Shown one piece after another: positions 1-64,000 of a stretch of 64,000 bases of DNA (positions are counted from its first letter, which is position 1; each line of letters begins with the position of its first letter). This DNA is from Thermoanaerobaculales bacterium. GTDB lineage: Bacteria > Acidobacteriota > Thermoanaerobaculia > Thermoanaerobaculales > Sulfomarinibacteraceae. A model generated the notes under the pieces. It was not told the DNA's origin. It searched no databases and saw only the letters and a list, made by a program, of their open reading frames with translations. Position numbers and translations under genes: made by a program. The stretch lies in NCBI GenBank assembly GCA_029287235.1, contig JARFRM010000058.1, positions 5,602 to 69,601 of the forward strand. Reading direction: 5' to 3'.

Positions 1-1
1 T

Positions 2-406
2 CTCGAGTTCTATGTCGATGTCCTCGGTATGGAGCTGCGCAGCGACCGTCAGTTCAAATCCAGCGGCAGCAAGGGGGCGCTGGGCGTCCCTGACGGCACC
101 GAGTTCCGTTTCGCCATCGTCTACGCCCACGGCGCCACTTTCGGCCATCTGCTCTTCCTCGACTACCAGGGGCGGCTCGGCCTCCCGAGTCCGGGGATCG
201 ACTGGCGCCCTCCCAACCGGGGCATGGCCATGTGGAGCTTCCCCGTACGTGACATGGACGAGATTCTCGAGCGTCTGAGCGCCGCCGGCATCGAGCCGTT
301 CTCCCGGCCGGTGGAGTACGAGAGCCCGTCGCTGGGTCACCACACGAGCGTGACTGTCATCGACCCCAGCGGTTTCATGGTCGAGCTCTTCCAGACCATC
401 GAGTAG
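2..406 (+). CDS. VOC (glyoxalase/bleomycin-resistance/dioxygenase fold) family protein, 5'-partial at window edge
   Basis: The frame of listed ORF 29..406 stays open back to base 2 (LEFYVDVLGMELRSD...), a typical VOC N-terminal strand. It ends ...VIDPSGFMVELFQTIE*. Confidence 0.75.
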   Translation, partial: LEFYVDVLGMELRSDRQFKSSGSKGALGVPDGTEFRFAIVYAHGATFGHLLFLDYQGRLGLPSPGIDWRPPNRGMAMWSFPVRDMDEILERLSAAGIEPFSRPVEYESPSLGHHTSVTVIDPSGFMVELFQTIE

Positions 407-428
407 CGAAACGAAAACGAGGTCCACG

Positions 429-2012
429 ATGGGAATCCAGCAAAGCCATCCCGATCTGCATCGTGCGCTCGAGGGGATCCTCGGCGCCGAGCATCTCTTG
501 ACCACCGACGAAGACCGCGAGTTTTACTCGCAGGACATCTACCGCACGGCCGACGACCACGTGGCGGCCGTCGTCCGTCCGGGAACGACGGATGAGGTCT
601 CCAAGGTCGTCGCCGCCGCGACGAACGCCGGTTTGTCGGTCATCGCCCGCGGTGGGGGATCGTCCTACACGGGTGGGCTGCTGCCCGACCGGCCCGACTC
701 GGTGGCCATCGACACCAAGCGGCTCGACCGGGTGGTGGAGATCAACACCGACGACATGTACGTCGTCGTCGAGGTCGGTTGCACTTGGCAGGAGCTGCAC
801 CAGGCCCTCAAACCCCATGGCGTTCGGTCGCCCTTCTGGGGCCCGGCTTCCGGTGGCACGGCCACGGTGGGCGGGAGTCTGTCGCAGAACGCCATTCTCC
901 ACGGTTCCGCTCTCCACGGCGCGTCGGGGGAAAGCGTGCTCGGGCTCGAAGTGGTGCTGGCCGACGGCAGCATCGTCCCCACGGGTTCCTGGTCGACCGT
1001 CGGTGGCAAACCCTTTTTCCGCCACTACGGTCCCGATCTCACCGGGCTCTTCCTCGGTGACACCGGGGCGCTCGGCATCAAGACTCGAGCCGTACTCCGC
1101 CTGATGCGTATCCCGCCCTCGGCGAGATTCGCTTCCTTCGAGTTCAAAGACGGCACGCAGTTCGCCGAAGCCATGGGTGAGATCGCTCGATCGCGGCTGG
1201 TCAGCATGTGTTTCGGCATGGATCCCGTGCTCCAACACCAGAGGATGAAGCGGACCAGCCTCACCCAGGACGTCAAGGCCCTCAAGGGAGTCGTCACCTC
1301 GGCGAAGAACATCGGCAAGGGGCTCAAGGAAGCCGCAAAGGTGGCTCTGGCCGGGCGCTCCTTTCTGGAAGAGCACAGCTACTCAACCCATTACATCGTT
1401 GAAGGTCGGACTGAGGCGGAGGTCGATGAGAAGCTCGAGGCCGTACGCAAGATCTGCCTGGAGCACGGTCACGAGGTGGAGAACACTCTGCCCAAGGTCT
1501 TGTATGGAGATTCGTTCTTCCCCATGACCACCGCCATCGGTCCGCAGGGCGAACGGTGGGCTCCGGTGCACGGAGTCGTTCCCATGGGGGACGCTCCCGG
1601 GGCGATCGCCAAGATCGAGGGTCTTTTCGCGAGCAACGTCGAGGAAATGGAACGCCTGGGGGTCGTTATCGGAATCCTGTTGTCCACGGTGGGCACCAAC
1701 GGGTTCGTCATCGAGCCGGTCTTCTACTGGCCGGGGCCCCAGACCCTCTACTACAAACGGGTGCTCGAACCGGCCTATCTGGACAAGCTGAAGAAGTTCG
1801 AGCACAGTCCGGATGCCGAGGCCCTGGTGGCGGAAATCCGCACCAAACTGATCGCGATCTTCCAGGAGTTGGGGGCGGCCCACCTGCAGGTCGGCAAGAC
1901 CTACCCATACCGACAGGGTCGCAACCCCAACACCTGGAATCTGCTCGACGCCATCAAGACCGCCGTGGACCCGAAGAGACTGGTCAACCCCAAGAGCCTC
2001 GGGCTCGACTGA
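429..2012 (+). CDS. FAD-binding (PCMH-type) FAD-linked oxidase, GlcD-like
   Basis: 527 aa. N-terminal FAD-binding motif VVRPGTTDEVSKVV...ARGGGSSYTGG and C-terminal FAD-oxidase_C-like ...KRLVNPKSLGLD. Confidence 0.9.
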   Translation: MGIQQSHPDLHRALEGILGAEHLLTTDEDREFYSQDIYRTADDHVAAVVRPGTTDEVSKVVAAATNAGLSVIARGGGSSYTGGLLPDRPDSVAIDTKRLDRVVEINTDDMYVVVEVGCTWQELHQALKPHGVRSPFWGPASGGTATVGGSLSQNAILHGSALHGASGESVLGLEVVLADGSIVPTGSWSTVGGKPFFRHYGPDLTGLFLGDTGALGIKTRAVLRLMRIPPSARFASFEFKDGTQFAEAMGEIARSRLVSMCFGMDPVLQHQRMKRTSLTQDVKALKGVVTSAKNIGKGLKEAAKVALAGRSFLEEHSYSTHYIVEGRTEAEVDEKLEAVRKICLEHGHEVENTLPKVLYGDSFFPMTTAIGPQGERWAPVHGVVPMGDAPGAIAKIEGLFASNVEEMERLGVVIGILLSTVGTNGFVIEPVFYWPGPQTLYYKRVLEPAYLDKLKKFEHSPDAEALVAEIRTKLIAIFQELGAAHLQVGKTYPYRQGRNPNTWNLLDAIKTAVDPKRLVNPKSLGLD

Positions 2013-2067
2013 GCAACGCCTGGACTCGCGCGAATCGGCGAACGGTGAAATGTGTTGACGGCCGGGC

Positions 2068-2184
2068 GGGGATTTGTAGCCGCAAGCTTCCCAGCTTGCG
2101 AGTCAAGGTCGCTGCGGAGAGCAGCATGAGGGTTTGCGCCGGTGCTGTCGGATGGCAAGCCGGGATGCTTGCCGCTACAAGGGC
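2068..2184. repeat. Solo copy of the hairpin repeat family A (same family as the 120-bp tandem at 9946-10225)
   Basis: Contains TTGTAGCCGCAAGCTTCCCAGCTTGCGA and GGCAAGCCGGGATGCTTGCCGCTACAAGGGC, near-identical to the two hairpin modules of the tandem units. The centre has diverged. Confidence 0.7.
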
Positions 2185-2223
2185 ACTCGATTTGTTGGAT
2201 CACAGACGGTCAAGGAGAAGCAC

Positions 2224-3345
2224 ATGAGGCAAGTCCGATTCAAATCCACTCTTGCAGTCGTCGGGTTCATGATTGCCGGTTCGATGGCGGTCGCCGCCGA
2301 GCTGCCCGAAACCGGTGTCAGCGGGGTCTACGAGGCCATGGTCGGGACCGATGACGCCGACGAACTCGTGAAGTACTTCGCGGAGTTCGGTTTCTCGACC
2401 GTGGCCAAGGGCGCCCTGACCGCCGCCGAGGCGAAGAAGATCTACGGCGTCGACAGCGCACTGCGCTCGATCCGCATGCAGAATGGAAGCATCGACAGCC
2501 ACGGTCTGGTACGGATCCTCGAGTGGGAGACACCCCTCGGGCCGGGTGTGGGCTACGCTCCACCCGAGACCATCGGCCAGCGGATGCTGGTCATGCGCAC
2601 CGAAGACGTCTTCCGGCTCGACGATGTCTACAACGATCTCCGCGATGCGGGGCAGCCCGTTCTGGCCATTCCGCCGGTCTACGACGACCTCTACGGAATG
2701 ACCGAGGGCGAAATCGACTTCTTCAATCGACGGGTCGGTGTCCGAGAGATGGCGGTGTATCAGAATTCGGTGAATCACGTCTTCTTTCAGCGCTACGGCT
2801 ACCAGATCCCCGGCTACGGCACCATCGGTGACCATGCACCGCTGGGCACCAGCGAGCTCACCCACCACGATTTCGTCATCAAAGGCGATATCAATGAAGT
2901 GACCGCGTACTACAGCGAGGTGCTGGGATTCAAACCCGAGGCCGAGGAGGCCACCATCGACGGCGACTGGCAGGCGGGACCCAAGGCGGTGTTCGGGATG
3001 GTCCCCGGTACGAGCCATTGGTACCGCGGCTTTGTCTCGCCCAACAACATTTGCGGCAAGCTCAAGTTCTTCGTGCCGCTGGATCAGCGCCCGGATCGCT
3101 CGGCGAACCAACGGCCCGGAGAAATTGGGATCACTCTCCACTCGGTGACCGTGCCGAATCTCCGAAAGGTGCACGATCTGGCCTTCGAACACCGGCTCGA
3201 GATCACCCCCGTGGTCGAGAACGAGCTCGGCGAATCAAGCTTTGTCGTCCACGGTCCCGACGGCTCTTCCTGGCAGGTCATCGAGAAGCAGGGGAGTGAG
3301 AACACCCGGTTGACCGAGTTCAAGCTGGTGACGGTCAACAACTGA
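2224..3345 (+). CDS. Secreted two-domain VOC-family protein
   Basis: Start refined to ATG 2224, in frame with listed ORF 2134..3345. Signal peptide MRQVRFKSTLAVVGFMIAGSMAVAAE. VOC-like segments include HHDFVIKGDINEVTAYYSEVLGFKPE. Confidence 0.8.
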   Translation: MRQVRFKSTLAVVGFMIAGSMAVAAELPETGVSGVYEAMVGTDDADELVKYFAEFGFSTVAKGALTAAEAKKIYGVDSALRSIRMQNGSIDSHGLVRILEWETPLGPGVGYAPPETIGQRMLVMRTEDVFRLDDVYNDLRDAGQPVLAIPPVYDDLYGMTEGEIDFFNRRVGVREMAVYQNSVNHVFFQRYGYQIPGYGTIGDHAPLGTSELTHHDFVIKGDINEVTAYYSEVLGFKPEAEEATIDGDWQAGPKAVFGMVPGTSHWYRGFVSPNNICGKLKFFVPLDQRPDRSANQRPGEIGITLHSVTVPNLRKVHDLAFEHRLEITPVVENELGESSFVVHGPDGSSWQVIEKQGSENTRLTEFKLVTVNN

Positions 3346-3595
3346 TCTGACGTCTCCGTTGAGGCGCGGTTGCCAAATTGGCTGCGAGCTTCGTTGATGT
3401 TCGTCACCTCCATCCCCTGCGTTGTCCCCAACGTCTTCGGGGTGCAGATCAGATCAGTGACGATGATCATGGCCGCGTCGGCCGTCGTTCGTTTCTTCGT
3501 CGCCCGTATCTCGGCCTGCGCAGAGGATTCCGAGACCGGTTCCTAGAACCGCGGCTTCATCGTCGTCGTTGCCTCGGTGGGTGAGGGGATGAGCA

Positions 3596-4663
3596 TCAAC
3601 TCGGCTGTGGATCGCCGGGCTCAGGATCGATCCCGAGCTTCTTCGCCCGTTTTCGCCAAAGCTCGCGGGCGAGCTCCTGCATGTCGGTGGTGGTGTCGAG
3701 CTCGTCAACGATTTCGATGCCCAACAGGGTCTCGATGATGTCTTCCAGGGTGACGAGGCCCTCGACGCCACCGTACTCGTCGACCAGTACCGCCATGTGT
3801 TGGCCCTCCGCGATCAGGACCTGCAGCAGCTCGGTGATGGACATGGTCTCCGAGATCGCGGTGAGTGGTCTGGCCAGTTCGGAAAGAGGAGTGTCGTGCC
3901 GGTCCCGGGCGCCGGCGAGAAAGAGATCGGCTTTGAGCAGGACGGTTTGTATGTCGTCGGGGTTTCGCCCAAAAAGCGGAATGCGTGAGAACGGGATTTC
4001 AGGATGAGCGTCCATGGCCTCGGCCACCGTCATCGCTTCGTCGAGGGTGAAGATGACGATCCGGGGGGTCATGATGTCGGCTGCACGGATGGTCCTGAAG
4101 CGGACGAGATTGGTGACGACGCGGAGCTCCTCGGGGAGCAGCTCGCCCTCTTCGGCGCCCACCTCGGCCATGGCGGTGAGCTCTTCGCGCTTGAATCTGG
4201 CGATCGGCCTGCCGCGCGCGATGATTCCGGTCAGCTTCTCAGACAGCCATACCAGGGGCCACAGCAGCTTGACCAGGAGCCAGATTGCCGGGGCGAGGGC
4301 CGGGGCTAGGGTCCGCCACCACGCGGCGCCGATGGTCTTGGGAATGATCTCCGAGAGGACGAGGATCAGCAGGGTCAGCACCGCCGAGGCGATACCCACA
4401 TACGCGCTGCCGAAGACCCGGGCGGCCTCGGCGCCCACCCCGACGGCGCCGACAGTGTGGGCGATGGTGTTGAGGCTGAGGATGGCTGCGAGGGCCTGGT
4501 CCATGTTGGCTTCCAGGTGCGCGAGCAGCTTCGCCGATCGGTGTTCCTCCCGGACCAGGTTCTGGACATAGAACGGCGTCATGCTCAGCAGAGCCGCTTC
4601 CGCGAGCGAGCAGAAAAAGGAAAAACCGAGCGCAACCCCGGCATAGACCAGCAGCAGAGTCAT
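3596..4663 (-). CDS. CNNM/DUF21 transmembrane domain + CBS-pair protein (hemolysin/CorC-related family)
   Basis: 355 aa. N-terminal DUF21-like TM region (MTLLLVYAGVALGFSFFCSLAEAALLSM) followed by a CBS-pair-like region (IMTPRIVIFTLDEAMTVAEAM...). Confidence 0.85.
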   Translation of the reverse strand: MTLLLVYAGVALGFSFFCSLAEAALLSMTPFYVQNLVREEHRSAKLLAHLEANMDQALAAILSLNTIAHTVGAVGVGAEAARVFGSAYVGIASAVLTLLILVLSEIIPKTIGAAWWRTLAPALAPAIWLLVKLLWPLVWLSEKLTGIIARGRPIARFKREELTAMAEVGAEEGELLPEELRVVTNLVRFRTIRAADIMTPRIVIFTLDEAMTVAEAMDAHPEIPFSRIPLFGRNPDDIQTVLLKADLFLAGARDRHDTPLSELARPLTAISETMSITELLQVLIAEGQHMAVLVDEYGGVEGLVTLEDIIETLLGIEIVDELDTTTDMQELARELWRKRAKKLGIDPEPGDPQPS

Positions 4664-4710
4664 GGTCCCCGATCAGCCGCGAACAGGTATCCGCCCTCGA
4701 TCACCGCTTT

Positions 4711-5001
4711 TCATCGTACTTCGTCTAAAGAAGGTCGTCCAGATTCCAGCACGCATCGGTGGCTTGCTTTCTCTTGGGAAGGATCCGGCGCAAACCACAC
4801 CTTGATCTGCTCGGTGATCTCAGGGTTGTGTAGGAGCGCCATGTGGTTGGTCTTGTGGGCGATGAACTGAGACGCCTTCGGGAAGTCGAGACGCCGGCGG
4901 TGGTCTTCGTGTCGACCGAGGGCGATCGGCAGGGGATCCAGACCGTCTCCGATGATGCGGTCCGCCAGAACGGTGCGGCGAGAGGCGGTGATCGCAGCCA
5001 C
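4711..5001 (-). pseudogene. C-terminal remnant of an alpha/beta-hydrolase
   Basis: Only about 60 aa resemble an alpha/beta-hydrolase C-terminus (PIALGRHEDH...FIAHKTNHMALLHNPEITEQIKVWF). There is no room for the roughly 200 aa N-terminal part before the next gene at 5178. Confidence 0.4.
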
Positions 5002-5177
5002 GGTGAAGCAGGCGACGCCTTCAGGGAGCGGTACGATTTCGCGCTCATCGGGAGTATTCGAGAAGCGATCTCGACTCCCCCAATACCTCGAATGGAGTCG
5101 AAGATGCGATTCGAAGCTCTGATACGGTTGAAGTGAGCACGGATCAAGCCCTGAAACTACTTCGAAGGAGTTAGACG

Positions 5178-5807
5178 ATGGAGTTCAGCGAATTGATGAA
5201 GAAGCGGCGGTCGGTCAACTTCTTCGATCCGGAAAAACCGGTCGAGCAGGGGGTACTGGAGAAGATCATCGAGGAGGCCTCCCTGACTCCTTCCGGGTTC
5301 AATCTACAGCCCTGGAACCTGCTGGTCGTCCGCTCGCCGGAGGTCAAGAAGCGGCTGCGTAAAATCGCCTGGGACCAACCGAAGATCGAAGATGCGCCCG
5401 TCGTTCTGGTGCTGCTAGCCGACAAGGACGGCTGGCGGCCGGAGCACCCGGTGATGGAGAAAGCGTGGCAGGACCAGATCGATCTGGGCTACACCAAGCC
5501 GGAGATGCGGTCTTGGTTCGACGGGGCGGCTCGTCAGCTCTTCGACTCGGAGAAGGGGAGCCTGATCTTTGCGGTCCGCAACTCCTGTTTCTTCGGCATG
5601 TCGCTGATGCTCGCAGTCGCCAACGCCGGGCTCGACTCCCATCCGATCAGCGGCTTTGACCACGAAGCGCTTGTTGCCGAACTGGAGGTCCCGGACAACT
5701 TCGTGGTGCCCATGATGCTCGTGGTCGGGCACTTCGACGAAAAGCAGACGCTCGGCCCGGCGAAATGGCGGAAGAGCTACGACGAGATCGTTCGCCAGGA
5801 GCTTTGA
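5178..5807 (+). CDS. Nitroreductase family protein
   Basis: 209 aa. MKKRRSVNFFDPEKPV...ASLTPSGFNLQPWNLLVV is a classic nitroreductase N-terminus. GGAG lies upstream. Confidence 0.9.
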   Translation: MEFSELMKKRRSVNFFDPEKPVEQGVLEKIIEEASLTPSGFNLQPWNLLVVRSPEVKKRLRKIAWDQPKIEDAPVVLVLLADKDGWRPEHPVMEKAWQDQIDLGYTKPEMRSWFDGAARQLFDSEKGSLIFAVRNSCFFGMSLMLAVANAGLDSHPISGFDHEALVAELEVPDNFVVPMMLVVGHFDEKQTLGPAKWRKSYDEIVRQEL

Positions 5808-5961
5808 CCTTTCCCATCGGTGCCGGGTCCGAAGTTCCGTGTTTGTGACGTCGAAACAGCGGAAATCCGGATTCGGCGCTGTGTTGGGCTCCAGTTCCTG
5901 ACGAATCAAGACCCGGATTGAACCGGGGGTGTTGTGTTATCAGGATTTGGACGCTTTTTTC

Positions 5962-7548
5962 TTAGTCGGGGGTTCGCCTGTCGTCGGTGTCGCGTGGCGG
6001 CGGGATCCGGAGACCGACGAACCACTGGTTCCTGAGCCACATTCGCTGGGATCCGGCGGTCCTTCGATCGATGAAGGTCAGCTCGTAGTCGCGCTCGCCT
6101 TCTACAAAGGCCTCCATCGAAAAGGTGTCGAGGTAGAGTTGGGTCAGCTCCTTGCGGGTCGGAGACGACGGGTCGGCGGGGTTCGGAAAGATCGCAAAAA
6201 GCCGGTCGCCGAGGAGCTCCACATCCGCTTGGAAGACGTCGCCTCTGTTGTCGGTGAACTCGTAGGATCCAGTGTAGGCAATCCATGTCGTCGGGTCGGT
6301 CGAGTAGTCGGGTGGATCTGATGAGTCAGGCTCGAGTACTACGTCGACGATGCAGTAGGCGGCGGCGCGGAGATAGTAGGTGGTGTTGCCGAGGACCGAC
6401 ACCACGAAACGTTCGTCGGGAACCCACAGTAGATAGGCGCCCCATCCGTAGAGATTGCCTCCGTGTTGGCGGACATCGAGTCCCTTGTACTTCTCGGCAA
6501 AGATGCCGAGGCCATAGTGGGAGTCGGGAATCAGGTCGAGGTCGACCTGTCGGGTCTGCATGGCCAGGGCAGAAGAGTGCGAGAGAACGTCGCCTCCGCC
6601 GTCCATCAGCATCAATGCCCACGACGCGAGGTCTCCGGCGTTCGAAAATGCCTGCCCGGCGGGGTCGCCGATCCGGCTTTGGTAAGCATCAGGCGCATAG
6701 ACCGTCGTGTGGCCGTCGGGGGAGGGATGGTGGCCCCAGGAGTAGTTGCCGCTCGCGATGACCTCCTGCGGGTCGAAGGTCGTGGCCGTCATTCCGGCTG
6801 CCGCGAACACCCGGCCGGCCGTCAGTTCGCGATAGGGGAGGCCACCGGCTCGCTCGGCGACCAGACCGGCGAGGGAGAAGCCCGGATTGCTGTAGTTCCA
6901 GAAGGTCCCGGGAGGTGAGTGGAGCCGGGTCTCTCCGAGGCTTGCGGCCCAGTCGGTCAACGCTTGATCTCCCGTCGGCCCGAGGGGATCCTCGTAGTAG
7001 TCCGGCAGAGCGGAGGTGTGGGTCAGGAGGTGACGCACGGTGATGGCCTCGGCCGGCCACTGACCGCTCAGGCTGAACTCCGGGACCCACTCCCTCACAG
7101 GATCATCGAGATCCACCAGCCCCGCGTCGACCTGCTGCATCACTGCGGCGGCGGTGAACATCTTCGTGGCCGAACCGATTCGAAACCGGGTGCCGGTGTC
7201 CACCAACTCCGGTTCGCCTTCACGTTTGAAGCCGAAGCCCCGGTTGAATATCACTTCACCGTGGTGGATCACCGTTGCCGCCGCCCCAGGTGCACCGATC
7301 GCGACCATGTCGGTCTCGACGCAGAGTTCTATTGCGGTTTGAACCGAGGCTGCGGGGGTCAGCGACCGCCCGGGCGCGAATGTCCGGTCGGCAGGCTTGG
7401 GGACGGGCCCGAGGTCGAGAGCCGCCACTACCGGCTGATCGTGCTGGTGATCGAGGCCCTCTGGCTCAACAGCAGGTAGAGCCAGGCCGCCCAGGACAGA
7501 GACCGTACCTGCAACCAGGAGCGATGACCGGCGCAAGGTAGGAAACAC
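5962..7548 (-). CDS. Serine hydrolase, beta-lactamase/transpeptidase-like (class C-type motifs) with C-terminal extension
   Basis: SxxK motif (GSATKMF) and YxN motif (WNYSNPG). Start refined to GTG 7548, preceded by GGAGG, giving the signal peptide VFPTLRRSSLLVAGTVSVLGGLALPA. The listed ORF extends to 7677. Confidence 0.85.
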   Translation of the reverse strand: MFPTLRRSSLLVAGTVSVLGGLALPAVEPEGLDHQHDQPVVAALDLGPVPKPADRTFAPGRSLTPAASVQTAIELCVETDMVAIGAPGAAATVIHHGEVIFNRGFGFKREGEPELVDTGTRFRIGSATKMFTAAAVMQQVDAGLVDLDDPVREWVPEFSLSGQWPAEAITVRHLLTHTSALPDYYEDPLGPTGDQALTDWAASLGETRLHSPPGTFWNYSNPGFSLAGLVAERAGGLPYRELTAGRVFAAAGMTATTFDPQEVIASGNYSWGHHPSPDGHTTVYAPDAYQSRIGDPAGQAFSNAGDLASWALMLMDGGGDVLSHSSALAMQTRQVDLDLIPDSHYGLGIFAEKYKGLDVRQHGGNLYGWGAYLLWVPDERFVVSVLGNTTYYLRAAAYCIVDVVLEPDSSDPPDYSTDPTTWIAYTGSYEFTDNRGDVFQADVELLGDRLFAIFPNPADPSSPTRKELTQLYLDTFSMEAFVEGERDYELTFIDRRTAGSQRMWLRNQWFVGLRIPPPRDTDDRRTPD

Positions 7549-7679
7549 GGGAGCCTCCACGCACGGTAGTGGCCTCCCTCGATTCGCCTGGTCCGGTTCC
7601 CGTACCGAGGGAGAGCTGTTCACAGTATGAGTGTCAGATGAGGATCCCGCAACGAGCCGGGGCTGGTTTTTTCGCAAAT

Positions 7680-7950
7680 TCGCTCGTTACACATCGCAGT
7701 TTCACCGCAAAGACCGCCAAGGACGCCAAGAACATCGCAAAGGCCATCGCATTTTTGGGCCATCGCACCATCACACGGAGAGACCGCTGATTGCGTAGAT
7801 GCACGCAGACTTCATCGCACGTCGCAAACACGAAAACGCAAAGCCGAAGCAATCAGCGAGTTGGGAGCTCACCCTTAAGGGCCGCCTGACTGGCGTGGTG
7901 ACGGCTCCGGCGCCGGAATGAATCTGAAGGTGGGCCCAGGCCCACCCTAC
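7680..7950. repeat. Repeat family B, long copy (hairpin GGTGGGCCCAGGCCCACC plus conserved tail)
   Basis: The reverse complement matches 17165-17290. Shared parts are GGGTGGGCC(N2)GGCCCACC and ...TTGCGA(N)GTTCTTGGCG..GTCTTTGCGGT(N)AAACTG(N)GATGTG. This copy carries about 150 extra bp, including the 10-bp inverted repeat CGCTGATTGC/GCAATCAGCG. Confidence 0.65.
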
Positions 7951-8486
7951 TCGTCAACGTGGCTGCGTGCGAGGGCCGGGTGGGCGAACTGACCGAGCAT
8001 CCCGAGCCGGTAGTTGAAGGTGACGACGACCACGCCCTGTTCGGCGAGAGCGGTTCCGTCGTAGCGCGGCATGGCCGTGTCGCCGACCGAGAACCCGCCC
8101 GGGAGGATCCACACCATGACCGGAAGATCGGCATCGGGATCGGTCGCGCCGGTCCAGACGTTCAGGAAGAGGCAGTCCTCGCTCATGGAACGATCGCCCA
8201 GGACCTCCAGGGAATAGCCCGGTTTCAGGTTCTGCGGGCAGACGTTGCCGAAATCGCCGGCGTCGCGCGTGCCGTTCCAGCCGTCGTGAGGTTGCGGTGG
8301 GAACCATCGCAGCTCGCCGATCGGAGGCGCGGCGAAGGGAATGCCCTTGAAACTCGAGATCCCATTATCGGCCACCCCGATGAGCTTCCCCTGATCGATT
8401 TCTATGACGGGACCGGTCTCGGCCGCATTGATTTGAAGGGCAACAAGGCCTAAGCCGATGACACATACGAGGCTTTTGAGTTTCAT
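7947..8486 (-). pseudogene. Type B carboxylesterase/lipase, N-terminal 179-aa fragment (truncated before the GESAG serine)
   Basis: Signal peptide followed by [16 protein letters not shown]...EDCLFLNVW...[10 protein letters not shown]...FNYRLG, the canonical COesterase N-terminus. The stop codon abuts the family B hairpin at 7929-7946. Confidence 0.7.
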
Positions 8487-8503
8487 CGTGGCTTTGCGGT
8501 GAA

Positions 8504-9298
8504 TTACTCCGCTGCGTCATTCGGTTTCTGGAGTTCCCGGATCTCATCCATGTCCTTTGGCGGTTGGAGCCAAAGCTGGGCCTCGTTCTCGACCCACGCC
8601 TTGATGGTTTCGGGAAGCGCGTCGAAGCTCTCCACCCGCCATCCGACCAGGTGGATGATGGTCCGGCCGGGTCCGAGGAAGGGCGGCAGATCGCCATAGC
8701 GCATCCAGCTCAGCTGGTTCGGCATGGACCCGCCGGGCTGGATGAAGAAGTCATAGTGCTCGAAGGCTTCGTACTTGCCGCGCGGGGTTTCGAAGTTGAG
8801 GAAGAGGGGGGCCGCGAACTGGGCGACATCGCCGAGGCGTTGGGCGGCCATGGTGTCCATAGGCCCCAACTTCCGGAGTCGTACACCGCTACCCTGCTCG
8901 ACCGAGGTGAGAAGCTTGTCTCCCTCGAGCTTGTAGGTGATGTACTGGTAGGGGTACTTGATATGGGAGGCTTTCTTGCCGTTGACCTCGCGGAAGATCT
9001 CATCGGTCACGGGGTCGCGGTAGACAAAGGTCTTGCGTGAGAGCTGGTAGGCGGTGTGGGGATCGTCCGTGTCGCGGACGAGCCGCGCGGTGTCGATGCC
9101 CTCCATCCGGGCCAGGAGCTTGCCGCCCGGGTATGAGTAGACCTCTCCGGTTGAGTACCAGAAGACGGGTTTCCCGGTTCCGACCCGGGCTTTGAGAAAG
9201 ATCTCGAAGAGCTCTTCATCGAATCCCCCTCCCTCGGCCATGGCGAGACCCGGCAGAATGAACAATCCAACCACGACGCTGATGACGATTCGACGCAT
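8504..9298 (-). CDS. Secreted DUF1838-like protein (paralog 1)
   Basis: Start refined to ATG 9298 (AAGGAGAG upstream). Signal peptide [21 protein letters not shown]. Shares [17 protein letters not shown] and the overall layout with 24473..25360. Confidence 0.7.
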
Positions 9299-9299
9299 G

Positions 9300-9893
9300 T
9301 CACTCTCCTTTGTTGTCTTCTGACGTTTCTCCCGCGTCCGCGTCCGTGCCCGCGTCCGCGTCCGAATGACCGGTTCCATTCCCAAACCGCTCCCGTTCCG
9401 CCTCGCTCAGCCCAGCTGACCAGAGTGAATCGAGGCAGGAGCGCAGGACGCGCAGCGCGAGCGAGATTTCTGAAGGCTCGAAGCCGGCGAGCAGGGCCTT
9501 GTTGGCGATGTGCCTCGCCGGCTCGATGCGGGCGAGGGCCGCCAGCCCTGCCGGTGTCGCATGCAGCGCTTTCTGCCTCCGGTCGCCGGGTTTTTCGGCC
9601 TGTGAGACCAACCCCTTCTGAACCAGCGAGCTCACGAGGGCGCTGATGGTCGGCCGTGACACCCCGCGTGCGGTGGCGATGGTCGATGCGAGCACCGACG
9701 TCCCAGGCTCGGTGGGTGCGCCCAGCCTCGGGAAGTTCGGATCGCCGGCGATCTGCAGCAGCAGCAGCCACTGCTGGGCGGTGAGGCCCTCCTGCTGGGC
9801 GAGCCGTTCGCCGTTGCGGGTGAGATGGTTGGCGAGATCGAGCAGGGTGAGGAGAAACGACTCCTCGGTCGATTCGTTGATCTTCACACTCAT
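9300..9893 (-). CDS. MarR family transcriptional regulator with repeat-derived acidic C-terminal tail
   Basis: Winged-helix core (LTAQQWLLLLQI...VSRPTISALVSSLVQKGLVSQAEKPGDRRQKAL). The tail HSDADAGTDADAGE is encoded by the hexamer array at 9334-9363. The stop lies 1 nt from the downstream start. Confidence 0.9.
   Translation of the reverse strand: MSVKINESTEESFLLTLLDLANHLTRNGERLAQQEGLTAQQWLLLLQIAGDPNFPRLGAPTEPGTSVLASTIATARGVSRPTISALVSSLVQKGLVSQAEKPGDRRQKALHATPAGLAALARIEPARHIANKALLAGFEPSEISLALRVLRSCLDSLWSAGLSEAERERFGNGTGHSDADAGTDADAGETSEDNKGE
9334..9363. repeat. Hexamer array (GGACGC GGACGC GGGCAC GGACGC GGACGC on minus strand)
   Basis: Five tandem hexamers of the same GGNNNC type as at 29214-29255. 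They are preceded on the minus strand by GGTCATTCG (compare GATCATCG at 27717 and 29207). Confidence 0.7.
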
Positions 9894-9945
9894 CGGATCA
9901 CCTCGCCTTCATTCCGGACGCCGGTGATACCGTCGAGGCGTTCGT

Positions 9946-10225
9946 AAGGCAAGCAGGGATGCTTGCCGCTACAAAGGCGAGGGGAATTGTAGCCGCAAGC
10001 TTCCGAGCTCGCGATCGGTGTCGCGATGCGGGTTGGACACGCGAAGGGCGTGATCGACGGCGCTGAAGGCAAGCAGGGATGCTTGCCGCTACAAGGGCGC
10101 TTGGAATTGTAGTCGCGAGCTTCCCAGCTTGCGATCGGTGTCGCGATGCGGATTGGACGCGCAGAGGTCGTCATTGACGGCGCTGAAGGCAAGCAGGGAT
10201 GCTTGCCGCTACAAAGGGCCAGGAT
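9946..10225. repeat. Tandem repeat, 120-bp period, about 2.3 units, each with two hairpin modules (family A)
   Basis: AAGGCAAGCAGGGATGCTTGCCGCTACAA recurs at 9946, 10066 and 10186. Between copies lie TTGTAG(C/T)CGC(A/G)AGCTTCC(G/C)AGCT(C/T)GCGATCGGTGTCGCGATGCGG. Confidence 0.9.
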
Positions 10226-10300
10226 CTCTCGTTGCGCCGGCATCATCGCACCGACGATCGCCGTAGACACTGAACCGAGGCCGTGCACGGGGCTCCCTTC

Positions 10301-11161
10301 CTAGTTCGAAGCCGTGCTGAGGGTCATCACACCGAGGTAGGGGCTCTCGTCGCCGAGTTCGAACTGCGTGGAGAAGCCTCCCGCCGAACCGGTGATCTCG
10401 AGTTGATAGGCGCCGCTTCCGGGCTCGAGCCGGTCGATGGTGAACTCGCCGAAGAAGTCCGTTGTCGCCCGGCCGCACTCGTTCCCATCCTTTGAGAGAA
10501 CCACCTCGGCGCCTTCGGCGCATTCCTCGACGCCGTTCACTTGCTCGACCACGGTCCCGCTGACGAAGCACTTGGTGATCTTGTGGAGATTCTTGTACCA
10601 GACCCTCGGCCTGGTGCCGAGCTCGGGTCTGAGAACCTCGAGGTCTTCATCGGCCTGGATTCGTTGCATCTCGGCGTCATCGACACAGATCGTGCGAAAG
10701 ACGTCCATGGGGCAGGCCTGCTCGGCCCGTGTCTTCGTCCATCCCTCGTCGAGAAGATGTGCGTCGAAGGGCCACGCCTGCGGGATGTCCTTTTCCTCGT
10801 TCCAATAGATCGCGTCGTAGGGGCAGGCCTGCATGATCTTCTTCTGGCCCTTGGCCTTCTCGGGATCGATGATGACGACACCGTCGGGGCGTTTGCGCAC
10901 GGCGCCTCCCTGTGCCGCCTTCATGCAAGGTGCTTCATCGCAGTGGTTGCACATCACCGGCATGAAACGCGCCTCGAGGATGGGGTAGGTGCCGCGCTCC
11001 TTGCGCTCGATGTCGAGCCATTTGTGCTGCTCGCCGGCGGGCTGAGGAGCCGAGACGCCGGGAAAAGCATTCCCGACGTACTCATCCTTGACCGCGAGGA
11101 AGCAGAGGCGGCAGTTGTCGCAGAGGGCGACGTCGACGATGAGGTTCCATTTCGTGGCCAT
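10301..11161 (-). CDS. 4Fe-4S ferredoxin-type beta subunit of a DMSO-reductase-family Mo enzyme, with C-terminal Ig/carboxypeptidase-regulatory-like domain (pyrogallol transhydroxylase small-subunit-like)
   Basis: Start ATG 11161 overlaps the alpha stop (ATGA). Cys clusters are CDNCRLC, CNHCDEAPC, CPYDAIYW and CPMDVF. The C-terminus is GTVVEQVNGVEECAEGAEVVL...FTIDRLEPGSGAYQLEI. Confidence 0.85.
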   Translation of the reverse strand: MATKWNLIVDVALCDNCRLCFLAVKDEYVGNAFPGVSAPQPAGEQHKWLDIERKERGTYPILEARFMPVMCNHCDEAPCMKAAQGGAVRKRPDGVVIIDPEKAKGQKKIMQACPYDAIYWNEEKDIPQAWPFDAHLLDEGWTKTRAEQACPMDVFRTICVDDAEMQRIQADEDLEVLRPELGTRPRVWYKNLHKITKCFVSGTVVEQVNGVEECAEGAEVVLSKDGNECGRATTDFFGEFTIDRLEPGSGAYQLEITGSAGGFSTQFELGDESPYLGVMTLSTASN

Positions 11162-14124
11162 CAGATTGTCTCCGCCGTCGGCTGCCAATCATCGGCGCCG
11201 GTCCACTTCTCGACCTGGATCAGGACCGAGTTGGGTTTCATTCCGTGACCCTTCTTGGTGATGGGTTCCTTGGTGTTGAGCATGTTGACGCAGCCGCCGA
11301 GATCGGTGGACTTGCCGGGCTCTCCCGTCGGCCGGTACTGGGCCGACCCCGAGTAGGCGGCGACCACACCCGGTTGAAGCCGGCCCGTGACCTGGGCCGC
11401 ACAGACCACCGAACCGCGCTGATTCCACAGGCGGACCAGATCGTCGTCGGCAATCCCTCTCGATACGGCGTCCTGCGGGTTCATCCGGGCCACGAGGTAG
11501 TAGTGTCCGTCCTTGAAGACGCGGTGCTCGCGGATGTCGGCGAGGCTGCCGTCGGTGTTGTCGCCCATGACGTGATAGGCGTATCGCGTGTGACCGGTTT
11601 GCAGCTTCAGCGGGAAGTCCGCGAGATCCGGGTTGCGCGCCGGGTCCTCATACGTCGGCATGTACTCACAGAGTGGTGGCCGGTCGGGGTCGTCGATTTT
11701 CTCGAGCCCCGTCGCGATGAACTCGAATTTTCCGGACGGTGTGGGCAATCCATCGAGATAGTCACCCGAATAGTCGGATGGCAGAGGATACGGATCCGGT
11801 GTGTCCTTCTTTCGGCCCTCGTAGTACCAGTTGTTGGCGAGGGCGACGCGCGAGTTCTCCTTCTCTGCCGGGACGACCCAGTAGCCCTTCTTGAGGAACT
11901 GACGCCAGCTGATGTGCTTGGCCATGTCGGAGGAGTCGAAGACCCGCTTGACCCAGGCGAGCTCGGAGGTGCCGCCCTCGGTGTAGACGGCGCCGAGACC
12001 GAGCTTCTCCGAGACCGCGGAAAAGATGTCGTAGTCGGACCTGGACTCGCCCAGAGGTTCGATGCACTTGTGCTGCATCGTGATGATGCGGTGGTTGTTC
12101 ATCGTGTAGAAGTGGTGGACGTAGCCGGGACCGCAATTGAACGTCTCGCCGATGTCCCACTTTTCAAAGACCGTGCACGCCGGCAGGATGATGTCGGAGA
12201 ACGGCGTCTCGCCCTCGTTCCAGATGGATTGATTGACGATGAACTTGAGGTTCTCATGCTGGTAGGCCTTGGCCCAGCGGTTCCCGCCCGGCATGGTGCC
12301 GAAGAGCTGGCTGCCGTACTTGTAGAGCATCTCCACGGGTACGTGACCGGGGGAGGGGTAGCCGAAGGGGAAGAACTGACCGCCGGTGGTCGTGACATCG
12401 GTGACGTAACCAAAGCTCTTGCCCTGGGTGATCGCCTCGGGGAACCACATACGGGGAATGCTCTGTCTGACCGTGCCCATGGTGACGATGTGCGGCATGC
12501 GTTGGTAGTTGTTGGCCGAGTTGGCGCTGAATGCCAGATCCCCGGAGAACCCGCCTTCGGCGTAGCCTGGGAAGTAGAAGTTGTGATCGACGGGGGCGCC
12601 GAACTGGAGGTTTCCGAAGTTGTATCCCGGACGGCCGTGCCCCTGCATGGCGCCGAGAATGGCCATCATCCGGGCCCACTGCATCCCCGTCGGTCCGCGG
12701 CAGGCGCCGCCGACGCCGGCGCCCCAGCTTCCTGCGCCGAGGTAGGTCTTCTTGGTGCCCCATTCGCGCGCCAGAGCGCGGACATCGCGGGCCGGCACAC
12801 CGGTCTCGGGCTCCTGCCACTCGGGCGTCTTGGCGACACCGTCGTTTTCACCCAGGATATAGGCCCTCCACTCGTCGAAACCCGTGGTCCTGTCGGTGAC
12901 GAAGCCTTCGTCATAGAGCCCCTCGGTGATCCAGACGTGGCAGATGGCCTGGGCGAGCGCGGCGTCGGTCTGTGGTCTTGGTGCGATCCACTTGCCGCCG
13001 AGGTGGGCCGCAGTGTGGTTGAGGAACGGATCGATGTGGACCATCTTGATCCCGAGTTCCCGGGCCCACTCGCGGCGCTGTGCCCCCTCGAAGCCATACG
13101 TCGTGTCGGGGTCAGATGACCAGAAGACGATCATCTCGGCTTCCTTGAGACAGTCCTCCACGGTGCCGTAGAACTCCGGGCACCCGAGGCGTGCGCTGTT
13201 GCCCCAGTGGTGCATGGCGCCCCAGAACCAGCCCTCCCAGCTGTCGGGGCTGTGCATGAGCTTGGTGACGCCGATGAGGTTCCAGAATCGGTTGAAAGCG
13301 CACAGGTAGTGTCCGAGGTTGCCCCACTGGTGGTGCGACCCGTGGTCGACCGCCACGGCGCCGGGCCCCACGGCTCTGGCGCGCTTGATCTCCGACGCGA
13401 CGATGTCGGTGGCCTGGTCCCAGCTGATGCGCTCGAACTCGGAGATCCCGCGGTTGCCTGGATTGCGCTCGCCGTTGGGGTCGAAGTCGACGCGCTTCAT
13501 GGGATAGAGGATGCGATCCTTGGAATAGACCATGGATTTCTGGCAGGCGCCGTGCGCGGCCAGGGTCATCTTCCGCGGCGGTGAGAACTTCTTGCCGCGG
13601 GCCTCGATGGTCCAGCTCCCCCCGTCCGAGTCCTCGAGATCGACCGGGGTGGTGCGGAGGATCTTGCCGTCCTTGACGTAGACGAAGAGGGGACCGCCGT
13701 TGGTGCCGTTGGTGTAGCGGGTGACACCGTCGCCCATGTCAGTCCCGCTCTTCCAATAGACCGATTCCAGCTGGCCCAGGGTGCCGAGAAACCAGACCGA
13801 AAGCGAATCGTCGCCTTCGAGCAGAATCTTGTAGTTCTTGGCGGCGTCGATCCGTTCGAGCTGGTCGAACGGCGGCGTGAGGAAGCTCTTCGCAAGGGCG
13901 GCGTTTTTGAAGCCGATGGTGATGTCGGGGTTCGAGTGAATGCCCTTCCCGGTGTTGATCTTGCCGCCGGAGGTTTGGATCCAGCGACCCACATCGGGCT
14001 CATCCAGCAGCTTGATCTGCGCGATGACGTCCCGTTCCTTCAAACGCTCGGCGTATTCCGGGTAGATGCGCGCAGCCATTCGCATCGCCTGCGGAATGCC
14101 CCACAACAGGATCGATAGACTCAT
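11161..14124 (-). CDS. Molybdopterin (bis-MGD) oxidoreductase large subunit, pyrogallol-hydroxytransferase-like, with about 120-aa N-terminal SCP2-like extension
   Basis: 987 aa from ATG 14124 (GGAGGAG upstream). MopB-type core begins at PLFVYVKDGKILRTTPV. No twin-arginine leader and no N-terminal Cys cluster. Confidence 0.85.
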   Translation of the reverse strand: MSLSILLWGIPQAMRMAARIYPEYAERLKERDVIAQIKLLDEPDVGRWIQTSGGKINTGKGIHSNPDITIGFKNAALAKSFLTPPFDQLERIDAAKNYKILLEGDDSLSVWFLGTLGQLESVYWKSGTDMGDGVTRYTNGTNGGPLFVYVKDGKILRTTPVDLEDSDGGSWTIEARGKKFSPPRKMTLAAHGACQKSMVYSKDRILYPMKRVDFDPNGERNPGNRGISEFERISWDQATDIVASEIKRARAVGPGAVAVDHGSHHQWGNLGHYLCAFNRFWNLIGVTKLMHSPDSWEGWFWGAMHHWGNSARLGCPEFYGTVEDCLKEAEMIVFWSSDPDTTYGFEGAQRREWARELGIKMVHIDPFLNHTAAHLGGKWIAPRPQTDAALAQAICHVWITEGLYDEGFVTDRTTGFDEWRAYILGENDGVAKTPEWQEPETGVPARDVRALAREWGTKKTYLGAGSWGAGVGGACRGPTGMQWARMMAILGAMQGHGRPGYNFGNLQFGAPVDHNFYFPGYAEGGFSGDLAFSANSANNYQRMPHIVTMGTVRQSIPRMWFPEAITQGKSFGYVTDVTTTGGQFFPFGYPSPGHVPVEMLYKYGSQLFGTMPGGNRWAKAYQHENLKFIVNQSIWNEGETPFSDIILPACTVFEKWDIGETFNCGPGYVHHFYTMNNHRIITMQHKCIEPLGESRSDYDIFSAVSEKLGLGAVYTEGGTSELAWVKRVFDSSDMAKHISWRQFLKKGYWVVPAEKENSRVALANNWYYEGRKKDTPDPYPLPSDYSGDYLDGLPTPSGKFEFIATGLEKIDDPDRPPLCEYMPTYEDPARNPDLADFPLKLQTGHTRYAYHVMGDNTDGSLADIREHRVFKDGHYYLVARMNPQDAVSRGIADDDLVRLWNQRGSVVCAAQVTGRLQPGVVAAYSGSAQYRPTGEPGKSTDLGGCVNMLNTKEPITKKGHGMKPNSVLIQVEKWTGADDWQPTAETI

Positions 14125-14186
14125 GTCAGCTCCTCCACGCAATCGGTGAGAATCGGCGCCATGATATATAGTTAGGGTGCTTCACT

Positions 14187-14221
14187 ATTAGTAAATCTAA
14201 TCGGTTTTTCGCAGTTGTCAA
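14187..14221 (-). promoter_or_regulatory. Candidate sigma70 promoter of the Mo-enzyme operon with overlapping palindrome
   Basis: On the minus strand: TTGACA (14216-14221), a 16-nt spacer, then TAGATT (14194-14199). The palindrome ATTAGtaaatCTAAT (14187-14201) overlaps the -10 element. The region is locally AT-rich. Confidence 0.35.
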
Positions 14222-14234
14222 GGGGCGGTGAGAG

Positions 14235-14264
14235 ACAAAAAACCACCGCCCCGAAGGGCGGTGG
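14235..14264 (-). terminator. Rho-independent terminator downstream of the TonB-dependent receptor
   Basis: Minus strand reads CCACCGCCC-TTCG-GGGCGGTGG followed by TTTTTTG, 24 nt after the stop at 14288. Confidence 0.65.
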
Positions 14265-14287
14265 ACCAAAAGAGGAGAGGAAAGGGA

Positions 14288-16861
14288 TCAGAAACGGAAC
14301 TTGGCGGTCAGAGTGTAGAACCGTGGCGGCCCGATGTAGCCGCTGACGATCCGCAGACCGGGGATGGCGAAGACCCCGATGATGTAGTCCTCGTTCGTCA
14401 GGTTCTTGCCGGCGATCTCGAAGCGCCAACGCCCGTTGGCGGTGTCGTAGGCGATGATCCCGTCGACCAGCCCGTAGGCCTTCTGGGTCTGCGCGCCGGC
14501 GTTGCAGAAACCGAGGAAGTGCTCCGACTTGTAGTTGTAGTTGGCGCCAATGGAAAAGTGGCCGCCGGCGACCTTGTTCGGGGTCGTGTAGAGCGCGCCG
14601 AGCCGGTAGGAGGTCTTGGGCGAGTACTTGAGCTTGAGGTCGATTTCGCCGGTTCCGTAGGGCGCGCAGTCGATCTCCTGGTTGAAGTTCTTCGAGGTGA
14701 ACTTGGTGTCGAGCAACGCGAGGTTGCCGGTGAGCTGCAGCCCGTCGACGGGAACCACGATGGTCTCGACCTCGGCGCCGGAGGTCTCGACATCGCCCAG
14801 TGAGAATCGGAGGAAGTTGCCGTCGGGGTCGGTGCCGGTGCCCTGGAGGTCATTGTACTGGTTGAGGAAGGCGGCGATGTTGAGCCGCCATGTGTTGCGG
14901 AAGAAGTCAGCCTTCATGCCGAGTTCGAAGGAACGGATGTCCTCGGGCGGGATGGGCTCGAGGGGCAGCACGGTCGAGCCCTCGTTGGCCCGGCCGTCGA
15001 AGGCGCCGGACTTGAAGCCGGTGGAGAGATCGACGTACGCGAGGATGTTGTCGGCGGCGTTCCATGCCAGCGCGAGGCGCGGCGTGAAGCGGCTCCAGCT
15101 CTCGTTGAGGTGTTTCTCTACCGGGGTGTCGACCGAGCCCGGGGGCGCATCGGGTCCGCAGGGCGTTTGCGAGCTGACGATGGTTCCGTCGGGGGCGACA
15201 CAGGCGATCATCTGGGTGTCGTCCGGATAGTAGACGGTGATGTCGAAGTCCTTGGTGTCCTCGGTCCAACGGCCACCGGCGGTCAGGGTGAGATTGTCCA
15301 TCAGGTGGAAGTCGAAGCTGGCGAAACCTGCGTAGCTGTCGGTGTCGAGGCTCGAGTCGGTGTAGCGGTTGGTCCCCATGGGCGAGAGAACGGCGTTCTC
15401 GGTGAACTGCTGGTTCGACTCGGTGAAGTAGTAGACCCCGGCTACGTAGTCGACCTTGGTGCCGATGTTGCCGAGAAGCTGGAACTCCTGGCTGAACTGG
15501 TCCTGCGTTTGGTCCTGCATGATGTGGAAGAGCGGCAGGAAGTCCGGGATGATTCCGGGCAGGAACTGGTTGCCGACCTGACCGTCGCCGTCAACGATGA
15601 AGTGGCTCGTCATCTCGCGCCAGGCCGACACCGACTTGAAGGTGAGCGAGTCGGAAACCTGCCAGTTGATGGTGCCGTAGGCGCCGGCCTGGTCGAGGTC
15701 GTTGAGCGGCTCGGTGAGGTCCGACAGCAAGGTGTGGGCGTCAGTGTCTCCGTCGAGCTGGTCGTTGAAGTTGGGCTCACCGACGCCGAAGCCGTTGATG
15801 AACGGCGCCTGCGGCACGAATCCGAGGGGGAAGCCCGGCGTCGAACGCTCCTTGAGGACATCGCCGACGACCAGAATGTCCACCTTGTCGGACGGGAAGA
15901 AACGCAGCGAGGTCCGAACACCCCAGATGTCCTTGTCGTTGACGAAATCACCGTTGTAGAGATTTTCGTCGAAGCCGTCGTGGTTGCGGGTCATGGCGGC
16001 GACCTGGAAGCTGAACCAGTCGACGACGGGGACGCTGACCATGCCGATGAAATCCATCTGATCATAGTCGCCGAGTGACGCCGAGAGGTTGAGACCGAAC
16101 TCCTTGTCCGGTTGCTTGGAAATGAGCTTGATGGCGCCGGCCGAGGTGTTGCGGCCGTAGAGGGTGCCCTGGGGCCCGCGAAGCACTTCGAGACGCTCGG
16201 TCTCATAGAGGTCGAACTGGGCGCCGAGCTGGCGCGGGATGTAGACGTCGTCGATGTAGATTCCCACCGGCGTGTCCGAGGTGAACATGGACTCGTCCTC
16301 GCCGATTCCCCGGATTGCGGCACGGCTGCCGCTCGACGAGCTGGTGTTCTTCTCCATCCACAAGTTCGGTGTCGCCAGGGCGAGCTCCTGGATGTTGGTG
16401 ATGTGCTGCTCCTCGAGCTGGCTGGTCGTGAGCGCGGTGATGGCCACCGGCGACTTTTGCAGCGGCTCCTCGACCCGTCGCGCGGTGACCATGATGTTCT
16501 CGATGGGCCCGGGTTCGTCGATGGAGATCTTGACGCCTTCGGCGTCGGGCCGATAGGTGACCATCACCTGCCCGTAGTCGGGGACCGGCACGTCGGCGGA
16601 CTCGGTGACTCCACCAATGGAGAAGGTCACTCGGTAGGTCCCCGGTTCGCCCGGGGGCTGGTATACAAAAGCCGTGTCGGTGACCTCGATGGTCTCGACG
16701 GACCCGTCCGGCGCCTCGACCTTCACTGTGATCGCCTCGTCAGGATCAGCGCCTGTGATTCGGAAGCTCAGACCGGCGGTGCCCTCGGCGGTCGGAGCGA
16801 CCGCGAACACAGCCAATATGAACACCACGAACATCAATGAGCTGGATCGACGAATTGCCAT
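14288..16861 (-). CDS. TonB-dependent receptor with N-terminal carboxypeptidase-regulatory-like domain
   Basis: Start refined to ATG 16861 (signal peptide MAIRRSSSLMFVVFILAVFAVAPTAEG). Plug region NIMVTARRVEEPLQKSPVAITAL. The terminal ...YTLTAKFRF is a typical C-terminal beta-strand ending in Phe. Confidence 0.9.
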   Translation of the reverse strand: MAIRRSSSLMFVVFILAVFAVAPTAEGTAGLSFRITGADPDEAITVKVEAPDGSVETIEVTDTAFVYQPPGEPGTYRVTFSIGGVTESADVPVPDYGQVMVTYRPDAEGVKISIDEPGPIENIMVTARRVEEPLQKSPVAITALTTSQLEEQHITNIQELALATPNLWMEKNTSSSSGSRAAIRGIGEDESMFTSDTPVGIYIDDVYIPRQLGAQFDLYETERLEVLRGPQGTLYGRNTSAGAIKLISKQPDKEFGLNLSASLGDYDQMDFIGMVSVPVVDWFSFQVAAMTRNHDGFDENLYNGDFVNDKDIWGVRTSLRFFPSDKVDILVVGDVLKERSTPGFPLGFVPQAPFINGFGVGEPNFNDQLDGDTDAHTLLSDLTEPLNDLDQAGAYGTINWQVSDSLTFKSVSAWREMTSHFIVDGDGQVGNQFLPGIIPDFLPLFHIMQDQTQDQFSQEFQLLGNIGTKVDYVAGVYYFTESNQQFTENAVLSPMGTNRYTDSSLDTDSYAGFASFDFHLMDNLTLTAGGRWTEDTKDFDITVYYPDDTQMIACVAPDGTIVSSQTPCGPDAPPGSVDTPVEKHLNESWSRFTPRLALAWNAADNILAYVDLSTGFKSGAFDGRANEGSTVLPLEPIPPEDIRSFELGMKADFFRNTWRLNIAAFLNQYNDLQGTGTDPDGNFLRFSLGDVETSGAEVETIVVPVDGLQLTGNLALLDTKFTSKNFNQEIDCAPYGTGEIDLKLKYSPKTSYRLGALYTTPNKVAGGHFSIGANYNYKSEHFLGFCNAGAQTQKAYGLVDGIIAYDTANGRWRFEIAGKNLTNEDYIIGVFAIPGLRIVSGYIGPPRFYTLTAKFRF

Positions 16862-17164
16862 AGAAGTGCTCCCCCCGGGGCTCGGGCCCCTGTTTCGCTC
16901 ATATGACAGCCCGACGACGAACGACCCCACAACGGAACAACCACGCGCCGGGCGGAATTCACAGCATCAGAATCGAATCACCATCAAATTTGAAGAAATC
17001 ATACTATCGTTCGATCATTCATACAATAGTGAAAACAGTAATTGTCCTAACGAACTGGGAATCGTGAGATCGTGTCGCAGATCGGTTGACAGGGACTTCT
17101 CCATCCGTGATCAGCCGAACCCAGGTTTTGGTGAGGGCGTGCTACCCGCAAACACGCCTTGAGG

Positions 17165-17290
17165 TTCGAACGCGCCGTAGAGGGTGGGCCTTGGCCCACC
17201 GTCACTGTCTCGAAAACATTTGGTGCTTTGCGACGTTCTTGGCGGTCTTTGCGGTAAAACTGAGATGTGATCTTTGTGCTCCTTGCGTTT
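17165..17290. repeat. Repeat family B, short copy (inverted relative to 7680-7950)
   Basis: GTAGAGGGTGGGCCTTGGCCCACC ... TTGCGACGTTCTTGGCGGTCTTTGCGGTAAAACTGAGATGTGA. It abuts the stop of the MFS gene at 17290. Confidence 0.65.
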
Positions 17291-18513
17291 CAAGTCGGTT
17301 GCTGCGGTGGCCGGAGCCGCAGCGTCAGCAGCGCACCGACGAGCATGATTCCGCAGACGATGGCGAACGCCCCCGAGTAGCCCCCGAGGGCGTCGTGGGC
17401 CACCCCGGTCAGGAGGATCCCGATCCCACCGCCGGCGGCATTGGCGATGCTCACCGATCCGTTGATCTTGCCCGCATCGCGAAGCCCGAAGAGGGTGATG
17501 AGGATGTAGTTGAAGAGGGTGTGGAGGCTCCCCCAGCCGAGACCGGTGATGACGAGAAAGGCCCAGATGGCGCTCGGCGCGAGGGTGATCCCGATGAGTC
17601 CCCCGAGCATGGTGAACATCTGGAGACGGAGCAGCCGGTAGGGATCGATGCGGTCCGAGATCCAGCCCGAGCCGAGCTTGCCGACGAGTCCCGACAGCGA
17701 GATGACGCTGAGACCCAGACTGGCTGCCGCGGGGTCGAAGTCGTGGCTCCTCATATAGAGAAAGAGGTGCGAATAGAGGGAGAGAACGGCGTAGAAGGTC
17801 AGTGAGCCGGCCAGCGCCACCTGGTAGAACTGGCGGCGGCGCAGCACCTCGCCAAAAACCATCCCTTCACCGGCCCGGGTGGTCGCCGCGGCGTCGTCGG
17901 TCTCCGAGCCGTCTCTCTTGGGTCGGTTCCGCAGCACCAGCAGCACGACCACCATCAGAAACAACGGCCACAGGCTCTCCATCCGCATGGCCGCCCGCCA
18001 CCCGAAACGAACGTTGAAGGCACTGGCCAAGGGTGGAATGAGCATGCCGCCGATGCTGGTGCCGGCGACCGTCATTCCGACGGCGAGCCCTCTTCGCTTC
18101 GGCATCCACGTCGCTGCGGTGATGATGGAGATCGTGATGCCTGATAGGGCGAGTACGGCCGCAAAGAGCAGGTGGAGCAGATACAACTGGGCCAGGGTCT
18201 GGGCCTGGCTGTAGAGGAAGTAACTGACGCCGAGGAGCGTCAAGCCGAGCAAGAGGAAGGGCTTGAAGCCATAGCGATCGACCAGCCAGCCGGCCACCAG
18301 CACGAGCAGTGACGCGGCGAGGAAGGTGATCGAGTCCCGCACCTTGAGCTGCGCGACGCTGCAGCCGAGCTCTTCCAGCAACGACTCGTCGAAGACCGTG
18401 AGCCCGGCGTTGGTCATCCCATTCGTCAAGGAGACTACGAGAAGCGCGAGGATCGCCACCAGCCACGAGTAGCCGCTCCAGCGGCTGAGTGCGAAGGCGA
18501 TGGAACGCTTCAC
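17290..18513 (-). CDS. MFS transporter
   Basis: The GTG start at 18513 overlaps the upstream stop (GTGA). About 12 TM segments. The N-terminus shares ...TNAGLTVFDESLLEELG with the second MFS (GINVFDESLIKEFG). Confidence 0.85.
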   Translation of the reverse strand: MKRSIAFALSRWSGYSWLVAILALLVVSLTNGMTNAGLTVFDESLLEELGCSVAQLKVRDSITFLAASLLVLVAGWLVDRYGFKPFLLLGLTLLGVSYFLYSQAQTLAQLYLLHLLFAAVLALSGITISIITAATWMPKRRGLAVGMTVAGTSIGGMLIPPLASAFNVRFGWRAAMRMESLWPLFLMVVVLLVLRNRPKRDGSETDDAAATTRAGEGMVFGEVLRRRQFYQVALAGSLTFYAVLSLYSHLFLYMRSHDFDPAAASLGLSVISLSGLVGKLGSGWISDRIDPYRLLRLQMFTMLGGLIGITLAPSAIWAFLVITGLGWGSLHTLFNYILITLFGLRDAGKINGSVSIANAAGGGIGILLTGVAHDALGGYSGAFAIVCGIMLVGALLTLRLRPPQQPT

Positions 18514-19568
18514 GAGGCAGTACGTCTTTCGGCGCCGGGATCGATGCGAACCATGCGGACGCCCACGTTGGTGCCCTCGTAGAGACTGATCAGCGCGCCG
18601 GGCATCTGCTCGATGCCCTCGAGGATGTCCTCCAGGGGCCGCATTGCACCGCTGCGGATCCAATCGGCGAGTTGGGTCTCGTAGCGCTCGAAGTGCGGCA
18701 CGTGGTCGTAGACGAAGAATCCCTCTATCTTGGCGTCCTGGAGCCCGATGCGATAGAGGTTTCGGTGGCGGTGGTACTCCTCGGGCGGCAAGAGATACTC
18801 GGAGATCCGGCCGCAGATGGCGATCCGGGCGCGCCGCCGGATCCGGCCCATGACGTGGTCGAGGAGCTCACCGCCGACGTTATCGAAGAAGACATCGATC
18901 CCGTCAGGGAAGAGCTCGTCGAGCCGCGCCGGGACGTCGTCGTTCTTGTAGTCGACGGAGGCCGTGTAGCCGAGCCGATCGGTGAGCAGACGGCACTTGC
19001 CCGGACCGCCCGCGATTCCGACCACCTGTTCCGCACCGAGGGCCCGGGCGACAAAACCGGCCTGGCTGCCCACGCCGCCCGCGGCGCCGGAGACGAGGAC
19101 ACGGTCCTTGGCGGTCACCGCGCAGATCTCCCGCATCCCGATCAACGCGGTGAAACCGCTCATGGCAAGGGTGGAGATGCCGTGCGACAGAGGGAGATCG
19201 GTGTGTTGCATCCGAAACGGCATGTAGTACGGATCGCCGTCGATGACGGCGTACTCGCGCCAACCGAGCTTGGCCTGGTAGATCTCGCCGACCCGGTAGG
19301 CGGGGTTGCGGCTGGCCGCCACGCGGCCCACGCCCCGGCCGATCATCACGTCGCCGATCTCGATGGGCTTCTCGAAGCTCGTTTCGTTGGTCATATAGCG
19401 GAGCATCACCGGCGCTACGCCCAAATAGAGCGTTTTGAGCAGTACCTCGCCGTCGCCGATCTCGGGGACCGGGACGGCCTCGAGCCTGAAATCGTCCACC
19501 GTCGCCACACCGACCGGCCGGTGGGCCAAAACCCACTGGCGCATGGTGGGTGGGAGAACATCACTCAT
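18510..19568 (-). CDS. NADP-dependent oxidoreductase, medium-chain (zinc-independent) dehydrogenase/reductase family
   Basis: 352 aa. Motifs GEVLLKTLYLGVAPVM and GAAGGVGSQAGFVARALGA. The start overlaps the upstream VOC stop (ATGA). Confidence 0.9.
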   Translation of the reverse strand: MSDVLPPTMRQWVLAHRPVGVATVDDFRLEAVPVPEIGDGEVLLKTLYLGVAPVMLRYMTNETSFEKPIEIGDVMIGRGVGRVAASRNPAYRVGEIYQAKLGWREYAVIDGDPYYMPFRMQHTDLPLSHGISTLAMSGFTALIGMREICAVTAKDRVLVSGAAGGVGSQAGFVARALGAEQVVGIAGGPGKCRLLTDRLGYTASVDYKNDDVPARLDELFPDGIDVFFDNVGGELLDHVMGRIRRRARIAICGRISEYLLPPEEYHRHRNLYRIGLQDAKIEGFFVYDHVPHFERYETQLADWIRSGAMRPLEDILEGIEQMPGALISLYEGTNVGVRMVRIDPGAERRTAS

Positions 19569-20029
19569 TCAAGGTTGTAGATGACCACGGTGTGACCATC
19601 GTGGTCATAAAAACCGGACTCGGTGCGCGCCGGACCCTTGGCGGGATCGAGCTCGGTGCGGAGTTCGCAGGTGTCCAGCCCCAGCCCCTTCGCAGCGTCG
19701 AGGGTCTCCTTCACCGAAGGCACCTGGATCACGGCGGCGGCGCGACGGGGGGCGCCGAGGCTCGCCGCGTGGCCCGGCGCCTCGATGAGGGCAAGGGTGC
19801 GTTGTTGGCTCTCCGACGAGAGTGCGGCGAACCTGATGACAACGGTCTCCGGGATGTCGAAGATCTCGTAGGCGTAGGCGTCCGACTCCTGGTCGCCGAT
19901 GTACTCGAGGGTGAACCCGAGGAGATCCCTGTAGACCTCGAATGCCTTGTCGAGATCATCGACGAGAAGCGCGGCGCGCTGGAAATACGGCAGCGGCCGC
20001 TCGGCGGCTGGAATCATGATGTCCTCCAT
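19565..20029 (-). CDS. VOC family protein
   Basis: QRAALLVDDLDKAFEVYRDLLGFTLEY ... DHDGHTVVIYNLE. Start is at ATG 20029 or 20017 (GGAGGA lies between them). Confidence 0.8.
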   Translation of the reverse strand: MEDIMIPAAERPLPYFQRAALLVDDLDKAFEVYRDLLGFTLEYIGDQESDAYAYEIFDIPETVVIRFAALSSESQQRTLALIEAPGHAASLGAPRRAAAVIQVPSVKETLDAAKGLGLDTCELRTELDPAKGPARTESGFYDHDGHTVVIYNLE

Positions 20030-20060
20030 TTCGCGACCGCCGCATCCGGCGGTCCTGAGG

Positions 20061-20636
20061 TCAGCTTCGATCTTGCTCCACCGTCGTGACCACCGAGGCA
20101 TCGCGGAAGAAGTACTCCTGGTCCTCGGGCTGTTTGAGGTTGAGCAGGGTCAGAACGCTGATGGCGATGACCAGGGCCCAGACCACAAAGACCGCCGGCA
20201 TGGCGATGTTCATGTGGTGCTTGATCTCGTGGTTGAGCTCATCGACGTTCTCGGCGCCGTCCTTGATGGCCTTGAGGTTTCGAACCGCAGTGCCGGAGAT
20301 CGGGATCAGACAGAGCCCGTCGATGACGATCACCGCATAGAGGACGTGCTTCCAGGTCAGCCAGGTCGAGGAGAACGGAGCGTTGTCGGTGAGATAGCAG
20401 AGGATGATGCCCACCGGCAGCGTCAGAATGAAAATATACGCGACGATCCTGTCGATGCCGTGCATGATCTTGGCCCGCTCGAGACGGGCCTCGAGGGGCA
20501 CCGCGGGGTTCTTGACGTCGAAGTGAAGCCAGTAGACGAGGAAGTCGAAGAGCAGCCAGCCGGCGACCATGAATGCGTGCAGCCAGCGGAAGGAAACCTC
20601 GATGACGTTGATACCGAAAATATTGATGTCTGGCAT
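20061..20636 (-). CDS. Integral membrane protein, unknown function (4-5 TM)
   Basis: Start refined to ATG 20636. Hydrophobic segments include WLHAFMVAGWLLFDFLVYWL, IVAYIFILTLPVGIILCYL and PAVFVVWALVIAISVLTLL. It sits inside an operon. Confidence 0.6.
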   Translation of the reverse strand: MPDINIFGINVIEVSFRWLHAFMVAGWLLFDFLVYWLHFDVKNPAVPLEARLERAKIMHGIDRIVAYIFILTLPVGIILCYLTDNAPFSSTWLTWKHVLYAVIVIDGLCLIPISGTAVRNLKAIKDGAENVDELNHEIKHHMNIAMPAVFVVWALVIAISVLTLLNLKQPEDQEYFFRDASVVTTVEQDRS

Positions 20637-20641
20637 GGCGC

Positions 20642-20827
20642 TCACCCTCTCTTGAAGACGAACTTGTAGAGCTTTGGCAGGCCGTAGAGGGCGATGCCCA
20701 GATAGAGGACGGCGTTGAGGAGGACGGCGAAACTGAATCCGTTCTCCTGCATGAAGAGGATCGCGGCGATGCCCATGAAGAGCCCTCCCGCGACGAAGGT
20801 GACCCACAGCAGATACACCACGAACAT
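20642..20827 (-). CDS. Small two-TM membrane protein (61 aa)
   Basis: ATG 20827 with GGGAGG upstream. Sequence MFVVYLLWVTFVAGGLFMGIAAILFMQENGFSFAVLLNAVLYLGIALYGLPKLYKFVFKRG. It lies 15 nt after the MFS stop. Confidence 0.45.
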   Translation of the reverse strand: MFVVYLLWVTFVAGGLFMGIAAILFMQENGFSFAVLLNAVLYLGIALYGLPKLYKFVFKRG

Positions 20828-20841
20828 ATCGAACCTCCCTC

Positions 20842-22077
20842 TCAGACTCGTTCGGGCACCTCGCGGCGAACCTGGGTGGCCGCCAGCATGGCGAGTATGA
20901 TCAGAACAACGAGAACCGTGAACGGCACTTGGTAGCTGCCGGTCTTGTCGTAGAGCAACCCGGTGAGCCAGATCCCGAGACCGCCGCCGATGGCGTCGAG
21001 CACCGTGATGGTGCCGAGGATCTTGCCGGTGGCCCGCAGACCGAAACACTCCACCGTCAAGAGTTGGAGCATCGTGTAGAGCCCGCCCCATCCGAGCCCG
21101 AAGAGGACGACCGCGATCCAGAAGAACTGAACCTTGACCGTGGCGAGCAGGATGGCGCCGGTGAGCATCACCGCGAGGTTACCGTAGAAGACCTTCTTGT
21201 GTTGGATCTTGTCGGCGAGGTAGCCGAAGCCGAACTTGCCGAAGAGGGCCATCCCGAAGAGCAAGCTGATTCCGGTGCTTGCAATCTGGGGTGAGAACTC
21301 GAGGTCGCGCAGGTAGAGGAAGAGGTGCGCCTGGGCGCCGAGGATGGAGTAGAAGGTCGTCATGGCGGCGAAGGCGAGGGCCCAGAAGGTCTTTGTCTTG
21401 AGCGCCTCGGGGTAGCTCAGGCCGGCGGCTTCGACGTCGGGAGTGCCATTGGCGATCTCGGCTGCGGTCTGCGGTTCGACCCCCAGCGGCATCATGCCCC
21501 GGTCCTTGGGTGAGTTGCGAATCAGAAAGGCCACAACCGCCAGCAAAATGATGGGAAAGACGGCCTCCCACATCATGGCCTTGCGCCAACCGAAGTTCGA
21601 GATCAGCCAGGTTCCGACCTGGGGGAAGAAGATTCCGCCCAGGCTGGTGCCCACCAGCGTAATGCCGATGGCGGTGCCCCGTTTCTCGACGAACCAGTGC
21701 GACACGAGCATCACCGCGACGATGAGCCCGCAGCTCACGAGCACCAGGGCGAAGAGGCAGTGGAGGAGGTACATGTGGGTGATGGATTGGATCCTCGAGT
21801 AGAGCAGGAAGCCGACCATCAACAGGGTGGCGCCGAAAGCCATGAGGCGGCGGACCCCGAATTTGTCGGCCAAAGCGCCGGCGAGGGGGCCGAGGATCCC
21901 GGCCAGAACAAAGGTCAGCAGATCGCGGAACTTGAGGCTCGATCGGCTCCAACCGAACTCCTTGATCAGCGACTCGTCGAAGACGTTGATCCCACCGATG
22001 AGCATTCCGTTGCTGATGAAGAGCGCGGTCATCGCACTGAGCGCGATGACCCAGCCGTAGAAGAAGCGGGAGCTCAC
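20842..22077 (-). CDS. MFS transporter
   Basis: The GTG start at 22077 overlaps the amidohydrolase stop (GTGA). About 12 TM segments. Paralogous to 17290..18513. Confidence 0.85.
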   Translation of the reverse strand: MSSRFFYGWVIALSAMTALFISNGMLIGGINVFDESLIKEFGWSRSSLKFRDLLTFVLAGILGPLAGALADKFGVRRLMAFGATLLMVGFLLYSRIQSITHMYLLHCLFALVLVSCGLIVAVMLVSHWFVEKRGTAIGITLVGTSLGGIFFPQVGTWLISNFGWRKAMMWEAVFPIILLAVVAFLIRNSPKDRGMMPLGVEPQTAAEIANGTPDVEAAGLSYPEALKTKTFWALAFAAMTTFYSILGAQAHLFLYLRDLEFSPQIASTGISLLFGMALFGKFGFGYLADKIQHKKVFYGNLAVMLTGAILLATVKVQFFWIAVVLFGLGWGGLYTMLQLLTVECFGLRATGKILGTITVLDAIGGGLGIWLTGLLYDKTGSYQVPFTVLVVLIILAMLAATQVRREVPERV

Positions 22078-22922
22078 ACCCACTCCTCGAGACCATAGAC
22101 CCGGACCGCGTTCTCCCAAAAGAGCTTCTTCATGACGTCTTCCTTGAGCCCGAGCTCGCCGATCTCGTTGACGGTGCGCTCGAAGTCGATGACCGGCCAG
22201 TCAGTGCCGAAAAGCACCTTGTCTTGTCCTCGGCGGGAGTTGATGAAGCGGACAAAGGACGGGTCCCAGTACTTCGGGGAATGGGCGTCGCACCCGACAT
22301 AGACGTTGGGGTGCTTCCAGGTCACCGAGATCATCTCCTCGACCCAGGGGTAGCCGATGTGGATTCCGATGATGGTGAGCTCGGGGAAGGCGATGGCGAC
22401 CCGATCGAGGGTCATCGGGTTGGCGACGGTGGGCAGGAAGTGCTGCGCCGAGTGGCCGATCTGGATCTGCACTGGGATTCCGAGCTCGGCGCACTTGGCA
22501 TAGAAGGGATACCAGATCCGGTTCCCGGGTTCCTTGCCGTACCAGTGGGGGTAGAGGTGGGCGCCGACAAAGCCGTACTCTTTGACCGCCTCTTCGACCC
22601 GTGCCACTCCGGGAACGATGTTGGTCGGGTTGATGCCGACCACGCCCTTGAAGCGGTCGGGGTGCTCGGCGACCACCTCGGCGATCCGCTTCACCGGTTT
22701 CTCGAAGAAGATGTCGGAGCCCGACCATCCGCCGGTGGTGGCGATCATGAGACCTTTTTCGATCCCGGCCGCGTCCATTTTGGCGATTTCGTCTTCGAGC
22801 GGGATGCCCTCCCCGGTATCTCCGAGGATGTGGATCTTCTGCCAGAAGTGGTTGAGCTTCGGGGTGTAGTTCTTTGTCAGATCCGGGGTCCAGAGGTTGA
22901 CGACGATGTCCATTCTTCTCAT
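22074..22922 (-). CDS. Amidohydrolase-2 (ACMSD/LigI-like metal-dependent hydrolase/decarboxylase) family protein
   Basis: Start refined to ATG 22922 (AAGGAGA upstream). Motifs VNLWTP..., GAHLYPHWYG, IQIGHSAQH and LFGTDWPV. Confidence 0.85.
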   Translation of the reverse strand: MRRMDIVVNLWTPDLTKNYTPKLNHFWQKIHILGDTGEGIPLEDEIAKMDAAGIEKGLMIATTGGWSGSDIFFEKPVKRIAEVVAEHPDRFKGVVGINPTNIVPGVARVEEAVKEYGFVGAHLYPHWYGKEPGNRIWYPFYAKCAELGIPVQIQIGHSAQHFLPTVANPMTLDRVAIAFPELTIIGIHIGYPWVEEMISVTWKHPNVYVGCDAHSPKYWDPSFVRFINSRRGQDKVLFGTDWPVIDFERTVNEIGELGLKEDVMKKLFWENAVRVYGLEEWV

Positions 22923-23017
22923 GGATTTCTCCTTGGGCGATTTTGAACCGGCGACCGGGACGGCCCGCCGAACAACAAGGTCGGTTTCGTGGGAAAACCC
23001 AATACCCGCGATAAGGG

Positions 23018-23081
23018 TTGATCTCGAGGCATGCCTGAGTATAATGTCGGAACAATAGGACAAAGTCAAGCGCGATTGTCC
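23018..23081 (+). promoter_or_regulatory. Candidate sigma70 promoter plus dyad operator in the divergent intergenic region
   Basis: TTGATC (23018-23023), a 16-nt spacer, then a perfect TATAAT (23040-23045). Downstream is the dyad GGACAA-N12-TTGTCC (23058-23081). Confidence 0.4.
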
Positions 23082-23142
23082 TTCGTGTCGCCCTCTCGAC
23101 CGGTGGTCGAGAATGCGGCGCCGCAACCGAAAGGGAGGCCAG

Positions 23143-24345
23143 ATGTCGGGTCCACTTGAAGGCGTTCGAATCATCGAGATGACCAGCGTGGTCTTGGGTC
23201 CGTGGGCATGTCAGATCCTCGGGGATCTGGGTGCGGATGTCATCAAGGTCGAACCGCCCTTCGGCGACAGCAACCGCCAGCTCGGGCCGGGACGCAATCC
23301 CGGGATGTGCGCTCTCTTCATCACCTGCAACCGGAACAAACGAAGCGTCGTATTGGACCTCAAGCAGGAGTCCGGAAAGGCGGCCCTGCTCAAGATGGTC
23401 GAGACCGCAGATGTGGTGGTCCACAACCTGCGTCCACCGGCCATCAAACGGCTCGGTCTCGAGTACGACGCGGTCCGGAAGGTCAACCCGCAGATCATCT
23501 ACTGCGCCACCTACGGCTACCGCGCGGACGGGCCTTACAGCGACAAATCGGCCTATGACGACTCGATCCAGTCGGCGAGCGGAATCGCCATGCTCAAGGC
23601 GAGGGCCGGCGCCGACCCGAGCTATCTGCCGGTCATCGTCGCCGACAAGACCACCGCCATGGCCGTGGTCTACTCGATCACTTCGGCGCTCTATCACCGC
23701 GAGAAGACCGGTGTCGGCCAGGAGATCGAAGTGCCCATGTTCGAGACCATGGTCAACTACGTCATGGCTGAACACCTCTACGGCCGAGTCTTCGAGCCCG
23801 CCGCGGGCGACATGGGCTATGCGCGGCTCCTGAGCCCGGACCGGCGGCCCTATGAGACCAAGGACGGCTACATCGCCATCCTTCCGTACCTCAACAAACA
23901 CTGGGAAATCTTCTGTAACGCTGCGGGTCGACCCGAGTTTGTCGAGGACGAGCGTTTCGCGAGTCTGAGTTCGCGGCTCAAGAACATCGACGAGGTCTAC
24001 CGCGAGGTCTCGGTGATGGTGTCTACCAAGACCACTCGGGAGTGGCTCGACATCCTGACCCCAACCCCGGTGCCGTGCATGATCGTCAACACCCTCGAGG
24101 ATCTGCTCGAGGATCCCCATCTCCAGGCCACGGGTTTCTGGAAGGAGTACGAACACCCGACCGAGGGCACCCTCCGCCTGCCCGATCTGCCGACTCGGTT
24201 TTCCGAGACCCCGGGTTCGGTCCGGCATCTGCCACCACGATTGGGTGAGCACAGCATCGAGATCCTGCGGGCGACCGGCCTGACCGATGACCAGATCGAA
24301 GAGATGATCGAATCCGGTGCGACAAAGGTGGCGAAAGAAGGTTGA
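23143..24345 (+). CDS. Family III CoA-transferase (CaiB/BaiF-like)
   Basis: Start refined to ATG 23143 (AGGGAGG upstream). PLEGVRIIEMTSVVLGPWACQILGDLGADVIKVEPP is the family signature. Confidence 0.9.
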   Translation: MSGPLEGVRIIEMTSVVLGPWACQILGDLGADVIKVEPPFGDSNRQLGPGRNPGMCALFITCNRNKRSVVLDLKQESGKAALLKMVETADVVVHNLRPPAIKRLGLEYDAVRKVNPQIIYCATYGYRADGPYSDKSAYDDSIQSASGIAMLKARAGADPSYLPVIVADKTTAMAVVYSITSALYHREKTGVGQEIEVPMFETMVNYVMAEHLYGRVFEPAAGDMGYARLLSPDRRPYETKDGYIAILPYLNKHWEIFCNAAGRPEFVEDERFASLSSRLKNIDEVYREVSVMVSTKTTREWLDILTPTPVPCMIVNTLEDLLEDPHLQATGFWKEYEHPTEGTLRLPDLPTRFSETPGSVRHLPPRLGEHSIEILRATGLTDDQIEEMIESGATKVAKEG

Positions 24346-24366
24346 GGAATCGTCTTGTGAATCGAT

Positions 24367-24419
24367 CCCTCTCCCGTTCACTTTTCCAGGGACCATCCGG
24401 GAGAGGGAGCGGGAGAGGG
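24367..24419. repeat. Polypyrimidine/polypurine hairpin repeat (short copy)
   Basis: CCCTCTCCCG ... CGGGAGAGGGAGCGGGAGAGGG, located between the CoA-transferase stop and the DUF1838-like start. Confidence 0.6.
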
Positions 24420-24472
24420 TCGAACCCTACCGACCCAGAAGAAATAACAGCAATGAAAGACGGAGGTCACGA

Positions 24473-25360
24473 ATGAAGAAGACGGTGTTGTTCCTGTTGT
24501 GCACGCTCGTGATGACAACCCTCGCGTTCGGCGGCGAAACCCTCGATCTCGACAACCCGAAGGACGCCGTCCGGGCAATGCAGAAGATCGTCTGCCACAC
24601 CGAGGAGGGCAAACCCGCGACCTACTGGTGGACCGGCAAGGTCTACAGTCGGGTCCCCGGTGAGAAAGACAAGCTCCTGTTCAAGTACCAGGCCATGAAC
24701 ACCCGAGCCTGCCAGGTGCTCTCGGATCCCGAGAAGGGCTACGGTTTTCGGATGGTCTCGAAAGAGGCGCTCATCTACCAGGACCCCAAGACGGGTGAGA
24801 TCATCCACTCCTGGACCAATCCCTGGACCGACGAAGAGCTCGAGGTGGTCCACATCTTCAACGACCCGGTGAACTCCAAGTACCCCAACTTCGAGAAGAG
24901 CAAGTGGGGACCCTTCAGGTTTCCTGCCACCTTCAAAGACGGCAAGGGCTGGTTCAGCTTCGAGGTCCCGCTCTTCTACACAAACCCGCTCGGTGGCGAG
25001 TACCAGGACTACATCGGCGGCACCTATCAGGCCATCGAGATGTTCAACTTCTTCTTTGACGAGGAAGAGCTCCTCGATGCGTCCATCACAGGGTGCGACA
25101 ACGCCAACGTCTCCTGGGCCCGGGTGTCCAAGTGGCTGCCCTGGATGAAGATGGGCGATCGCGCCGGCCAGATGATCTACAACGGCGCCGGCAAGCGGGT
25201 GGCGAGCTGGGATGAGCTCCCCGAGGTGCTCAAAGACGAGCTCATGCGGGTCAAGCCCGAGTACAACACCCCGCCGCCGGTGGACGACAACCGGTCCAAC
25301 GAGACCAGCTGGACCTACTTCAAGAAGGTCATCGACGCGGAGAGAGCTGAAGGGAAGTGA
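24473..25360 (+). CDS. Secreted DUF1838-like protein (paralog 2)
   Basis: ATG 24473 (GGAGG upstream). Signal peptide MKKTVLFLLCTLVMTTLAFG. Contains YWWTGKVYSRVPGEKDKLLF and LIYQDPKTGEIIHSWTNPWT. Confidence 0.7.
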   Translation: MKKTVLFLLCTLVMTTLAFGGETLDLDNPKDAVRAMQKIVCHTEEGKPATYWWTGKVYSRVPGEKDKLLFKYQAMNTRACQVLSDPEKGYGFRMVSKEALIYQDPKTGEIIHSWTNPWTDEELEVVHIFNDPVNSKYPNFEKSKWGPFRFPATFKDGKGWFSFEVPLFYTNPLGGEYQDYIGGTYQAIEMFNFFFDEEELLDASITGCDNANVSWARVSKWLPWMKMGDRAGQMIYNGAGKRVASWDELPEVLKDELMRVKPEYNTPPPVDDNRSNETSWTYFKKVIDAERAEGK

Positions 25361-25367
25361 GGCCCGA

Positions 25368-25449
25368 CCCTCTCCCTCTCCTTCTCCCTTGCAACTTCCG
25401 GGCAAGGGAGGGGAAAGGGAGAAGGAGAGGGAGAGGGAAAGGGAGAGGG
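25368..25449. repeat. Polypyrimidine/polypurine hairpin repeat
   Basis: Left arm CCCTCTCCCTCTCCTTCTCCCTTGC, loop AACTTCCGG, right arm GCAAGGGAGGGGAAAGGGAGAAGGAGAGGGAGAGGGAAAGGGAGAGGG. Confidence 0.75.
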
Positions 25450-25486
25450 CGGTACAACGGCGGTAGAACCGACCGGAGGTAAGCCT

Positions 25487-26527
25487 ATGACCACGACCAC
25501 CCGAGCCTGGCAGTTCCATGAAACCGGCGGACCCGAGAAGCTCGAGCTCATCGACCACGAGCTGCCTCCACCCGGGCCGGGCGAGGCCCTGGTGAGGTTC
25601 GAGGCCATCGGACTCAATCGCGCCGATCTGCTCGAGCTCGCGGGACTCTACTTCGGTCCACCGCCGAGCCCGTCATTCCTGGGTCAGGAGGCGTCCGGGG
25701 TCATCACCGAGCTCGGTCCCGCGATCGAGGGTGAGGCGCCGGCCGGCGGTTACGAACCCGCGGTCGGCGACCGCGTCGGACTCATGGTGGGGAGGATCGA
25801 TCACCGTGGGATGGGAACCTACAGAACGGCCGCCGTCTTTCCGCAGAAGACCCTGTTGCCGGTGCCGGAAGCGCTTTCCGCCGACGAGGGGGCGGGGTTC
25901 TTTCTCGCCACTCTCACCGCGGTGGCGGGGCTCAACGTCGGTCATCTGACGCCGGCGTCCGCCGACGGCGCGCGAGTTCTCGTCACGGCCGCCTCGAGCG
26001 GGGTCGGTGTCGTGACGTTGCAGGCGGCGAGGGCCATGGGCGCCGTGACCATCGCAGCCACTACCGCGGCGGCAAAGGCCGAACGGCTCTCGGATCTCGC
26101 CGACCACGTGGTCGTGGCCCCGACTCCGAACGACCTGGTCGAGGGCGTCGCCGCGGCCACGGGAGGTGCGGGGGTCGATCTTGCCTTCGACCCGGTTGGA
26201 TTCGACTATGCCGAAGCCCTGATGCAGACCGCTGCCCAGGACGGCCACGTTGTTGTCTACGGTCTGCTCTCGGGGATGGAGGCGCCGCTTGATCTGCGGA
26301 CCATGATCTTCAAGGATCTCGGTCTGCACGGTTTCACCGTTCACCGGATTCAACGCGATCGGGAGCTCCTCGATGAGGTTGTGGGCACGACGCTCTCCCT
26401 CGCCGAACGCGGTGGGTTGCGCCCGATCATCGCGGACCGCTACGCATTCGAAGACGCCCCGAAGGCGCTGGAGGCCATGGCGCGGAATCAGCACTTCGGA
26501 AAGATCGTGCTTGAGGTAAATGAATAA
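25487..26527 (+). CDS. NADPH:quinone oxidoreductase-like MDR family protein
   Basis: 346 aa. Motifs GEALVRFEAIGLNRADL and VLVTAASSGVGVVTLQAARAMGA. Confidence 0.9.
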   Translation: MTTTTRAWQFHETGGPEKLELIDHELPPPGPGEALVRFEAIGLNRADLLELAGLYFGPPPSPSFLGQEASGVITELGPAIEGEAPAGGYEPAVGDRVGLMVGRIDHRGMGTYRTAAVFPQKTLLPVPEALSADEGAGFFLATLTAVAGLNVGHLTPASADGARVLVTAASSGVGVVTLQAARAMGAVTIAATTAAAKAERLSDLADHVVVAPTPNDLVEGVAAATGGAGVDLAFDPVGFDYAEALMQTAAQDGHVVVYGLLSGMEAPLDLRTMIFKDLGLHGFTVHRIQRDRELLDEVVGTTLSLAERGGLRPIIADRYAFEDAPKALEAMARNQHFGKIVLEVNE

Positions 26528-26596
26528 TGAACAATGAACTATGAACAATGAAAAATGAAGAATGAGAAACCGGGAGTGACGAGCGACGAGTGACGA
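26518..26596. repeat. Two adjacent heptamer arrays: (NNATGAA)x7 then (YGACGAG)x3
   Basis: AAATGAA TAATGAA CAATGAA CTATGAA CAATGAA AAATGAA GAATGAG occupies 26518-26566 and overlaps the stop of the preceding gene. It is followed by TGACGAG CGACGAG TGACGAG. It is strongly AT-rich in a GC-rich context. Confidence 0.75.
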
Positions 26597-26677
26597 GTTG
26601 GTCCCGCTTTCGGGTGTTGATTTCAGCGAGGAAATGCCTGTTCGAAAGCGACGAGTAACCGCACGAAGGAGGAAAAC

Positions 26678-27064
26678 ATGCGTTCTTCGACCCTGAGCAT
26701 CGTGATCTGCCTGATGGTTGTTGCACTTGCCGCGCCGTGCTTCGCGAGTGAGGTCTACGAGGGCGAGCAGGCCCTCGAGATGATGCGCAAGATGTACTGC
26801 GGCACCGTCGAGGAAGGGAAAATGCGCTTCGGCACCTGGGAAGGCAGCGCCTACTCACGAGTTCAGGGCGAGAAGGATCGCCATCTCTTCAATGTCATCG
26901 GGTTCTCCACCTTCGAACTCGAGGATCTGCCGGACAGCCTGGTCACGAACCTGACGGAGCGCTATCCGCTCTACCTCACTCCGCCGCCCCTCGACGACAC
27001 CCGGCCCAACGAGACGTCGTGGACGGTGTTCAAGAAACACCTCGAGAGCAGAGACGCGGAGTAG
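26678..27064 (+). CDS. Mini DUF1838-like paralog (128 aa) lacking the central roughly 170 aa
   Basis: Signal peptide MRSSTLSIVICLMVVALAAPCFA. The N-terminal block aligns to 24473 paralog residues about 30-75. The C-terminal block LPDSLVTNLTERYPLYLTPPPLDDTRPNETSWTVFKK aligns to LPEVLKDELMRVKPEYNTPPPVDDNRSNETSWTYFKK. Confidence 0.55.
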   Translation: MRSSTLSIVICLMVVALAAPCFASEVYEGEQALEMMRKMYCGTVEEGKMRFGTWEGSAYSRVQGEKDRHLFNVIGFSTFELEDLPDSLVTNLTERYPLYLTPPPLDDTRPNETSWTVFKKHLESRDAE

Positions 27065-27070
27065 GGATGC

Positions 27071-27095
27071 CGAAGATCGGTGCCGTCGATCTTCG
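27071..27095 (+). terminator. Perfect 9-bp stem hairpin after the mini-paralog (no U-tract)
   Basis: CGAAGATCG-GTGCCGT-CGATCTTCG begins 7 nt after the stop. Confidence 0.3.
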
Positions 27096-27463
27096 CGGGC
27101 ACTTCGATCAGCTTCGGCGTTCGGTAGAGGACCACTGAATACGAAAAAGGTGCCTGGCACGTATTTCCGTATTTATACGATTCTGTCGGCTCTCGGCGCG
27201 GTTCTTCCGGTCCGAGAGTCGTGGCACAAATCTTGTTCTGTTTGGCGGTGTCCGCCGGTCTCGTAGAGGACTCGCTCGACGTCTACCGCGACTTCTTCCC
27301 CGGTCACAACGCCATCCCCATGGACAAGGTGGTCAATGCCTATGTCAGGAGGATCGAAGGGCGGACCTCCGGGCAGGTGATCACGGTGTACGACAACTCG
27401 TAGGGGGCGCGGCCACTTCCTCGCGGAGCCGGAGATACCAATCCTGACGCGAGCGGCCCCAAC

Positions 27464-27605
27464 ATGTCATCCTGAGCGAGGGAGGCCGCCGACCGAGTCG
27501 AATGGATCCCCACACGTTCAGAATCGCGCCCCTCGCTCAGGATGGCCTCGTTCTTTCGGGGGATCCTTCGACTCCCTCGCGGACTCGCTCGCTCAGGATG
27601 ACATG
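27464..27605. repeat. 142-bp nested imperfect palindrome (MITE/REP-like)
   Basis: Outer 18-bp perfect inverted repeat CATGTCATCCTGAGCGAG / CTCGCTCAGGATGACATG. Inner inverted repeat GAGTCGAATGGATCCCC / GGGGATCCTTCGACTC. An internal partial copy is CCTCGCTCAGGATGG. Confidence 0.75.
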
Positions 27606-27702
27606 AATTCTGGTGCCCCTGTCATTCTATTGGTAGGCGTCGCCAGGCGGCGCGGCTGAGGAGGGAAGGGAGCGAGGTACAGATAACTGCCACTGCCACG
27701 TT

Positions 27703-27754
27703 GGGAGAGGGAGAGGGATCATCGTGGGAGCGGGAAAGGGAGCGGGAGCGGAAC
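27703..27754. repeat. Polypurine tract-GATCATCG-hexamer array composite (copy without pyrimidine arm)
   Basis: GGGAGAGGGAGAGG-GATCATCG-TGGGAG CGGGAA AGGGAG CGGGAG CGGAAC. It ends at the stop codon of the MFS gene at 27754. Confidence 0.7.
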
Positions 27755-29016
27755 TACGTCGCGATCTCCTCCACCTCGACACCTGAGGGCCTGGACTCGA
27801 GAGTGAGAAAGACGAGGCCGGAGAGAAAGAGCGGGATCGCGACGAAGAACGAAAACGCCGCGTCCCAACCCAACCAACCGATGGCGTAGGAGGCCCCGAG
27901 CGGCCCGATGGCGAGCCCGAGGTTGATGGCGAACGCCCCGGAAAATCCGACCCCGGTGGCGCGCACCCGGGTCGGGAAGTGTTCGGCGAGGAAGGTGAAC
28001 TTCACCGCGGTGGTGCCATAGAAGAACATGGTCACGAGACCATAGACCACAACGATGGAGGCGATGGAGCTGGTCGCCCAAATGAGGCACAGAAAGAGCG
28101 CTGCGCCGAGCCAGCTCCAGATGACGATGACATTGCGGCGCCTCATCCAGAACTCGCCGACAAAGGAGGAGAGGATGTAGCCGATGGCGCCGATGCCGTA
28201 GGCCGCGCCTACCAACAGGGTCGACTGCTCGATGGAAAAGCCACGGGACTCGACGAAGTAGGTGGGGAGGTAGAAGGCGGAGCCGCCATAGGCCGCCACG
28301 TGAAGGAACTCGCCGAGGAAGAGAACGATGGTGACCCGCCGCAGATCGGGAGCGAAAATGTGGCGAAGCTTCGCCGGTTCGCGGCTCGCGATCTCGGCAT
28401 CCTCCAGTGCCGAACGGTGGGTCTTGAACCGTTGGGTCTCACGAAGGTACTTCCAGATCACGATCGTGAACGGGATGCTGATGAGGCCGATGAGGAACAT
28501 GGGTCGCCAGCCCCATCGGCCGAGGACCGGGGCCGCGAGCAGAGAGGCGAGGAACCAACCCAGGGGATAGCCGGTTTGGAGGATCCCGGTGAGCACGCCG
28601 CGGAATCGCGCCGGCGACTCTTCGACCACGATGGTGCCGGCGACCGGGACCTGGAGTCCTCCGGCCGCATAGCCGAGGGTGCGAAACACGCCGAGCACGA
28701 GTGCAGTAGGCGCCACCGCGTGCAGGGTGACGAAAATCGACGACGCCACGGTGGAGGCCATGAGGACGATCTTGCGGCCGATTCGGTCGGTGACCACTCC
28801 GATCCCGGCGATGGTGGCGCCGGCGATGGCGAAGGACACGGCGAAGATCCAGCCGATGGTCTCGAGCGGGACCCCGAACTCCTCCCGGATGGCCGGGACG
28901 GCATAGCCGAAGAGTGCCTGATCCATGCTGGCGAAGGTCAGGCTGGCGAAGCAGATGACGAACGCGCGAAGCGGGTAGCCGGTGAGGCTTCCGGAAGGCT
29001 CTGGCTGCTCAGACAA
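27754..29016 (-). CDS. MFS transporter
   Basis: 420 aa with a TTG start at 29016. MDQALFGYAVPAIREEFG...VTDRIGRKIVLM is typical of MFS loop 2-3. Confidence 0.85.
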   Translation of the reverse strand: MSEQPEPSGSLTGYPLRAFVICFASLTFASMDQALFGYAVPAIREEFGVPLETIGWIFAVSFAIAGATIAGIGVVTDRIGRKIVLMASTVASSIFVTLHAVAPTALVLGVFRTLGYAAGGLQVPVAGTIVVEESPARFRGVLTGILQTGYPLGWFLASLLAAPVLGRWGWRPMFLIGLISIPFTIVIWKYLRETQRFKTHRSALEDAEIASREPAKLRHIFAPDLRRVTIVLFLGEFLHVAAYGGSAFYLPTYFVESRGFSIEQSTLLVGAAYGIGAIGYILSSFVGEFWMRRRNVIVIWSWLGAALFLCLIWATSSIASIVVVYGLVTMFFYGTTAVKFTFLAEHFPTRVRATGVGFSGAFAINLGLAIGPLGASYAIGWLGWDAAFSFFVAIPLFLSGLVFLTLESRPSGVEVEEIAT

Positions 29017-29117
29017 TGGTCGGAGCCCTCATTGGGGTGCGCTCATCGCCGGCGAGGGCGCCAGCGGTGCGATGTGCCACCGCTGCGAAAAAGCGCGCGA
29101 TAGCCGCTGCCGCGGAC

Positions 29118-29255
29118 CTCTCCCTTTCCTTCTCCCTTTCCTTCTGCCTTGCGATGGAACGGTCCGTCGCCGCAAGGGAGAAGGAAAGGGAGAAGGAAAG
29201 GGAGAGGATCATCGGGCACGGGCACGGGCACGGGCACGGATACGGATACGGAGAC
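29118..29255. repeat. 36-bp-arm polypyrimidine/polypurine hairpin + GATCATCG + seven hexamers
   Basis: Arms at 29118-29153 and 29171-29206 have 1 mismatch (CTCTCCCTTTCCTTCTCCCTTTCCTTCTGCCTTGCG / CGCAAGGGAGAAGGAAAGGGAGAAGGAAAGGGAGAG). Then (GGGCAC)x4 (GGATAC)x2 GGAGAC at 29214-29255, ending 3 nt before the stop of the gene at 29259. Confidence 0.9.
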
Positions 29256-29258
29256 TAA

Positions 29259-30086
29259 TTAGCTGCCGTCACCTTCTCCGGGCGGCGGTCCGACGAGCCC
29301 GAAGTACTCACGATAGCCGCAGATCTTCTCGCCGCAGACATCGAGAGAAATCGCCACCACGTTCGCGTAGGGCTTGCCGAACATGAGACCGTGGTCTTTG
29401 AACTCGAAGACGACCCGGGTCCCGTCGGCGGTCACCCCGAGCACCTCGTCGATGAAAAGCCCGTCGGCATAGACCTCGGAGACAAACGCGAAGAACTCGG
29501 CGGCCTTGTCCTTGCCCTCGTTGAGCCCCTGGTACTGACCGAGGGGGAAGTGGAAGGTGAAATCCTCCGACAGACGGGCGAGGAACGGTCCCCACTCACC
29601 GGTGGCGAGCCCCGCCTTGAAGTCAACGAATGCCTCCTCGGCCACCACCTTTGGAGTCCGTACCTTCGGCGTTCGGGTCTGGACAAAGCTCAGGTGGAGC
29701 TCCTCGTAGGCTTCGTCGCGGTACTTCTCCTTGATCTCCAAATACCTGGGATCGGCGAGAAAAGCCTCGGCGGTGGCCAGGTCACGGAAACGGAGAATGG
29801 CGTTGACCGGCCAGGCATCGGTGGTGTGATCGCCGGCGACACCCGCGCCCACGGCATCGACGGTGACCCCGTACTCGGCCATCAACGGGCCCGTTCCCTT
29901 GATGTACTTCCCGTAGGTGGCCTCGCCGCCGGTCTTGAGTTTGCCCTGGATGAAGAGCAGGACGGGCTCAGATGGGGTGTCGGTCGTCACGGCGTCCTCC
30001 GATGCTGCGGTCGTCTCTCCGGCAATCGCCGGTGCTGCGAGCACGATGATCAATGCTGCCATGGTCAGTGCGCTGAGCACTCGCAT
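29259..30086 (-). CDS. Secreted DUF1330-like + SnoaL/NTF2-like fusion protein
   Basis: ATG 30086 overlaps the upstream stop (TGATG) and GGAGGAG lies upstream. Signal peptide MRVLSALTMAALIIVLAAPAIAG. DUF1330-like YGKYIKGTGPLMAEYG...AILRFRDLATAEAFLADPRY. The C-terminal NTF2-like part ends ...GEKICGYREYF. Confidence 0.7.
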   Translation of the reverse strand: MRVLSALTMAALIIVLAAPAIAGETTAASEDAVTTDTPSEPVLLFIQGKLKTGGEATYGKYIKGTGPLMAEYGVTVDAVGAGVAGDHTTDAWPVNAILRFRDLATAEAFLADPRYLEIKEKYRDEAYEELHLSFVQTRTPKVRTPKVVAEEAFVDFKAGLATGEWGPFLARLSEDFTFHFPLGQYQGLNEGKDKAAEFFAFVSEVYADGLFIDEVLGVTADGTRVVFEFKDHGLMFGKPYANVVAISLDVCGEKICGYREYFGLVGPPPGEGDGS

Positions 30087-31135
30087 CACTCCTCCTTGGC
30101 CGGAGCGTCGCCGGTCTCTGACGGCTGGTAGAAATCGAGCAGGGCGCCCTCCGGCGCGCGAACGGTCATGATTTCGACCTCGCCATAGGGTTCGATGGTG
30201 GCGGTCGACGGGCCCTGAATGGGTGTCACCCCGTGCTTGGCGAGCCGCTGTCGGTAGGCTTCGAGGTTGGCGACGGGGAACCGCAGGGCGAGGATCCCGA
30301 GGTTGGGTGGGGACGCGAGTTCGGAGAAATCAGCCCCCGTAAGACCGTCAAAGGCGATGAGTTCCACCGAGCCCGAGTTCGTGCCGTCCGGGCTCAGGAT
30401 CACCACCTTGCGGGTGATCTCGGTGGCCAGATTGTGCGGCAGTCCGAGGACATTGGGCCCGGCTTCCTTGCTCGGACCCTCGTGTTCCAGATAGATCTTG
30501 AACCCCAGCTTGTCACGAAAGAACTCGAGGCTGGTGTCGAAGTCGGCGACGATCTGGGTCGAGTTGAAGATGTGGCTCAGCTCGCGGAGGTGGGGCCATC
30601 CCTCGAGGGGCGGTTGGACCCGCTCGACCATGGCGAAGACGATGCCGTCGGGGCCCTTGGCCAGGACCTCCCAGACCACGAAAGGCCCGAACGTGAATTG
30701 GATCGGGTCGGAGTAGAACTGCCACCCGCGGTCGCGGAGCTGCTGGAACTTGGCGTGGATATCGAGCACCCGGACGTTGACATCGAAGATGCCGCCCGTG
30801 TCCCAGGTCTGGGCGTTGGATCGCATCTGCCGCTGCTCGGCCCCTGGAAATGCCACAAGCCGGAGATAGCCGCGGTCGGTCCCGGGGTTCTTGAGCAGGA
30901 TCTCTCGAACGATCTGGTCCTCGGCGAATCCTCCGAAGCCGGCCGGTTCGGCGCTGCCGCTTCCGAGATACACAACGTTCCAACCGGCAACCTCCTGGTA
31001 GAAGCGAGCCGATGCCTCGAGATCGCTCACCGAGAAGACGACCTCGTGGAAGCCGGAAGGCATGATGGAATCAGAGGCGAGACCGGGGAAGGCGATGGTC
31101 GACAGAATAACCGTCAGGATCACCGCCGTTGTCAT
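30086..31135 (-). CDS. Secreted multi-domain VOC-family protein
   Basis: Start refined to ATG 31135 (signal peptide MTTAVILTVILSTIAFPGLA). VOC modules HEVVFSVSDLEASARFYQEVAGW and IVADFDTSLEFFRDKLGF. Confidence 0.8.
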   Translation of the reverse strand: MTTAVILTVILSTIAFPGLASDSIMPSGFHEVVFSVSDLEASARFYQEVAGWNVVYLGSGSAEPAGFGGFAEDQIVREILLKNPGTDRGYLRLVAFPGAEQRQMRSNAQTWDTGGIFDVNVRVLDIHAKFQQLRDRGWQFYSDPIQFTFGPFVVWEVLAKGPDGIVFAMVERVQPPLEGWPHLRELSHIFNSTQIVADFDTSLEFFRDKLGFKIYLEHEGPSKEAGPNVLGLPHNLATEITRKVVILSPDGTNSGSVELIAFDGLTGADFSELASPPNLGILALRFPVANLEAYRQRLAKHGVTPIQGPSTATIEPYGEVEIMTVRAPEGALLDFYQPSETGDAPAKEE

Positions 31136-31142
31136 CCCGGCC

Positions 31143-31178
31143 AAGGGAGAGGGAGTGGGAGAAGGAGAGGGAGAGGGG
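31143..31178. repeat. Polypurine tract of the same repeat family
   Basis: AAGGGAGAGGGAGTGGGAGAAGGAGAGGGAGAGGGG, located between the stop at 31196 and the start at 31135. Confidence 0.6.
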
Positions 31179-31195
31179 CGGAGCATCTGCCGTCT

Positions 31196-32170
31196 CTACT
31201 TTTTGGTGCACCCGCCCTGGAACCAGCGCAGGTTCATGCCGATGTTCTTCGAGTCCGGCTCGGCCCAGCTGTATGCGAGGCTCTCATCGTTGCCTTTCTC
31301 ATAGATGCCGATCTTGAGCACCTCGACGCGGTGCTCGCCGGCGTAGACCCGCTGCTCGAGCTCGAGCCGATAGTGCCGCGGTTCGGGGTCGTTGGTGACG
31401 ATGTCGGCCCAGCCACCCTGGTCGTGCAGGGTGAGGCCACGAACCACGGTGCCGCCTTCCCACTCTTTCGAACCCTCGGGGGTGAAGACACCCCAGCAGG
31501 CGAAATCGTGACTGCGTCGGAGCTTGTGCGGGATACCGAGCTTGTTGCCGAAGACGTAGTTTCCGTCCTCGTCCTCGGCCCGGTCGCCGATCCAGATCTC
31601 GTTCTTGGTGAGGACCAGATCGTCATCGATGATGATGACCTTCCCGCTGCGGCGCGAGGTCACCCGGCAGGCGCCGTCGGGCATCCAGCCGATGAAGTTG
31701 TCGGCCTGTCTCTTCCAGAAGACCTCGCAGCCCGGCAGCGACCGGACATCGTCCATGGTGAGTCCCTCGAGCTTGGTCTCGTCGAGGTGAGCGCCGATGA
31801 CCGCCTCGTGGTCCTTGAACGAAAAGATGGTGAGCTGGATCGCCTCGACCTCTTCGTTGATGGAGAACGAGTAGATCCGATTGCGGTAGATGTTCGTCGG
31901 GTCGCCCTCGATGTACTGTTCGACGTAGAAAACGTGGTCGCCGAAAACAGGGAGCTCCACCGGGTGGAAGATCGAGTGGATCCACTCGTGGGGCTGCTCG
32001 GGCGGGATTTCGGCCTCGATCTGGTCGACGTACTGCTGGTGGTTGTCGAACTCACCGGTGAACCACTCCATCATGGTTTTCAGATCGTAGTTGAGGTCGC
32101 CGGACGCAACGGGCGCTGCGAGGAAGACGGCGACGCTGAGCAGGGCTGCGAGCGAGATGAGTTTCGGCAT
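31196..32170 (-). CDS. Secreted CpcT/CpeT-like (lipocalin-fold) domain protein with extra C-terminal domain
   Basis: Start at ATG 32170 (or 32179). Signal peptide MPKLISLAALLSVAVFLAAPVASG. WFTGEFDNHQQ...HVFYVEQY...IYRNRIYSF...LPGCEVFW...PDGACRV matches the CpcT/CpeT pattern. Confidence 0.65.
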   Translation of the reverse strand: MPKLISLAALLSVAVFLAAPVASGDLNYDLKTMMEWFTGEFDNHQQYVDQIEAEIPPEQPHEWIHSIFHPVELPVFGDHVFYVEQYIEGDPTNIYRNRIYSFSINEEVEAIQLTIFSFKDHEAVIGAHLDETKLEGLTMDDVRSLPGCEVFWKRQADNFIGWMPDGACRVTSRRSGKVIIIDDDLVLTKNEIWIGDRAEDEDGNYVFGNKLGIPHKLRRSHDFACWGVFTPEGSKEWEGGTVVRGLTLHDQGGWADIVTNDPEPRHYRLELEQRVYAGEHRVEVLKIGIYEKGNDESLAYSWAEPDSKNIGMNLRWFQGGCTKK

Positions 32171-32280
32171 GGTGATCATCCTTTGTTCGGTGGCGACGGC
32201 AGAGCGACATCGCTGCCGCGATGGTTCGATTTCCCGCGTGGCGCTCGACCGCGTGTGCAGGGTGAACTTGACGATGATGC

Positions 32281-32315
32281 ATGACATTGTAAGATTGTCA
32301 TATCATTAGGATGAC
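32281..32315. promoter_or_regulatory. AT-rich dyad array in divergent promoter region (ATGAC-N11-GTCAT-N9-ATGAC)
   Basis: ATGAC at 32281-85, GTCAT at 32297-301 and ATGAC at 32311-15. The first pair fits a T-N11-A type dyad. It lies between the divergent starts at 32170 (-) and 32435 (+). Confidence 0.35.
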
Positions 32316-32434
32316 TCTAGTCGCGCCCCTCTGGACTGTCAAGGGTTTCGAGGGCCGAGCGGGTTTCCTGATGCGTCCGTTACAATCCCCATTCTCGGTT
32401 CGACAGCGACTGCTTGGCGGGAGACTCAGCACAG

Positions 32435-33358
32435 ATGAGAAACGACCAGTCACAACACATCGTCATTGAAGAGCAGGGGCTGCGCGACGGGTTCCAGAGC
32501 GAGAAGATCGTCGTCCCGACCGAGCGCAAGCTCGAGATCATCGACGCCCTCGCCGACGCCGGAGTGCCGCGAATCCAGGTCTGCTCTTTTGTTCACCCCA
32601 AACGGGTCCCTCAGATGGCCGACGCCGAGGCGATCTGCCGCGGGCTCCGGCGCCGACCCGGAGTGATCTACAGCGGGTTGGTCCTCAACCTCAAGGGGGT
32701 CGAGCGAGCGGTCGATGCCGGTCTCGATCATGTGGCGGCATCGATCTCGGCCAGCGACACCCACAGCCGCAAGAACACCGGCAAGGGTCTCGAGGAGGTC
32801 CAGGCCGGTTATGCCGAGATGGTCCGCACCGCCAAGGATGCGGGACTCACGGTGCGCGGCGGATTACAGTGCGTTTTCGGCTGCCGTTTCGAGGGCGCCA
32901 TCGACCCCGACGCGGTGCTCGACCTGGTCAAGCGGCATCTCGATCTCGAGATCGACGAGCTGGCCCTGGCCGACTCCACGGGGATGGCCGATCCTCGATC
33001 CATGACCGATCTCATGGGAAAGATTCTGGAACTTGCCGGAGACAAGCCCGTGATCCTCCACCTTCACGACACCGAGGGCCGAGGTCTTGCCAATGCGTTG
33101 GCCGCCATCCAAGCAGGGGTCCGTTATTTCGACACCGCATTCGGCGGGATGGGCGGGTGCCCCTTCATCAAGGGTGCGACGGGCAATATCGCCACCGAGG
33201 ATCTGGTTGCCATGGTCGAGCGGATGGGAATGACCACCGGGATCGACATTCGCGCAGTGGCCGAGATCAGCCGGTCCCTCGAGGGCTTTTTCGATACACA
33301 ATTCCCGGGGAGCATGCATCGCGTCCTCGGAAACGACGCCATCAAGGTGGTGCTGTGA
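32435..33358 (+). CDS. HMG-CoA-lyase-like (HMGL family, pyruvate carboxyltransferase fold) acyl-CoA lyase
   Basis: IVIEEQGLRDGFQSE...HLHDTEGRGLANALAAIQAGV...GGCPF. ATG 32435 (the listed ORF starts at the alternative TTG 32414). Confidence 0.9.
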   Translation: MRNDQSQHIVIEEQGLRDGFQSEKIVVPTERKLEIIDALADAGVPRIQVCSFVHPKRVPQMADAEAICRGLRRRPGVIYSGLVLNLKGVERAVDAGLDHVAASISASDTHSRKNTGKGLEEVQAGYAEMVRTAKDAGLTVRGGLQCVFGCRFEGAIDPDAVLDLVKRHLDLEIDELALADSTGMADPRSMTDLMGKILELAGDKPVILHLHDTEGRGLANALAAIQAGVRYFDTAFGGMGGCPFIKGATGNIATEDLVAMVERMGMTTGIDIRAVAEISRSLEGFFDTQFPGSMHRVLGNDAIKVVL

Positions 33359-34602
33359 TGTCAGGACAAACCGTAGCCGAGAAGATCCTCTCCCGCCACG
33401 CGGGAAAACCAGTGGCCGCCGATGACCTCACCGTCATCGATGTCGATGCCGCTCTCATGAGCGACACTACCGCGCCGTTGGCCATCAAGGCCTTCCGCGA
33501 GATGGGCGGCAAGGCGCCTTGGAACCCCGAGCGTACGTTTCTGGTCATCGACCACGCTTCGCCCGCGCCCAACGAGCGGATCGCCCGGTTGCACGACATC
33601 ATGCGCGAGTTTGCAGCCGACACCGGTGCCGTGCTCTACGATGTCGGTGAGGGCATCTGCCACCAGCTGATGATCGAGGACGACCGCGTCCGTCCCGGCG
33701 AGGCCTTCTTCGGGGCCGACTCGCACACCTGCACCTACGGCGCTCTCGGCGCCTTCGCCACGGGAGTCGGTTCCACCGATCTCGCAGCCGTGATGCTCAC
33801 CGGCAAGACCTGGCTCAAGGTGCCCAGGACGATCCGGCTCGAGATCACCGGTCGCATCAACCCCGGGGTCGAGGCCAAGGACCTCGCGCTGGCCATGGTC
33901 GGCAAGCTCGGCTTTGCCGGTGCCACCTATCAGGCGGTGGAGATCTGCGGCGAGGCCCTCGTTCCCATGAGCCTCGACGAGCGCATGACCATCGCCAATC
34001 TGGGCATCGAGATGGGAGCCAAGGCGGCTCTGATCCACCCGGATGGTCTCGAGCTTCCGTACGACTTCGATGCGGAGGCCATCTCACCGGACCCCGATGC
34101 AAGCTATGTCCGAGAGATCACCATCGACGGCTCTGCGCTGCGTCCGCAGATCTCGAAACCGCCGCGGCCCGACGCGACGGTGGATATCGACGAGCTCATC
34201 GGTACCAAGATCGATGTCGCGTTCATCGGCACCTGCGTCAACGGCCGGCTCCGCGATCTTCACGCGGCGGCGCGGATCCTCGAGGGCAGGCGGGTGGCGT
34301 CGGGAGTCCGACTCATGGTCTCCGCAGCATCGCAGAAGGTCTTTCTGGCCGCCGCCAAAGACGGCACCCTCGCAACTTTGACCGCCGCCGGAGCCACCTT
34401 CCTGCCGAGCGGTTGTGGCCCCTGCGTCGGGACACACCTCGGCGTCCCGGGAGACGGTGAGGTGGTGGTCTCCACCGCCAACCGGAACTTTCGGGGACGC
34501 ATGGGCAACCCCGAGGCCAGCGTCTACCTCGCTTCGCCGACGGTGGTCGCGGCGGCCGCGGTCGAGGGCAAGATCGTCGACCCGACGGAACTGGAGGGCT
34601 GA
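33358..34602 (+). CDS. Aconitase-superfamily hydratase large subunit (LeuC/HacA-like)
   Basis: ATG 33358 overlaps the upstream stop (TGATG). Fe-S ligand contexts are GADSHTC, GTCVNGR and SGCGPCVG. 414 aa, the archaeal-type LeuC size. Confidence 0.9.
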   Translation: MSGQTVAEKILSRHAGKPVAADDLTVIDVDAALMSDTTAPLAIKAFREMGGKAPWNPERTFLVIDHASPAPNERIARLHDIMREFAADTGAVLYDVGEGICHQLMIEDDRVRPGEAFFGADSHTCTYGALGAFATGVGSTDLAAVMLTGKTWLKVPRTIRLEITGRINPGVEAKDLALAMVGKLGFAGATYQAVEICGEALVPMSLDERMTIANLGIEMGAKAALIHPDGLELPYDFDAEAISPDPDASYVREITIDGSALRPQISKPPRPDATVDIDELIGTKIDVAFIGTCVNGRLRDLHAAARILEGRRVASGVRLMVSAASQKVFLAAAKDGTLATLTAAGATFLPSGCGPCVGTHLGVPGDGEVVVSTANRNFRGRMGNPEASVYLASPTVVAAAAVEGKIVDPTELEG

Positions 34603-34605
34603 GCC

Positions 34606-35115
34606 ATGGAAAGCAAGTTCACGGGCCGTGCCCACGTCTACGGCGACGACATCGACACCGACCGCATCATCGCCGGCAAGTACACCAAGACCCTCAACCT
34701 TCAGGACCTGGCCGACCACGTGCTCGAGGATCTCGACATCGACTTCCGATCCAAGCTCGTCAAGGGCGATGTTCTGGTGGCGGGTACAAACTTCGGCTGC
34801 GGCTCATCGCGCGAGCAGGCGCCGCTCGCCCTCAAGGTGGCCGGCGTCTCGGCGGTGGTGGCCAAGTACTTCGCGCGAATCTTCTTCAGAAACGCCATCA
34901 ACATCGGGCTGCCGGTGCTCGAGGTTCCCGACCTCGAAGCGGATTCAGGTGACGAACTCGAAATCGACCTCAAGGCGGGCGTGGTCAAGAACCTTACGAA
35001 GAACGCCGATTACAAGGCCTCGGCCATGCCCCAGGTGATGATCGACATCCTCGACCAGGGCGGACTGGTCGCCTATCTCAAGAAGAACGGAACCTACGAC
35101 GCATCGGCGCTGTGA
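34606..35115 (+). CDS. Aconitase-superfamily hydratase small subunit (LeuD/HacB-like)
   Basis: 169 aa. Contains GTNFGCGSSREQAPLALK. Confidence 0.9.
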   Translation: MESKFTGRAHVYGDDIDTDRIIAGKYTKTLNLQDLADHVLEDLDIDFRSKLVKGDVLVAGTNFGCGSSREQAPLALKVAGVSAVVAKYFARIFFRNAINIGLPVLEVPDLEADSGDELEIDLKAGVVKNLTKNADYKASAMPQVMIDILDQGGLVAYLKKNGTYDASAL

Positions 35116-35130
35116 CCAACGGAGAGTAAG

Positions 35131-36318
35131 ATGACCGACAACAAGCTGCCGCTCGACGGTATCCGCGTGCTCGACTTCACCCACAACGTCATGGGCCCCA
35201 CGACGGGGATGCTCATGGGCGACCTCGGCGCAGAGGTCATCCACATCGAGCCGCCCGTGGGTGACGCCACTCGCCGCCTTCGAGGTTTCGGCAGCGGCTA
35301 CTTCGCCTTCTACAGCCGCAACAAGAAGAGCCTGGCAGTCAACCTCAAGGCCGACGCGGGTAAGAAGATCGTCATGGATCTGGTCCGCAGCTCCGATGTG
35401 GTGGTGGAGAACTTCGGGCCCGGAACCATGGACCGGCTCGGCTACGGCTACGACGCGCTCAAGGAGATCACGCCCGACATCATCTACTGCAGCATGAAGG
35501 GTTTTCTCAGTGGTCCATACGAAAAACGGGCCGCGATGGATGAGGTGGTGCAGATGATGTCGGGGCTCGCCTACATGACCGGCGAGCCCGGCAAGCCCAT
35601 GCGCGCCGGGACCTCCATCATCGATATGGGTGGCGGCATGTTCGGCCTCATCGGCATCCTCACCGCGCTCTACAACCGGGAGCAGACCGGCGAGGGGATC
35701 TTCATCAAATCGTCTCTCTTCGAAACCGCGGCGTATTTCATGGGCCAACACATGGCCTACGGCGCCCTGACCGATGATCCGGTGCCGCCCATGCCGGCGC
35801 GGGTCAGCGCGTGGTCCATCTACCGTGTATTCGAGTGCGAGGATGGCCCGATCTTCATCGGGATCATCTCCGAGAAGCACTGGAAGGCCTTCTGCAACGC
35901 CTTCGGCCGCGACGACTGGCTCGCCGACGAGCGCCTCGGAACCAACAATGATCGGATCTCCGAGCGCGAGTGGCTCCACCCCGCGGTCGCCGAGATGATC
36001 GCCGGGTTCCCACGGGCCGAGGTGACGGCCCGGCTCGACAAGGCGGGTGTGCCGTTCTCACCCATCGCCCGGCCCGAGGATCTCTACGACGATCCCCAGC
36101 TCAACGACGGTCTCGGTCTGCTCGAAACCGTCCTTCCCGCCGGTGTCACCGCCAAGCTCCCGCGGATCCCGCTCGAAATGGGCAACCACGATTTCGCCCT
36201 CCGCCGCAACCCGCCGCAGATCGGCGAGGACACGACGGATCTCCTGAATGGTCTCGGCTACTCGGATGAGGAGATCGCGAAGTTCGTGGAAGATGCCGTC
36301 GTCGCCGTCGAAGGTTGA
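35131..36318 (+). CDS. Family III CoA-transferase (CaiB/BaiF-like)
   Basis: PLDGIRVLDFTHNVMGPTTGMLMGDLGAEVIHIEPP. 395 aa. Confidence 0.9.
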   Translation: MTDNKLPLDGIRVLDFTHNVMGPTTGMLMGDLGAEVIHIEPPVGDATRRLRGFGSGYFAFYSRNKKSLAVNLKADAGKKIVMDLVRSSDVVVENFGPGTMDRLGYGYDALKEITPDIIYCSMKGFLSGPYEKRAAMDEVVQMMSGLAYMTGEPGKPMRAGTSIIDMGGGMFGLIGILTALYNREQTGEGIFIKSSLFETAAYFMGQHMAYGALTDDPVPPMPARVSAWSIYRVFECEDGPIFIGIISEKHWKAFCNAFGRDDWLADERLGTNNDRISEREWLHPAVAEMIAGFPRAEVTARLDKAGVPFSPIARPEDLYDDPQLNDGLGLLETVLPAGVTAKLPRIPLEMGNHDFALRRNPPQIGEDTTDLLNGLGYSDEEIAKFVEDAVVAVEG

Positions 36319-36361
36319 GGACTGCGGGTTGGAATAGCTTGCCAGGCACCTCTTTGCCGAG

Positions 36362-36387
36362 AAAAAAGCTCCCGGTTGCCCGGGAGC
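36362..36387 (-). terminator. Rho-independent terminator for the minus-strand DUF11 gene (the hairpin is also positioned after the plus-strand operon)
   Basis: Minus strand reads GCTCCCGG-GCAA-CCGGGAGC followed by TTTTTT. It lies between the convergent stops at 36318 and 36414. Confidence 0.55.
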
Positions 36388-36413
36388 CCTGGTTCATCGG
36401 GAAGCTTCGCGTC

Positions 36414-37424
36414 CTACGGCCCGGTACCGTCCCATCCAAGCGTATCACCTGACTCGAATCCGTCGCAGAAGATCGGCATTTCGAGCGCGGAGAAGTCGGG
36501 GTTGGTGTTGTTGGACGGATCGGTGTCGGTCATACCCGGCGGCGCGTCGACCGTGGCGATGTTGACCAGCAGGCCGGTCGCACCCGGATCCACCGTGCCG
36601 CTGGCCGAGTAGACCACGCTGTCGCCGGCGGGGAGGTTGACCGTGTCGGTGATGTCGCCGGTGCCGGATGGGGCGCAGGCAGCCATGCCGCTGGGTGTGC
36701 AGGTCCAGGTGACGCCGACGACGTCAGGTGGGAAAATATCCTCGACGAAGGCGCCCATGGCGTCCAAGCCCGAGACGTGGGAGACCGTGATGGTGTAGGT
36801 GATCGGATCACCGGGCAGCACGTAGCACGAGCCGTCGGTCTTGTCGATGGCCAGATCCGTGTCCTGCTGGGGGGTGCCGATGATGAAGTTCGGCCCGAAT
36901 CGCCCAAAGGAGGCTGAGTCGTTCGTTGGGAATACGAAGCCGAGGTCGACCGCTGCGGGGAAAACCGAGCTGGAGAAGACTACCTCGGGGATCGTGGTCA
37001 TTGACGAGGCCGATGAGACGTAGTTGTCACCGTCGGCGGAGTAGTAAATCGCGCCGATCGTGTAGGTCATTCCGGGGTCGAGGGTAATCGGTGTGATGCT
37101 TTCATACGTCCAGTCACCGACAACCGTTCCCGTCGCCGGGTCCACCAAGACCTGAGCGAGCAAGACCGCTTGAGCGTCCCAGATACCCACATCGTGGGCA
37201 ATGGTGAGCCCCGCCCCGGCGGCGTTGGTATCCGCGTTCCACACTCCGAGGTCCGTCACATGCACGGAGTCGGTGACCGTGAACCGCCAGCCGACGACGT
37301 CTCCGACCGTGGAGCCGTAGTAGGAGTCGAACTGACTCCCACCCGAGAATCCGGTGACCGCTGCCTGCCCCCAGGCGAGTGGTGTCGTTGCGAGTATTAA
37401 GACGACCCACATGAGACAACGCAT
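36414..37424 (-). CDS. Secreted DUF11-repeat protein ending in the FxDGFESGDT-W module
   Basis: ATG 37424 (AAGGAGGA upstream). Signal peptide MRCLMWVVLILATTPLAWG. DUF11-like DLAIDKTDG...PGDPITYTITVSHVSG...NIATVDAP. C-terminus IFCDGFESGDTLGWDGTGP*. Confidence 0.7.
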   Translation of the reverse strand: MRCLMWVVLILATTPLAWGQAAVTGFSGGSQFDSYYGSTVGDVVGWRFTVTDSVHVTDLGVWNADTNAAGAGLTIAHDVGIWDAQAVLLAQVLVDPATGTVVGDWTYESITPITLDPGMTYTIGAIYYSADGDNYVSSASSMTTIPEVVFSSSVFPAAVDLGFVFPTNDSASFGRFGPNFIIGTPQQDTDLAIDKTDGSCYVLPGDPITYTITVSHVSGLDAMGAFVEDIFPPDVVGVTWTCTPSGMAACAPSGTGDITDTVNLPAGDSVVYSASGTVDPGATGLLVNIATVDAPPGMTDTDPSNNTNPDFSALEMPIFCDGFESGDTLGWDGTGP

Positions 37425-37833
37425 ATCTTCCTCCTTGGACATCCCGCAAAAATATCGATAGTCGAATCCCGGTGCGGGCCCCAGGAAATTTGACATTGGT
37501 TGACCCCGCATTCTAACTCGGATCGGCACTCGCAGGCAATCCACATCGGGGTCAACGGGGAGCTGGGCTACGAAACCCCGAATTCAGCGTGGGAGATCAA
37601 GGAAGTTACGAATGTTGCCCCTGGCGTGCGCCGAGCAAAGCTCGGGCTAAGGGGAAGAGATGACATGAGATGAGCCGTCATCTCGGAAACCTTCCGAACA
37701 GATCCTGCGGGTCGAGTCCCGTGCGGGTATAGGGTGGCCACCGCCCGGAAGCCAGTCTTGCGTAGCGATATCGTGACCCTTGCCCACCACCTAAGGTCAT
37801 CCACTCGATCTACCGGTACGCAGCACAAAAGGT

Positions 37834-38909
37834 GCCAGGAGAAACTTTCTCAACTTTGTCTCTCTGCCGTTCTGAGTTCCTCGAGGCGTTCAATCGCTTT
37901 CGTTGAGAGGGCTCGATCGAGGGAGTCCAGGTCGGCTGCGAATTCCTCGTCGTCGCTGCGGATCTTGCCCGCTTCGTTGACCCATCGGCTCACGACAACC
38001 GAGTGTTTCTTCAGGAGGGCAGCCAGATGTCCGGCTCTCTGATCCCATCTCTCGACACCGCATGAGGCGATCAACCGGCGCAGGCGGGCGGTCGCGCTGT
38101 CCTGACGCCGGCTTGCCACGTCGGCCGGATCCACTCCGAGGCACTCACACGCTAGAGCGATGAACTGGTCTGCTCGAAGAGACTTTCTTTCGAGTCCTGT
38201 GCTCCTTCCAAGAACATCCACATAGGGGAGGTCTGGATCGACCTCGAGCTGCCGATCCCGCTTCCACCACGGAAGTGCATCCACCGAATCGCCAAGCCCG
38301 TCTTCCTTCATGGCCTGTTTGAGATCGCTGGCGTAGGAACGGCGGGCAGCCTTTGTTGTCTCCCCGAACACCATGAGGGCTTCATCCACGTCACACAACG
38401 GCGAACGAATCTTGCCCATCAGCTCGCGGTGGCCGGAGAATACGTAGTCCGCCGGTTGCTCGACCAACCCTGCTCGAACCGGGTTGAGATGGATATGGGT
38501 GACAATGCGAACGAGATATTCTTGGTCGTGGATCAACTTTGCTTTGTACCGGCTCTGCCATAGCGGTCCGGTTCGACGCCATCGCCGGTTGAAGCTTCGG
38601 CTGAAACCGTTCTGAAGGTAGTGCATCGTCCGCGACAGAGGAACGGCGGACGTCCGAAGTGCCACATGGAAGTGGTTGGACATCAGGGCCCACGCGAAAA
38701 CCGAGAATCCGTCCCGAGCCTTGGTCTCGTGAAGACGGTCGATGAAGCCGATCGCCTCACCCGGATCGGCGAAGACCTCCTCACCGCGAGCGAACCGGTT
38801 GTAGACGTGGTACAACCCGCCCTCGATCGTCTCGCGACGCAACCTGGGCAACCCTTCCTCCTTCTGCCCAGAACCGTATCACAAGAAAGTTAAGAAAGTT
38901 TCTCCTGGC
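37834..38909. mobile_element. Compact 1076-bp element: single Y1/HUH (RAYT-like) transposase gene bounded by 24-bp inverted repeats
   Basis: IR-L GCCAGGAGAAACTTTCTCAACTTT (37834-37857) and IR-R AAAGTTAAGAAAGTTTCTCCTGGC (38886-38909) match at 23/24 positions. IR-L overlaps the stop codon. Confidence 0.75.
37850..38851 (-). CDS. IS200-like Y1 (HUH) transposase / REP-associated tyrosine transposase-like protein with DnaA-C-like HTH tail
   Basis: GGLYHVYNRFARGEEVF and HUH motif MSNHFHVAL. LWQSRYKAKL followed by VTHIHLNPVRAGLV, where His (codon 38495-38497) sits where the family normally has the catalytic Tyr. Confidence 0.8.
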   Translation of the reverse strand: MPRLRRETIEGGLYHVYNRFARGEEVFADPGEAIGFIDRLHETKARDGFSVFAWALMSNHFHVALRTSAVPLSRTMHYLQNGFSRSFNRRWRRTGPLWQSRYKAKLIHDQEYLVRIVTHIHLNPVRAGLVEQPADYVFSGHRELMGKIRSPLCDVDEALMVFGETTKAARRSYASDLKQAMKEDGLGDSVDALPWWKRDRQLEVDPDLPYVDVLGRSTGLERKSLRADQFIALACECLGVDPADVASRRQDSATARLRRLIASCGVERWDQRAGHLAALLKKHSVVVSRWVNEAGKIRSDDEEFAADLDSLDRALSTKAIERLEELRTAERQS

Positions 38910-39002
38910 TCCGATTCGATTGCGGCTCCGATTCCAACATCGCATGCCGGTCTGAGGCGCGAGTTGTGGCGGCAGCCATCCGGGTTGCCGCCTCTCACAC
39001 CG

Positions 39003-39434
39003 TCAGGTTCGTTGTTCCACTGGCGAGCGATTCTTCAGGTGAGCGACGACGAGTATGCCGAGCACGATGGCCACGACCAGCGATGTCGCGACACTCCGGC
39101 TCGCTGGGATCAGACCCCGCACACCTGCGTACACCACGGCGACCCCGAGCAGGAACACAACCAGGATCGTGGGCACAATCACCCACCGTCTCTCCATCGG
39201 CTTCCTGTCTGCGATAATCAGCATGACTCCCCATGAAAACGCCACAGCCGACATCAGTCCCATGGGATAGACGAACTCATCGACCACCATCCTCTCCGGG
39301 ATCAATGCCAGAACCGCGACCCCGAAGTCGGCGATGGCCGCCACCCAGTACGCGACCCGCAACCAGACCATGTTGCCGTTCGTCACGGTGCCTCCCGTTC
39401 CTCGGATGGAGCCTGGCGGCTGATTGAACGTCAT
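39003..39434 (-). CDS. Hypothetical membrane protein (about 4 TM)
   Basis: Start is ATG 39434 or a later Met. Hydrophobic helices include WLRVAYWVAAIADFGVAVLALI and VPTILVVFLLGVAVVYAGV. No recognizable family. Confidence 0.45.
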   Translation of the reverse strand: MTFNQPPGSIRGTGGTVTNGNMVWLRVAYWVAAIADFGVAVLALIPERMVVDEFVYPMGLMSAVAFSWGVMLIIADRKPMERRWVIVPTILVVFLLGVAVVYAGVRGLIPASRSVATSLVVAIVLGILVVAHLKNRSPVEQRT

Positions 39435-39556
39435 TTCTGCATCGACTCTAACGCACCCCAATAGGAATGGCTGCCATCCACGGGTGGTGACCACCAATGC
39501 TCGCCCGCTTGTGCTAACCTCGTTGCCGGTTGTCCACCAACACATAGGAGGCTGGC

Positions 39557-40228
39557 ATGCGGGTTCCTTTTTTCGTCCTGGGCCTCGTCGGCATCGTCGT
39601 CTCAACGTTTCCGGCGACATGCAGCGCGGAGGGCACCGATCCCGAGGCGATCATCGTGCTTTTCGACAACGGACCGATGAATCATGCAAATGGGCTTGGA
39701 GTCACGTCGGCGGAGAACGCCGACGACTTCGAGCTTTCGTTCGTGGCCGATCTGACGTCGGCGACCATCGGCATCGCGGACTTTACCGGCATGAGCTTCC
39801 CGGAGAACTGGGACGGGCTGGTCAAGTGGTTCATCTACACCGACGACTCCGGGTTGCCCGGTACCCTTCTGATGTCGGGAACGGGGCGGGATACATCCTA
39901 CGTCCTCGAGTCCTCCCTTCCGCCGTACGAGTTCTACTGGCTGAGCTTCAACCTGAACCGCCGGGTCTCACTCAGCGTCGGCGTGCGGTACTGGTTCGCG
40001 ATCAACCTGAACCGCCAGCTGACGACCAACTCCGGAATCACGTGGGCCGCCTCGACGGACCTCAACTACTCGCCGGGCGCATACAACAACCCCTACGGCA
40101 GCGGTGTCTACGAACCGTGGATCCTCGACTTCTCCTTCACGCTGAGCTCCAATACCGAGGTCAACTATATATTCGCAGACGGGTTCGAAACCGCCAATTC
40201 CCAGTACTGGTCTTCGACCCAACTGTAG
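39557..40228 (+). CDS. Secreted hypothetical protein ending in a diverged FADGFE module
   Basis: AGGAGG upstream. Signal peptide MRVPFFVLGLVGIVVSTFPATCSA. C-terminus NYIFADGFETANSQYWSSTQL*. Confidence 0.65.
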   Translation: MRVPFFVLGLVGIVVSTFPATCSAEGTDPEAIIVLFDNGPMNHANGLGVTSAENADDFELSFVADLTSATIGIADFTGMSFPENWDGLVKWFIYTDDSGLPGTLLMSGTGRDTSYVLESSLPPYEFYWLSFNLNRRVSLSVGVRYWFAINLNRQLTTNSGITWAASTDLNYSPGAYNNPYGSGVYEPWILDFSFTLSSNTEVNYIFADGFETANSQYWSSTQL

Positions 40229-40255
40229 TCACGGATCCGTCACATCGCCCAGTCC

Positions 40256-41515
40256 ATGGATCACCGACGAGATCGCACACGCGTCCATGACATCGTGCTC
40301 TGGGGAGCCACCGGTTTCACCGGCAGCCTGGTGGCCGAGTACTTGGTTCGCAGGGCGGCCGCCGAACCGGTGCGGCTCGCGTTGGGTGGACGCGACCTGG
40401 CCAAGCTCGAGGTGCTCCGCGACCGGCTGGTGGGCATCGACCCCGCGGCGGCGGAGCTCCCGCTAATCGTCGCCGACAGTCACGATCGCGCGTCCCTCGA
40501 CGCCATGGTCCGCGACACCGCGGTGGTCTGCAGCACCGTCGGACCGTACGCCCTGCACGGCCGTTTACCGGTGGCCGCCTGCATCGCTGCGAGAACCGAC
40601 TATTGCGACCTCACCGGCGAAGTCCAGTTCATCCGCACGATGATCGACGAGCATCACGCCGCTGCGGAGCGCGCCGGTGCGCGCATCGTCCACTGCTGCG
40701 GGTTCGACTCGATCCCCTCTGACCTCGGCACGCTGATGCTGCAGCAGGCCGCTAGCGAGCGCCACGGATCACCCCTCGATCGCATCACCTTCGTGCTCGG
40801 TGCGAGCCGCGGCAGCTTCTCCGGCGGCACGGTCGCGAGCCTGGTCAACGTGGTCGTCGAGGCCGGAGCGGATCCCGAGATCAGACGAATCCTCACCGAC
40901 CCCTACGCCCTCAACCCGGAGGGCGAGCGCGACGGCCCTGACGGGCCCGATCTCGCAGGTGCTCGGTTCGACCGGGAGCTCGGACGCTGGACCGGCCCCT
41001 TTGTGATGGCGTCGATCAACACCCGCGTCGTTCGCCGGAGCAACGCGATCCTCGGGTGGCCGTACGGACGCGACTTCCGCTACGCCGAGGTCACCGGCTT
41101 CGGCGCCGGGCTCAAGGGCAGGCTCGCCGCCATCGCCATGGCCGGGAGTGTCGGTACTTTGGTCGCCGCGCTCGCGTGGTCGCCGACCAGATCACTTCTC
41201 CAGACGGTCGCTCTGCCCAATCCGGGCGAGGGGCCCGACCGCGCCGCGAGAGAGGCTGGTTTCTTCAAGATTAGCCTGCACGGCCGGACCACGTCGAGCG
41301 ATGGTCAGCGCGTCGAGATGACCGCCCACGTCGCCGGGGACAACGATCCCGGCTACGGCGAGACAGCGAAGATGCTCGGTGAGTCGGCCCTCTGTCTCGC
41401 CCTCGACGGCGCCGATCTCGAGACACCCGGAGGGATCCTCACCCCGGCAGCCTGCATGGGGCAGCGGCTCGTCGATCGACTGCGGGCCGCCGGGATGCGA
41501 TTTGAGGTGCCCTGA
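40256..41515 (+). CDS. Saccharopine dehydrogenase-like NAD(P)-binding oxidoreductase (SCCPDH / trans-acting enoyl reductase family)
   Basis: HDIVLWGATGFTGSLVAEYL Rossmann N-terminus. 419 aa. Confidence 0.85.
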   Translation: MDHRRDRTRVHDIVLWGATGFTGSLVAEYLVRRAAAEPVRLALGGRDLAKLEVLRDRLVGIDPAAAELPLIVADSHDRASLDAMVRDTAVVCSTVGPYALHGRLPVAACIAARTDYCDLTGEVQFIRTMIDEHHAAAERAGARIVHCCGFDSIPSDLGTLMLQQAASERHGSPLDRITFVLGASRGSFSGGTVASLVNVVVEAGADPEIRRILTDPYALNPEGERDGPDGPDLAGARFDRELGRWTGPFVMASINTRVVRRSNAILGWPYGRDFRYAEVTGFGAGLKGRLAAIAMAGSVGTLVAALAWSPTRSLLQTVALPNPGEGPDRAAREAGFFKISLHGRTTSSDGQRVEMTAHVAGDNDPGYGETAKMLGESALCLALDGADLETPGGILTPAACMGQRLVDRLRAAGMRFEVP

Positions 41516-41595
41516 GCCGGTGCCCCCACCGACCCGGACCCGAGCCGCTTGTGTGAGCCCGGCGACCGGAATTTCGGCCGGGGCCGGCGCGCGGC

Positions 41596-41988
41596 TACGA
41601 TGCCATGTCCAAGGCGTGTGTCCTCAACAGCTCGAGGGGAACCACCTCGAGGGCGTGGATATCGGTCGCCGCGAGCACCACCGGCGGAGCGACTCCCGCG
41701 ACCGCCGCTTCACGCCACCGGTCCGCGCACAGACACCAGCGGTCGCCGGCCTTGAGTCCGGGGAACCCAAACTCCGGTCGCAGCGTCGAGAGATCGTTGC
41801 CGCGCGACAGGGTGTATGCGAGAAACTCGTCCGTCGGATCCGACGGAGTTGCGGGCCTCGAGCTGAACCTCGCCGTCGCGCGCGAGGAGTGCGCCGAACG
41901 GATGGTTGCCGGCAGCCACGGCCTGCCGTGCCAACTCGAAGCAGCGACGCATCAGGTGCTCGTCGGTTTCGCGCGAGCGCGTACTCAC
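41596..41988 (-). pseudogene. Chimeric remnant: nucleoside/guanine deaminase N-terminus joined out of frame to a DUF2237 C-terminal part
   Basis: Frame A: MRRCFELARQAVAAGNHPFGALLARDGEVQLEARNSV (CDA-fold N-terminus). After a +1 shift: DPTDEFLAYTLSRGNDLSTLRPEFGFPGLKAGDRWCLCADRWREAAVAGVAPPVVLAATDIHALEVVPLELLRTHALDMAS* (DUF2237-like). The junction is at the 18-bp palindrome at 41830-41847. Confidence 0.5.
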
Positions 41989-42019
41989 GAGGCAACCTCC
42001 CGGTCGACCTTCGGACGAA

Positions 42020-42403
42020 TCACTGGCTAACCGAGCGCAGCATGGCCTCGAAGGCCGGCTCCGCAGCGGTGACGGTGTCGGCCGGGCCGGTCACCTTGAA
42101 GAACCAAGGACCACCGGGGCCCTCCACCACCGCCCCGACCAGCTTCGATCCCGGTACCGGCTCGCTGGGACCGCCACCCATCCGACTCGGCAGCAGCGTC
42201 CCTTCGACGGCGATCGTCGACACCGCGTAGCCTCCGACCTCATAGGACTCGCGGACGGGCTCGGTTCCGGCCTCGGCCTCGATCTGACCCGCCCAGCGTT
42301 GCACGTTGGCCTCGATCCCGCCGCCGGCTCCCGCGCCGAAGAAGAAGACCGTGAGCAGTGCAGCACCGCCTTCCCCGGGGATCTCGGCCTCGGCGAGTCG
42401 CAT
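42020..42403 (-). CDS. Hypothetical protein, probably 5'-disrupted
   Basis: MRLAEAEIPGEGGAALLTVFFFGAGAGGGIEANVQRWAGQIEAE... looks coding. There is no RBS, the upstream coding-like sequence lies in another frame, and the region abuts the IS91 remnant. Confidence 0.35.
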   Translation of the reverse strand: MRLAEAEIPGEGGAALLTVFFFGAGAGGGIEANVQRWAGQIEAEAGTEPVRESYEVGGYAVSTIAVEGTLLPSRMGGGPSEPVPGSKLVGAVVEGPGGPWFFKVTGPADTVTAAEPAFEAMLRSVSQ

Positions 42404-42617
42404 GGACGACGGCGGTTGGAATGGGCCACCACCGCCACCAGGTGGTGACTCGTGTCGACGAGCGTCGTTTCGTCGGTGTGCTTGACGACCACCTGGTCGG
42501 GATGGATTGGGTCGATCGTCGTGGGATCCCCGGTCAAGTTGTCGACCACCGAGCCGATGACGTTGATTCTGCCGTCTCCGTCGAGGACTCGGACGGTGGC
42601 ATGAACGGCGTTCGGTC

Positions 42618-43733
42618 TCAGCAAGGCGGTTCGAAGAGATCGACCCCGCCACCTATCGTGCGAGGAATCCCCGCGCGACGCCTCTGTACCGCCTGTTCGA
42701 TTCGCACTTTGACGAGGTGAAGGGGCAGTGGGAGGAGCGTTTCGAGCGCCGGTACGGGTTCTGGCGCGGCTTCGTCAACGAGCAGGTGCTGCGCCTGTAC
42801 TTCCTGCATCATCGCGAGCTGCTGGGCGGCCTCGCCCGGGCGGCGTGGGAGACCGTGCTCGAGTTGATGTGCACGGCGGTGGATGACGTGACGTTCAGGC
42901 CCGGGATGATCGCCTTCGTGCAGACGTCCGGGGATCTGGGCAATTGGCAGCCGCACACACACGCCATGGTTTTGCGCGGGGGATGGACGGCGGATGGTGA
43001 ATGGGCGCCGGTCCCCTTCATGGACGAGCACTCGGCGGAGCTGCTGCTCCGTCACAAGGTGATGCGGCTTCTCCAGGATGAGGGTCTGCTTTCCGAGGAG
43101 CGGACCGAGCTTCAGTTGTCGTGGCACCATACAGGCTTTTCGGTCAACAACCGGGTGTACGTCGAGCCCGAGGACCAGACGGCGGTCGAGCGGCTCGCCC
43201 GCCACATCATGCGTCCGCCGATCAGTCTCGATCGGATGAGCTGGGATGGGGAGGGGGAGGTGCGGTACCGGCGCAAGGGCGGTCACGAAGACCCGGCGCT
43301 GCACCTGGACCCGGTAGAGACCTTCGACCCGTCCGAGTTCCTGGCCCGTGTGATCATGCACATCCCGGAGCCGCGGCGACACCTGGTACGCTACTACGGG
43401 TGGTACTCCAACGTGTCGCGGGGGAGGCGGCGGTTAAGAGAAGAGGCCGCCGAATCTGCATGCTCGCCCGGCGAGGGCCACTCCCCTTCGACCCGAGCGA
43501 AAAAGGACCAGGGTCCGGCCGCCCGCGCTCTCCGTCGAAGCTGGGCGAAGTTGATCAAGCGTATCTACGAGGTTGATCCGCTGGTGTGCCCCTCATGCGG
43601 CGCCGAGATGAAGGTCATCGCGTTCATCAACGAGCACAAAGTGGCCGACAAGATCCTCCGGCATCTTAAACCCACGGAAGGGATGAAGGGTCGGGGGCCT
43701 CCTCGACACGCCGGGCTCGGAGCGGCGTCGTGA
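42618..43733 (+). mobile_element. IS91-family (Y2 HUH) transposase remnant: no start codon and Zn-finger region deleted
   Basis: ...YRARNPRATPLYRLFDSHFDEVKGQWEERFERRYGFWRGFV, QPHTHAMVLRGGW (HUH), RYYGWYSN and RRSWAKLIKRIYEVDPLVCPSCGAEMKVIAFI. No ATG/GTG/TTG occurs in frame upstream of 42717. The LDCG...SCK.R.FCPSC segment expected after VLRLY is absent. Confidence 0.75.
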
Positions 43734-43872
43734 TCCGGGCGGTCGAGTTCTGTAACGTTGGATTCCTGGTTGACGTGTGTCCGGAATCGGGGTTGAAGGG
43801 GTTCCGGGGGCGTTTCCCCGAGAGATGTGGGATGTGATCCAAGGATGGGCGGCCGAGGAGAAAGCCGAGGTC

Positions 43873-44376
43873 TCAAACGGCGAATCTCGTGGAGGATTCA
43901 GGTTCGGTATGCGTGGTACGCTCGATGCTGCGGAAAATGAAATTCCTATCCCCCAGGTTGAAGGTCACGAGGGTCTTGCTGCCGGTACCAAGATCGACTC
44001 GGTAGAGACCACCACTGCCGGGGGGGTCGCGAGTGGTGACATACGCGATCCCGGCGCCGACATCGAGCACGACGTTTTCGGGATGGGAGAAGCCGCTGGC
44101 AACGGAATGAATCGTGCACTTGGTGACCGTGTCGAGATCGAGACAGGTCGGAGTCAACCCCAACCGATTGAGTTCGCCGGTGTTGTAGTCGACGAAATAG
44201 AGCTGGTTGTTGACCTCGTCGAGCGCTGCGCCGATGGCACCACTCAGGCCTTCGGCAATCGGTTTTGGATTGACCGCCCCGGCAAAACCGCCCACGCTCG
44301 CCATCGCCGAACGGTAGGCACGTAGCGCCGGCCGCCGTGTCTCACGGTACAACAGCAGAACGTCGCCAACCGCCAC
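43873..44376 (-). CDS. NHL/YWTD-like beta-propeller fragment (likely truncated)
   Basis: NQLYFVDYNTGELNRL and IAYVTTRDPPGSGGLYRVDL are blade-like repeats. Only 167 aa, with a non-homologous tail adjacent to the IS91 remnant. Confidence 0.4.
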   Translation of the reverse strand: MAVGDVLLLYRETRRPALRAYRSAMASVGGFAGAVNPKPIAEGLSGAIGAALDEVNNQLYFVDYNTGELNRLGLTPTCLDLDTVTKCTIHSVASGFSHPENVVLDVGAGIAYVTTRDPPGSGGLYRVDLGTGSKTLVTFNLGDRNFIFRSIERTTHTEPESSTRFAV

Positions 44377-44478
44377 GATGGGATCTCGCCGCCGGCCAAC
44401 AATGTCCCAATGCCCGCTCCATCGGTTCGGGCGGGAAACCGCCCGGGTCTACCCGACACCCAGTTCGGGACCGGCGAA

Positions 44479-46566
44479 CTACTCGGGGCACACCTCGTCG
44501 GCGCCCACATCCACCGTCACGCCCAGCGGTCGTACCTCTTTGTCCGCGTCGGTGGATGGCGCTCCATCCAGGCTCCCGGCGTCGATGAGCCCGGAGGTGG
44601 CCTGCAGGTGCAGGTCGGTGGGCGACTCGAAATCGGGCGGGAGCTGGATCGCTGTGGCCTCGTAGTTGTTCACCGTTGCGCGTGTGTAGCCCGCGCCTCC
44701 GGGGAGATAGACCACCTGGGTGGTCGGGCTCGCGCCCCAATAGGTGTTGTGAGAGTGGTCATGAGGGGTGCTCGGGTCGGCCATCAGATCACACGGGAAT
44801 CCGTTGCACAGGCCTCCGTTGCTCTGGCTGCAGGCATCGAGCGCGTTGTTGCGGACGACTGCCGCCGCCAGGTTTGGGCGCAGATTGATGCAGGCCCCGC
44901 CGATGTCACGAACCGAGTTGTTGACGATCTCGACCCCGGCAATGGTCGAGTCGATGAGGATGCCCATTGGGCTAGCATCGCGTACGCTCTGAGATGCATA
45001 CGCTCCGCGGATCATGTTGTTGACGATCCGGGCTCCGTCGATGCTGCCCATGCCCTGGGGCTCGAACTGGATCGCCGCACAGTCGCCGATTCCGGTGATC
45101 ACGGGGGGGTAGGGCCCTGCATAGGTGACGCTCCACTTGCAGTTTCCCGACACGCGATTGCCGTCCACGACGGTTTGATTGGAGGTACATCCCGACCCGC
45201 ACCCGTCTGACGACGTCGTGACCCAGATGCCGTCGCGAAAAGTGTTCTCGAGGTGATTGTTGCGAACCTCACAGCTGTTGCAGTTCTTCAGAATGACCGA
45301 CATCCCGAGGCTCGACCCGAGGCCGCCGCCGTCGATCCAGCCGAGCCCGGTGTCCCGTATCACCGAATCGGCGAGGATCATCCTCGACAGCTGCCGCCCG
45401 TAGGTCGGGCCCCCACCATAGAAGGCGATGCCTTCCCCCATGACCTCCACGCAAGAACCATTCAAGAAACGGATGTCCGACCCTGCGTTTGTTCGGAGGC
45501 ACCCGCCGTAGTCCCGTCCTCCTCCCGCGGTCACCTCGAGACCGTCAAAAACAAGATCGTGGGCCTCCGCGTCGATGCGGATCACGTGATAGCCATAGCG
45601 AAGCCGGAAAGCACCGCCACCCGGATTCCGACGAATCACCACGTGAGCAGCCGGCTCGGTGGCGGCGATCACCGCGTTTCCGCAGTCTCCGATCTGGCAG
45701 GTCAGGTGGACCTCGTGCAGGTCTGGATCACTGCCGTCCGGTAGACGGGCGACGATCGGGTTACCACTGAGGACCGAAAAGAACCGGCCCGGAGGCAGCT
45801 GATCGTGATCGGAGGCGAGATCGCTCGCCTGCTGCTCGGCGGTGTTTGCCCACCACCCGATCCGCACGCCGGGCGTGCTTGGGGTGGGGTCGATCCACAT
45901 CTGGGGCGTGTCCGCATTCGACACGTTGAACGCGGTCGTGTAGTAGGTCTCGGTGTGGCTCTGGAGCGACAGACCCGTGGCGGGTCCACACCGGGTCGGT
46001 GATTCACAGGGTTCCCAGTTCGACCCTCCCATGAGGTCCGCGTCGGAACCGTCGAGGATCACCTCCTCACCCGGATGGTTCTCGATCACGAGCGGCCGAT
46101 CCGCCGGACAGTTGAAGAAGAGCGGAAGCACCGTGTGATCACCGTCGTACCCCGAGACCTGCCGGTCGTCGTCACAGCCGATGAATCGCTCCCACTCGGT
46201 GGTGTCCGGGCTGAAGCCGTCGTAGCGATTGCGATAGACGCCACCGCGCAGAATCAACCTGTCGCCGCACTCGAGCCCTGCCTGCGTCGCGGCGAAGTAC
46301 AGGTTCGTGAATGGGTCGTCGATGGTCCCACTGCCCGGATCATCCGGGATGCAGTCCACGGATAGAGGCGCAACATAGTACGTGGAGCCTCCGTTGAGGG
46401 CGCCCACCGTGAGTGACCAGTTCGCGGTCGAACCGCTCTCGAAGCCATCGGCGAAGACCAGGTCCTGGGCCAGACAATCCACGGCACGGAGATCCTCCGC
46501 CGGGAGACTGCCTACCCCTCCGAAGCCGACCCCGAGCATCACAAACGTCGTTACGGTTTTCAGCAC
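44479..46566 (-). CDS. Secreted right-handed parallel beta-helix protein with N-terminal FADGFESG module
   Basis: 695 aa with a GTG start. Leader, then DLVFADGFESGSTANWS. Beta-helix repeats (NNHLENTFRDGIWV, NNMIRG, VNNSVRDIGGACI, VRNNALD). C-terminus ...TVDVGADEVCPE. Confidence 0.8.
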   Translation of the reverse strand: MLKTVTTFVMLGVGFGGVGSLPAEDLRAVDCLAQDLVFADGFESGSTANWSLTVGALNGGSTYYVAPLSVDCIPDDPGSGTIDDPFTNLYFAATQAGLECGDRLILRGGVYRNRYDGFSPDTTEWERFIGCDDDRQVSGYDGDHTVLPLFFNCPADRPLVIENHPGEEVILDGSDADLMGGSNWEPCESPTRCGPATGLSLQSHTETYYTTAFNVSNADTPQMWIDPTPSTPGVRIGWWANTAEQQASDLASDHDQLPPGRFFSVLSGNPIVARLPDGSDPDLHEVHLTCQIGDCGNAVIAATEPAAHVVIRRNPGGGAFRLRYGYHVIRIDAEAHDLVFDGLEVTAGGGRDYGGCLRTNAGSDIRFLNGSCVEVMGEGIAFYGGGPTYGRQLSRMILADSVIRDTGLGWIDGGGLGSSLGMSVILKNCNSCEVRNNHLENTFRDGIWVTTSSDGCGSGCTSNQTVVDGNRVSGNCKWSVTYAGPYPPVITGIGDCAAIQFEPQGMGSIDGARIVNNMIRGAYASQSVRDASPMGILIDSTIAGVEIVNNSVRDIGGACINLRPNLAAAVVRNNALDACSQSNGGLCNGFPCDLMADPSTPHDHSHNTYWGASPTTQVVYLPGGAGYTRATVNNYEATAIQLPPDFESPTDLHLQATSGLIDAGSLDGAPSTDADKEVRPLGVTVDVGADEVCPE

Positions 46567-46705
46567 GAGCAGTATGGACCCCTCAGTCTTTCGTGGGCGT
46601 CACCGTCGCCGGAGGCGGAATCGGCCGCCAACCAACAACTCTCCCTCCGTTCGGCGACCGTGAGCTCATCCCAATTCTAAAACGGAAGGGAAGAAAAGGG
46701 TGCCG

Positions 46706-46957
46706 TCACGGTTTCGGTGCCGACCGTCGTCGTACCGTCAAGGTAGGCGAAAGGGAATTCCTATCCCTCGCGGAGTTCCTCAGTCTTCTCGAGACCAGCC
46801 CGACGATGAGAGCCGACGCCGCGGCACCGCCGGCGCCGAAACAGACGAAGCACGAGGTACACCCGACCCCCGGGCAGACGACGGTCGGCAAGTAGGGCGC
46901 CAGCCCAGCTGAGATGCCCCCGACGCCGGCCGCGATCTTAAGCCGCCGGTTTGCCAT
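46706..46957 (-). CDS. Small Cys-containing membrane protein (83 aa)
   Basis: ATG 46957 (GGAG 9 nt upstream) overlaps the polyferredoxin 3' end by 20 nt. Sequence MANRRLKIAAGVGGISAGLAPYLPTVVCPGVGCTSCFVCFGAGGAAASALIVGLV... Confidence 0.4.
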   Translation of the reverse strand: MANRRLKIAAGVGGISAGLAPYLPTVVCPGVGCTSCFVCFGAGGAAASALIVGLVSRRLRNSARDRNSLSPTLTVRRRSAPKP

Positions 46958-47780
46958 AGTAGATTGCTCCGTGTTCGCAGACATCCTGGCACTGCCGGCA
47001 CGGCATGCAGGAGAGCTGATTGATCGTCGTGAGATCCGTGACATCGATGGCCCAGGTCGGACAGACCACCGAGCAGTCGCCGCAATTGGTGCACGCGTCG
47101 TGGTCGATGCGGATCCTGCGCCCGAACTTCGTCCCGAATCGGTTGGAGAGCGCATCGAGGGCGCCGATGGGGCAGAGAAGGTTGCAGTAGGCGCGACCGC
47201 CCTTGGCGAAGATCCCGAGGAAGAGCAGGAGACCGAAATTCACCACCCCCTGAAACCGGAGGAAGTAGATCAGATCGCCTTCGGAGAATGGTGCGGCAAA
47301 AAGCCTCGGGACGGCGGCGAAGTTGCAGTAGTTGCAGCACAAAGAACCGATCCCGATGGCCGGTGCGATGAGATAGATCAGCAGATAGCCGTATCGAAAC
47401 GACGGCGCCGGGGTTGCCGAGAAGTTGAGCTTGAACTTCTTTGGGATCAGCCGGCTTCCGAGCTCGAGGGGAGCGGCCACCGGGCACAGGTGGCTGCACC
47501 AGTAGCGCCCGAAGGCCAGGGTCGTGGCCAGAATGCCGACAACCAGCGCAACGCCCATGTAGGCCCGGACAAAGCCCATGAGGAAGGACGACATGGTCTG
47601 GCCCTCCCGCCAGACGAAGAACATCCGTGGGCACCAGCGGCCGCAGAAGTTGACATCACCGGTCATCTGGATGATGGCCGCCAGCGGCGGCAGAAAAAGC
47701 ACGATGCTCGCGATGAGGATCAGGGTTCGGTGCTTGGACCAGAAGGAAACGGGAGTTGCACCCTTCGTGTCAGTGTTCAT
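46938..47780 (-). CDS. Membrane polyferredoxin (NapH/CcoG/YccM-type, COG0348-like) 4Fe-4S protein
   Basis: Three membrane CxxxCP motifs (FCGRWCP, WCSHLCP, YCNLLCP) plus two ferredoxin motifs (CTNCGDCSVVCP, CMPCRQCQDVCEHGAI). The start at ATG 47780 overlaps the upstream gene by 11 nt. Confidence 0.85.
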   Translation of the reverse strand: MNTDTKGATPVSFWSKHRTLILIASIVLFLPPLAAIIQMTGDVNFCGRWCPRMFFVWREGQTMSSFLMGFVRAYMGVALVVGILATTLAFGRYWCSHLCPVAAPLELGSRLIPKKFKLNFSATPAPSFRYGYLLIYLIAPAIGIGSLCCNYCNFAAVPRLFAAPFSEGDLIYFLRFQGVVNFGLLLFLGIFAKGGRAYCNLLCPIGALDALSNRFGTKFGRRIRIDHDACTNCGDCSVVCPTWAIDVTDLTTINQLSCMPCRQCQDVCEHGAIYYGKPAA

Positions 47781-48252
47781 GGTGTTCACCCCCCGTCCCG
47801 CCGAAGATGACCGGGATCTTGAGCACCGGTCTTCCCGATGCCGTATCGGTGAAGGTGACGTCGCGTTTGCCGGCGGACATGGGTTCGTCCGGGTCCATGA
47901 CCACCCAGATGGTGAATCGGTCACGTGGTTGAAGCCCGGTCAGGATTCCGTCCTCGAAGTAGGGACGGTGGCGCAGCGCGAGATCGATGATGGGGTCGGA
48001 GCCGCGCACGATGAACGGAACCGGTTCGCCACCGTCGACCGTCACCCGGGCATCGCCCTGGTAAGGGGGTAGGATCGTGCCCGTGATGACAAGGGTGTAG
48101 CGGTCCTTGCCGGCCGGCAGGTGGACTGGGTGGAGGGCCCGACCTCCCTTGATGGAGATCATTCCCATGGCGTGGGCCGAGTCTCCGTGCCGATACCACG
48201 CGGCGGCGACCGAAAGAACGGCTGCGAGTATGAAGACGAGTGTTTTCTTCAT
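47770..48252 (-). CDS. Membrane-anchored or periplasmic beta-rich protein with His-rich tail (FixH/YtkA-like size and topology, unverified)
   Basis: 160 aa. N-terminal TM/signal MKKTLVFILAAVLSVAAAWY. C-terminus ...GGTGGEHHEH*. It starts 19 nt after the TonB receptor stop. Confidence 0.6.
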   Translation of the reverse strand: MKKTLVFILAAVLSVAAAWYRHGDSAHAMGMISIKGGRALHPVHLPAGKDRYTLVITGTILPPYQGDARVTVDGGEPVPFIVRGSDPIIDLALRHRPYFEDGILTGLQPRDRFTIWVVMDPDEPMSAGKRDVTFTDTASGRPVLKIPVIFGGTGGEHHEH

Positions 48253-48270
48253 CGATGGACTCCTTCTTCC

Positions 48271-50664
48271 TCAGAACCTGCAGGCAAAGCGGGCGAGCAA
48301 TGCCCGCGGGGCTGCAGGGGAGTAGCGGTAGGCCCCATAAAGGTCCCTTTGCGCTTCCACCGCGTACCGCTGGTCGAAGAGGTTTTGGATGATCACGGCG
48401 GCCTCGAAGCGGTGATTCTGCCACCCGACCGTCAGGTCGGTCACGAATTCATAACCCTCGTACTTCTCGGTGTTGGCGTTGTCCATCCAGTATTCGCCCC
48501 AGGAGTTTGCGGTGGCCCGCAGGTACACTCCCGTCGGGTTGACGTAGGCCGCAAAGAGTGAGTAGTAGTGTTCCGGAATGTAGGGCAGGTGATTGCCGCT
48601 GCGGTCGATGTTGGTGCCGAAGGCAGGTTCGGAGAAATCCTTGTAGGTGTAGTTCGAGTAGGTGTAGCTCCCGCCGAGGGACAGACCGGCCGCCGGTATC
48701 CACGTGAGCGCGACCTCCACACCCTTCTTCTCGGTCTCTCCTGCATTGACGTACTCGGTCTCGCCGTAGCCCTGGATCACCTGGACGACCTCGTCAAAAA
48801 CCGGGCTGTAGTACACCGATGTGTCAAAGGCGAACGTCCTCCAGCTCGATTTGATCCCGACCTCGTAGTTGTTCACCGTGGTGAGTTTGAGGTCGGGGTT
48901 GAGCGTGAGCTCGTCGGTGGTGGGTGTCTGCGCCCCGGCGGAGATGTTGCCGTACAGGTGGACGGCGTCGCTCGCGTTGTAAACGACGCCGATCCTGGGA
49001 CTGAACGCGGTGTAGGTTTCGACGGTGTCGATGGGACCTTCGCCATCGACATAGCCGCCGCTGCTCCAGTTGTAGTCGATCCACTCGTAACCCTGGACAT
49101 CAAAGGTGATGCGGTCGACACGAGCTCCAAGATCCAGCAACCACCGGGATCCGAAGTGCATGGACTCCTGGGCGTAGATGCCGTAGAGCGATGTTCCGCG
49201 CTCCAGGTCCCGCATCAGCTCGCCGGGTTCGTCCGACAGGGTCGAGAGGATCCTCCCGCTCGGTGTCTGAAGAACATCGGCGTAGGTGTAGGCCTGGGAG
49301 TCCTGGTTGTCGAGACGGGCCGTGATGCCGCCGGTGAGCACTCCGAAACCGTGGTCCCAGTCCGCCTGGAGATCTATCCCGCCGACAAAGGTGTCGGCGT
49401 CGTTGATGCGTGCCGTGACGGGGTGGAAGTGGCTCCACTTGTTGAGATAGAGCAGAGGCATGAACTGAACATCGCCGAAGCGCTTGATGAGCTTGGAGCC
49501 GAAGAAGAGGATTTCCGAGTTCCGCGAGCTGTGCTTCCACGGTTCAGCGGTGCGTTCCACGTCGCCGGTTTCCATGTACGGTGTCCACTGATCGATGTGG
49601 TATCTGTCGTTGACGATGAGTCGTCCCGGGAGCTGGAGGTTGGCGTCGGTGTAGCTGATGAAGTTCTCCCACACCCAGCCGTTGCCGAGGATCCACGAAG
49701 GCTGCAGGGTGAACTGGGTGGTGTCGAACTCGTTCCACTCCCGCCAGTCGTTGGTGGATTGGCGCCGAGAAAAATTCACGTTGAAGAAAGTCTTGTCGCC
49801 GATGTCTCCGGTGTAACCGACCTGGACGTTGCGGGCGCCGTAGTTGCCGACATCCAGCCTGGCGCTGCCGCCGTGACCATCGAATGGACTTTTGGTGACG
49901 ACGTTGATGGCGCCGCCCGTGGAGTTGATGCCCCACAGGGTGGAGTTCGGACCTCGGACCACCTCGATCCGGTCCACCAGATGGGTGTCGACGAAGTCGA
50001 GCCGGGTCAGGCTGTCGGGGTCGGTGATGGGGATCCCGTTGAGCAGGACCATCACCTCGCGGATGGCGTAGCGCGCCTTGAGGCCGGCGCCGCGGATGAT
50101 GAGGCGTGCGTCGTACCCCTGACTTTTGGACTCGATGAGGACGCCGGGGGTGCCGACGACGGCCTCCTTGATGTTGGTCATGGGTGTTTTCTCGATGATG
50201 TCGCTGCCGATGACCGAAACCGCCGCGGGGACCTCCTCAATGGCTCTTGCGGTGCGGGTGGCGGTGATGGTGATGGAATCCTTGAACTCTGCGGACAGGG
50301 TGATGTCATGGGTGACCTCGCCGCCCTCCTGAACATCGAGGGTCGTCGAGTAGGCTTCAAAACCGGGACTCTCGATGGCGAGGGTGTAGGATCCGGGAAT
50401 CAGGCCCGCAAACAAAAAGCGCCCCTCGGCCTGGCTGATGGTTCGGAGCGGTTGTTCGAGTCCCGCGCCATCGAGTCGAAGACCGATCCCGGCGATGCCG
50501 GCGGCCGACCCGGAATCGACGCTGATCACTCGGCCGCTGACGGACCCGGTGGTCAGCGGCTGAGCACTTAGAAGACCCGCGAACATGAGAAATACGCACA
50601 CAAGAACTCCACCGAGGATCGCGGCGGATGGTCGCGGTCCGTCGGCGGTTCGAATGAAATACAT
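48271..50664 (-). CDS. TonB-dependent receptor with N-terminal carboxypeptidase-regulatory-like domain
   Basis: ATG 50664 (GGGAGGAG upstream). Signal peptide, then GSVSGRVISVDSGS...GSYTLAIESPGF, a plug region (ITITATRTARAIEEVPAAVSVI), and a terminal ...ALLARFACRF. Confidence 0.9.
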   Translation of the reverse strand: MYFIRTADGPRPSAAILGGVLVCVFLMFAGLLSAQPLTTGSVSGRVISVDSGSAAGIAGIGLRLDGAGLEQPLRTISQAEGRFLFAGLIPGSYTLAIESPGFEAYSTTLDVQEGGEVTHDITLSAEFKDSITITATRTARAIEEVPAAVSVIGSDIIEKTPMTNIKEAVVGTPGVLIESKSQGYDARLIIRGAGLKARYAIREVMVLLNGIPITDPDSLTRLDFVDTHLVDRIEVVRGPNSTLWGINSTGGAINVVTKSPFDGHGGSARLDVGNYGARNVQVGYTGDIGDKTFFNVNFSRRQSTNDWREWNEFDTTQFTLQPSWILGNGWVWENFISYTDANLQLPGRLIVNDRYHIDQWTPYMETGDVERTAEPWKHSSRNSEILFFGSKLIKRFGDVQFMPLLYLNKWSHFHPVTARINDADTFVGGIDLQADWDHGFGVLTGGITARLDNQDSQAYTYADVLQTPSGRILSTLSDEPGELMRDLERGTSLYGIYAQESMHFGSRWLLDLGARVDRITFDVQGYEWIDYNWSSGGYVDGEGPIDTVETYTAFSPRIGVVYNASDAVHLYGNISAGAQTPTTDELTLNPDLKLTTVNNYEVGIKSSWRTFAFDTSVYYSPVFDEVVQVIQGYGETEYVNAGETEKKGVEVALTWIPAAGLSLGGSYTYSNYTYKDFSEPAFGTNIDRSGNHLPYIPEHYYSLFAAYVNPTGVYLRATANSWGEYWMDNANTEKYEGYEFVTDLTVGWQNHRFEAAVIIQNLFDQRYAVEAQRDLYGAYRYSPAAPRALLARFACRF

Positions 50665-50799
50665 TTGATCTCCTCCCGAAGTGGACGGCGCCACCGGTGA
50701 ACCCGAGACATGGCGTATGAGAATTCACGTCCTCACAGGACCACGAAACAGACCCGCGCACACGGCAGGGCAGCGTCCGATTTCAACTGATCGTAAAAG

Positions 50800-51195
50800 T
50801 CAGGAGGAGAGTCTTGGTGGGTGTTTGTGTTCGTAGGCGAGACGCCACGATTGAGACTGGTCCGCCGCAGGGAGGGACGACCAGATCAGTTCCGGGACGA
50901 TGGTGGAGCCGCCCTGGGCGGGGACGCTCTTCCAGGACGACGCGGCGCCCATGTGCATCGGTTCCGAACAACCACAACCGCAGGCGGTCTTCAGGGAGAC
51001 GCCCTGCTGCGAGCAGGCGCAGCCTTTGGCGGGCCCTTTACACGAGCAGTCGGACGCGCAGCCGCAGTCGTGGCACCCGTTTTCGTTCTGCATACCCTGC
51101 ATACCCGCAGCGGCGGAGAGTTCGGCACCGTGGACGCAGAAGATCAGCGCCAAAGTGAACACAAGCGACAGGGCTCGAAAAACAAAAACGCACAT
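50800..51195 (-). CDS. Small secreted Cys-rich (metallothionein-like) protein
   Basis: Signal peptide MCVFVFRALSLVFTLALIFCVHG. There are 10 Cys within about 40 aa (GCHDCGCASDCSCKGPAKGCACSQQGVSLKTACGCGCSEP), followed by MHMG. No obvious SD sequence. Confidence 0.6.
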   Translation of the reverse strand: MCVFVFRALSLVFTLALIFCVHGAELSAAAGMQGMQNENGCHDCGCASDCSCKGPAKGCACSQQGVSLKTACGCGCSEPMHMGAASSWKSVPAQGGSTIVPELIWSSLPAADQSQSWRLAYEHKHPPRLSS

Positions 51196-51350
51196 CTTGA
51201 GAACACATTAATTGATAGCACTCTGTGGGCGGGAACGCAAGAAAAATTTCGCACGCGAACTCATGCACAAGGACATCCATCGGCACTGAGGGTGGAAGGC
51301 CGGGCCGGACACAATGCGTTGCCGGCCTGCACGCCGGCGACGACATCCAA

Positions 51351-54086
51351 CTAGGGGTCGGGCGTCGAGGACGTCCGCGGTTCAAACCCGCCGACGATCA
51401 CGAAGGGCGCCCAGTGGAAGGGGTGGTCGAACCCTTGGCTCGCGGCGATCTTTCGTTTGGCGTTCCCCAGGGCAACCGCGGGCTCATGGTCTTCGAGACC
51501 TCGGTAGAAGGCCGTCATCAGGTCGCGCGTCGAGCGGTCTTCCACCGGCCATAGTGAGATCACCACGGCGTTCGAACCGGCGTAGAGAAACGCCCGGGTG
51601 AGGCCCAGCAACCCTTCGCCCGAGAGCTCGGCGCCCAGTCCGGTCTCGCATCCGGAGAGCACCACGAGCTCGGCGTCCAGCGACAGATCGAAGATCTCGA
51701 AGGCCTGGAGCAGACCGTCGTCATCATCCGATGAACCGAGAACGAGGCCGGAGTGCTCGGGGAGATCCGAGCTCGCCAAAGCGTGGGTGGCGAAGTGGAG
51801 GTGGGAGGACGACCGAAGACCGGGATGATCGAGGATGCGCCTTTCAAGAGCGTCGTCGCCCGTGAGCACGACGGCACGGTCGGGAGGGAAAAGCCCGGCC
51901 ACTTCGGCCACCTCCGCTCGCGCCTCGGGAAGGGGACGGAGATCGCCGAAGCTGCGCCCCTCGGCAAGGGTGCGGCTGGTCGATGTCGTGGTGACGGTGG
52001 TCGACTCCAATGCGGGTTTCGCCGTCGGCAGCAAGGGGTCGGCCACGGCGAAGAGGCTCGGTTCGGCATGGTGTCTGCGGCGAATGGCCAGGGCCTCGAT
52101 CATGGTGACCGATGGGGCGTAGCTGACGGACCAGCGCTCCAACACGGACCTGACCTCGTCGATCGTCAGGGCCTCGAAGGGAAGCAGGTGGAGCACCCCG
52201 TCTGGAACCACGACGAGGCGGTCGATACCGTTCAGCCGATCCATGGCCGGGCCGAGGAGCAGTTTCCCGGCGTCGGCGGCGGATCGGTCGAGCCGGCCGC
52301 GGTCCCGGCGCCCTGGACGGGCCATGAGATCCCGAAGAGGTTCGATGAGGATGCGCAGCTCGTCCGATCCTGGCAGCAGATGGGCGCCCAGGGCGTCACC
52401 GGTGACGATCAGCATCACCGTGTTGCGCTCACCGACAAGGTACTCGACGAGCGCGGTGTCGTCACCCAATCTGCGCTGAAGGGCCTCGAGGTCGGGGGCG
52501 GCGACCTGGGACCGTGCGCTGCGGCGGCGAAGCGAGCTCTCGATTTCGCGGCGCTCGTCGTCGAGCTGTAATCTTCGGGCCTCGATTTCGGCTCGCTCCG
52601 AGTCCGGGATCTCGACCCCGAGAAGCCTGGTCTGCACCGCACTGAGCTCGCTCAAGACGGCTTCGTAACGGTCTTCCAACCGCACATCATCGGTGTTTGC
52701 ATGGCCGCCGCCGGACGCTTTGACAAGTTCGAGCAGGGTCCGGGCGTGGGCCTTTTCCGAAGCTGTGAACGCCTCTTCGAGATGGTTGCCTGAGGGGTCT
52801 TTGGTGTCGAGCTCCACCAGCGCAGTGGCGAGCATCACATAGATCTCCCGCTGCGGGGCGAGGTAGCGGGCGCGGAGATCGGGGTCGGCTAGCTCGCCCC
52901 GGATCGTCTCGAGGAGTTCCAGTGCCAGGAGACACTCGTCGCGGCCGCGACCGAACTCCCCGAGGTCGAGACTAGCCTCGGCCATCGTCCGCAGCGTGCT
53001 CAGCTTCTGTCGATCGAGTCCGAGCTCGGTGTAGGTCTCGAGGCTCTCGGCCAACCGGCGGTGGGCCTCGACGGGATGGCCGGTCTCCACCAAGACGCGA
53101 GCGACGTTTGTCGAGGTGACGGCGATTCCCACAGGGTCGCCGAGCTCGGTGGCGACGGCGTTGGCCTCGAGATAGAGCTCGAGGGCGCGGTCGAGATTGC
53201 CGAGCTTGCGTTCGAGGCCGGCGAGCTGGTTGATCACGATCCCGACCCCCCGGGTCTCGCCGATCTCACGCCTCAGCTTCAGCGAGCGCTCGTACGATCG
53301 TCGCGCCTCGTCCGAGAGGCCCAGCTCCACCTGCGCCTGGCCGAGCTCGCGAAGCGCCCACGCTTCCCGTCTCCGGTCCCCACGCTCTTCGGCGAGCTCG
53401 ACAACCTCGACAAATCTCCGGGAGGCGCGTTCCGGGTCGCCCAGTCTGAGATGAATCGAGGCGACGGCGATGAGCGACGACAGTTCCTTGTCGTCGAGTC
53501 CGGCTTTTCGAGCGAAGGTCAACGCCCGCCGGTGGGTGTCGAGGGCGTCCTGGTAGGCGAGGCGGACCGCGTAGGAGGAGGCCAGGTTGTGGAGCATCGT
53601 GTGGTGCTGACGGGATTGTCCGAGCTCGAGCGCCAGCTCGGCTACCCGGATGAAGATTGCTTCCGCCTCGGCGTTTCGCCCCTGTTCGAGACGAACACCC
53701 GCGAGCTCGCCCAGGACCTCGGAGAGGAGCTCGAGATCACCGACCTCTTCGGCGATGGCCCTGGCGGCGATGGCCGCCTCCGCCGCCCGGTCCCACTCAT
53801 TGAGCTGGGCGCACGTGTTGGCAACGCCACGCAGGGACCGACCCAGCTGTTGCCGGTCACCCAAACGTTCCCAGAGGGCCGAGGCGCGTTCGAAGTCGTC
53901 CCGCGCCCGGGCCATCACGGCGCCGTCCGGAGGCTGGTTCTCGGACTCGATCACTGCCATGGCGCGGGTAGTGAGCGTCTCGGCCTCGCGTCGTAGCGCG
54001 TCCGGGTCCCCAGCTTCGCCCGGACCAGGTCTTCCGAGACACGCCGCGACGACGAGCAAGGTCAGCAGGATGCGATTTTGGTTCAC
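51351..54086 (-). CDS. TPR-repeat + CHAT (caspase-like protease) domain lipoprotein
   Basis: GTG start at 54086 (leader VNQNRILLTLLVVAAC with a lipobox). Many TPR-like repeats (ALWERLGDRQQLGRSLRGVA..., etc.). The C-terminal CHAT domain has HFATHA and VVLSGCETG. The first roughly 249 codons of the listed ORF are antisense to the sigma gene. Confidence 0.85.
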   Translation of the reverse strand: MNQNRILLTLLVVAACLGRPGPGEAGDPDALRREAETLTTRAMAVIESENQPPDGAVMARARDDFERASALWERLGDRQQLGRSLRGVANTCAQLNEWDRAAEAAIAARAIAEEVGDLELLSEVLGELAGVRLEQGRNAEAEAIFIRVAELALELGQSRQHHTMLHNLASSYAVRLAYQDALDTHRRALTFARKAGLDDKELSSLIAVASIHLRLGDPERASRRFVEVVELAEERGDRRREAWALRELGQAQVELGLSDEARRSYERSLKLRREIGETRGVGIVINQLAGLERKLGNLDRALELYLEANAVATELGDPVGIAVTSTNVARVLVETGHPVEAHRRLAESLETYTELGLDRQKLSTLRTMAEASLDLGEFGRGRDECLLALELLETIRGELADPDLRARYLAPQREIYVMLATALVELDTKDPSGNHLEEAFTASEKAHARTLLELVKASGGGHANTDDVRLEDRYEAVLSELSAVQTRLLGVEIPDSERAEIEARRLQLDDERREIESSLRRRSARSQVAAPDLEALQRRLGDDTALVEYLVGERNTVMLIVTGDALGAHLLPGSDELRILIEPLRDLMARPGRRDRGRLDRSAADAGKLLLGPAMDRLNGIDRLVVVPDGVLHLLPFEALTIDEVRSVLERWSVSYAPSVTMIEALAIRRRHHAEPSLFAVADPLLPTAKPALESTTVTTTSTSRTLAEGRSFGDLRPLPEARAEVAEVAGLFPPDRAVVLTGDDALERRILDHPGLRSSSHLHFATHALASSDLPEHSGLVLGSSDDDDGLLQAFEIFDLSLDAELVVLSGCETGLGAELSGEGLLGLTRAFLYAGSNAVVISLWPVEDRSTRDLMTAFYRGLEDHEPAVALGNAKRKIAASQGFDHPFHWAPFVIVGGFEPRTSSTPDP

Positions 54087-54125
54087 CCAACCTTCAACAC
54101 CGGGCACCGCGCGTCGATTCCTCTT

Positions 54126-54692
54126 ATGATGGTTGGAGTGGACTCGACCCTGGTTGACGAATTCTTGGGCGGCGACCCGATGGCCGCGGAGACGATCTCG
54201 AAGTGGATCGGTCTCGCGGCGTGGTCGTTTCGATCGCGTTTCGGGGACGACTGGGAGGACGCGGTGGCAGACGCCACCCTCCAGGTCACCCGCGCACTGC
54301 GGGAAGGACGGTTCGCCGGCCGCGGCACCCTCAAGGCCTATGTCCGACGAGTTGCGCTGACCACCTGTCTCGATCGGCTGAGGTCGAAGAAGCGGTGGCG
54401 CTGGACCGAGCTCGTCGAGGAACTCCACCCCGAGGATCCGAAGAGCCCGGCGGACAGGGTCGAATCGGAAGACACATGGCGGTTGGCGGCGATGGTGGTG
54501 AAAGAGATGTCCGACGACTGCGTCAGACTGTGGCGGATGCTCCTCGATGGGCTCGATTACGCACAGATGGCCGAGCGGCTGGACACCGCGGCCGGGACCC
54601 TCAGGGTCCGTGTTCTGAGGTGCCGCAAACGGGCGGTGGAGATTCGGCGAAAGCTCGAGTGCAACAATAAGGCGACCCGAACGCCGGAGTAG
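54126..54692 (+). CDS. ECF-type RNA polymerase sigma-70 family factor
   Basis: Region 2 (DAVADATLQVTRAL...TLKAYVRRVALTTCLDRLRS) and region 4 (LDYAQMAERLDTAAGTLRVRVLRCRKRAVEI). Confidence 0.85.
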   Translation: MMVGVDSTLVDEFLGGDPMAAETISKWIGLAAWSFRSRFGDDWEDAVADATLQVTRALREGRFAGRGTLKAYVRRVALTTCLDRLRSKKRWRWTELVEELHPEDPKSPADRVESEDTWRLAAMVVKEMSDDCVRLWRMLLDGLDYAQMAERLDTAAGTLRVRVLRCRKRAVEIRRKLECNNKATRTPE

Positions 54693-54696
54693 GGGA

Positions 54697-55494
54697 ATGA
54701 AGATGGACTGCACCTCCGCGATCGAGCGTCTCCCCTGGATGGTCAACGGGACCCTGGCCGATGAAGAGCGGTCGGAGCTCGAGGCCCACCTGGCCGGGTG
54801 CCCGATCTGCCGGTCCGAGCTCGCCGAGACCATCGAGGTCTTCCGTCTGGCGTCGGCCCACCCGCCGACTGCGGTGCTGGTGGAGTGGGCTCAGGGCCGA
54901 GAGGATGCGGGTGCCGAGCTCATTGAGCGTCACGTGGCGGGCTGCCCCGCCTGCGCCGAAGAGGTGGATCTGGTCCGCGAGGCGTTCCGGCTGGAAGCAT
55001 TCGCCCCCCGTGGCGGGGCACCGGCACTGAGGGCCGTGGTTGCGTGGCGCCGAGCCGCGCTGGCAGCCGCCGCGGTGGCGGTTGTGGGTCTGCTGGCGTT
55101 GGTGACGTTGTGGATGCCTGGAGGATCTCTCGGAAGCGGCGCCAGAGGGACTGCCCCCCTGGCCAACCTGCCGGTGGTGGAGCTCCTCCCCGACGGCTTC
55201 GCCCTCCGCGGTGGGGATGAGCCGCCGGTGATCGAGACCGGGTCCGACGCGGTGGCGCTGATCCTCGCCACCCGGGCTGAGGCCGTGTGGGACCACTACC
55301 GGTTGCGGGTCCTCGACGCAGACGGGCGTGAGTTGTGGTGGACCGCAGATCTTATCCGTCAGCCCACCGACGACTTCACGGTGCTGCTGCCCGTAAAGAT
55401 GATGACGGGAGCGGAGATCCGGCTCGTGCTCGATGGCGGCGGCGACGGGACCTGGACCGAGCTCGAGACCTACCGACTGAGAACCCTTCCCTAG
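54697..55494 (+). CDS. Anti-sigma factor, zf-HC2 type, single TM
   Basis: Starts 4 nt after the sigma stop. H-x3-C-x2-C motif (LEAHLAGCPICRSEL) and a second copy (HVAGCPACAEEV). TM segment AALAAAAVAVVGLLALVTLW. Confidence 0.75.
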   Translation: MKMDCTSAIERLPWMVNGTLADEERSELEAHLAGCPICRSELAETIEVFRLASAHPPTAVLVEWAQGREDAGAELIERHVAGCPACAEEVDLVREAFRLEAFAPRGGAPALRAVVAWRRAALAAAAVAVVGLLALVTLWMPGGSLGSGARGTAPLANLPVVELLPDGFALRGGDEPPVIETGSDAVALILATRAEAVWDHYRLRVLDADGRELWWTADLIRQPTDDFTVLLPVKMMTGAEIRLVLDGGGDGTWTELETYRLRTLP

Positions 55495-55654
55495 GAGCCT
55501 GCACCGCAGAGAATCGGCGGCGCCTTTCGGGCGGCATTTTGCCCGTTTTTCGCCTGTTTCTTGGCCCATACCACCAGTATGAACCGGCGAAACAGGCGAA
55601 AATCGGCCACAAAAGCCGAACGGTGTTATTCGGGTGTCGTTCGGGACCCGAATC

Positions 55655-55680
55655 GAACCTTTTCTCCCAATAGTTCGATA
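55655..55680 (+). promoter_or_regulatory. Weak ECF-type promoter candidate upstream of the beta-helix gene
   Basis: GAAC (55655-58), a 17-nt spacer, then CGATA (55676-80), about 75 nt upstream of ATG 55754. Generic ECF -35 AAC / -10 CG pattern only. Confidence 0.2.
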
Positions 55681-55753
55681 TTGCGTCTGTAACGCATTCG
55701 CATTTCGGACGCCGTTGCTCACAGATCGCACTTTTCGAACATGGGAGGACATC

Positions 55754-57487
55754 ATGACGAACATTTCGACGGGCTCGGCTTTTCGTTTTCTGAGCGCTGC
55801 TTCATTGCTGATCACCGTGGTTGCGCTGATGGCGGGACAGGTCGGTGCAGCCGAGTTTACGGTGGGGTCGGGGACCGGCTGCAGCTCCAACTCGATTCCC
55901 GGCGCCCTCCTCCTGAGCGCCCTCAACGGTCCCGGGCTCGACATCATCAAGATTGCCGGCAACCAGAGCTACACCGCCCAGCACATCGTCATATCCAACC
56001 AGTCGGTGAGCCTGATCGGTGGGTACTCGAGCTGCACCGACCCCACCGGCGGAGGCCAGACGGTGATCTCCGGTGCGGGCGGCTCCGTCAACCCGGTTGT
56101 CGAGATCTCGGGCACCGCGAACGGCACCCGATCTGTGGAGCTCGTGAACATGGAGATCTCCGGCGGTGAGGAGGGCGGTGTGGTCGTCAGCGGCGCCAAT
56201 CTCGTCTCCATCCAGGACTGCCTCATCACGGACAACCAGCGTGGCGACGGCGGCGGAATCCACCTCGACGGTGCCGACGGGGCGGTCCTCACCATCGCCG
56301 ACGATGCGGCCGTGATCGCCAACACGGCGACCAACCCGTCGAGCAAAGGCGGTGGAATCTACTGTCAGAACGGCGGCATCATCATTCTCGAGGGGCTGGT
56401 GGCCGGCAACAGCGGCTGGTTCGGCGGTGGGGTGTTCATGTCCGATTGCACGATGAACGACTTCGCCGGCGGCGCCCTCCGCGGCATCGTGGGCAACACC
56501 GGAACCATCGGCGGCGGGATCTTTGCTGCGGCCTCGAGCGCCGTCAATCTCAGCGGGAACTCCGAGCACCCGGCCATTGTGTCGTCCAACCTGGCGTCGT
56601 TCAAGGGCGGTGGGGTGTGGATCCAGAACGGTTCGTCGTTGACTGTCAGGGACTCCTGGATCGTCGACAACGACGCCGGCGAGCTCGCCGGCGGTGTCGG
56701 CCTGTCGCAAGACTCGACCTTGATCATGGACCGAACCTACGGCGGCGACTGCCACACCGCGGATCGCTGCTCGAAGCTCTCGGGCAACTGGGTGACCGGA
56801 TCGCCCAACCAGGGCGGGGCGCTGTTCGTCGAGGCGGGATGTGTCGCCGACATTCGTCAGACCTATCTCGAGGGAAATCAGGCGTTGTTCGGCTCGGCTG
56901 CGTGGGTGGAAGGTGTCGGAGCTCAGCTCCTACTCGAGGGTGACGTGCTCGCCGGCAACCACGGCGAATCGGTGATCTACCAAATGGATCAGGCCGTCGT
57001 GCGCGCCGCCTTCGTCACAAGCTCAAGAAATACGGCGTCAGGCAGTGGAGCCTCGTTCTACACCAACGCCTCGGTGGACACGACGACTGAGATCTACTCG
57101 AGCATCATCGACGACCCCCTGGTCTGGGGTGGTCTCGGCGGCGGCAGCCATACCTACGACTGCATGATCGTTCGTTCGGGATTCGGACTCCCGACCCCGG
57201 GCGGATATGTGCTCGAGGCGGACCCCCTCTTCCGCGACCCGGTCGTCTGGGACTTCCACCTCAGTCTGGCTTCACCGGCCATCGACTACTGCGACACCTT
57301 CCTCTACAGCCCCACCGAGGCGGACATCGACGGTCAGCCGCGAGGCGAGGATCTGGCTTCGGTCGCGAATAACCTCGGGCCCTACGATCTCGGCGCCGAC
57401 GAATGGTCGGACGACCCCGCCAGCGTGATCTTTGCCGACGGATTCGAGTCGGGGGACACCTCGGTGTGGACCGAAGTGTCGCCTTGA
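55754..57487 (+). CDS. Secreted beta-helix protein with polymorphic-membrane-protein-like GGxI repeats and C-terminal FADGFESGDT module
   Basis: ATG 55754 (GGGAGGA upstream). Signal peptide ...LLITVVALMAGQVGAA. Repeats GGGIHLDG, GGGIYCQNGG, GGGVFMSD, GGGIFAAA, GGGVWIQNG and GGALFVEAG. Contains DLGADEW. C-terminus VIFADGFESGDTSVWTEVSP*. Confidence 0.8.
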   Translation: MTNISTGSAFRFLSAASLLITVVALMAGQVGAAEFTVGSGTGCSSNSIPGALLLSALNGPGLDIIKIAGNQSYTAQHIVISNQSVSLIGGYSSCTDPTGGGQTVISGAGGSVNPVVEISGTANGTRSVELVNMEISGGEEGGVVVSGANLVSIQDCLITDNQRGDGGGIHLDGADGAVLTIADDAAVIANTATNPSSKGGGIYCQNGGIIILEGLVAGNSGWFGGGVFMSDCTMNDFAGGALRGIVGNTGTIGGGIFAAASSAVNLSGNSEHPAIVSSNLASFKGGGVWIQNGSSLTVRDSWIVDNDAGELAGGVGLSQDSTLIMDRTYGGDCHTADRCSKLSGNWVTGSPNQGGALFVEAGCVADIRQTYLEGNQALFGSAAWVEGVGAQLLLEGDVLAGNHGESVIYQMDQAVVRAAFVTSSRNTASGSGASFYTNASVDTTTEIYSSIIDDPLVWGGLGGGSHTYDCMIVRSGFGLPTPGGYVLEADPLFRDPVVWDFHLSLASPAIDYCDTFLYSPTEADIDGQPRGEDLASVANNLGPYDLGADEWSDDPASVIFADGFESGDTSVWTEVSP

Positions 57488-57542
57488 TCTCGGGTCCGTT
57501 TCGCTGCTTGATTCAATCTGCCCCGGAAAAATGGGAGCCGCC

Positions 57543-60500
57543 ATGCATTCAGTTGATTCTCGTCGTCCGAAGACCGTCGTGAAATCTCTCCTCGTGGCCG
57601 CCACGCTCGCCGGCACGATTCTGACAACCGTGGGGGTGGGAGGGGTCCCGATCAGAGGTGATGCCGATAGGATCCCGATCTCCGCGTCCGGTGTGGTGCA
57701 CGCCATCGCGAGCGAAACCCCGGTGGAGCTGGAGATCGGCCGAATCGACGGCGTCGTCGTTCTCGGTGGTGTTCGGGCACCGGGTCTCAGAGTGACCGGT
57801 GGAGGTCCGTCCACCACCGTCCGGGTCGACGGCGACATCAATATCGACGCCATGCTCGAGATCGAGATCGACGGGCATCTCGAGATCGACACGTCGGCGA
57901 GCGGCCGGCGCATCCGGGTTGAGGCGGGAGAAGGGCTGAGCGTGGCCGTATCGGCTTTACGTCTTGCTGACACACCGGGTGCTCCGGTGCATCTGCGGTC
58001 GGGCGGCGATCTCGTCCTCGAGGGTCGCGATCTGATCGATGTTGATGCCCTCGACGATCACGCCACCCGGATCGCCTCCGGGGCAGATCTGATTCTCCGC
58101 TCGGCCAGGCCCGTTCGAGGCGACGCCCACTGGCGGGCCGGGCGTGATCTCCGGATCGAGACCCTCGACGGTCGTCCCGGCAACCTCGTCAGCCCCAAGG
58201 ACCCGGTGGTGCTGTCGACGCGCAACGTCACCATGGGCGCCTACACAGGGGCCTCGCTCCACATTCTCGCCGGCGGATCCGTCGCGACCGGCGCTATCGA
58301 GATCACCGGCACGGACGGCGCCGCAAACACGATCGGTCCCGGCAATACCGTCGCCTTCAACGGCACGGACACCTTCGCAGATCTCGCCGACCTCGTGCTC
58401 TCTGACGGGACCCCTGTTGTGGTGGACGGTGCGGCCCGCGCCACCCTCGACATCCGGGCCGGGATCGACTGGTCGAGCTTTTCAGGAGGCCCGCCGGTTC
58501 CCGACGACCGGATCGTACCTGGCGGTTCGGTCAGCCCGACCTTCTCGTCGCCGGTAGCCTCGGCCGACATCGTCCTGGGTTCGGTCGTCGTGACTGTCGC
58601 GGAAGGCGTGGTTCTTCTGACCAACCGCTATTGTCCGAATGCGGCCCTGACTGGCGCCATCGAAACCGATGGCGTGAGCACGTTGACGAACACCGACGGG
58701 TCGGACGGCGGAGACATCTGGATCGACTCGAAGGCCGACGTCGTGGTGCCGGAGCTGTTTTCGTACTCCCAATCCTCAACAACCGGCGGTGCTTCAGGAT
58801 CGGGAGGATCCGTATCGGTGATCGCGGACGGCGATCTCGTGACAACGTCCGTCATCACGTTGGCGAACAGCCTCAACGGGACAGCCGGCAACGGTGGTGC
58901 AGTCAGCCTCCGCATTGGAGGGACGTTGGTGGGGAATCCGACGATCACGGCGTCGTCATGGTCCCAGACGGGATCTGGAAACGGTGGAGACGTCATCGTC
59001 GACGCTCGGGGTCCAATGGCCGTCAATGGAGTTTACTCTGAGAGCCTGATCACCGGCACGGGAACCGCGGGAAACGGGGGTGCCGTGTCCGTTCTGGCCC
59101 GAGCGGCCGGCGGCGTCAATGGTGGTGAGCCGCTCACCGTGTACGAGGTCGTTACCGGGTCCGGACCTGTGGCCGGTACGGGGGTCGTGGTTGCCTCCGG
59201 CAATGGCGGCCAGGTGGAGCTGCGGACCGAGGATGGCGATGTGGAGGTGGTTACGAGGATTTCCACCGCCTCCCAAGCAGGTAGTGGGGTCAACCCCAGC
59301 GGTGACGGCGGCGACGTCTTCGTCACGGCCGTGGGCGGCGATATCGCAATCGGTCTGCTCTGGACCGATCTGGGCATCACCACGAGGACCTTTGCCGCGG
59401 ACGGCAGCACCGGGAACACCGGAGAGGGTGGCGACGTCACTCTGACGGCCGACGGCGGTATCCGGATCACCCCGGGTGCACCGGCTGGTGGCGTCATCAC
59501 CAGCACGACCTCGGATGGTGGCCAGGCCGGCCGGTGCGGCGCCTTCGTCGCCCACGCCGCTACGGGGAACATCGATCTCGGTTTCAGCGGGATCCAGACC
59601 GACGCCGACGGGCGGGCCGGCGTCAGCGGTCCCGCCGGGCCGGTCGGTCTGACGGCCGGGGGATCGATACTCACTGCGTTCATCGACACCTCGAGCATCG
59701 GCCGCAGCGGCGGCTCGGCGGCCGCCGGGGGTACGGTGACGATCGCCGGCGGTGGCAGCGTTTCCACCGGTGATGTCAACGCCCAGTCTCTGGTCGAGGA
59801 CGCCGGCGGCTCCGCTGATCATGGGGGAACGGTGATGATCACCACGAGTGCGGGCGATCTGGCGACCGGCTATGTCGCGACCACCTCGGTCTCCGCCGCT
59901 GGCGGTGGGGACTCGGGTGCCGGGGGGTCGATCGTCATCAGCGGGCCCGGAGATCTCCACGTCAACCCGGGCAGAAGCTACGGGTCGGGCTCGATCTCCA
60001 TGAGTGCCGTTGCAGGCCCCGGCGGCGATATCGAGGTCACACTCGGCGGCGCCGTCACCGGTTTGGCGAACGTGAGCTCCGCCAGCGTTGGAGAAACCGG
60101 GGGCGGTACGGGCGGGTCCCTCATATTGAACTCGACCGGGCCGCTGGCTCTCGGCTCGGTCCGATCCAACTCGTCGGTCAGGGCCGCCGGCGCGGCCGGT
60201 AACGGCGGGGCGGTTCAGTTGATCTCGAGGGGCCCGGCCGGTGGGGTCTCAGTGGCAGAGGTCCACTCCGATTCCGGGTGCTTCTACTACTTCGGCGCGG
60301 ACTGCGCGGCCGCAACGAGCGGTGCGGTGACGCTGACCGCCGAGTCCGGGGATGTGGTTGTCTCCGATGAGATCTTGACCCACTCCATCGCCAAGGGCGT
60401 CGGCAACAACACGGGTGATGGGGGCGATGTCGCGATCTCAGCGCCTGCGGGTTTGATCACCATCGGCGCGGGCGGGATCGCAACCAGAACCGAGTGCGTC

Positions 60501-63500
60501 GGCGGCGGTCTCGGAAACGCCGGGATCGGCGGTGACGTCGACTTGACGGCCGCCGGTGACATCACCCTCGCGGGGGTAGGTATCAACTCATCGGCGTTGT
60601 CGGAGGGTGGGTCTGCGGCCGGGGGGGGAAGCGTTCTGCTGGCATCGGCGACGGGCTCGGTGGATCTCGCCGGCGCGGACATCTCCGCAGGTGCGACCTC
60701 GACGACCGGTACCGCGGGCCCGGCCGGAGGCATCGGCATCAGCACCGGTCCCGGAGGCGCCATCGACGTCGGTAATCTCCTCGCCCACTCGTTCGCCGAG
60801 AATGGTGCGTCGACCGGTCCGGGCGGTGCCGTCACCATCAACACCGGTGATGCCCTCGGGCTCGGGGATGTCTACTCGTTCTCGAGGACCTCGACGGGTC
60901 TTGGGGGCGATGGCGGCGACGTCACGGTCGCCCTCGGAGGCTCGCTCGCGACCACGCCGAAGATCAGCACCATGAGCCGCGGCGCCACCGCGGCCGGGCA
61001 CGGCGGCGACGTCGTCGTCGATGTCGTCGGAGCGGCGAGCTTCGATTCCATCGACACTTCCACAAGGCTGACGGGCGACGGCGTTGCCCTGACCAGCGGC
61101 GATGTCAGCATCACAGTCCACAACCTGGGTGGTGGTGACGGTGGCGATGAGCTGGTGGTTGCGGCCATCTCGGCCGACGCCGGCGCGTGGACGGTGCCGA
61201 CGGCGACCGGGGTTGCGGGCGATGCCGGGACGGTGACCCTTACGACCGAGGACGGTCCAATCTACGTCAACGGTGCGGTCAACACATACAGCGGTGCGCG
61301 CGGCACGGCATCGAGCTGCGGTGCGGGAGGCGATGTCGTGATGACAGCGGTGGGCGGTGGCATCATCATCGGGGACGGCGGGATCAACGCCACTTCGATC
61401 ATCGGTGACGGCTCGCCGGGCACCGCCGGCCGAGGGGGCGACATCCGGCTCACCGCCGATCTCGGTGTCGTGCTGCCGTCGACGGTCAACGGCGACGGGC
61501 TGTGGACCACCTGCACCGCCAACGACGGGGTCGCCACGGGCGCCGGCGAGATCGAGGTACGCTCCCGCGGCGGCGCAGTCGATCTCGGAACCAAGTTCTT
61601 TGCCGCGCGGTCGGTGTCGGCCAACGGGACCGCGGGTCCCGGCGGAGTCGTCATCGTCAACGCCGCGGCCTTCATCACCGGTGGCGACATCGATGTGTCA
61701 TCGGTGTCGGTGACGGGCTCCGGCGGGCCGGCGGGCTATGTCGATGTCCGGGCGGGCGCCGACATCCTGCTGTCACGGATCCTCGGGACCTCCGAGGGTG
61801 CCGGCGGCATCTCGGACGGGGGTCTCTTCGTGGTCGACGCCGGCCGTCACCTGCGGCTTACGGGCGGGGCCATCGACCGGCCGACCGTCGACGCCACCGG
61901 TTTGCCGGGTGCGAGCTGGGTGGTGCTGTCCCACGGCGGAGGTGCGGTGGCCCCTTTCGTCGTCGGCGATGCGACGACCAACGGGTCGGCCTTCGACGTG
62001 GTCACCACCGAGGCCGTGCTGACGCCCTCGTCGGGCTATCCGCAGAGTCACTTCGAGGCGCCGAGTGTATGGGTTCTCGGGGACGAGCCGGCGCTGCTCG
62101 TCAACGAGCTCGACGTCGACCAGCCGGGGACGGATGCCGGCGAGTTCATCGAGCTCCTCAACCCATTTCCGTTCGACATGCCCATGGAGCTGACCAGCAT
62201 CGACGTCGTCGACGGGAGCGGCGGCTTTGCCGATGTCCTCTTCACTCCGGCGATCCGCGGAATGTCGATTCCGGCCTCGGGTCGGCTCGTGCTGTGCCCG
62301 ACCGGTTCGACCCTCCCCGTCTGTGACGCGTACGACGATTTCAGCCTGCCCGACGACGGGCCTGCGGCGGTGGCCGTCAGGTTGACCGGTATCCTCGAGG
62401 ACACCGTCAGCTACGAGGGCGACACCCCCGAGGGATACACGGAGGGCACCGGGGTCGGTATCGACGACCCGGGAGTCGAGGACTTCATGTCCTTCTCGCG
62501 GATCCCCGACGGTACCGACACCAACCACAATGCCAACGACGTCTCGCTGCGATGCGTCTCTCCCGGACTGCCGAACCTCGACGCCACGGCGGGATGCACC
62601 TCGACGGGTGGGCCGGGGCTGGGGGTGGTGTCGGCGACTCCATCGGTGCTCGACGAGGGATCGAGCGTGTTGGTCTCGGGCTCGTTCACCGAACCGCCGC
62701 CGACAGCGAGCCACACCGTGACAATCCTCTGGGGCGACGGCGCCACCACTGAGCTTCCGCTACCCGCGGGGACCACGACCTACAACGCGATGCACGTCTA
62801 CGACGACGACGAATTCGGCGCCGACGCCCCGGTGGACATCCGGGTGACGGTCAGCGATGGGCTCTCCACCGATGAGGGTTGGACCTCGGTCACGATTCTC
62901 AACGTGCCACCCACCGTCGACGCCGGGCCCGGCCAAATGGTGCTCGTCGGCGAGACGGTGGAGTTCAGCGGAGGTTTCACCGACCCGGGCGTTCTCGACA
63001 CCCACACCTGGGTGTGGAACTTCGGTGATGGTGGCAGCGACGACACAACACTCACGCCGACACACGTCTTCGCGGCGGCGGGGACCTACACGGTCACCCT
63101 CGACGTGGAGGACGACGATGGCGGTGTCGGCGCCGACTCGCTCTTCGTCGAGGTATCGCCGGCGCCGCCGCGTGTGGTCGGTCTCGACACCGTTGCCCGC
63201 GCCGGAAGCGGTGGCCTGTCGGATGGTGAGGGCCTTGGACACCCGGTGACCGTCTTCGAGGTGGCCTTCTCAAACGACATGCTCGACCCGTCGGGTTCGT
63301 CTTCGGCGGTGGACGTCACCAACCCGGGCAATTACCGGGTGGTCGGTTCGGGCCCCGACGGGACGGTCACGACCTTCAACTGCGATCCACCTTCAGGGGA
63401 CGACTACATTCTTCCCCTGGCGGGGGTCGAGTGGGACGGCCCGAGTCGGACGGCGGCGGCGAGGGTGGATGCCGACGGGAGTCTCGCTCTGGGAAGGTGG

Positions 63501-64000
63501 CGCCTGATCCTCTGTGCCGGCGGACTCTCCAGCGTTGACGGTGTCGCGCTCGACGGCGACGGCGACGGCTCCGGAGGCGACGATCTGCTGCTCGATTTCC
63601 GGGTGTTGCGGACCGATCTACTCACCAACCCCAACTTCGATCTCGCCCTTGCGGGGTGGACTGACGCGTCGCCGGCCGGCTCGGGCTTCGCGTTTGTCGC
63701 CGCGGATGGCGAAGGATCGTCCTGGTCCGGTTCCGCCCAGGCGACCAACACCTCGGGGCCCGGCGCTCATCTCGAGCTGAACCGTTGTGTCGAGCTGCCT
63801 TCGGAGGCGTCCTCGGGCATCACCCTGCGGGCATTGGTCAGGATGGACCCGGTTGCCGCCGACGGCTCACGCGCTGGTGCCGAGCTGAGCTTCTTCGCCG
63901 GTGTCGGCTGCACGGGCGCCGTCCTCGAGACGCGTGCGGCTTCGCCGTTGCTGGCCTCGACCGGTGGCGGGTTCATCCCCGTCACCTCGGCCGGACGACC
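57543..64000 (+). CDS. Giant secreted repeat protein (over 2152 aa, 3'-partial): Gly-rich beta-helix-like repeats, lamin-tail-like domain, two PKD-like domains
   Basis: Not in the ORF track. I translated frame 0 codon by codon from ATG 57543 (GGGAG upstream) to 64000 and found no stop. The sequence is coherent (MHSVDSRRPKTVVKSLLVAATLAG...; GNGGDVIVDARG-type repeats; LLVNELDVDQPGTDAGEFIELLN; HTWVWNFGDG...TYTVTLDVEDDDG). Confidence 0.85.
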   Translation, partial: MHSVDSRRPKTVVKSLLVAATLAGTILTTVGVGGVPIRGDADRIPISASGVVHAIASETPVELEIGRIDGVVVLGGVRAPGLRVTGGGPSTTVRVDGDINIDAMLEIEIDGHLEIDTSASGRRIRVEAGEGLSVAVSALRLADTPGAPVHLRSGGDLVLEGRDLIDVDALDDHATRIASGADLILRSARPVRGDAHWRAGRDLRIETLDGRPGNLVSPKDPVVLSTRNVTMGAYTGASLHILAGGSVATGAIEITGTDGAANTIGPGNTVAFNGTDTFADLADLVLSDGTPVVVDGAARATLDIRAGIDWSSFSGGPPVPDDRIVPGGSVSPTFSSPVASADIVLGSVVVTVAEGVVLLTNRYCPNAALTGAIETDGVSTLTNTDGSDGGDIWIDSKADVVVPELFSYSQSSTTGGASGSGGSVSVIADGDLVTTSVITLANSLNGTAGNGGAVSLRIGGTLVGNPTITASSWSQTGSGNGGDVIVDARGPMAVNGVYSESLITGTGTAGNGGAVSVLARAAGGVNGGEPLTVYEVVTGSGPVAGTGVVVASGNGGQVELRTEDGDVEVVTRISTASQAGSGVNPSGDGGDVFVTAVGGDIAIGLLWTDLGITTRTFAADGSTGNTGEGGDVTLTADGGIRITPGAPAGGVITSTTSDGGQAGRCGAFVAHAATGNIDLGFSGIQTDADGRAGVSGPAGPVGLTAGGSILTAFIDTSSIGRSGGSAAAGGTVTIAGGGSVSTGDVNAQSLVEDAGGSADHGGTVMITTSAGDLATGYVATTSVSAAGGGDSGAGGSIVISGPGDLHVNPGRSYGSGSISMSAVAGPGGDIEVTLGGAVTGLANVSSASVGETGGGTGGSLILNSTGPLALGSVRSNSSVRAAGAAGNGGAVQLISRGPAGGVSVAEVHSDSGCFYYFGADCAAATSGAVTLTAESGDVVVSDEILTHSIAKGVGNNTGDGGDVAISAPAGLITIGAGGIATRTECVGGGLGNAGIGGDVDLTAAGDITLAGVGINSSALSEGGSAAGGGSVLLASATGSVDLAGADISAGATSTTGTAGPAGGIGISTGPGGAIDVGNLLAHSFAENGASTGPGGAVTINTGDALGLGDVYSFSRTSTGLGGDGGDVTVALGGSLATTPKISTMSRGATAAGHGGDVVVDVVGAASFDSIDTSTRLTGDGVALTSGDVSITVHNLGGGDGGDELVVAAISADAGAWTVPTATGVAGDAGTVTLTTEDGPIYVNGAVNTYSGARGTASSCGAGGDVVMTAVGGGIIIGDGGINATSIIGDGSPGTAGRGGDIRLTADLGVVLPSTVNGDGLWTTCTANDGVATGAGEIEVRSRGGAVDLGTKFFAARSVSANGTAGPGGVVIVNAAAFITGGDIDVSSVSVTGSGGPAGYVDVRAGADILLSRILGTSEGAGGISDGGLFVVDAGRHLRLTGGAIDRPTVDATGLPGASWVVLSHGGGAVAPFVVGDATTNGSAFDVVTTEAVLTPSSGYPQSHFEAPSVWVLGDEPALLVNELDVDQPGTDAGEFIELLNPFPFDMPMELTSIDVVDGSGGFADVLFTPAIRGMSIPASGRLVLCPTGSTLPVCDAYDDFSLPDDGPAAVAVRLTGILEDTVSYEGDTPEGYTEGTGVGIDDPGVEDFMSFSRIPDGTDTNHNANDVSLRCVSPGLPNLDATAGCTSTGGPGLGVVSATPSVLDEGSSVLVSGSFTEPPPTASHTVTILWGDGATTELPLPAGTTTYNAMHVYDDDEFGADAPVDIRVTVSDGLSTDEGWTSVTILNVPPTVDAGPGQMVLVGETVEFSGGFTDPGVLDTHTWVWNFGDGGSDDTTLTPTHVFAAAGTYTVTLDVEDDDGGVGADSLFVEVSPAPPRVVGLDTVARAGSGGLSDGEGLGHPVTVFEVAFSNDMLDPSGSSSAVDVTNPGNYRVVGSGPDGTVTTFNCDPPSGDDYILPLAGVEWDGPSRTAAARVDADGSLALGRWRLILCAGGLSSVDGVALDGDGDGSGGDDLLLDFRVLRTDLLTNPNFDLALAGWTDASPAGSGFAFVAADGEGSSWSGSAQATNTSGPGAHLELNRCVELPSEASSGITLRALVRMDPVAADGSRAGAELSFFAGVGCTGAVLETRAASPLLASTGGGFIPVTSAGR

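Follow-up and report, generated by a model that had tools for sequence, protein, structure and literature searches.

Classical RIP of anti-sigmas, as in the sigmaE–RseA–DegS–RseP and sigmaW–RsiW–PrsW–RasP systems, employs a site-1 protease and then a site-2 protease. CHAT-based activation of an ECF sigma has so far been proposed for one fused protein only, DdvA. In the DdvS–DdvA system of Myxococcus xanthus, an ECF sigma is paired with a transmembrane anti-sigma that carries a periplasmic TPR-CHAT region (PMC11506125). Dependence on RseP was shown once the TPR-CHAT region had been removed; a cut of the linker by CHAT was only proposed, its cleavage not being demonstrated, and its authors describe such a mechanism as unprecedented and not yet proven (PMC11506125). 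They also reported a narrow distribution, the fused type occurring only in Myxococcota and one Comamonas (PMC11506125). In the Type III-E craspase, the TPR-CHAT protein Csx29 cuts Csx30, which inhibits the ECF-like sigma CASP-sigma (PMC10028731). The actinobacterial ECF54 sigmas, which come without any anti-sigma, have a conserved context with carboxypeptidase, subtilase and CHAT proteins, and proteolytic control has been proposed for them (PMC8999054, PMC7826278). Separase cuts after an Arg residue, and a pseudosubstrate bound to it controls its activity (PMC11506125).

In a 64,000-nucleotide stretch of a Thermoanaerobaculales contig, hereafter the window, an ECF sigma, a zf-HC2 anti-sigma and a TPR-CHAT lipoprotein were all found where the original prediction had placed them. 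The TPR-CHAT lipoprotein gene (51351–54086, minus strand; 911 residues) is transcribed divergently from the ECF sigma gene (54126..54692, plus strand) and the anti-sigma gene (54697–55494, plus strand; 265 residues), which begins 4 nt past the sigma stop. Counted from ATG 54126 the sigma has 188 residues; alignment with the two closest relatives makes GTG 54138, yielding 184 residues, the more probable start. The distance from the CHAT start at 54086 is 39 nt to the ATG, in keeping with the roughly 40 bp given originally, and 51 nt to the GTG. Metagenome gene callers start the CHAT gene at GTG 54107, which gives 918 residues and an 18-nt gap. We propose that the three genes form an envelope signalling module in which the TPR-CHAT protein cuts the anti-sigma to free the sigma, a reading for which we see the balance as even.

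The sigma is a small protein with regions 2 and 4 only, which places it among the ECF (group IV) sigmas. It scored 46.6 bits against the NCBIfam model TIGR02937 sigma70-ECF (cut-off 42.9); as a single sequence it matched Pfam regions 2 and 4 below the gathering cut-offs, and the family profile aligned over residues 2–171 with the structures of RpoE, AlgU and SigE (about 4e-12). The 55 sigma homologues found have a conserved N-terminus. The anti-sigma matches zf-HC2 at 2.8e-12, and its cytoplasmic domain (54697..55023, plus strand) bears two zinc-type motifs, C5/H31/C35/C38 and H55/H79/C83/C86, within AF2-modelled helices of pLDDT 75–97. All eight residues are invariant across 28 homologues. 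The best PDB matches of this N-domain are RsiW (8.5e-5) and DdvA-Nt (0.023). A transmembrane helix follows at about residues 110–137 (55024..55107, plus strand), marked by a hydropathy peak of 2.58 and an AF2 helix at residues 110–137. The H-x3-C-x2-C motif, the position directly after the sigma gene and the single TM helix are those of a class I ZAS, and the protein is predicted to be a class-I zinc-binding inhibitor of the adjoining sigma. On the periplasmic side, a disordered linker with the motif ANLPVVELLP...LRGG (55108..55218, plus strand; pLDDT <50 at residues 130–154 and 161–170) precedes an Ig-like beta-sandwich (55219..55491, plus strand) that AF2 models with 7 strands at pLDDT 80–92. 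This domain is conserved throughout the anti-sigma family; Foldseek gave weak matches to CopC and Ig-like domains, and a search of Pfam found no family for it. Of all periplasmic residues, the linker Arg shows the highest conservation in 72 anti-sigmas, and the near-invariant Arg171-Gly172 (55207–55212, plus strand) is a candidate cleavage or recognition site.

The TPR-CHAT protein begins with MNQNRILLTLLVVAAC, and its signal peptide and lipobox, MNQNRILLTLLVVAA followed by Cys16 (54039..54086, minus strand), were read directly off the sequence; V-A-A-C16 fits the pattern [LVI][ASTVI][GAS]C. Nearly all TPR-CHAT homologues have a signal for export, in most cases an L-x-x-C lipobox; a crude heuristic picked out a lipobox in at least 34 of 62, and most of the others have SPase-I-type signals. 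The AF2 model (pLDDT 87.6, pTM 0.86) and Foldseek indicate an N-terminal TPR superhelix packed on a C-terminal CHAT domain. The superhelix (about residues 28–530; 52497..54005, minus strand) comprises about 11 helix pairs and long helices, with TPR_12 detected by Pfam in 4 stretches (4.5e-32). The CHAT caspase-fold domain (residues 605–899; 51390..52274, minus strand) matches Pfam CHAT (PF12770) at 1.3e-64. Its HFATHA and LSGCETG motifs (residues 764–769 and 810–816) contain the catalytic dyad of the original prediction, His768 (51783–51785, minus strand) and Cys813 (51648–51650, minus strand), whose coordinates were checked; the dyad proved intact on alignment, corresponding to H862/C907 of DdvA, and invariant in 67/67 homologues, which indicates selection for catalysis. 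The top PDB folds of the model are Csx29 (4e-17), separase (1.5e-15) and DdvA (2.8e-14). With the CHAT-domain profile, the best solved relative is DdvA (8rot_B, 6.9e-8); a single-sequence PDB search returned only TPR matches (LGN/Pins), so the domain profile was needed to reach DdvA. Most homologues possess an extra N-terminal beta domain, for which no Pfam family was found.

These features bear on an alternative in which the anti-sigma is bound by the CHAT protein but not cut by it: either TPR-CHAT would serve as an RseB-like, ligand-binding co-sensor or protector, or the Ig-like domain of the anti-sigma would act as a securin-like inhibitor of the protease. The TPR domain and the extra beta domain are typical binding modules, separase offers the precedent of control by a bound pseudosubstrate, and the DdvA active site has been described as incomplete (PMC11506125). 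Against this, the dyad is invariant, and the conserved Arg lies in a disordered linker and not in a folded interface; we thus regard interaction without cleavage as unlikely.

The linkage of the three genes is widely conserved. The anti-sigma adjoins the sigma homologue in 79/79 genome loci, and a divergently transcribed TPR-CHAT gene, the conserved neighbour that the original prediction had sought, is present in 62–63 of the 72 loci with enough flank and elsewhere in the locus in 3 more. The sigma, anti-sigma and periplasm-facing lipoprotein hence occur together in about 87–90% of evaluable homologous loci and behave as one conserved functional unit, as had been proposed. The pair does occur in relatives without a CHAT gene within 10 kb (6–7 of the 72 evaluable loci), the rest being linked. 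Some contigs (L016, L061) have the module twice in tandem, and a separate CHAT gene belongs to each copy. The hosts are Acidobacteriota; GTDB species representatives yielded 145 related loci, most of them from uncultured Thermoanaerobaculia and Holophagales. Genomes of Acidobacteriota are rich both in ECF sigma genes and in TPR-CHAT genes, which might make for fortuitous adjacency of functionally unrelated genes; yet the same divergent order is retained at 35–78% protein identity together with conserved intergenic elements, and the three-gene adjacency is far above chance. A fortuitous arrangement is effectively refuted by this conservation, and we give it practically no credence. Clustering of conserved neighbours brought out no fourth universal module gene. 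Subsets of the module loci have SIMPL-like, cupin, DUF1223-like or flotillin-like genes nearby.

TPR-CHAT genes also accompany sigmas of other ECF subfamilies, with the genes arranged differently. In four loci (L122, L124, L134 and L154), a different ECF/anti-sigma subfamily in the order sigma, anti-sigma, CHAT has the same periplasmic domain and motif. Among metagenomic CHAT homologues, reciprocal tblastn detected the present sigma family in only 6/37 evaluable loci, and an HMM search detected an ECF sigma in 21/37; the linkage is thus neither confined to a single sigma family nor shared by all TPR-CHAT proteins. On a broader reading, TPR-CHAT lipoproteins that are exported would constitute a general, hitherto unrecognised class of site-1 proteases acting in trans on ECF anti-sigmas. 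Their substrates would carry a dedicated periplasmic receiver as a mark, namely a disordered linker, conserved in its N-x-P-x-V...Arg motif, and after it an Ig-like domain. The pairing would then be found in several ECF subfamilies and gene orders and in no fewer than two phyla (Acidobacteriota and Gemmatimonadota), with the fused DdvA of Myxococcus as a special case derived from it. We advance this generalization tentatively, as a real possibility that falls short of being probable.

Between the two divergent genes, the putative control region (54087..54137) contains two overlapping -10-like hexamers, TATGAT (54125–54130, plus strand; 7 nt ahead of the sigma GTG 54138) and TAAGAG (54126 to 54121, minus strand; 32 nt ahead of the CHAT GTG at 54086). 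The expectation that each promoter lies inside the 5' coding sequence of the opposite gene was partly right: the hexamers overlap back to back within the gap itself. The block CGATTCCnCTTATGATGG is common to the window and its relative L005, and only CGATTCC is kept in L006. Family-wide, TAGGAT-N7-ATG or a similar arrangement precedes 45/80 sigma genes as compared with 0.75% in a random control, and the sigma gene is laid out like that of a leaderless transcript. Upstream of CHAT genes we found TGGGGTAAGATGG; this element and the sigma-proximal one both contain GGnTA(A/G)GAT, which is enriched about 165-fold in module intergenic regions. A sigma-70 consensus scan yielded 0 promoters. Two apparent ECF promoters were discarded: the pair ATAGGAT...CGAC actually combines the hexamer located 7 nt ahead of the start codon with coding sequence that is conserved, and the spacing of the sigmaE-like CGACCTG-N-TCTTAC ranges from 13 to 20 nt.

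In an alternative view, the lipoprotein would be the output of the system and not part of the switch: its gene would be the main target of the sigma and would encode an envelope protease made when needed to act on other proteins of the periplasm or surface. Such a target would account for the conserved linkage equally well; ECF target genes too are typically divergent from, or in an operon with, the sigma/anti-sigma genes. The shared GGnTA(A/G)GAT would allow the same sigma to read both elements, and many related TPR-CHAT genes occur with no sigma close by, which also counts against the proposed switch. However, the conserved element on the CHAT strand has no ECF-type AAC -35 at constant spacing, and an identical copy of the GGGTAAGAT element elsewhere has a canonical TTGACT -35 of the housekeeping type. 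The element upstream of the CHAT genes looks like a -10-only promoter, which would fit a constitutive signalling component better than an induced target, although this promoter argument is weak. Moreover, CHAT genes are accompanied by the periplasmic domain and Arg motif of the anti-sigma in more than one ECF subfamily and gene order, which points to a partnership with the anti-sigma, and the protease acts upstream of the sigma in both characterised CHAT/ECF systems. Taken together, we consider the output role somewhat improbable, though a serious contender.

The original prediction had further cast the secreted proteins nearby as substrates or as members of the regulon. Past the anti-sigma it had described two secreted beta-helix/adhesin-like proteins, of which one is indeed a beta-helix protein (577 residues; 55754–57487) and the other is a PKD-domain protein of more than 2100 residues (57543 to past the window end; 2209 residues in L001). 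Downstream on the CHAT strand lie genes for a 131-residue Cys-rich secreted protein, a TonB-dependent receptor, a Fer4_5 protein and a beta-helix protein. Specific control of these beta-helix, PKD and metal-uptake genes by the module might be read from the beta-helix gene that follows it in the window and in its two closest relatives, L005 and L006, and from a terminal FxDGFE...W tag common to four neighbouring secreted proteins. But the beta-helix or metal-uptake neighbours occur in 0 of the other 77 loci, and the tag is absent at every other module locus, so that we discarded it as a substrate mark. A terminator-like hairpin with a T-run (55528..55555, plus strand; scan match CGGGCGGCATTTTGCCCG then TTTTTCGCCT) ends the sigma/anti-sigma unit ahead of the beta-helix gene. 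The shared ECF promoter motif expected in the candidate upstream regions did not rise above shuffled controls: across six upstream regions of the window, shared bipartite motifs numbered 6 as against 2.8 ± 2.2 expected, and none was present in at least four regions. This part of the prediction was thus not supported, and a specific hold of the module on its neighbours is very improbable.

Returning to the switch in which TPR-CHAT cuts the anti-sigma, we envisage the following putative model. Initially, the class-I zinc-binding anti-sigma would hold the ECF sigma at the inner membrane, exposing its disordered linker and Ig-like beta-sandwich to the periplasm, where the divergently encoded TPR-CHAT lipoprotein would act as both sensor and site-1 protease. 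A signal, probably in the form of a ligand for the TPR superhelix, would switch on the His768/Cys813 centre, and the active protease would cleave the linker in trans, the candidate site being Arg171-Gly172. Finally, an RseP-type site-2 protease and cytoplasmic proteases would process the anti-sigma stump, freeing the sigma for its presumed regulon. The original prediction had left open whether the CHAT protein controls or is controlled by the anti-sigma; their membership in one conserved unit held up, and the direction suggested here draws on the analogy with DdvA and craspase and on the conserved linker Arg. Support comes from the three-gene linkage, the invariant dyad, the export signals and the separase/craspase/DdvA-type fold, from the position of the Arg just ahead of the conserved Ig-like domain, from the recurrence of this domain and motif in a second CHAT-linked ECF/anti-sigma subfamily, and, by analogy, from the precedents DdvA (PMC11506125) and Csx29–Csx30 (PMC10028731). 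Several observations speak against it. Four CHAT-less loci with an alignable anti-sigma C-terminus (L007, L010, L022 and L052) still keep the Arg motif, and the conserved Arg could be structural; to our knowledge, Arg is not a general specificity of CHAT proteases. In addition, neither the sigma nor the N-terminus of the anti-sigma is closely homologous to its counterpart in DdvS–DdvA. If the model is true, caspase-fold cysteine proteases would join the known site-1 proteases of bacterial envelope signalling, and a large TPR-CHAT group annotated merely as "CHAT domain-containing" would gain a function. Because protease and substrate are separate proteins, the split version lends itself to direct testing with purified components and with point mutants of one Arg or Cys.

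Compared with separase–securin, the TPR-CHAT protein shares the overall combination of a TPR-like superhelix and a CHAT/caspase domain, but separase is eukaryotic, cytoplasmic or nuclear, and without a link to sigma factors, and the identity is only 10–14%. ECF54 likewise has a CHAT-domain protein in the conserved neighbourhood of the sigma, whereas the loci described here have a canonical zf-HC2 anti-sigma in 79/79 cases and acidobacterial hosts. The module resembles craspase in combining a TPR-CHAT protein, for which Csx29 is the top fold match, with a separately encoded sigma inhibitor. In contrast, craspase is cytoplasmic, is activated by RNA-bound Cas7-11 and acts on soluble Csx30, while the module protease is predicted to be exported; the scores against NF041237, the Csx29 model (15.4 bits, cut-off 300), and NF041236 (22.4, cut-off 100) are far below threshold, and no cas annotation or CRISPR gene was found among the ORFs scanned in 39–64 kb of the window. 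PADLOC gave no defence-system match except a generic TPR model, and Rfam gave no match in 44–64 kb.

As in classical RIP, a single-pass anti-sigma would face a separately encoded candidate site-1 protease outside the cytoplasm, and the best matches of the anti-sigma N-terminus to RsiW and of the sigma to RpoE follow the same line. The differences are that the candidate belongs to the clan-CD cysteine proteases of caspase fold, with a TPR sensor, instead of being a serine protease or metalloprotease, and that its gene is linked to the sigma operon. The closest counterpart is DdvS–DdvA, with which the module shares an ECF sigma, a zinc-binding N-terminal anti-sigma domain, a single TM helix, a flexible periplasmic linker and a periplasmic TPR-CHAT part with a His-Cys dyad, DdvA being the best CHAT-profile match and among the top folds. 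It departs from that system in its Ig-like domain and second zinc motif, in the DdvA-Nt match being confined to the latter, in the sigma profile matching no DdvS chain, and in an acidobacterial host with no defence genes recognised near the module. Above all, the TPR-CHAT protein and the anti-sigma are products of separate genes on opposite strands. What appears new here is a TPR-CHAT protein encoded as a separate lipoprotein, a putative split variant of the DdvA-type system. Its proposed logic, in which CHAT would cut the linker and RseP would act next, is reminiscent of the autoproteolysis model put forward for Myxococcus DdvA.

The divergently arranged genes for a TPR-CHAT lipoprotein, an ECF sigma factor and an anti-sigma factor form a real and conserved module. 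When GTDB species representatives were scanned using the sigma alignment, 145 related loci emerged; in all of the best 79 of these, which were retrieved for comparison (L-numbers denote individual loci or contigs), an anti-sigma homologue lies directly 3' of the sigma gene. A divergent TPR-CHAT gene lies immediately upstream in 62 of the 72 loci made evaluable by an upstream flank of 3.2 kb or more, or in 63 counting a degraded copy in L083; three further loci carry a CHAT gene elsewhere and six have none. The association of the three genes in the original prediction is thereby borne out. Acidobacteriota MAGs, chiefly Thermoanaerobaculia and Holophagales, are the source of the sigma homologues, which in most loci share only 39–46% identity with the window sigma; the conservation is therefore long-standing. 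On two contigs (L016 and L061) the module occurs twice in tandem, with a separate CHAT gene for each copy, L077 has one sigma gene and two CHAT genes, and six loci have two sigma genes. The window itself (G+C about 63%, with exact matches among metagenome contigs) holds one module of this kind and no second.

The 911-aa TPR-CHAT protein is encoded on the minus strand (51351–54086) and begins with a lipoprotein signal, MNQNRILLTLLVVAAC. It matches Pfam CHAT (1.3e-64, residues 605–899) and TPR_12 (4.5e-32). The His-Cys dyad noticed earlier in the HFATHA and LSGCETG motifs is intact on alignment, His768 (HFATH-A/G) and Cys813 (LS-A/G-C) being invariant in 67 of 67 homologues. The best solved relative of the CHAT-domain profile is DdvA (8rot_B/8rw5, 6.9e-8), a Myxococcus xanthus anti-sigma factor with a fused TPR-CHAT part, in an alignment spanning DdvA H862 and C907; chains of Csx29, the TPR-CHAT protease of the type III-E craspase, come next (0.01–0.02). 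The full-length AF2 model (pLDDT 87.6, pTM 0.86) has structural matches to Csx29 (4e-17), to human separase (1.5e-15) and to DdvA (2.8e-14); its predicted architecture is that of separase, craspase and DdvA. An N-terminal export signal, in most cases a lipobox, is present in nearly all CHAT homologues. In most of them, e.g., L009, L011 and L071 (residues ~30–140 in L071), a further beta-rich domain (~110 aa) separates the lipobox from the TPR region, with the pattern EREIxGGExHxYxLxLxAGxYLRLxIDQxGIDV..., for which no Pfam family was found; it is absent from the CHAT proteins of the window and of its two closest relatives, L005 and L006. Inside the CHAT domain, a Thr/Ser-rich loop, TVTTTSTSRTLAEGRSFGD (residues 691–709; 51960–52030, minus strand), is predicted to be disordered (pLDDT <50), and the matching region varies among relatives; an autoinhibitory or autoprocessing role is conceivable.

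The sigma gene (54126–54692, plus strand) scores above the TIGR02937 cut-off, and its family profile hits structures of RpoE, AlgU and SigE (about 4e-12). Alignment with L005, L006 and the sigma homologues favours GTG 54138 as its start (MDSTLV..., 184 aa). The ATGATG 5' of this GTG is out of frame in L005, so the block CGATTCCnCTTATGATGG, common to the window and L005, would be non-coding there; CGATTCC alone of this block is also kept in L006. The gap of about 40 bp between the divergent genes proposed originally thus holds with the starts then assumed (39 nt), but becomes 51 nt with the sigma GTG 54138 and the CHAT start 54086, or 18 nt if the CHAT gene starts where metagenome gene calling puts it. 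Three sigma cysteines, C81, C132 and C166 (54366–54368, 54519–54521 and 54621–54623), are invariant in 20 of 20 aligned homologues, one of them within the TLRVRVLRCRKRA helix that is conserved in region 4, and possibly have a redox or metal role.

Four nucleotides after the sigma stop begins the anti-sigma gene (54697–55494, plus strand; 265 aa; zf-HC2, 2.8e-12), which is followed by a terminator-like hairpin (55528–55545) plus a T-run. The cytoplasmic part of the protein contains two invariant zinc-type motifs, C5/H31/C35/C38 and H55/H79/C83/C86, and would in effect be a tandem zinc-binding anti-sigma (ZAS) domain. The second motif, H55 and H79-x3-C83-x2-C86, corresponds to 54859–54954 (residues 55–86), and the anti-sigma of one relative gives two Pfam zf-HC2 matches. 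The best solved relative of the cytoplasmic part is RsiW (8.5e-5); the N-terminal part of DdvA matches it at 0.023, over the second zinc motif only. AF2 predicts helices up to residue 101, a transmembrane helix at 110–137 and a seven-strand beta-sandwich at ~175–265 (pLDDT 80–92), with pLDDT below 50 at 104–126, 130–154 and 161–170, covering the periplasmic linker. The sandwich has only weak structural neighbours, Ig-like and CopC-like, and no Pfam family was found for it. Just before it lies the most conserved periplasmic residue among 72 anti-sigmas, the Arg of a (V/L)-R-G motif that is itself preceded by P-x-(I/L/V)-N...P. Most relatives have a coiled-coil segment of variable length between the transmembrane helix and this motif, which the window protein lacks.

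Upstream of the sigma genes, a TAnnnT hexamer lies 5–8 nt before an in-frame start codon in 45 of 80 cases, against 0.75% in a random control. It is mostly TAGGAT, usually within AGAAGGATAGGAT, with a 7-nt spacer in 37 cases; the window, where the stretch concerned is 54121–54140, has TATGAT (54125–54130, plus strand), 7 nt and GTG 54138, and the other loci concerned are numbered between L008 and L081. This layout suggests leaderless mRNA; a Shine-Dalgarno reading, with AGGA 8 nt before the start, is also possible. On the CHAT strand, TGGGGTAAGATGG lies about 32 nt before a GTG start in many loci, and no conserved -35 was found for this element; the window has TAAGAG (54126 to 54121), likewise 32 nt before GTG 54086. 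The -10-like hexamers of the two divergent window genes overlap by 2 nt. The core GGnTA(A/G)GAT occurs 42 times in the module intergenic regions (1.9% of the sequence) versus 13 times in the remainder. Because a canonical TTGACT -35 accompanies one copy outside those regions, the CHAT-upstream element looks like a housekeeping-type -10 rather than an ECF promoter. At L037 1005–1036 there is a canonical-looking TTGACT-N16-TAAGAT promoter with the GGGTAAGATG core of the CHAT-upstream element; the sigma gene of this locus has no CHAT neighbour.

The surrounding secreted proteins had been proposed as substrates or regulon members, a view that the comparison does not support. Besides the window, only L005 and L006 have the beta-helix gene beside the module, and a search across the module loci found no universal further neighbour. 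In the search for a shared ECF motif, six upstream regions gave 6 bipartite motifs versus 2.8 ± 2.2 in shuffled sequence, none of them common to at least four of the six regions. An (I/V)F(A/E)DGFE(S/T/M)G...W tag is common to four secreted proteins of the neighbourhood and lies at 40174–40225, 57433–57484 and ~46450 (minus strand) of the window and at the end of the 2209-aa PKD protein in L001, a contig running past the window end. Three of the four carry it at their very C-terminal end; the 44479–46566 protein has it close to the N-terminus (position 49, counted in the stop-to-stop frame). It was absent from the other 77 module loci and is possibly a sorting or processing signal. A very Cys-rich secreted protein of 131 aa (CHDCGCASDCSCKGPAKGCAC...CGCGCSEP; 50800–51195, minus strand) with no Pfam match, together with a TonB-dependent receptor (48271–50694) and a Fer4_5 protein (46938–47924) downstream of it, has the look of a cluster for metal binding or uptake. 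About 8 kb from the module, an ORF (42717–43733, plus strand) contains a Y2_Tnp transposase domain (6.8e-26).

Reciprocally, starting from CHAT homologues in metagenome contigs, 37 evaluable loci contained the window-type sigma family in 6 cases by tblastn and any ECF sigma in 21 by HMMs. The genes were seen in three orders, divergent, CHAT>sigma>anti-sigma and sigma>anti-sigma>CHAT. In loci of the last kind (L122, L124, L134 and L154), the anti-sigma N-domain is of a different zf-HC2 type, combined with the same C-terminal beta domain and a preceding '(A)N-V-P-L/V-V-x-L...R' motif; a receiver-like periplasmic domain therefore accompanies TPR-CHAT in different sigma subfamilies and gene orders. 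In Gemmatimonadales, one CHAT gene lies with a convergent sigma gene and a 199-aa gene, and no sigma was found near the Thermodesulfobacteriota and Pseudomonadota CHAT homologues. Another CHAT-domain gene, coding for 864 aa on the opposite strand, is found at L001 20406–20567, ~570 nt past the window end and just after the giant PKD protein.

The most likely mechanism, to which we give about an even chance, would be a trans-acting version of the DdvA model, and we infer the interaction, cleavage, signal and regulon of the module. The main rivals are that the CHAT protein is the output of the regulon, which we regard as somewhat unlikely, or a non-cleaving partner, which we consider unlikely. 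In DdvA, a ZAS anti-sigma, TPR-CHAT makes up the periplasmic part; the authors of that work proposed signal-induced cleavage of the linker by CHAT, with RseP acting afterwards, the CHAT step being unproven and, if real, unprecedented, and they reported fused homologues in Myxococcota and one Comamonas only (PMC11506125). The literature searches brought up no account of a periplasmic TPR-CHAT lipoprotein that has its own gene and is paired with a ZAS anti-sigma. In type III-E CRISPR systems, Csx30, which inhibits the ECF-like CASP-sigma, is cut by the TPR-CHAT protein Csx29 (PMC10028731). CHAT proteins also occur in the genomic context of ECF54, which has no anti-sigma (PMC8999054, PMC7826278), whereas the present module has one in all 79 loci compared.
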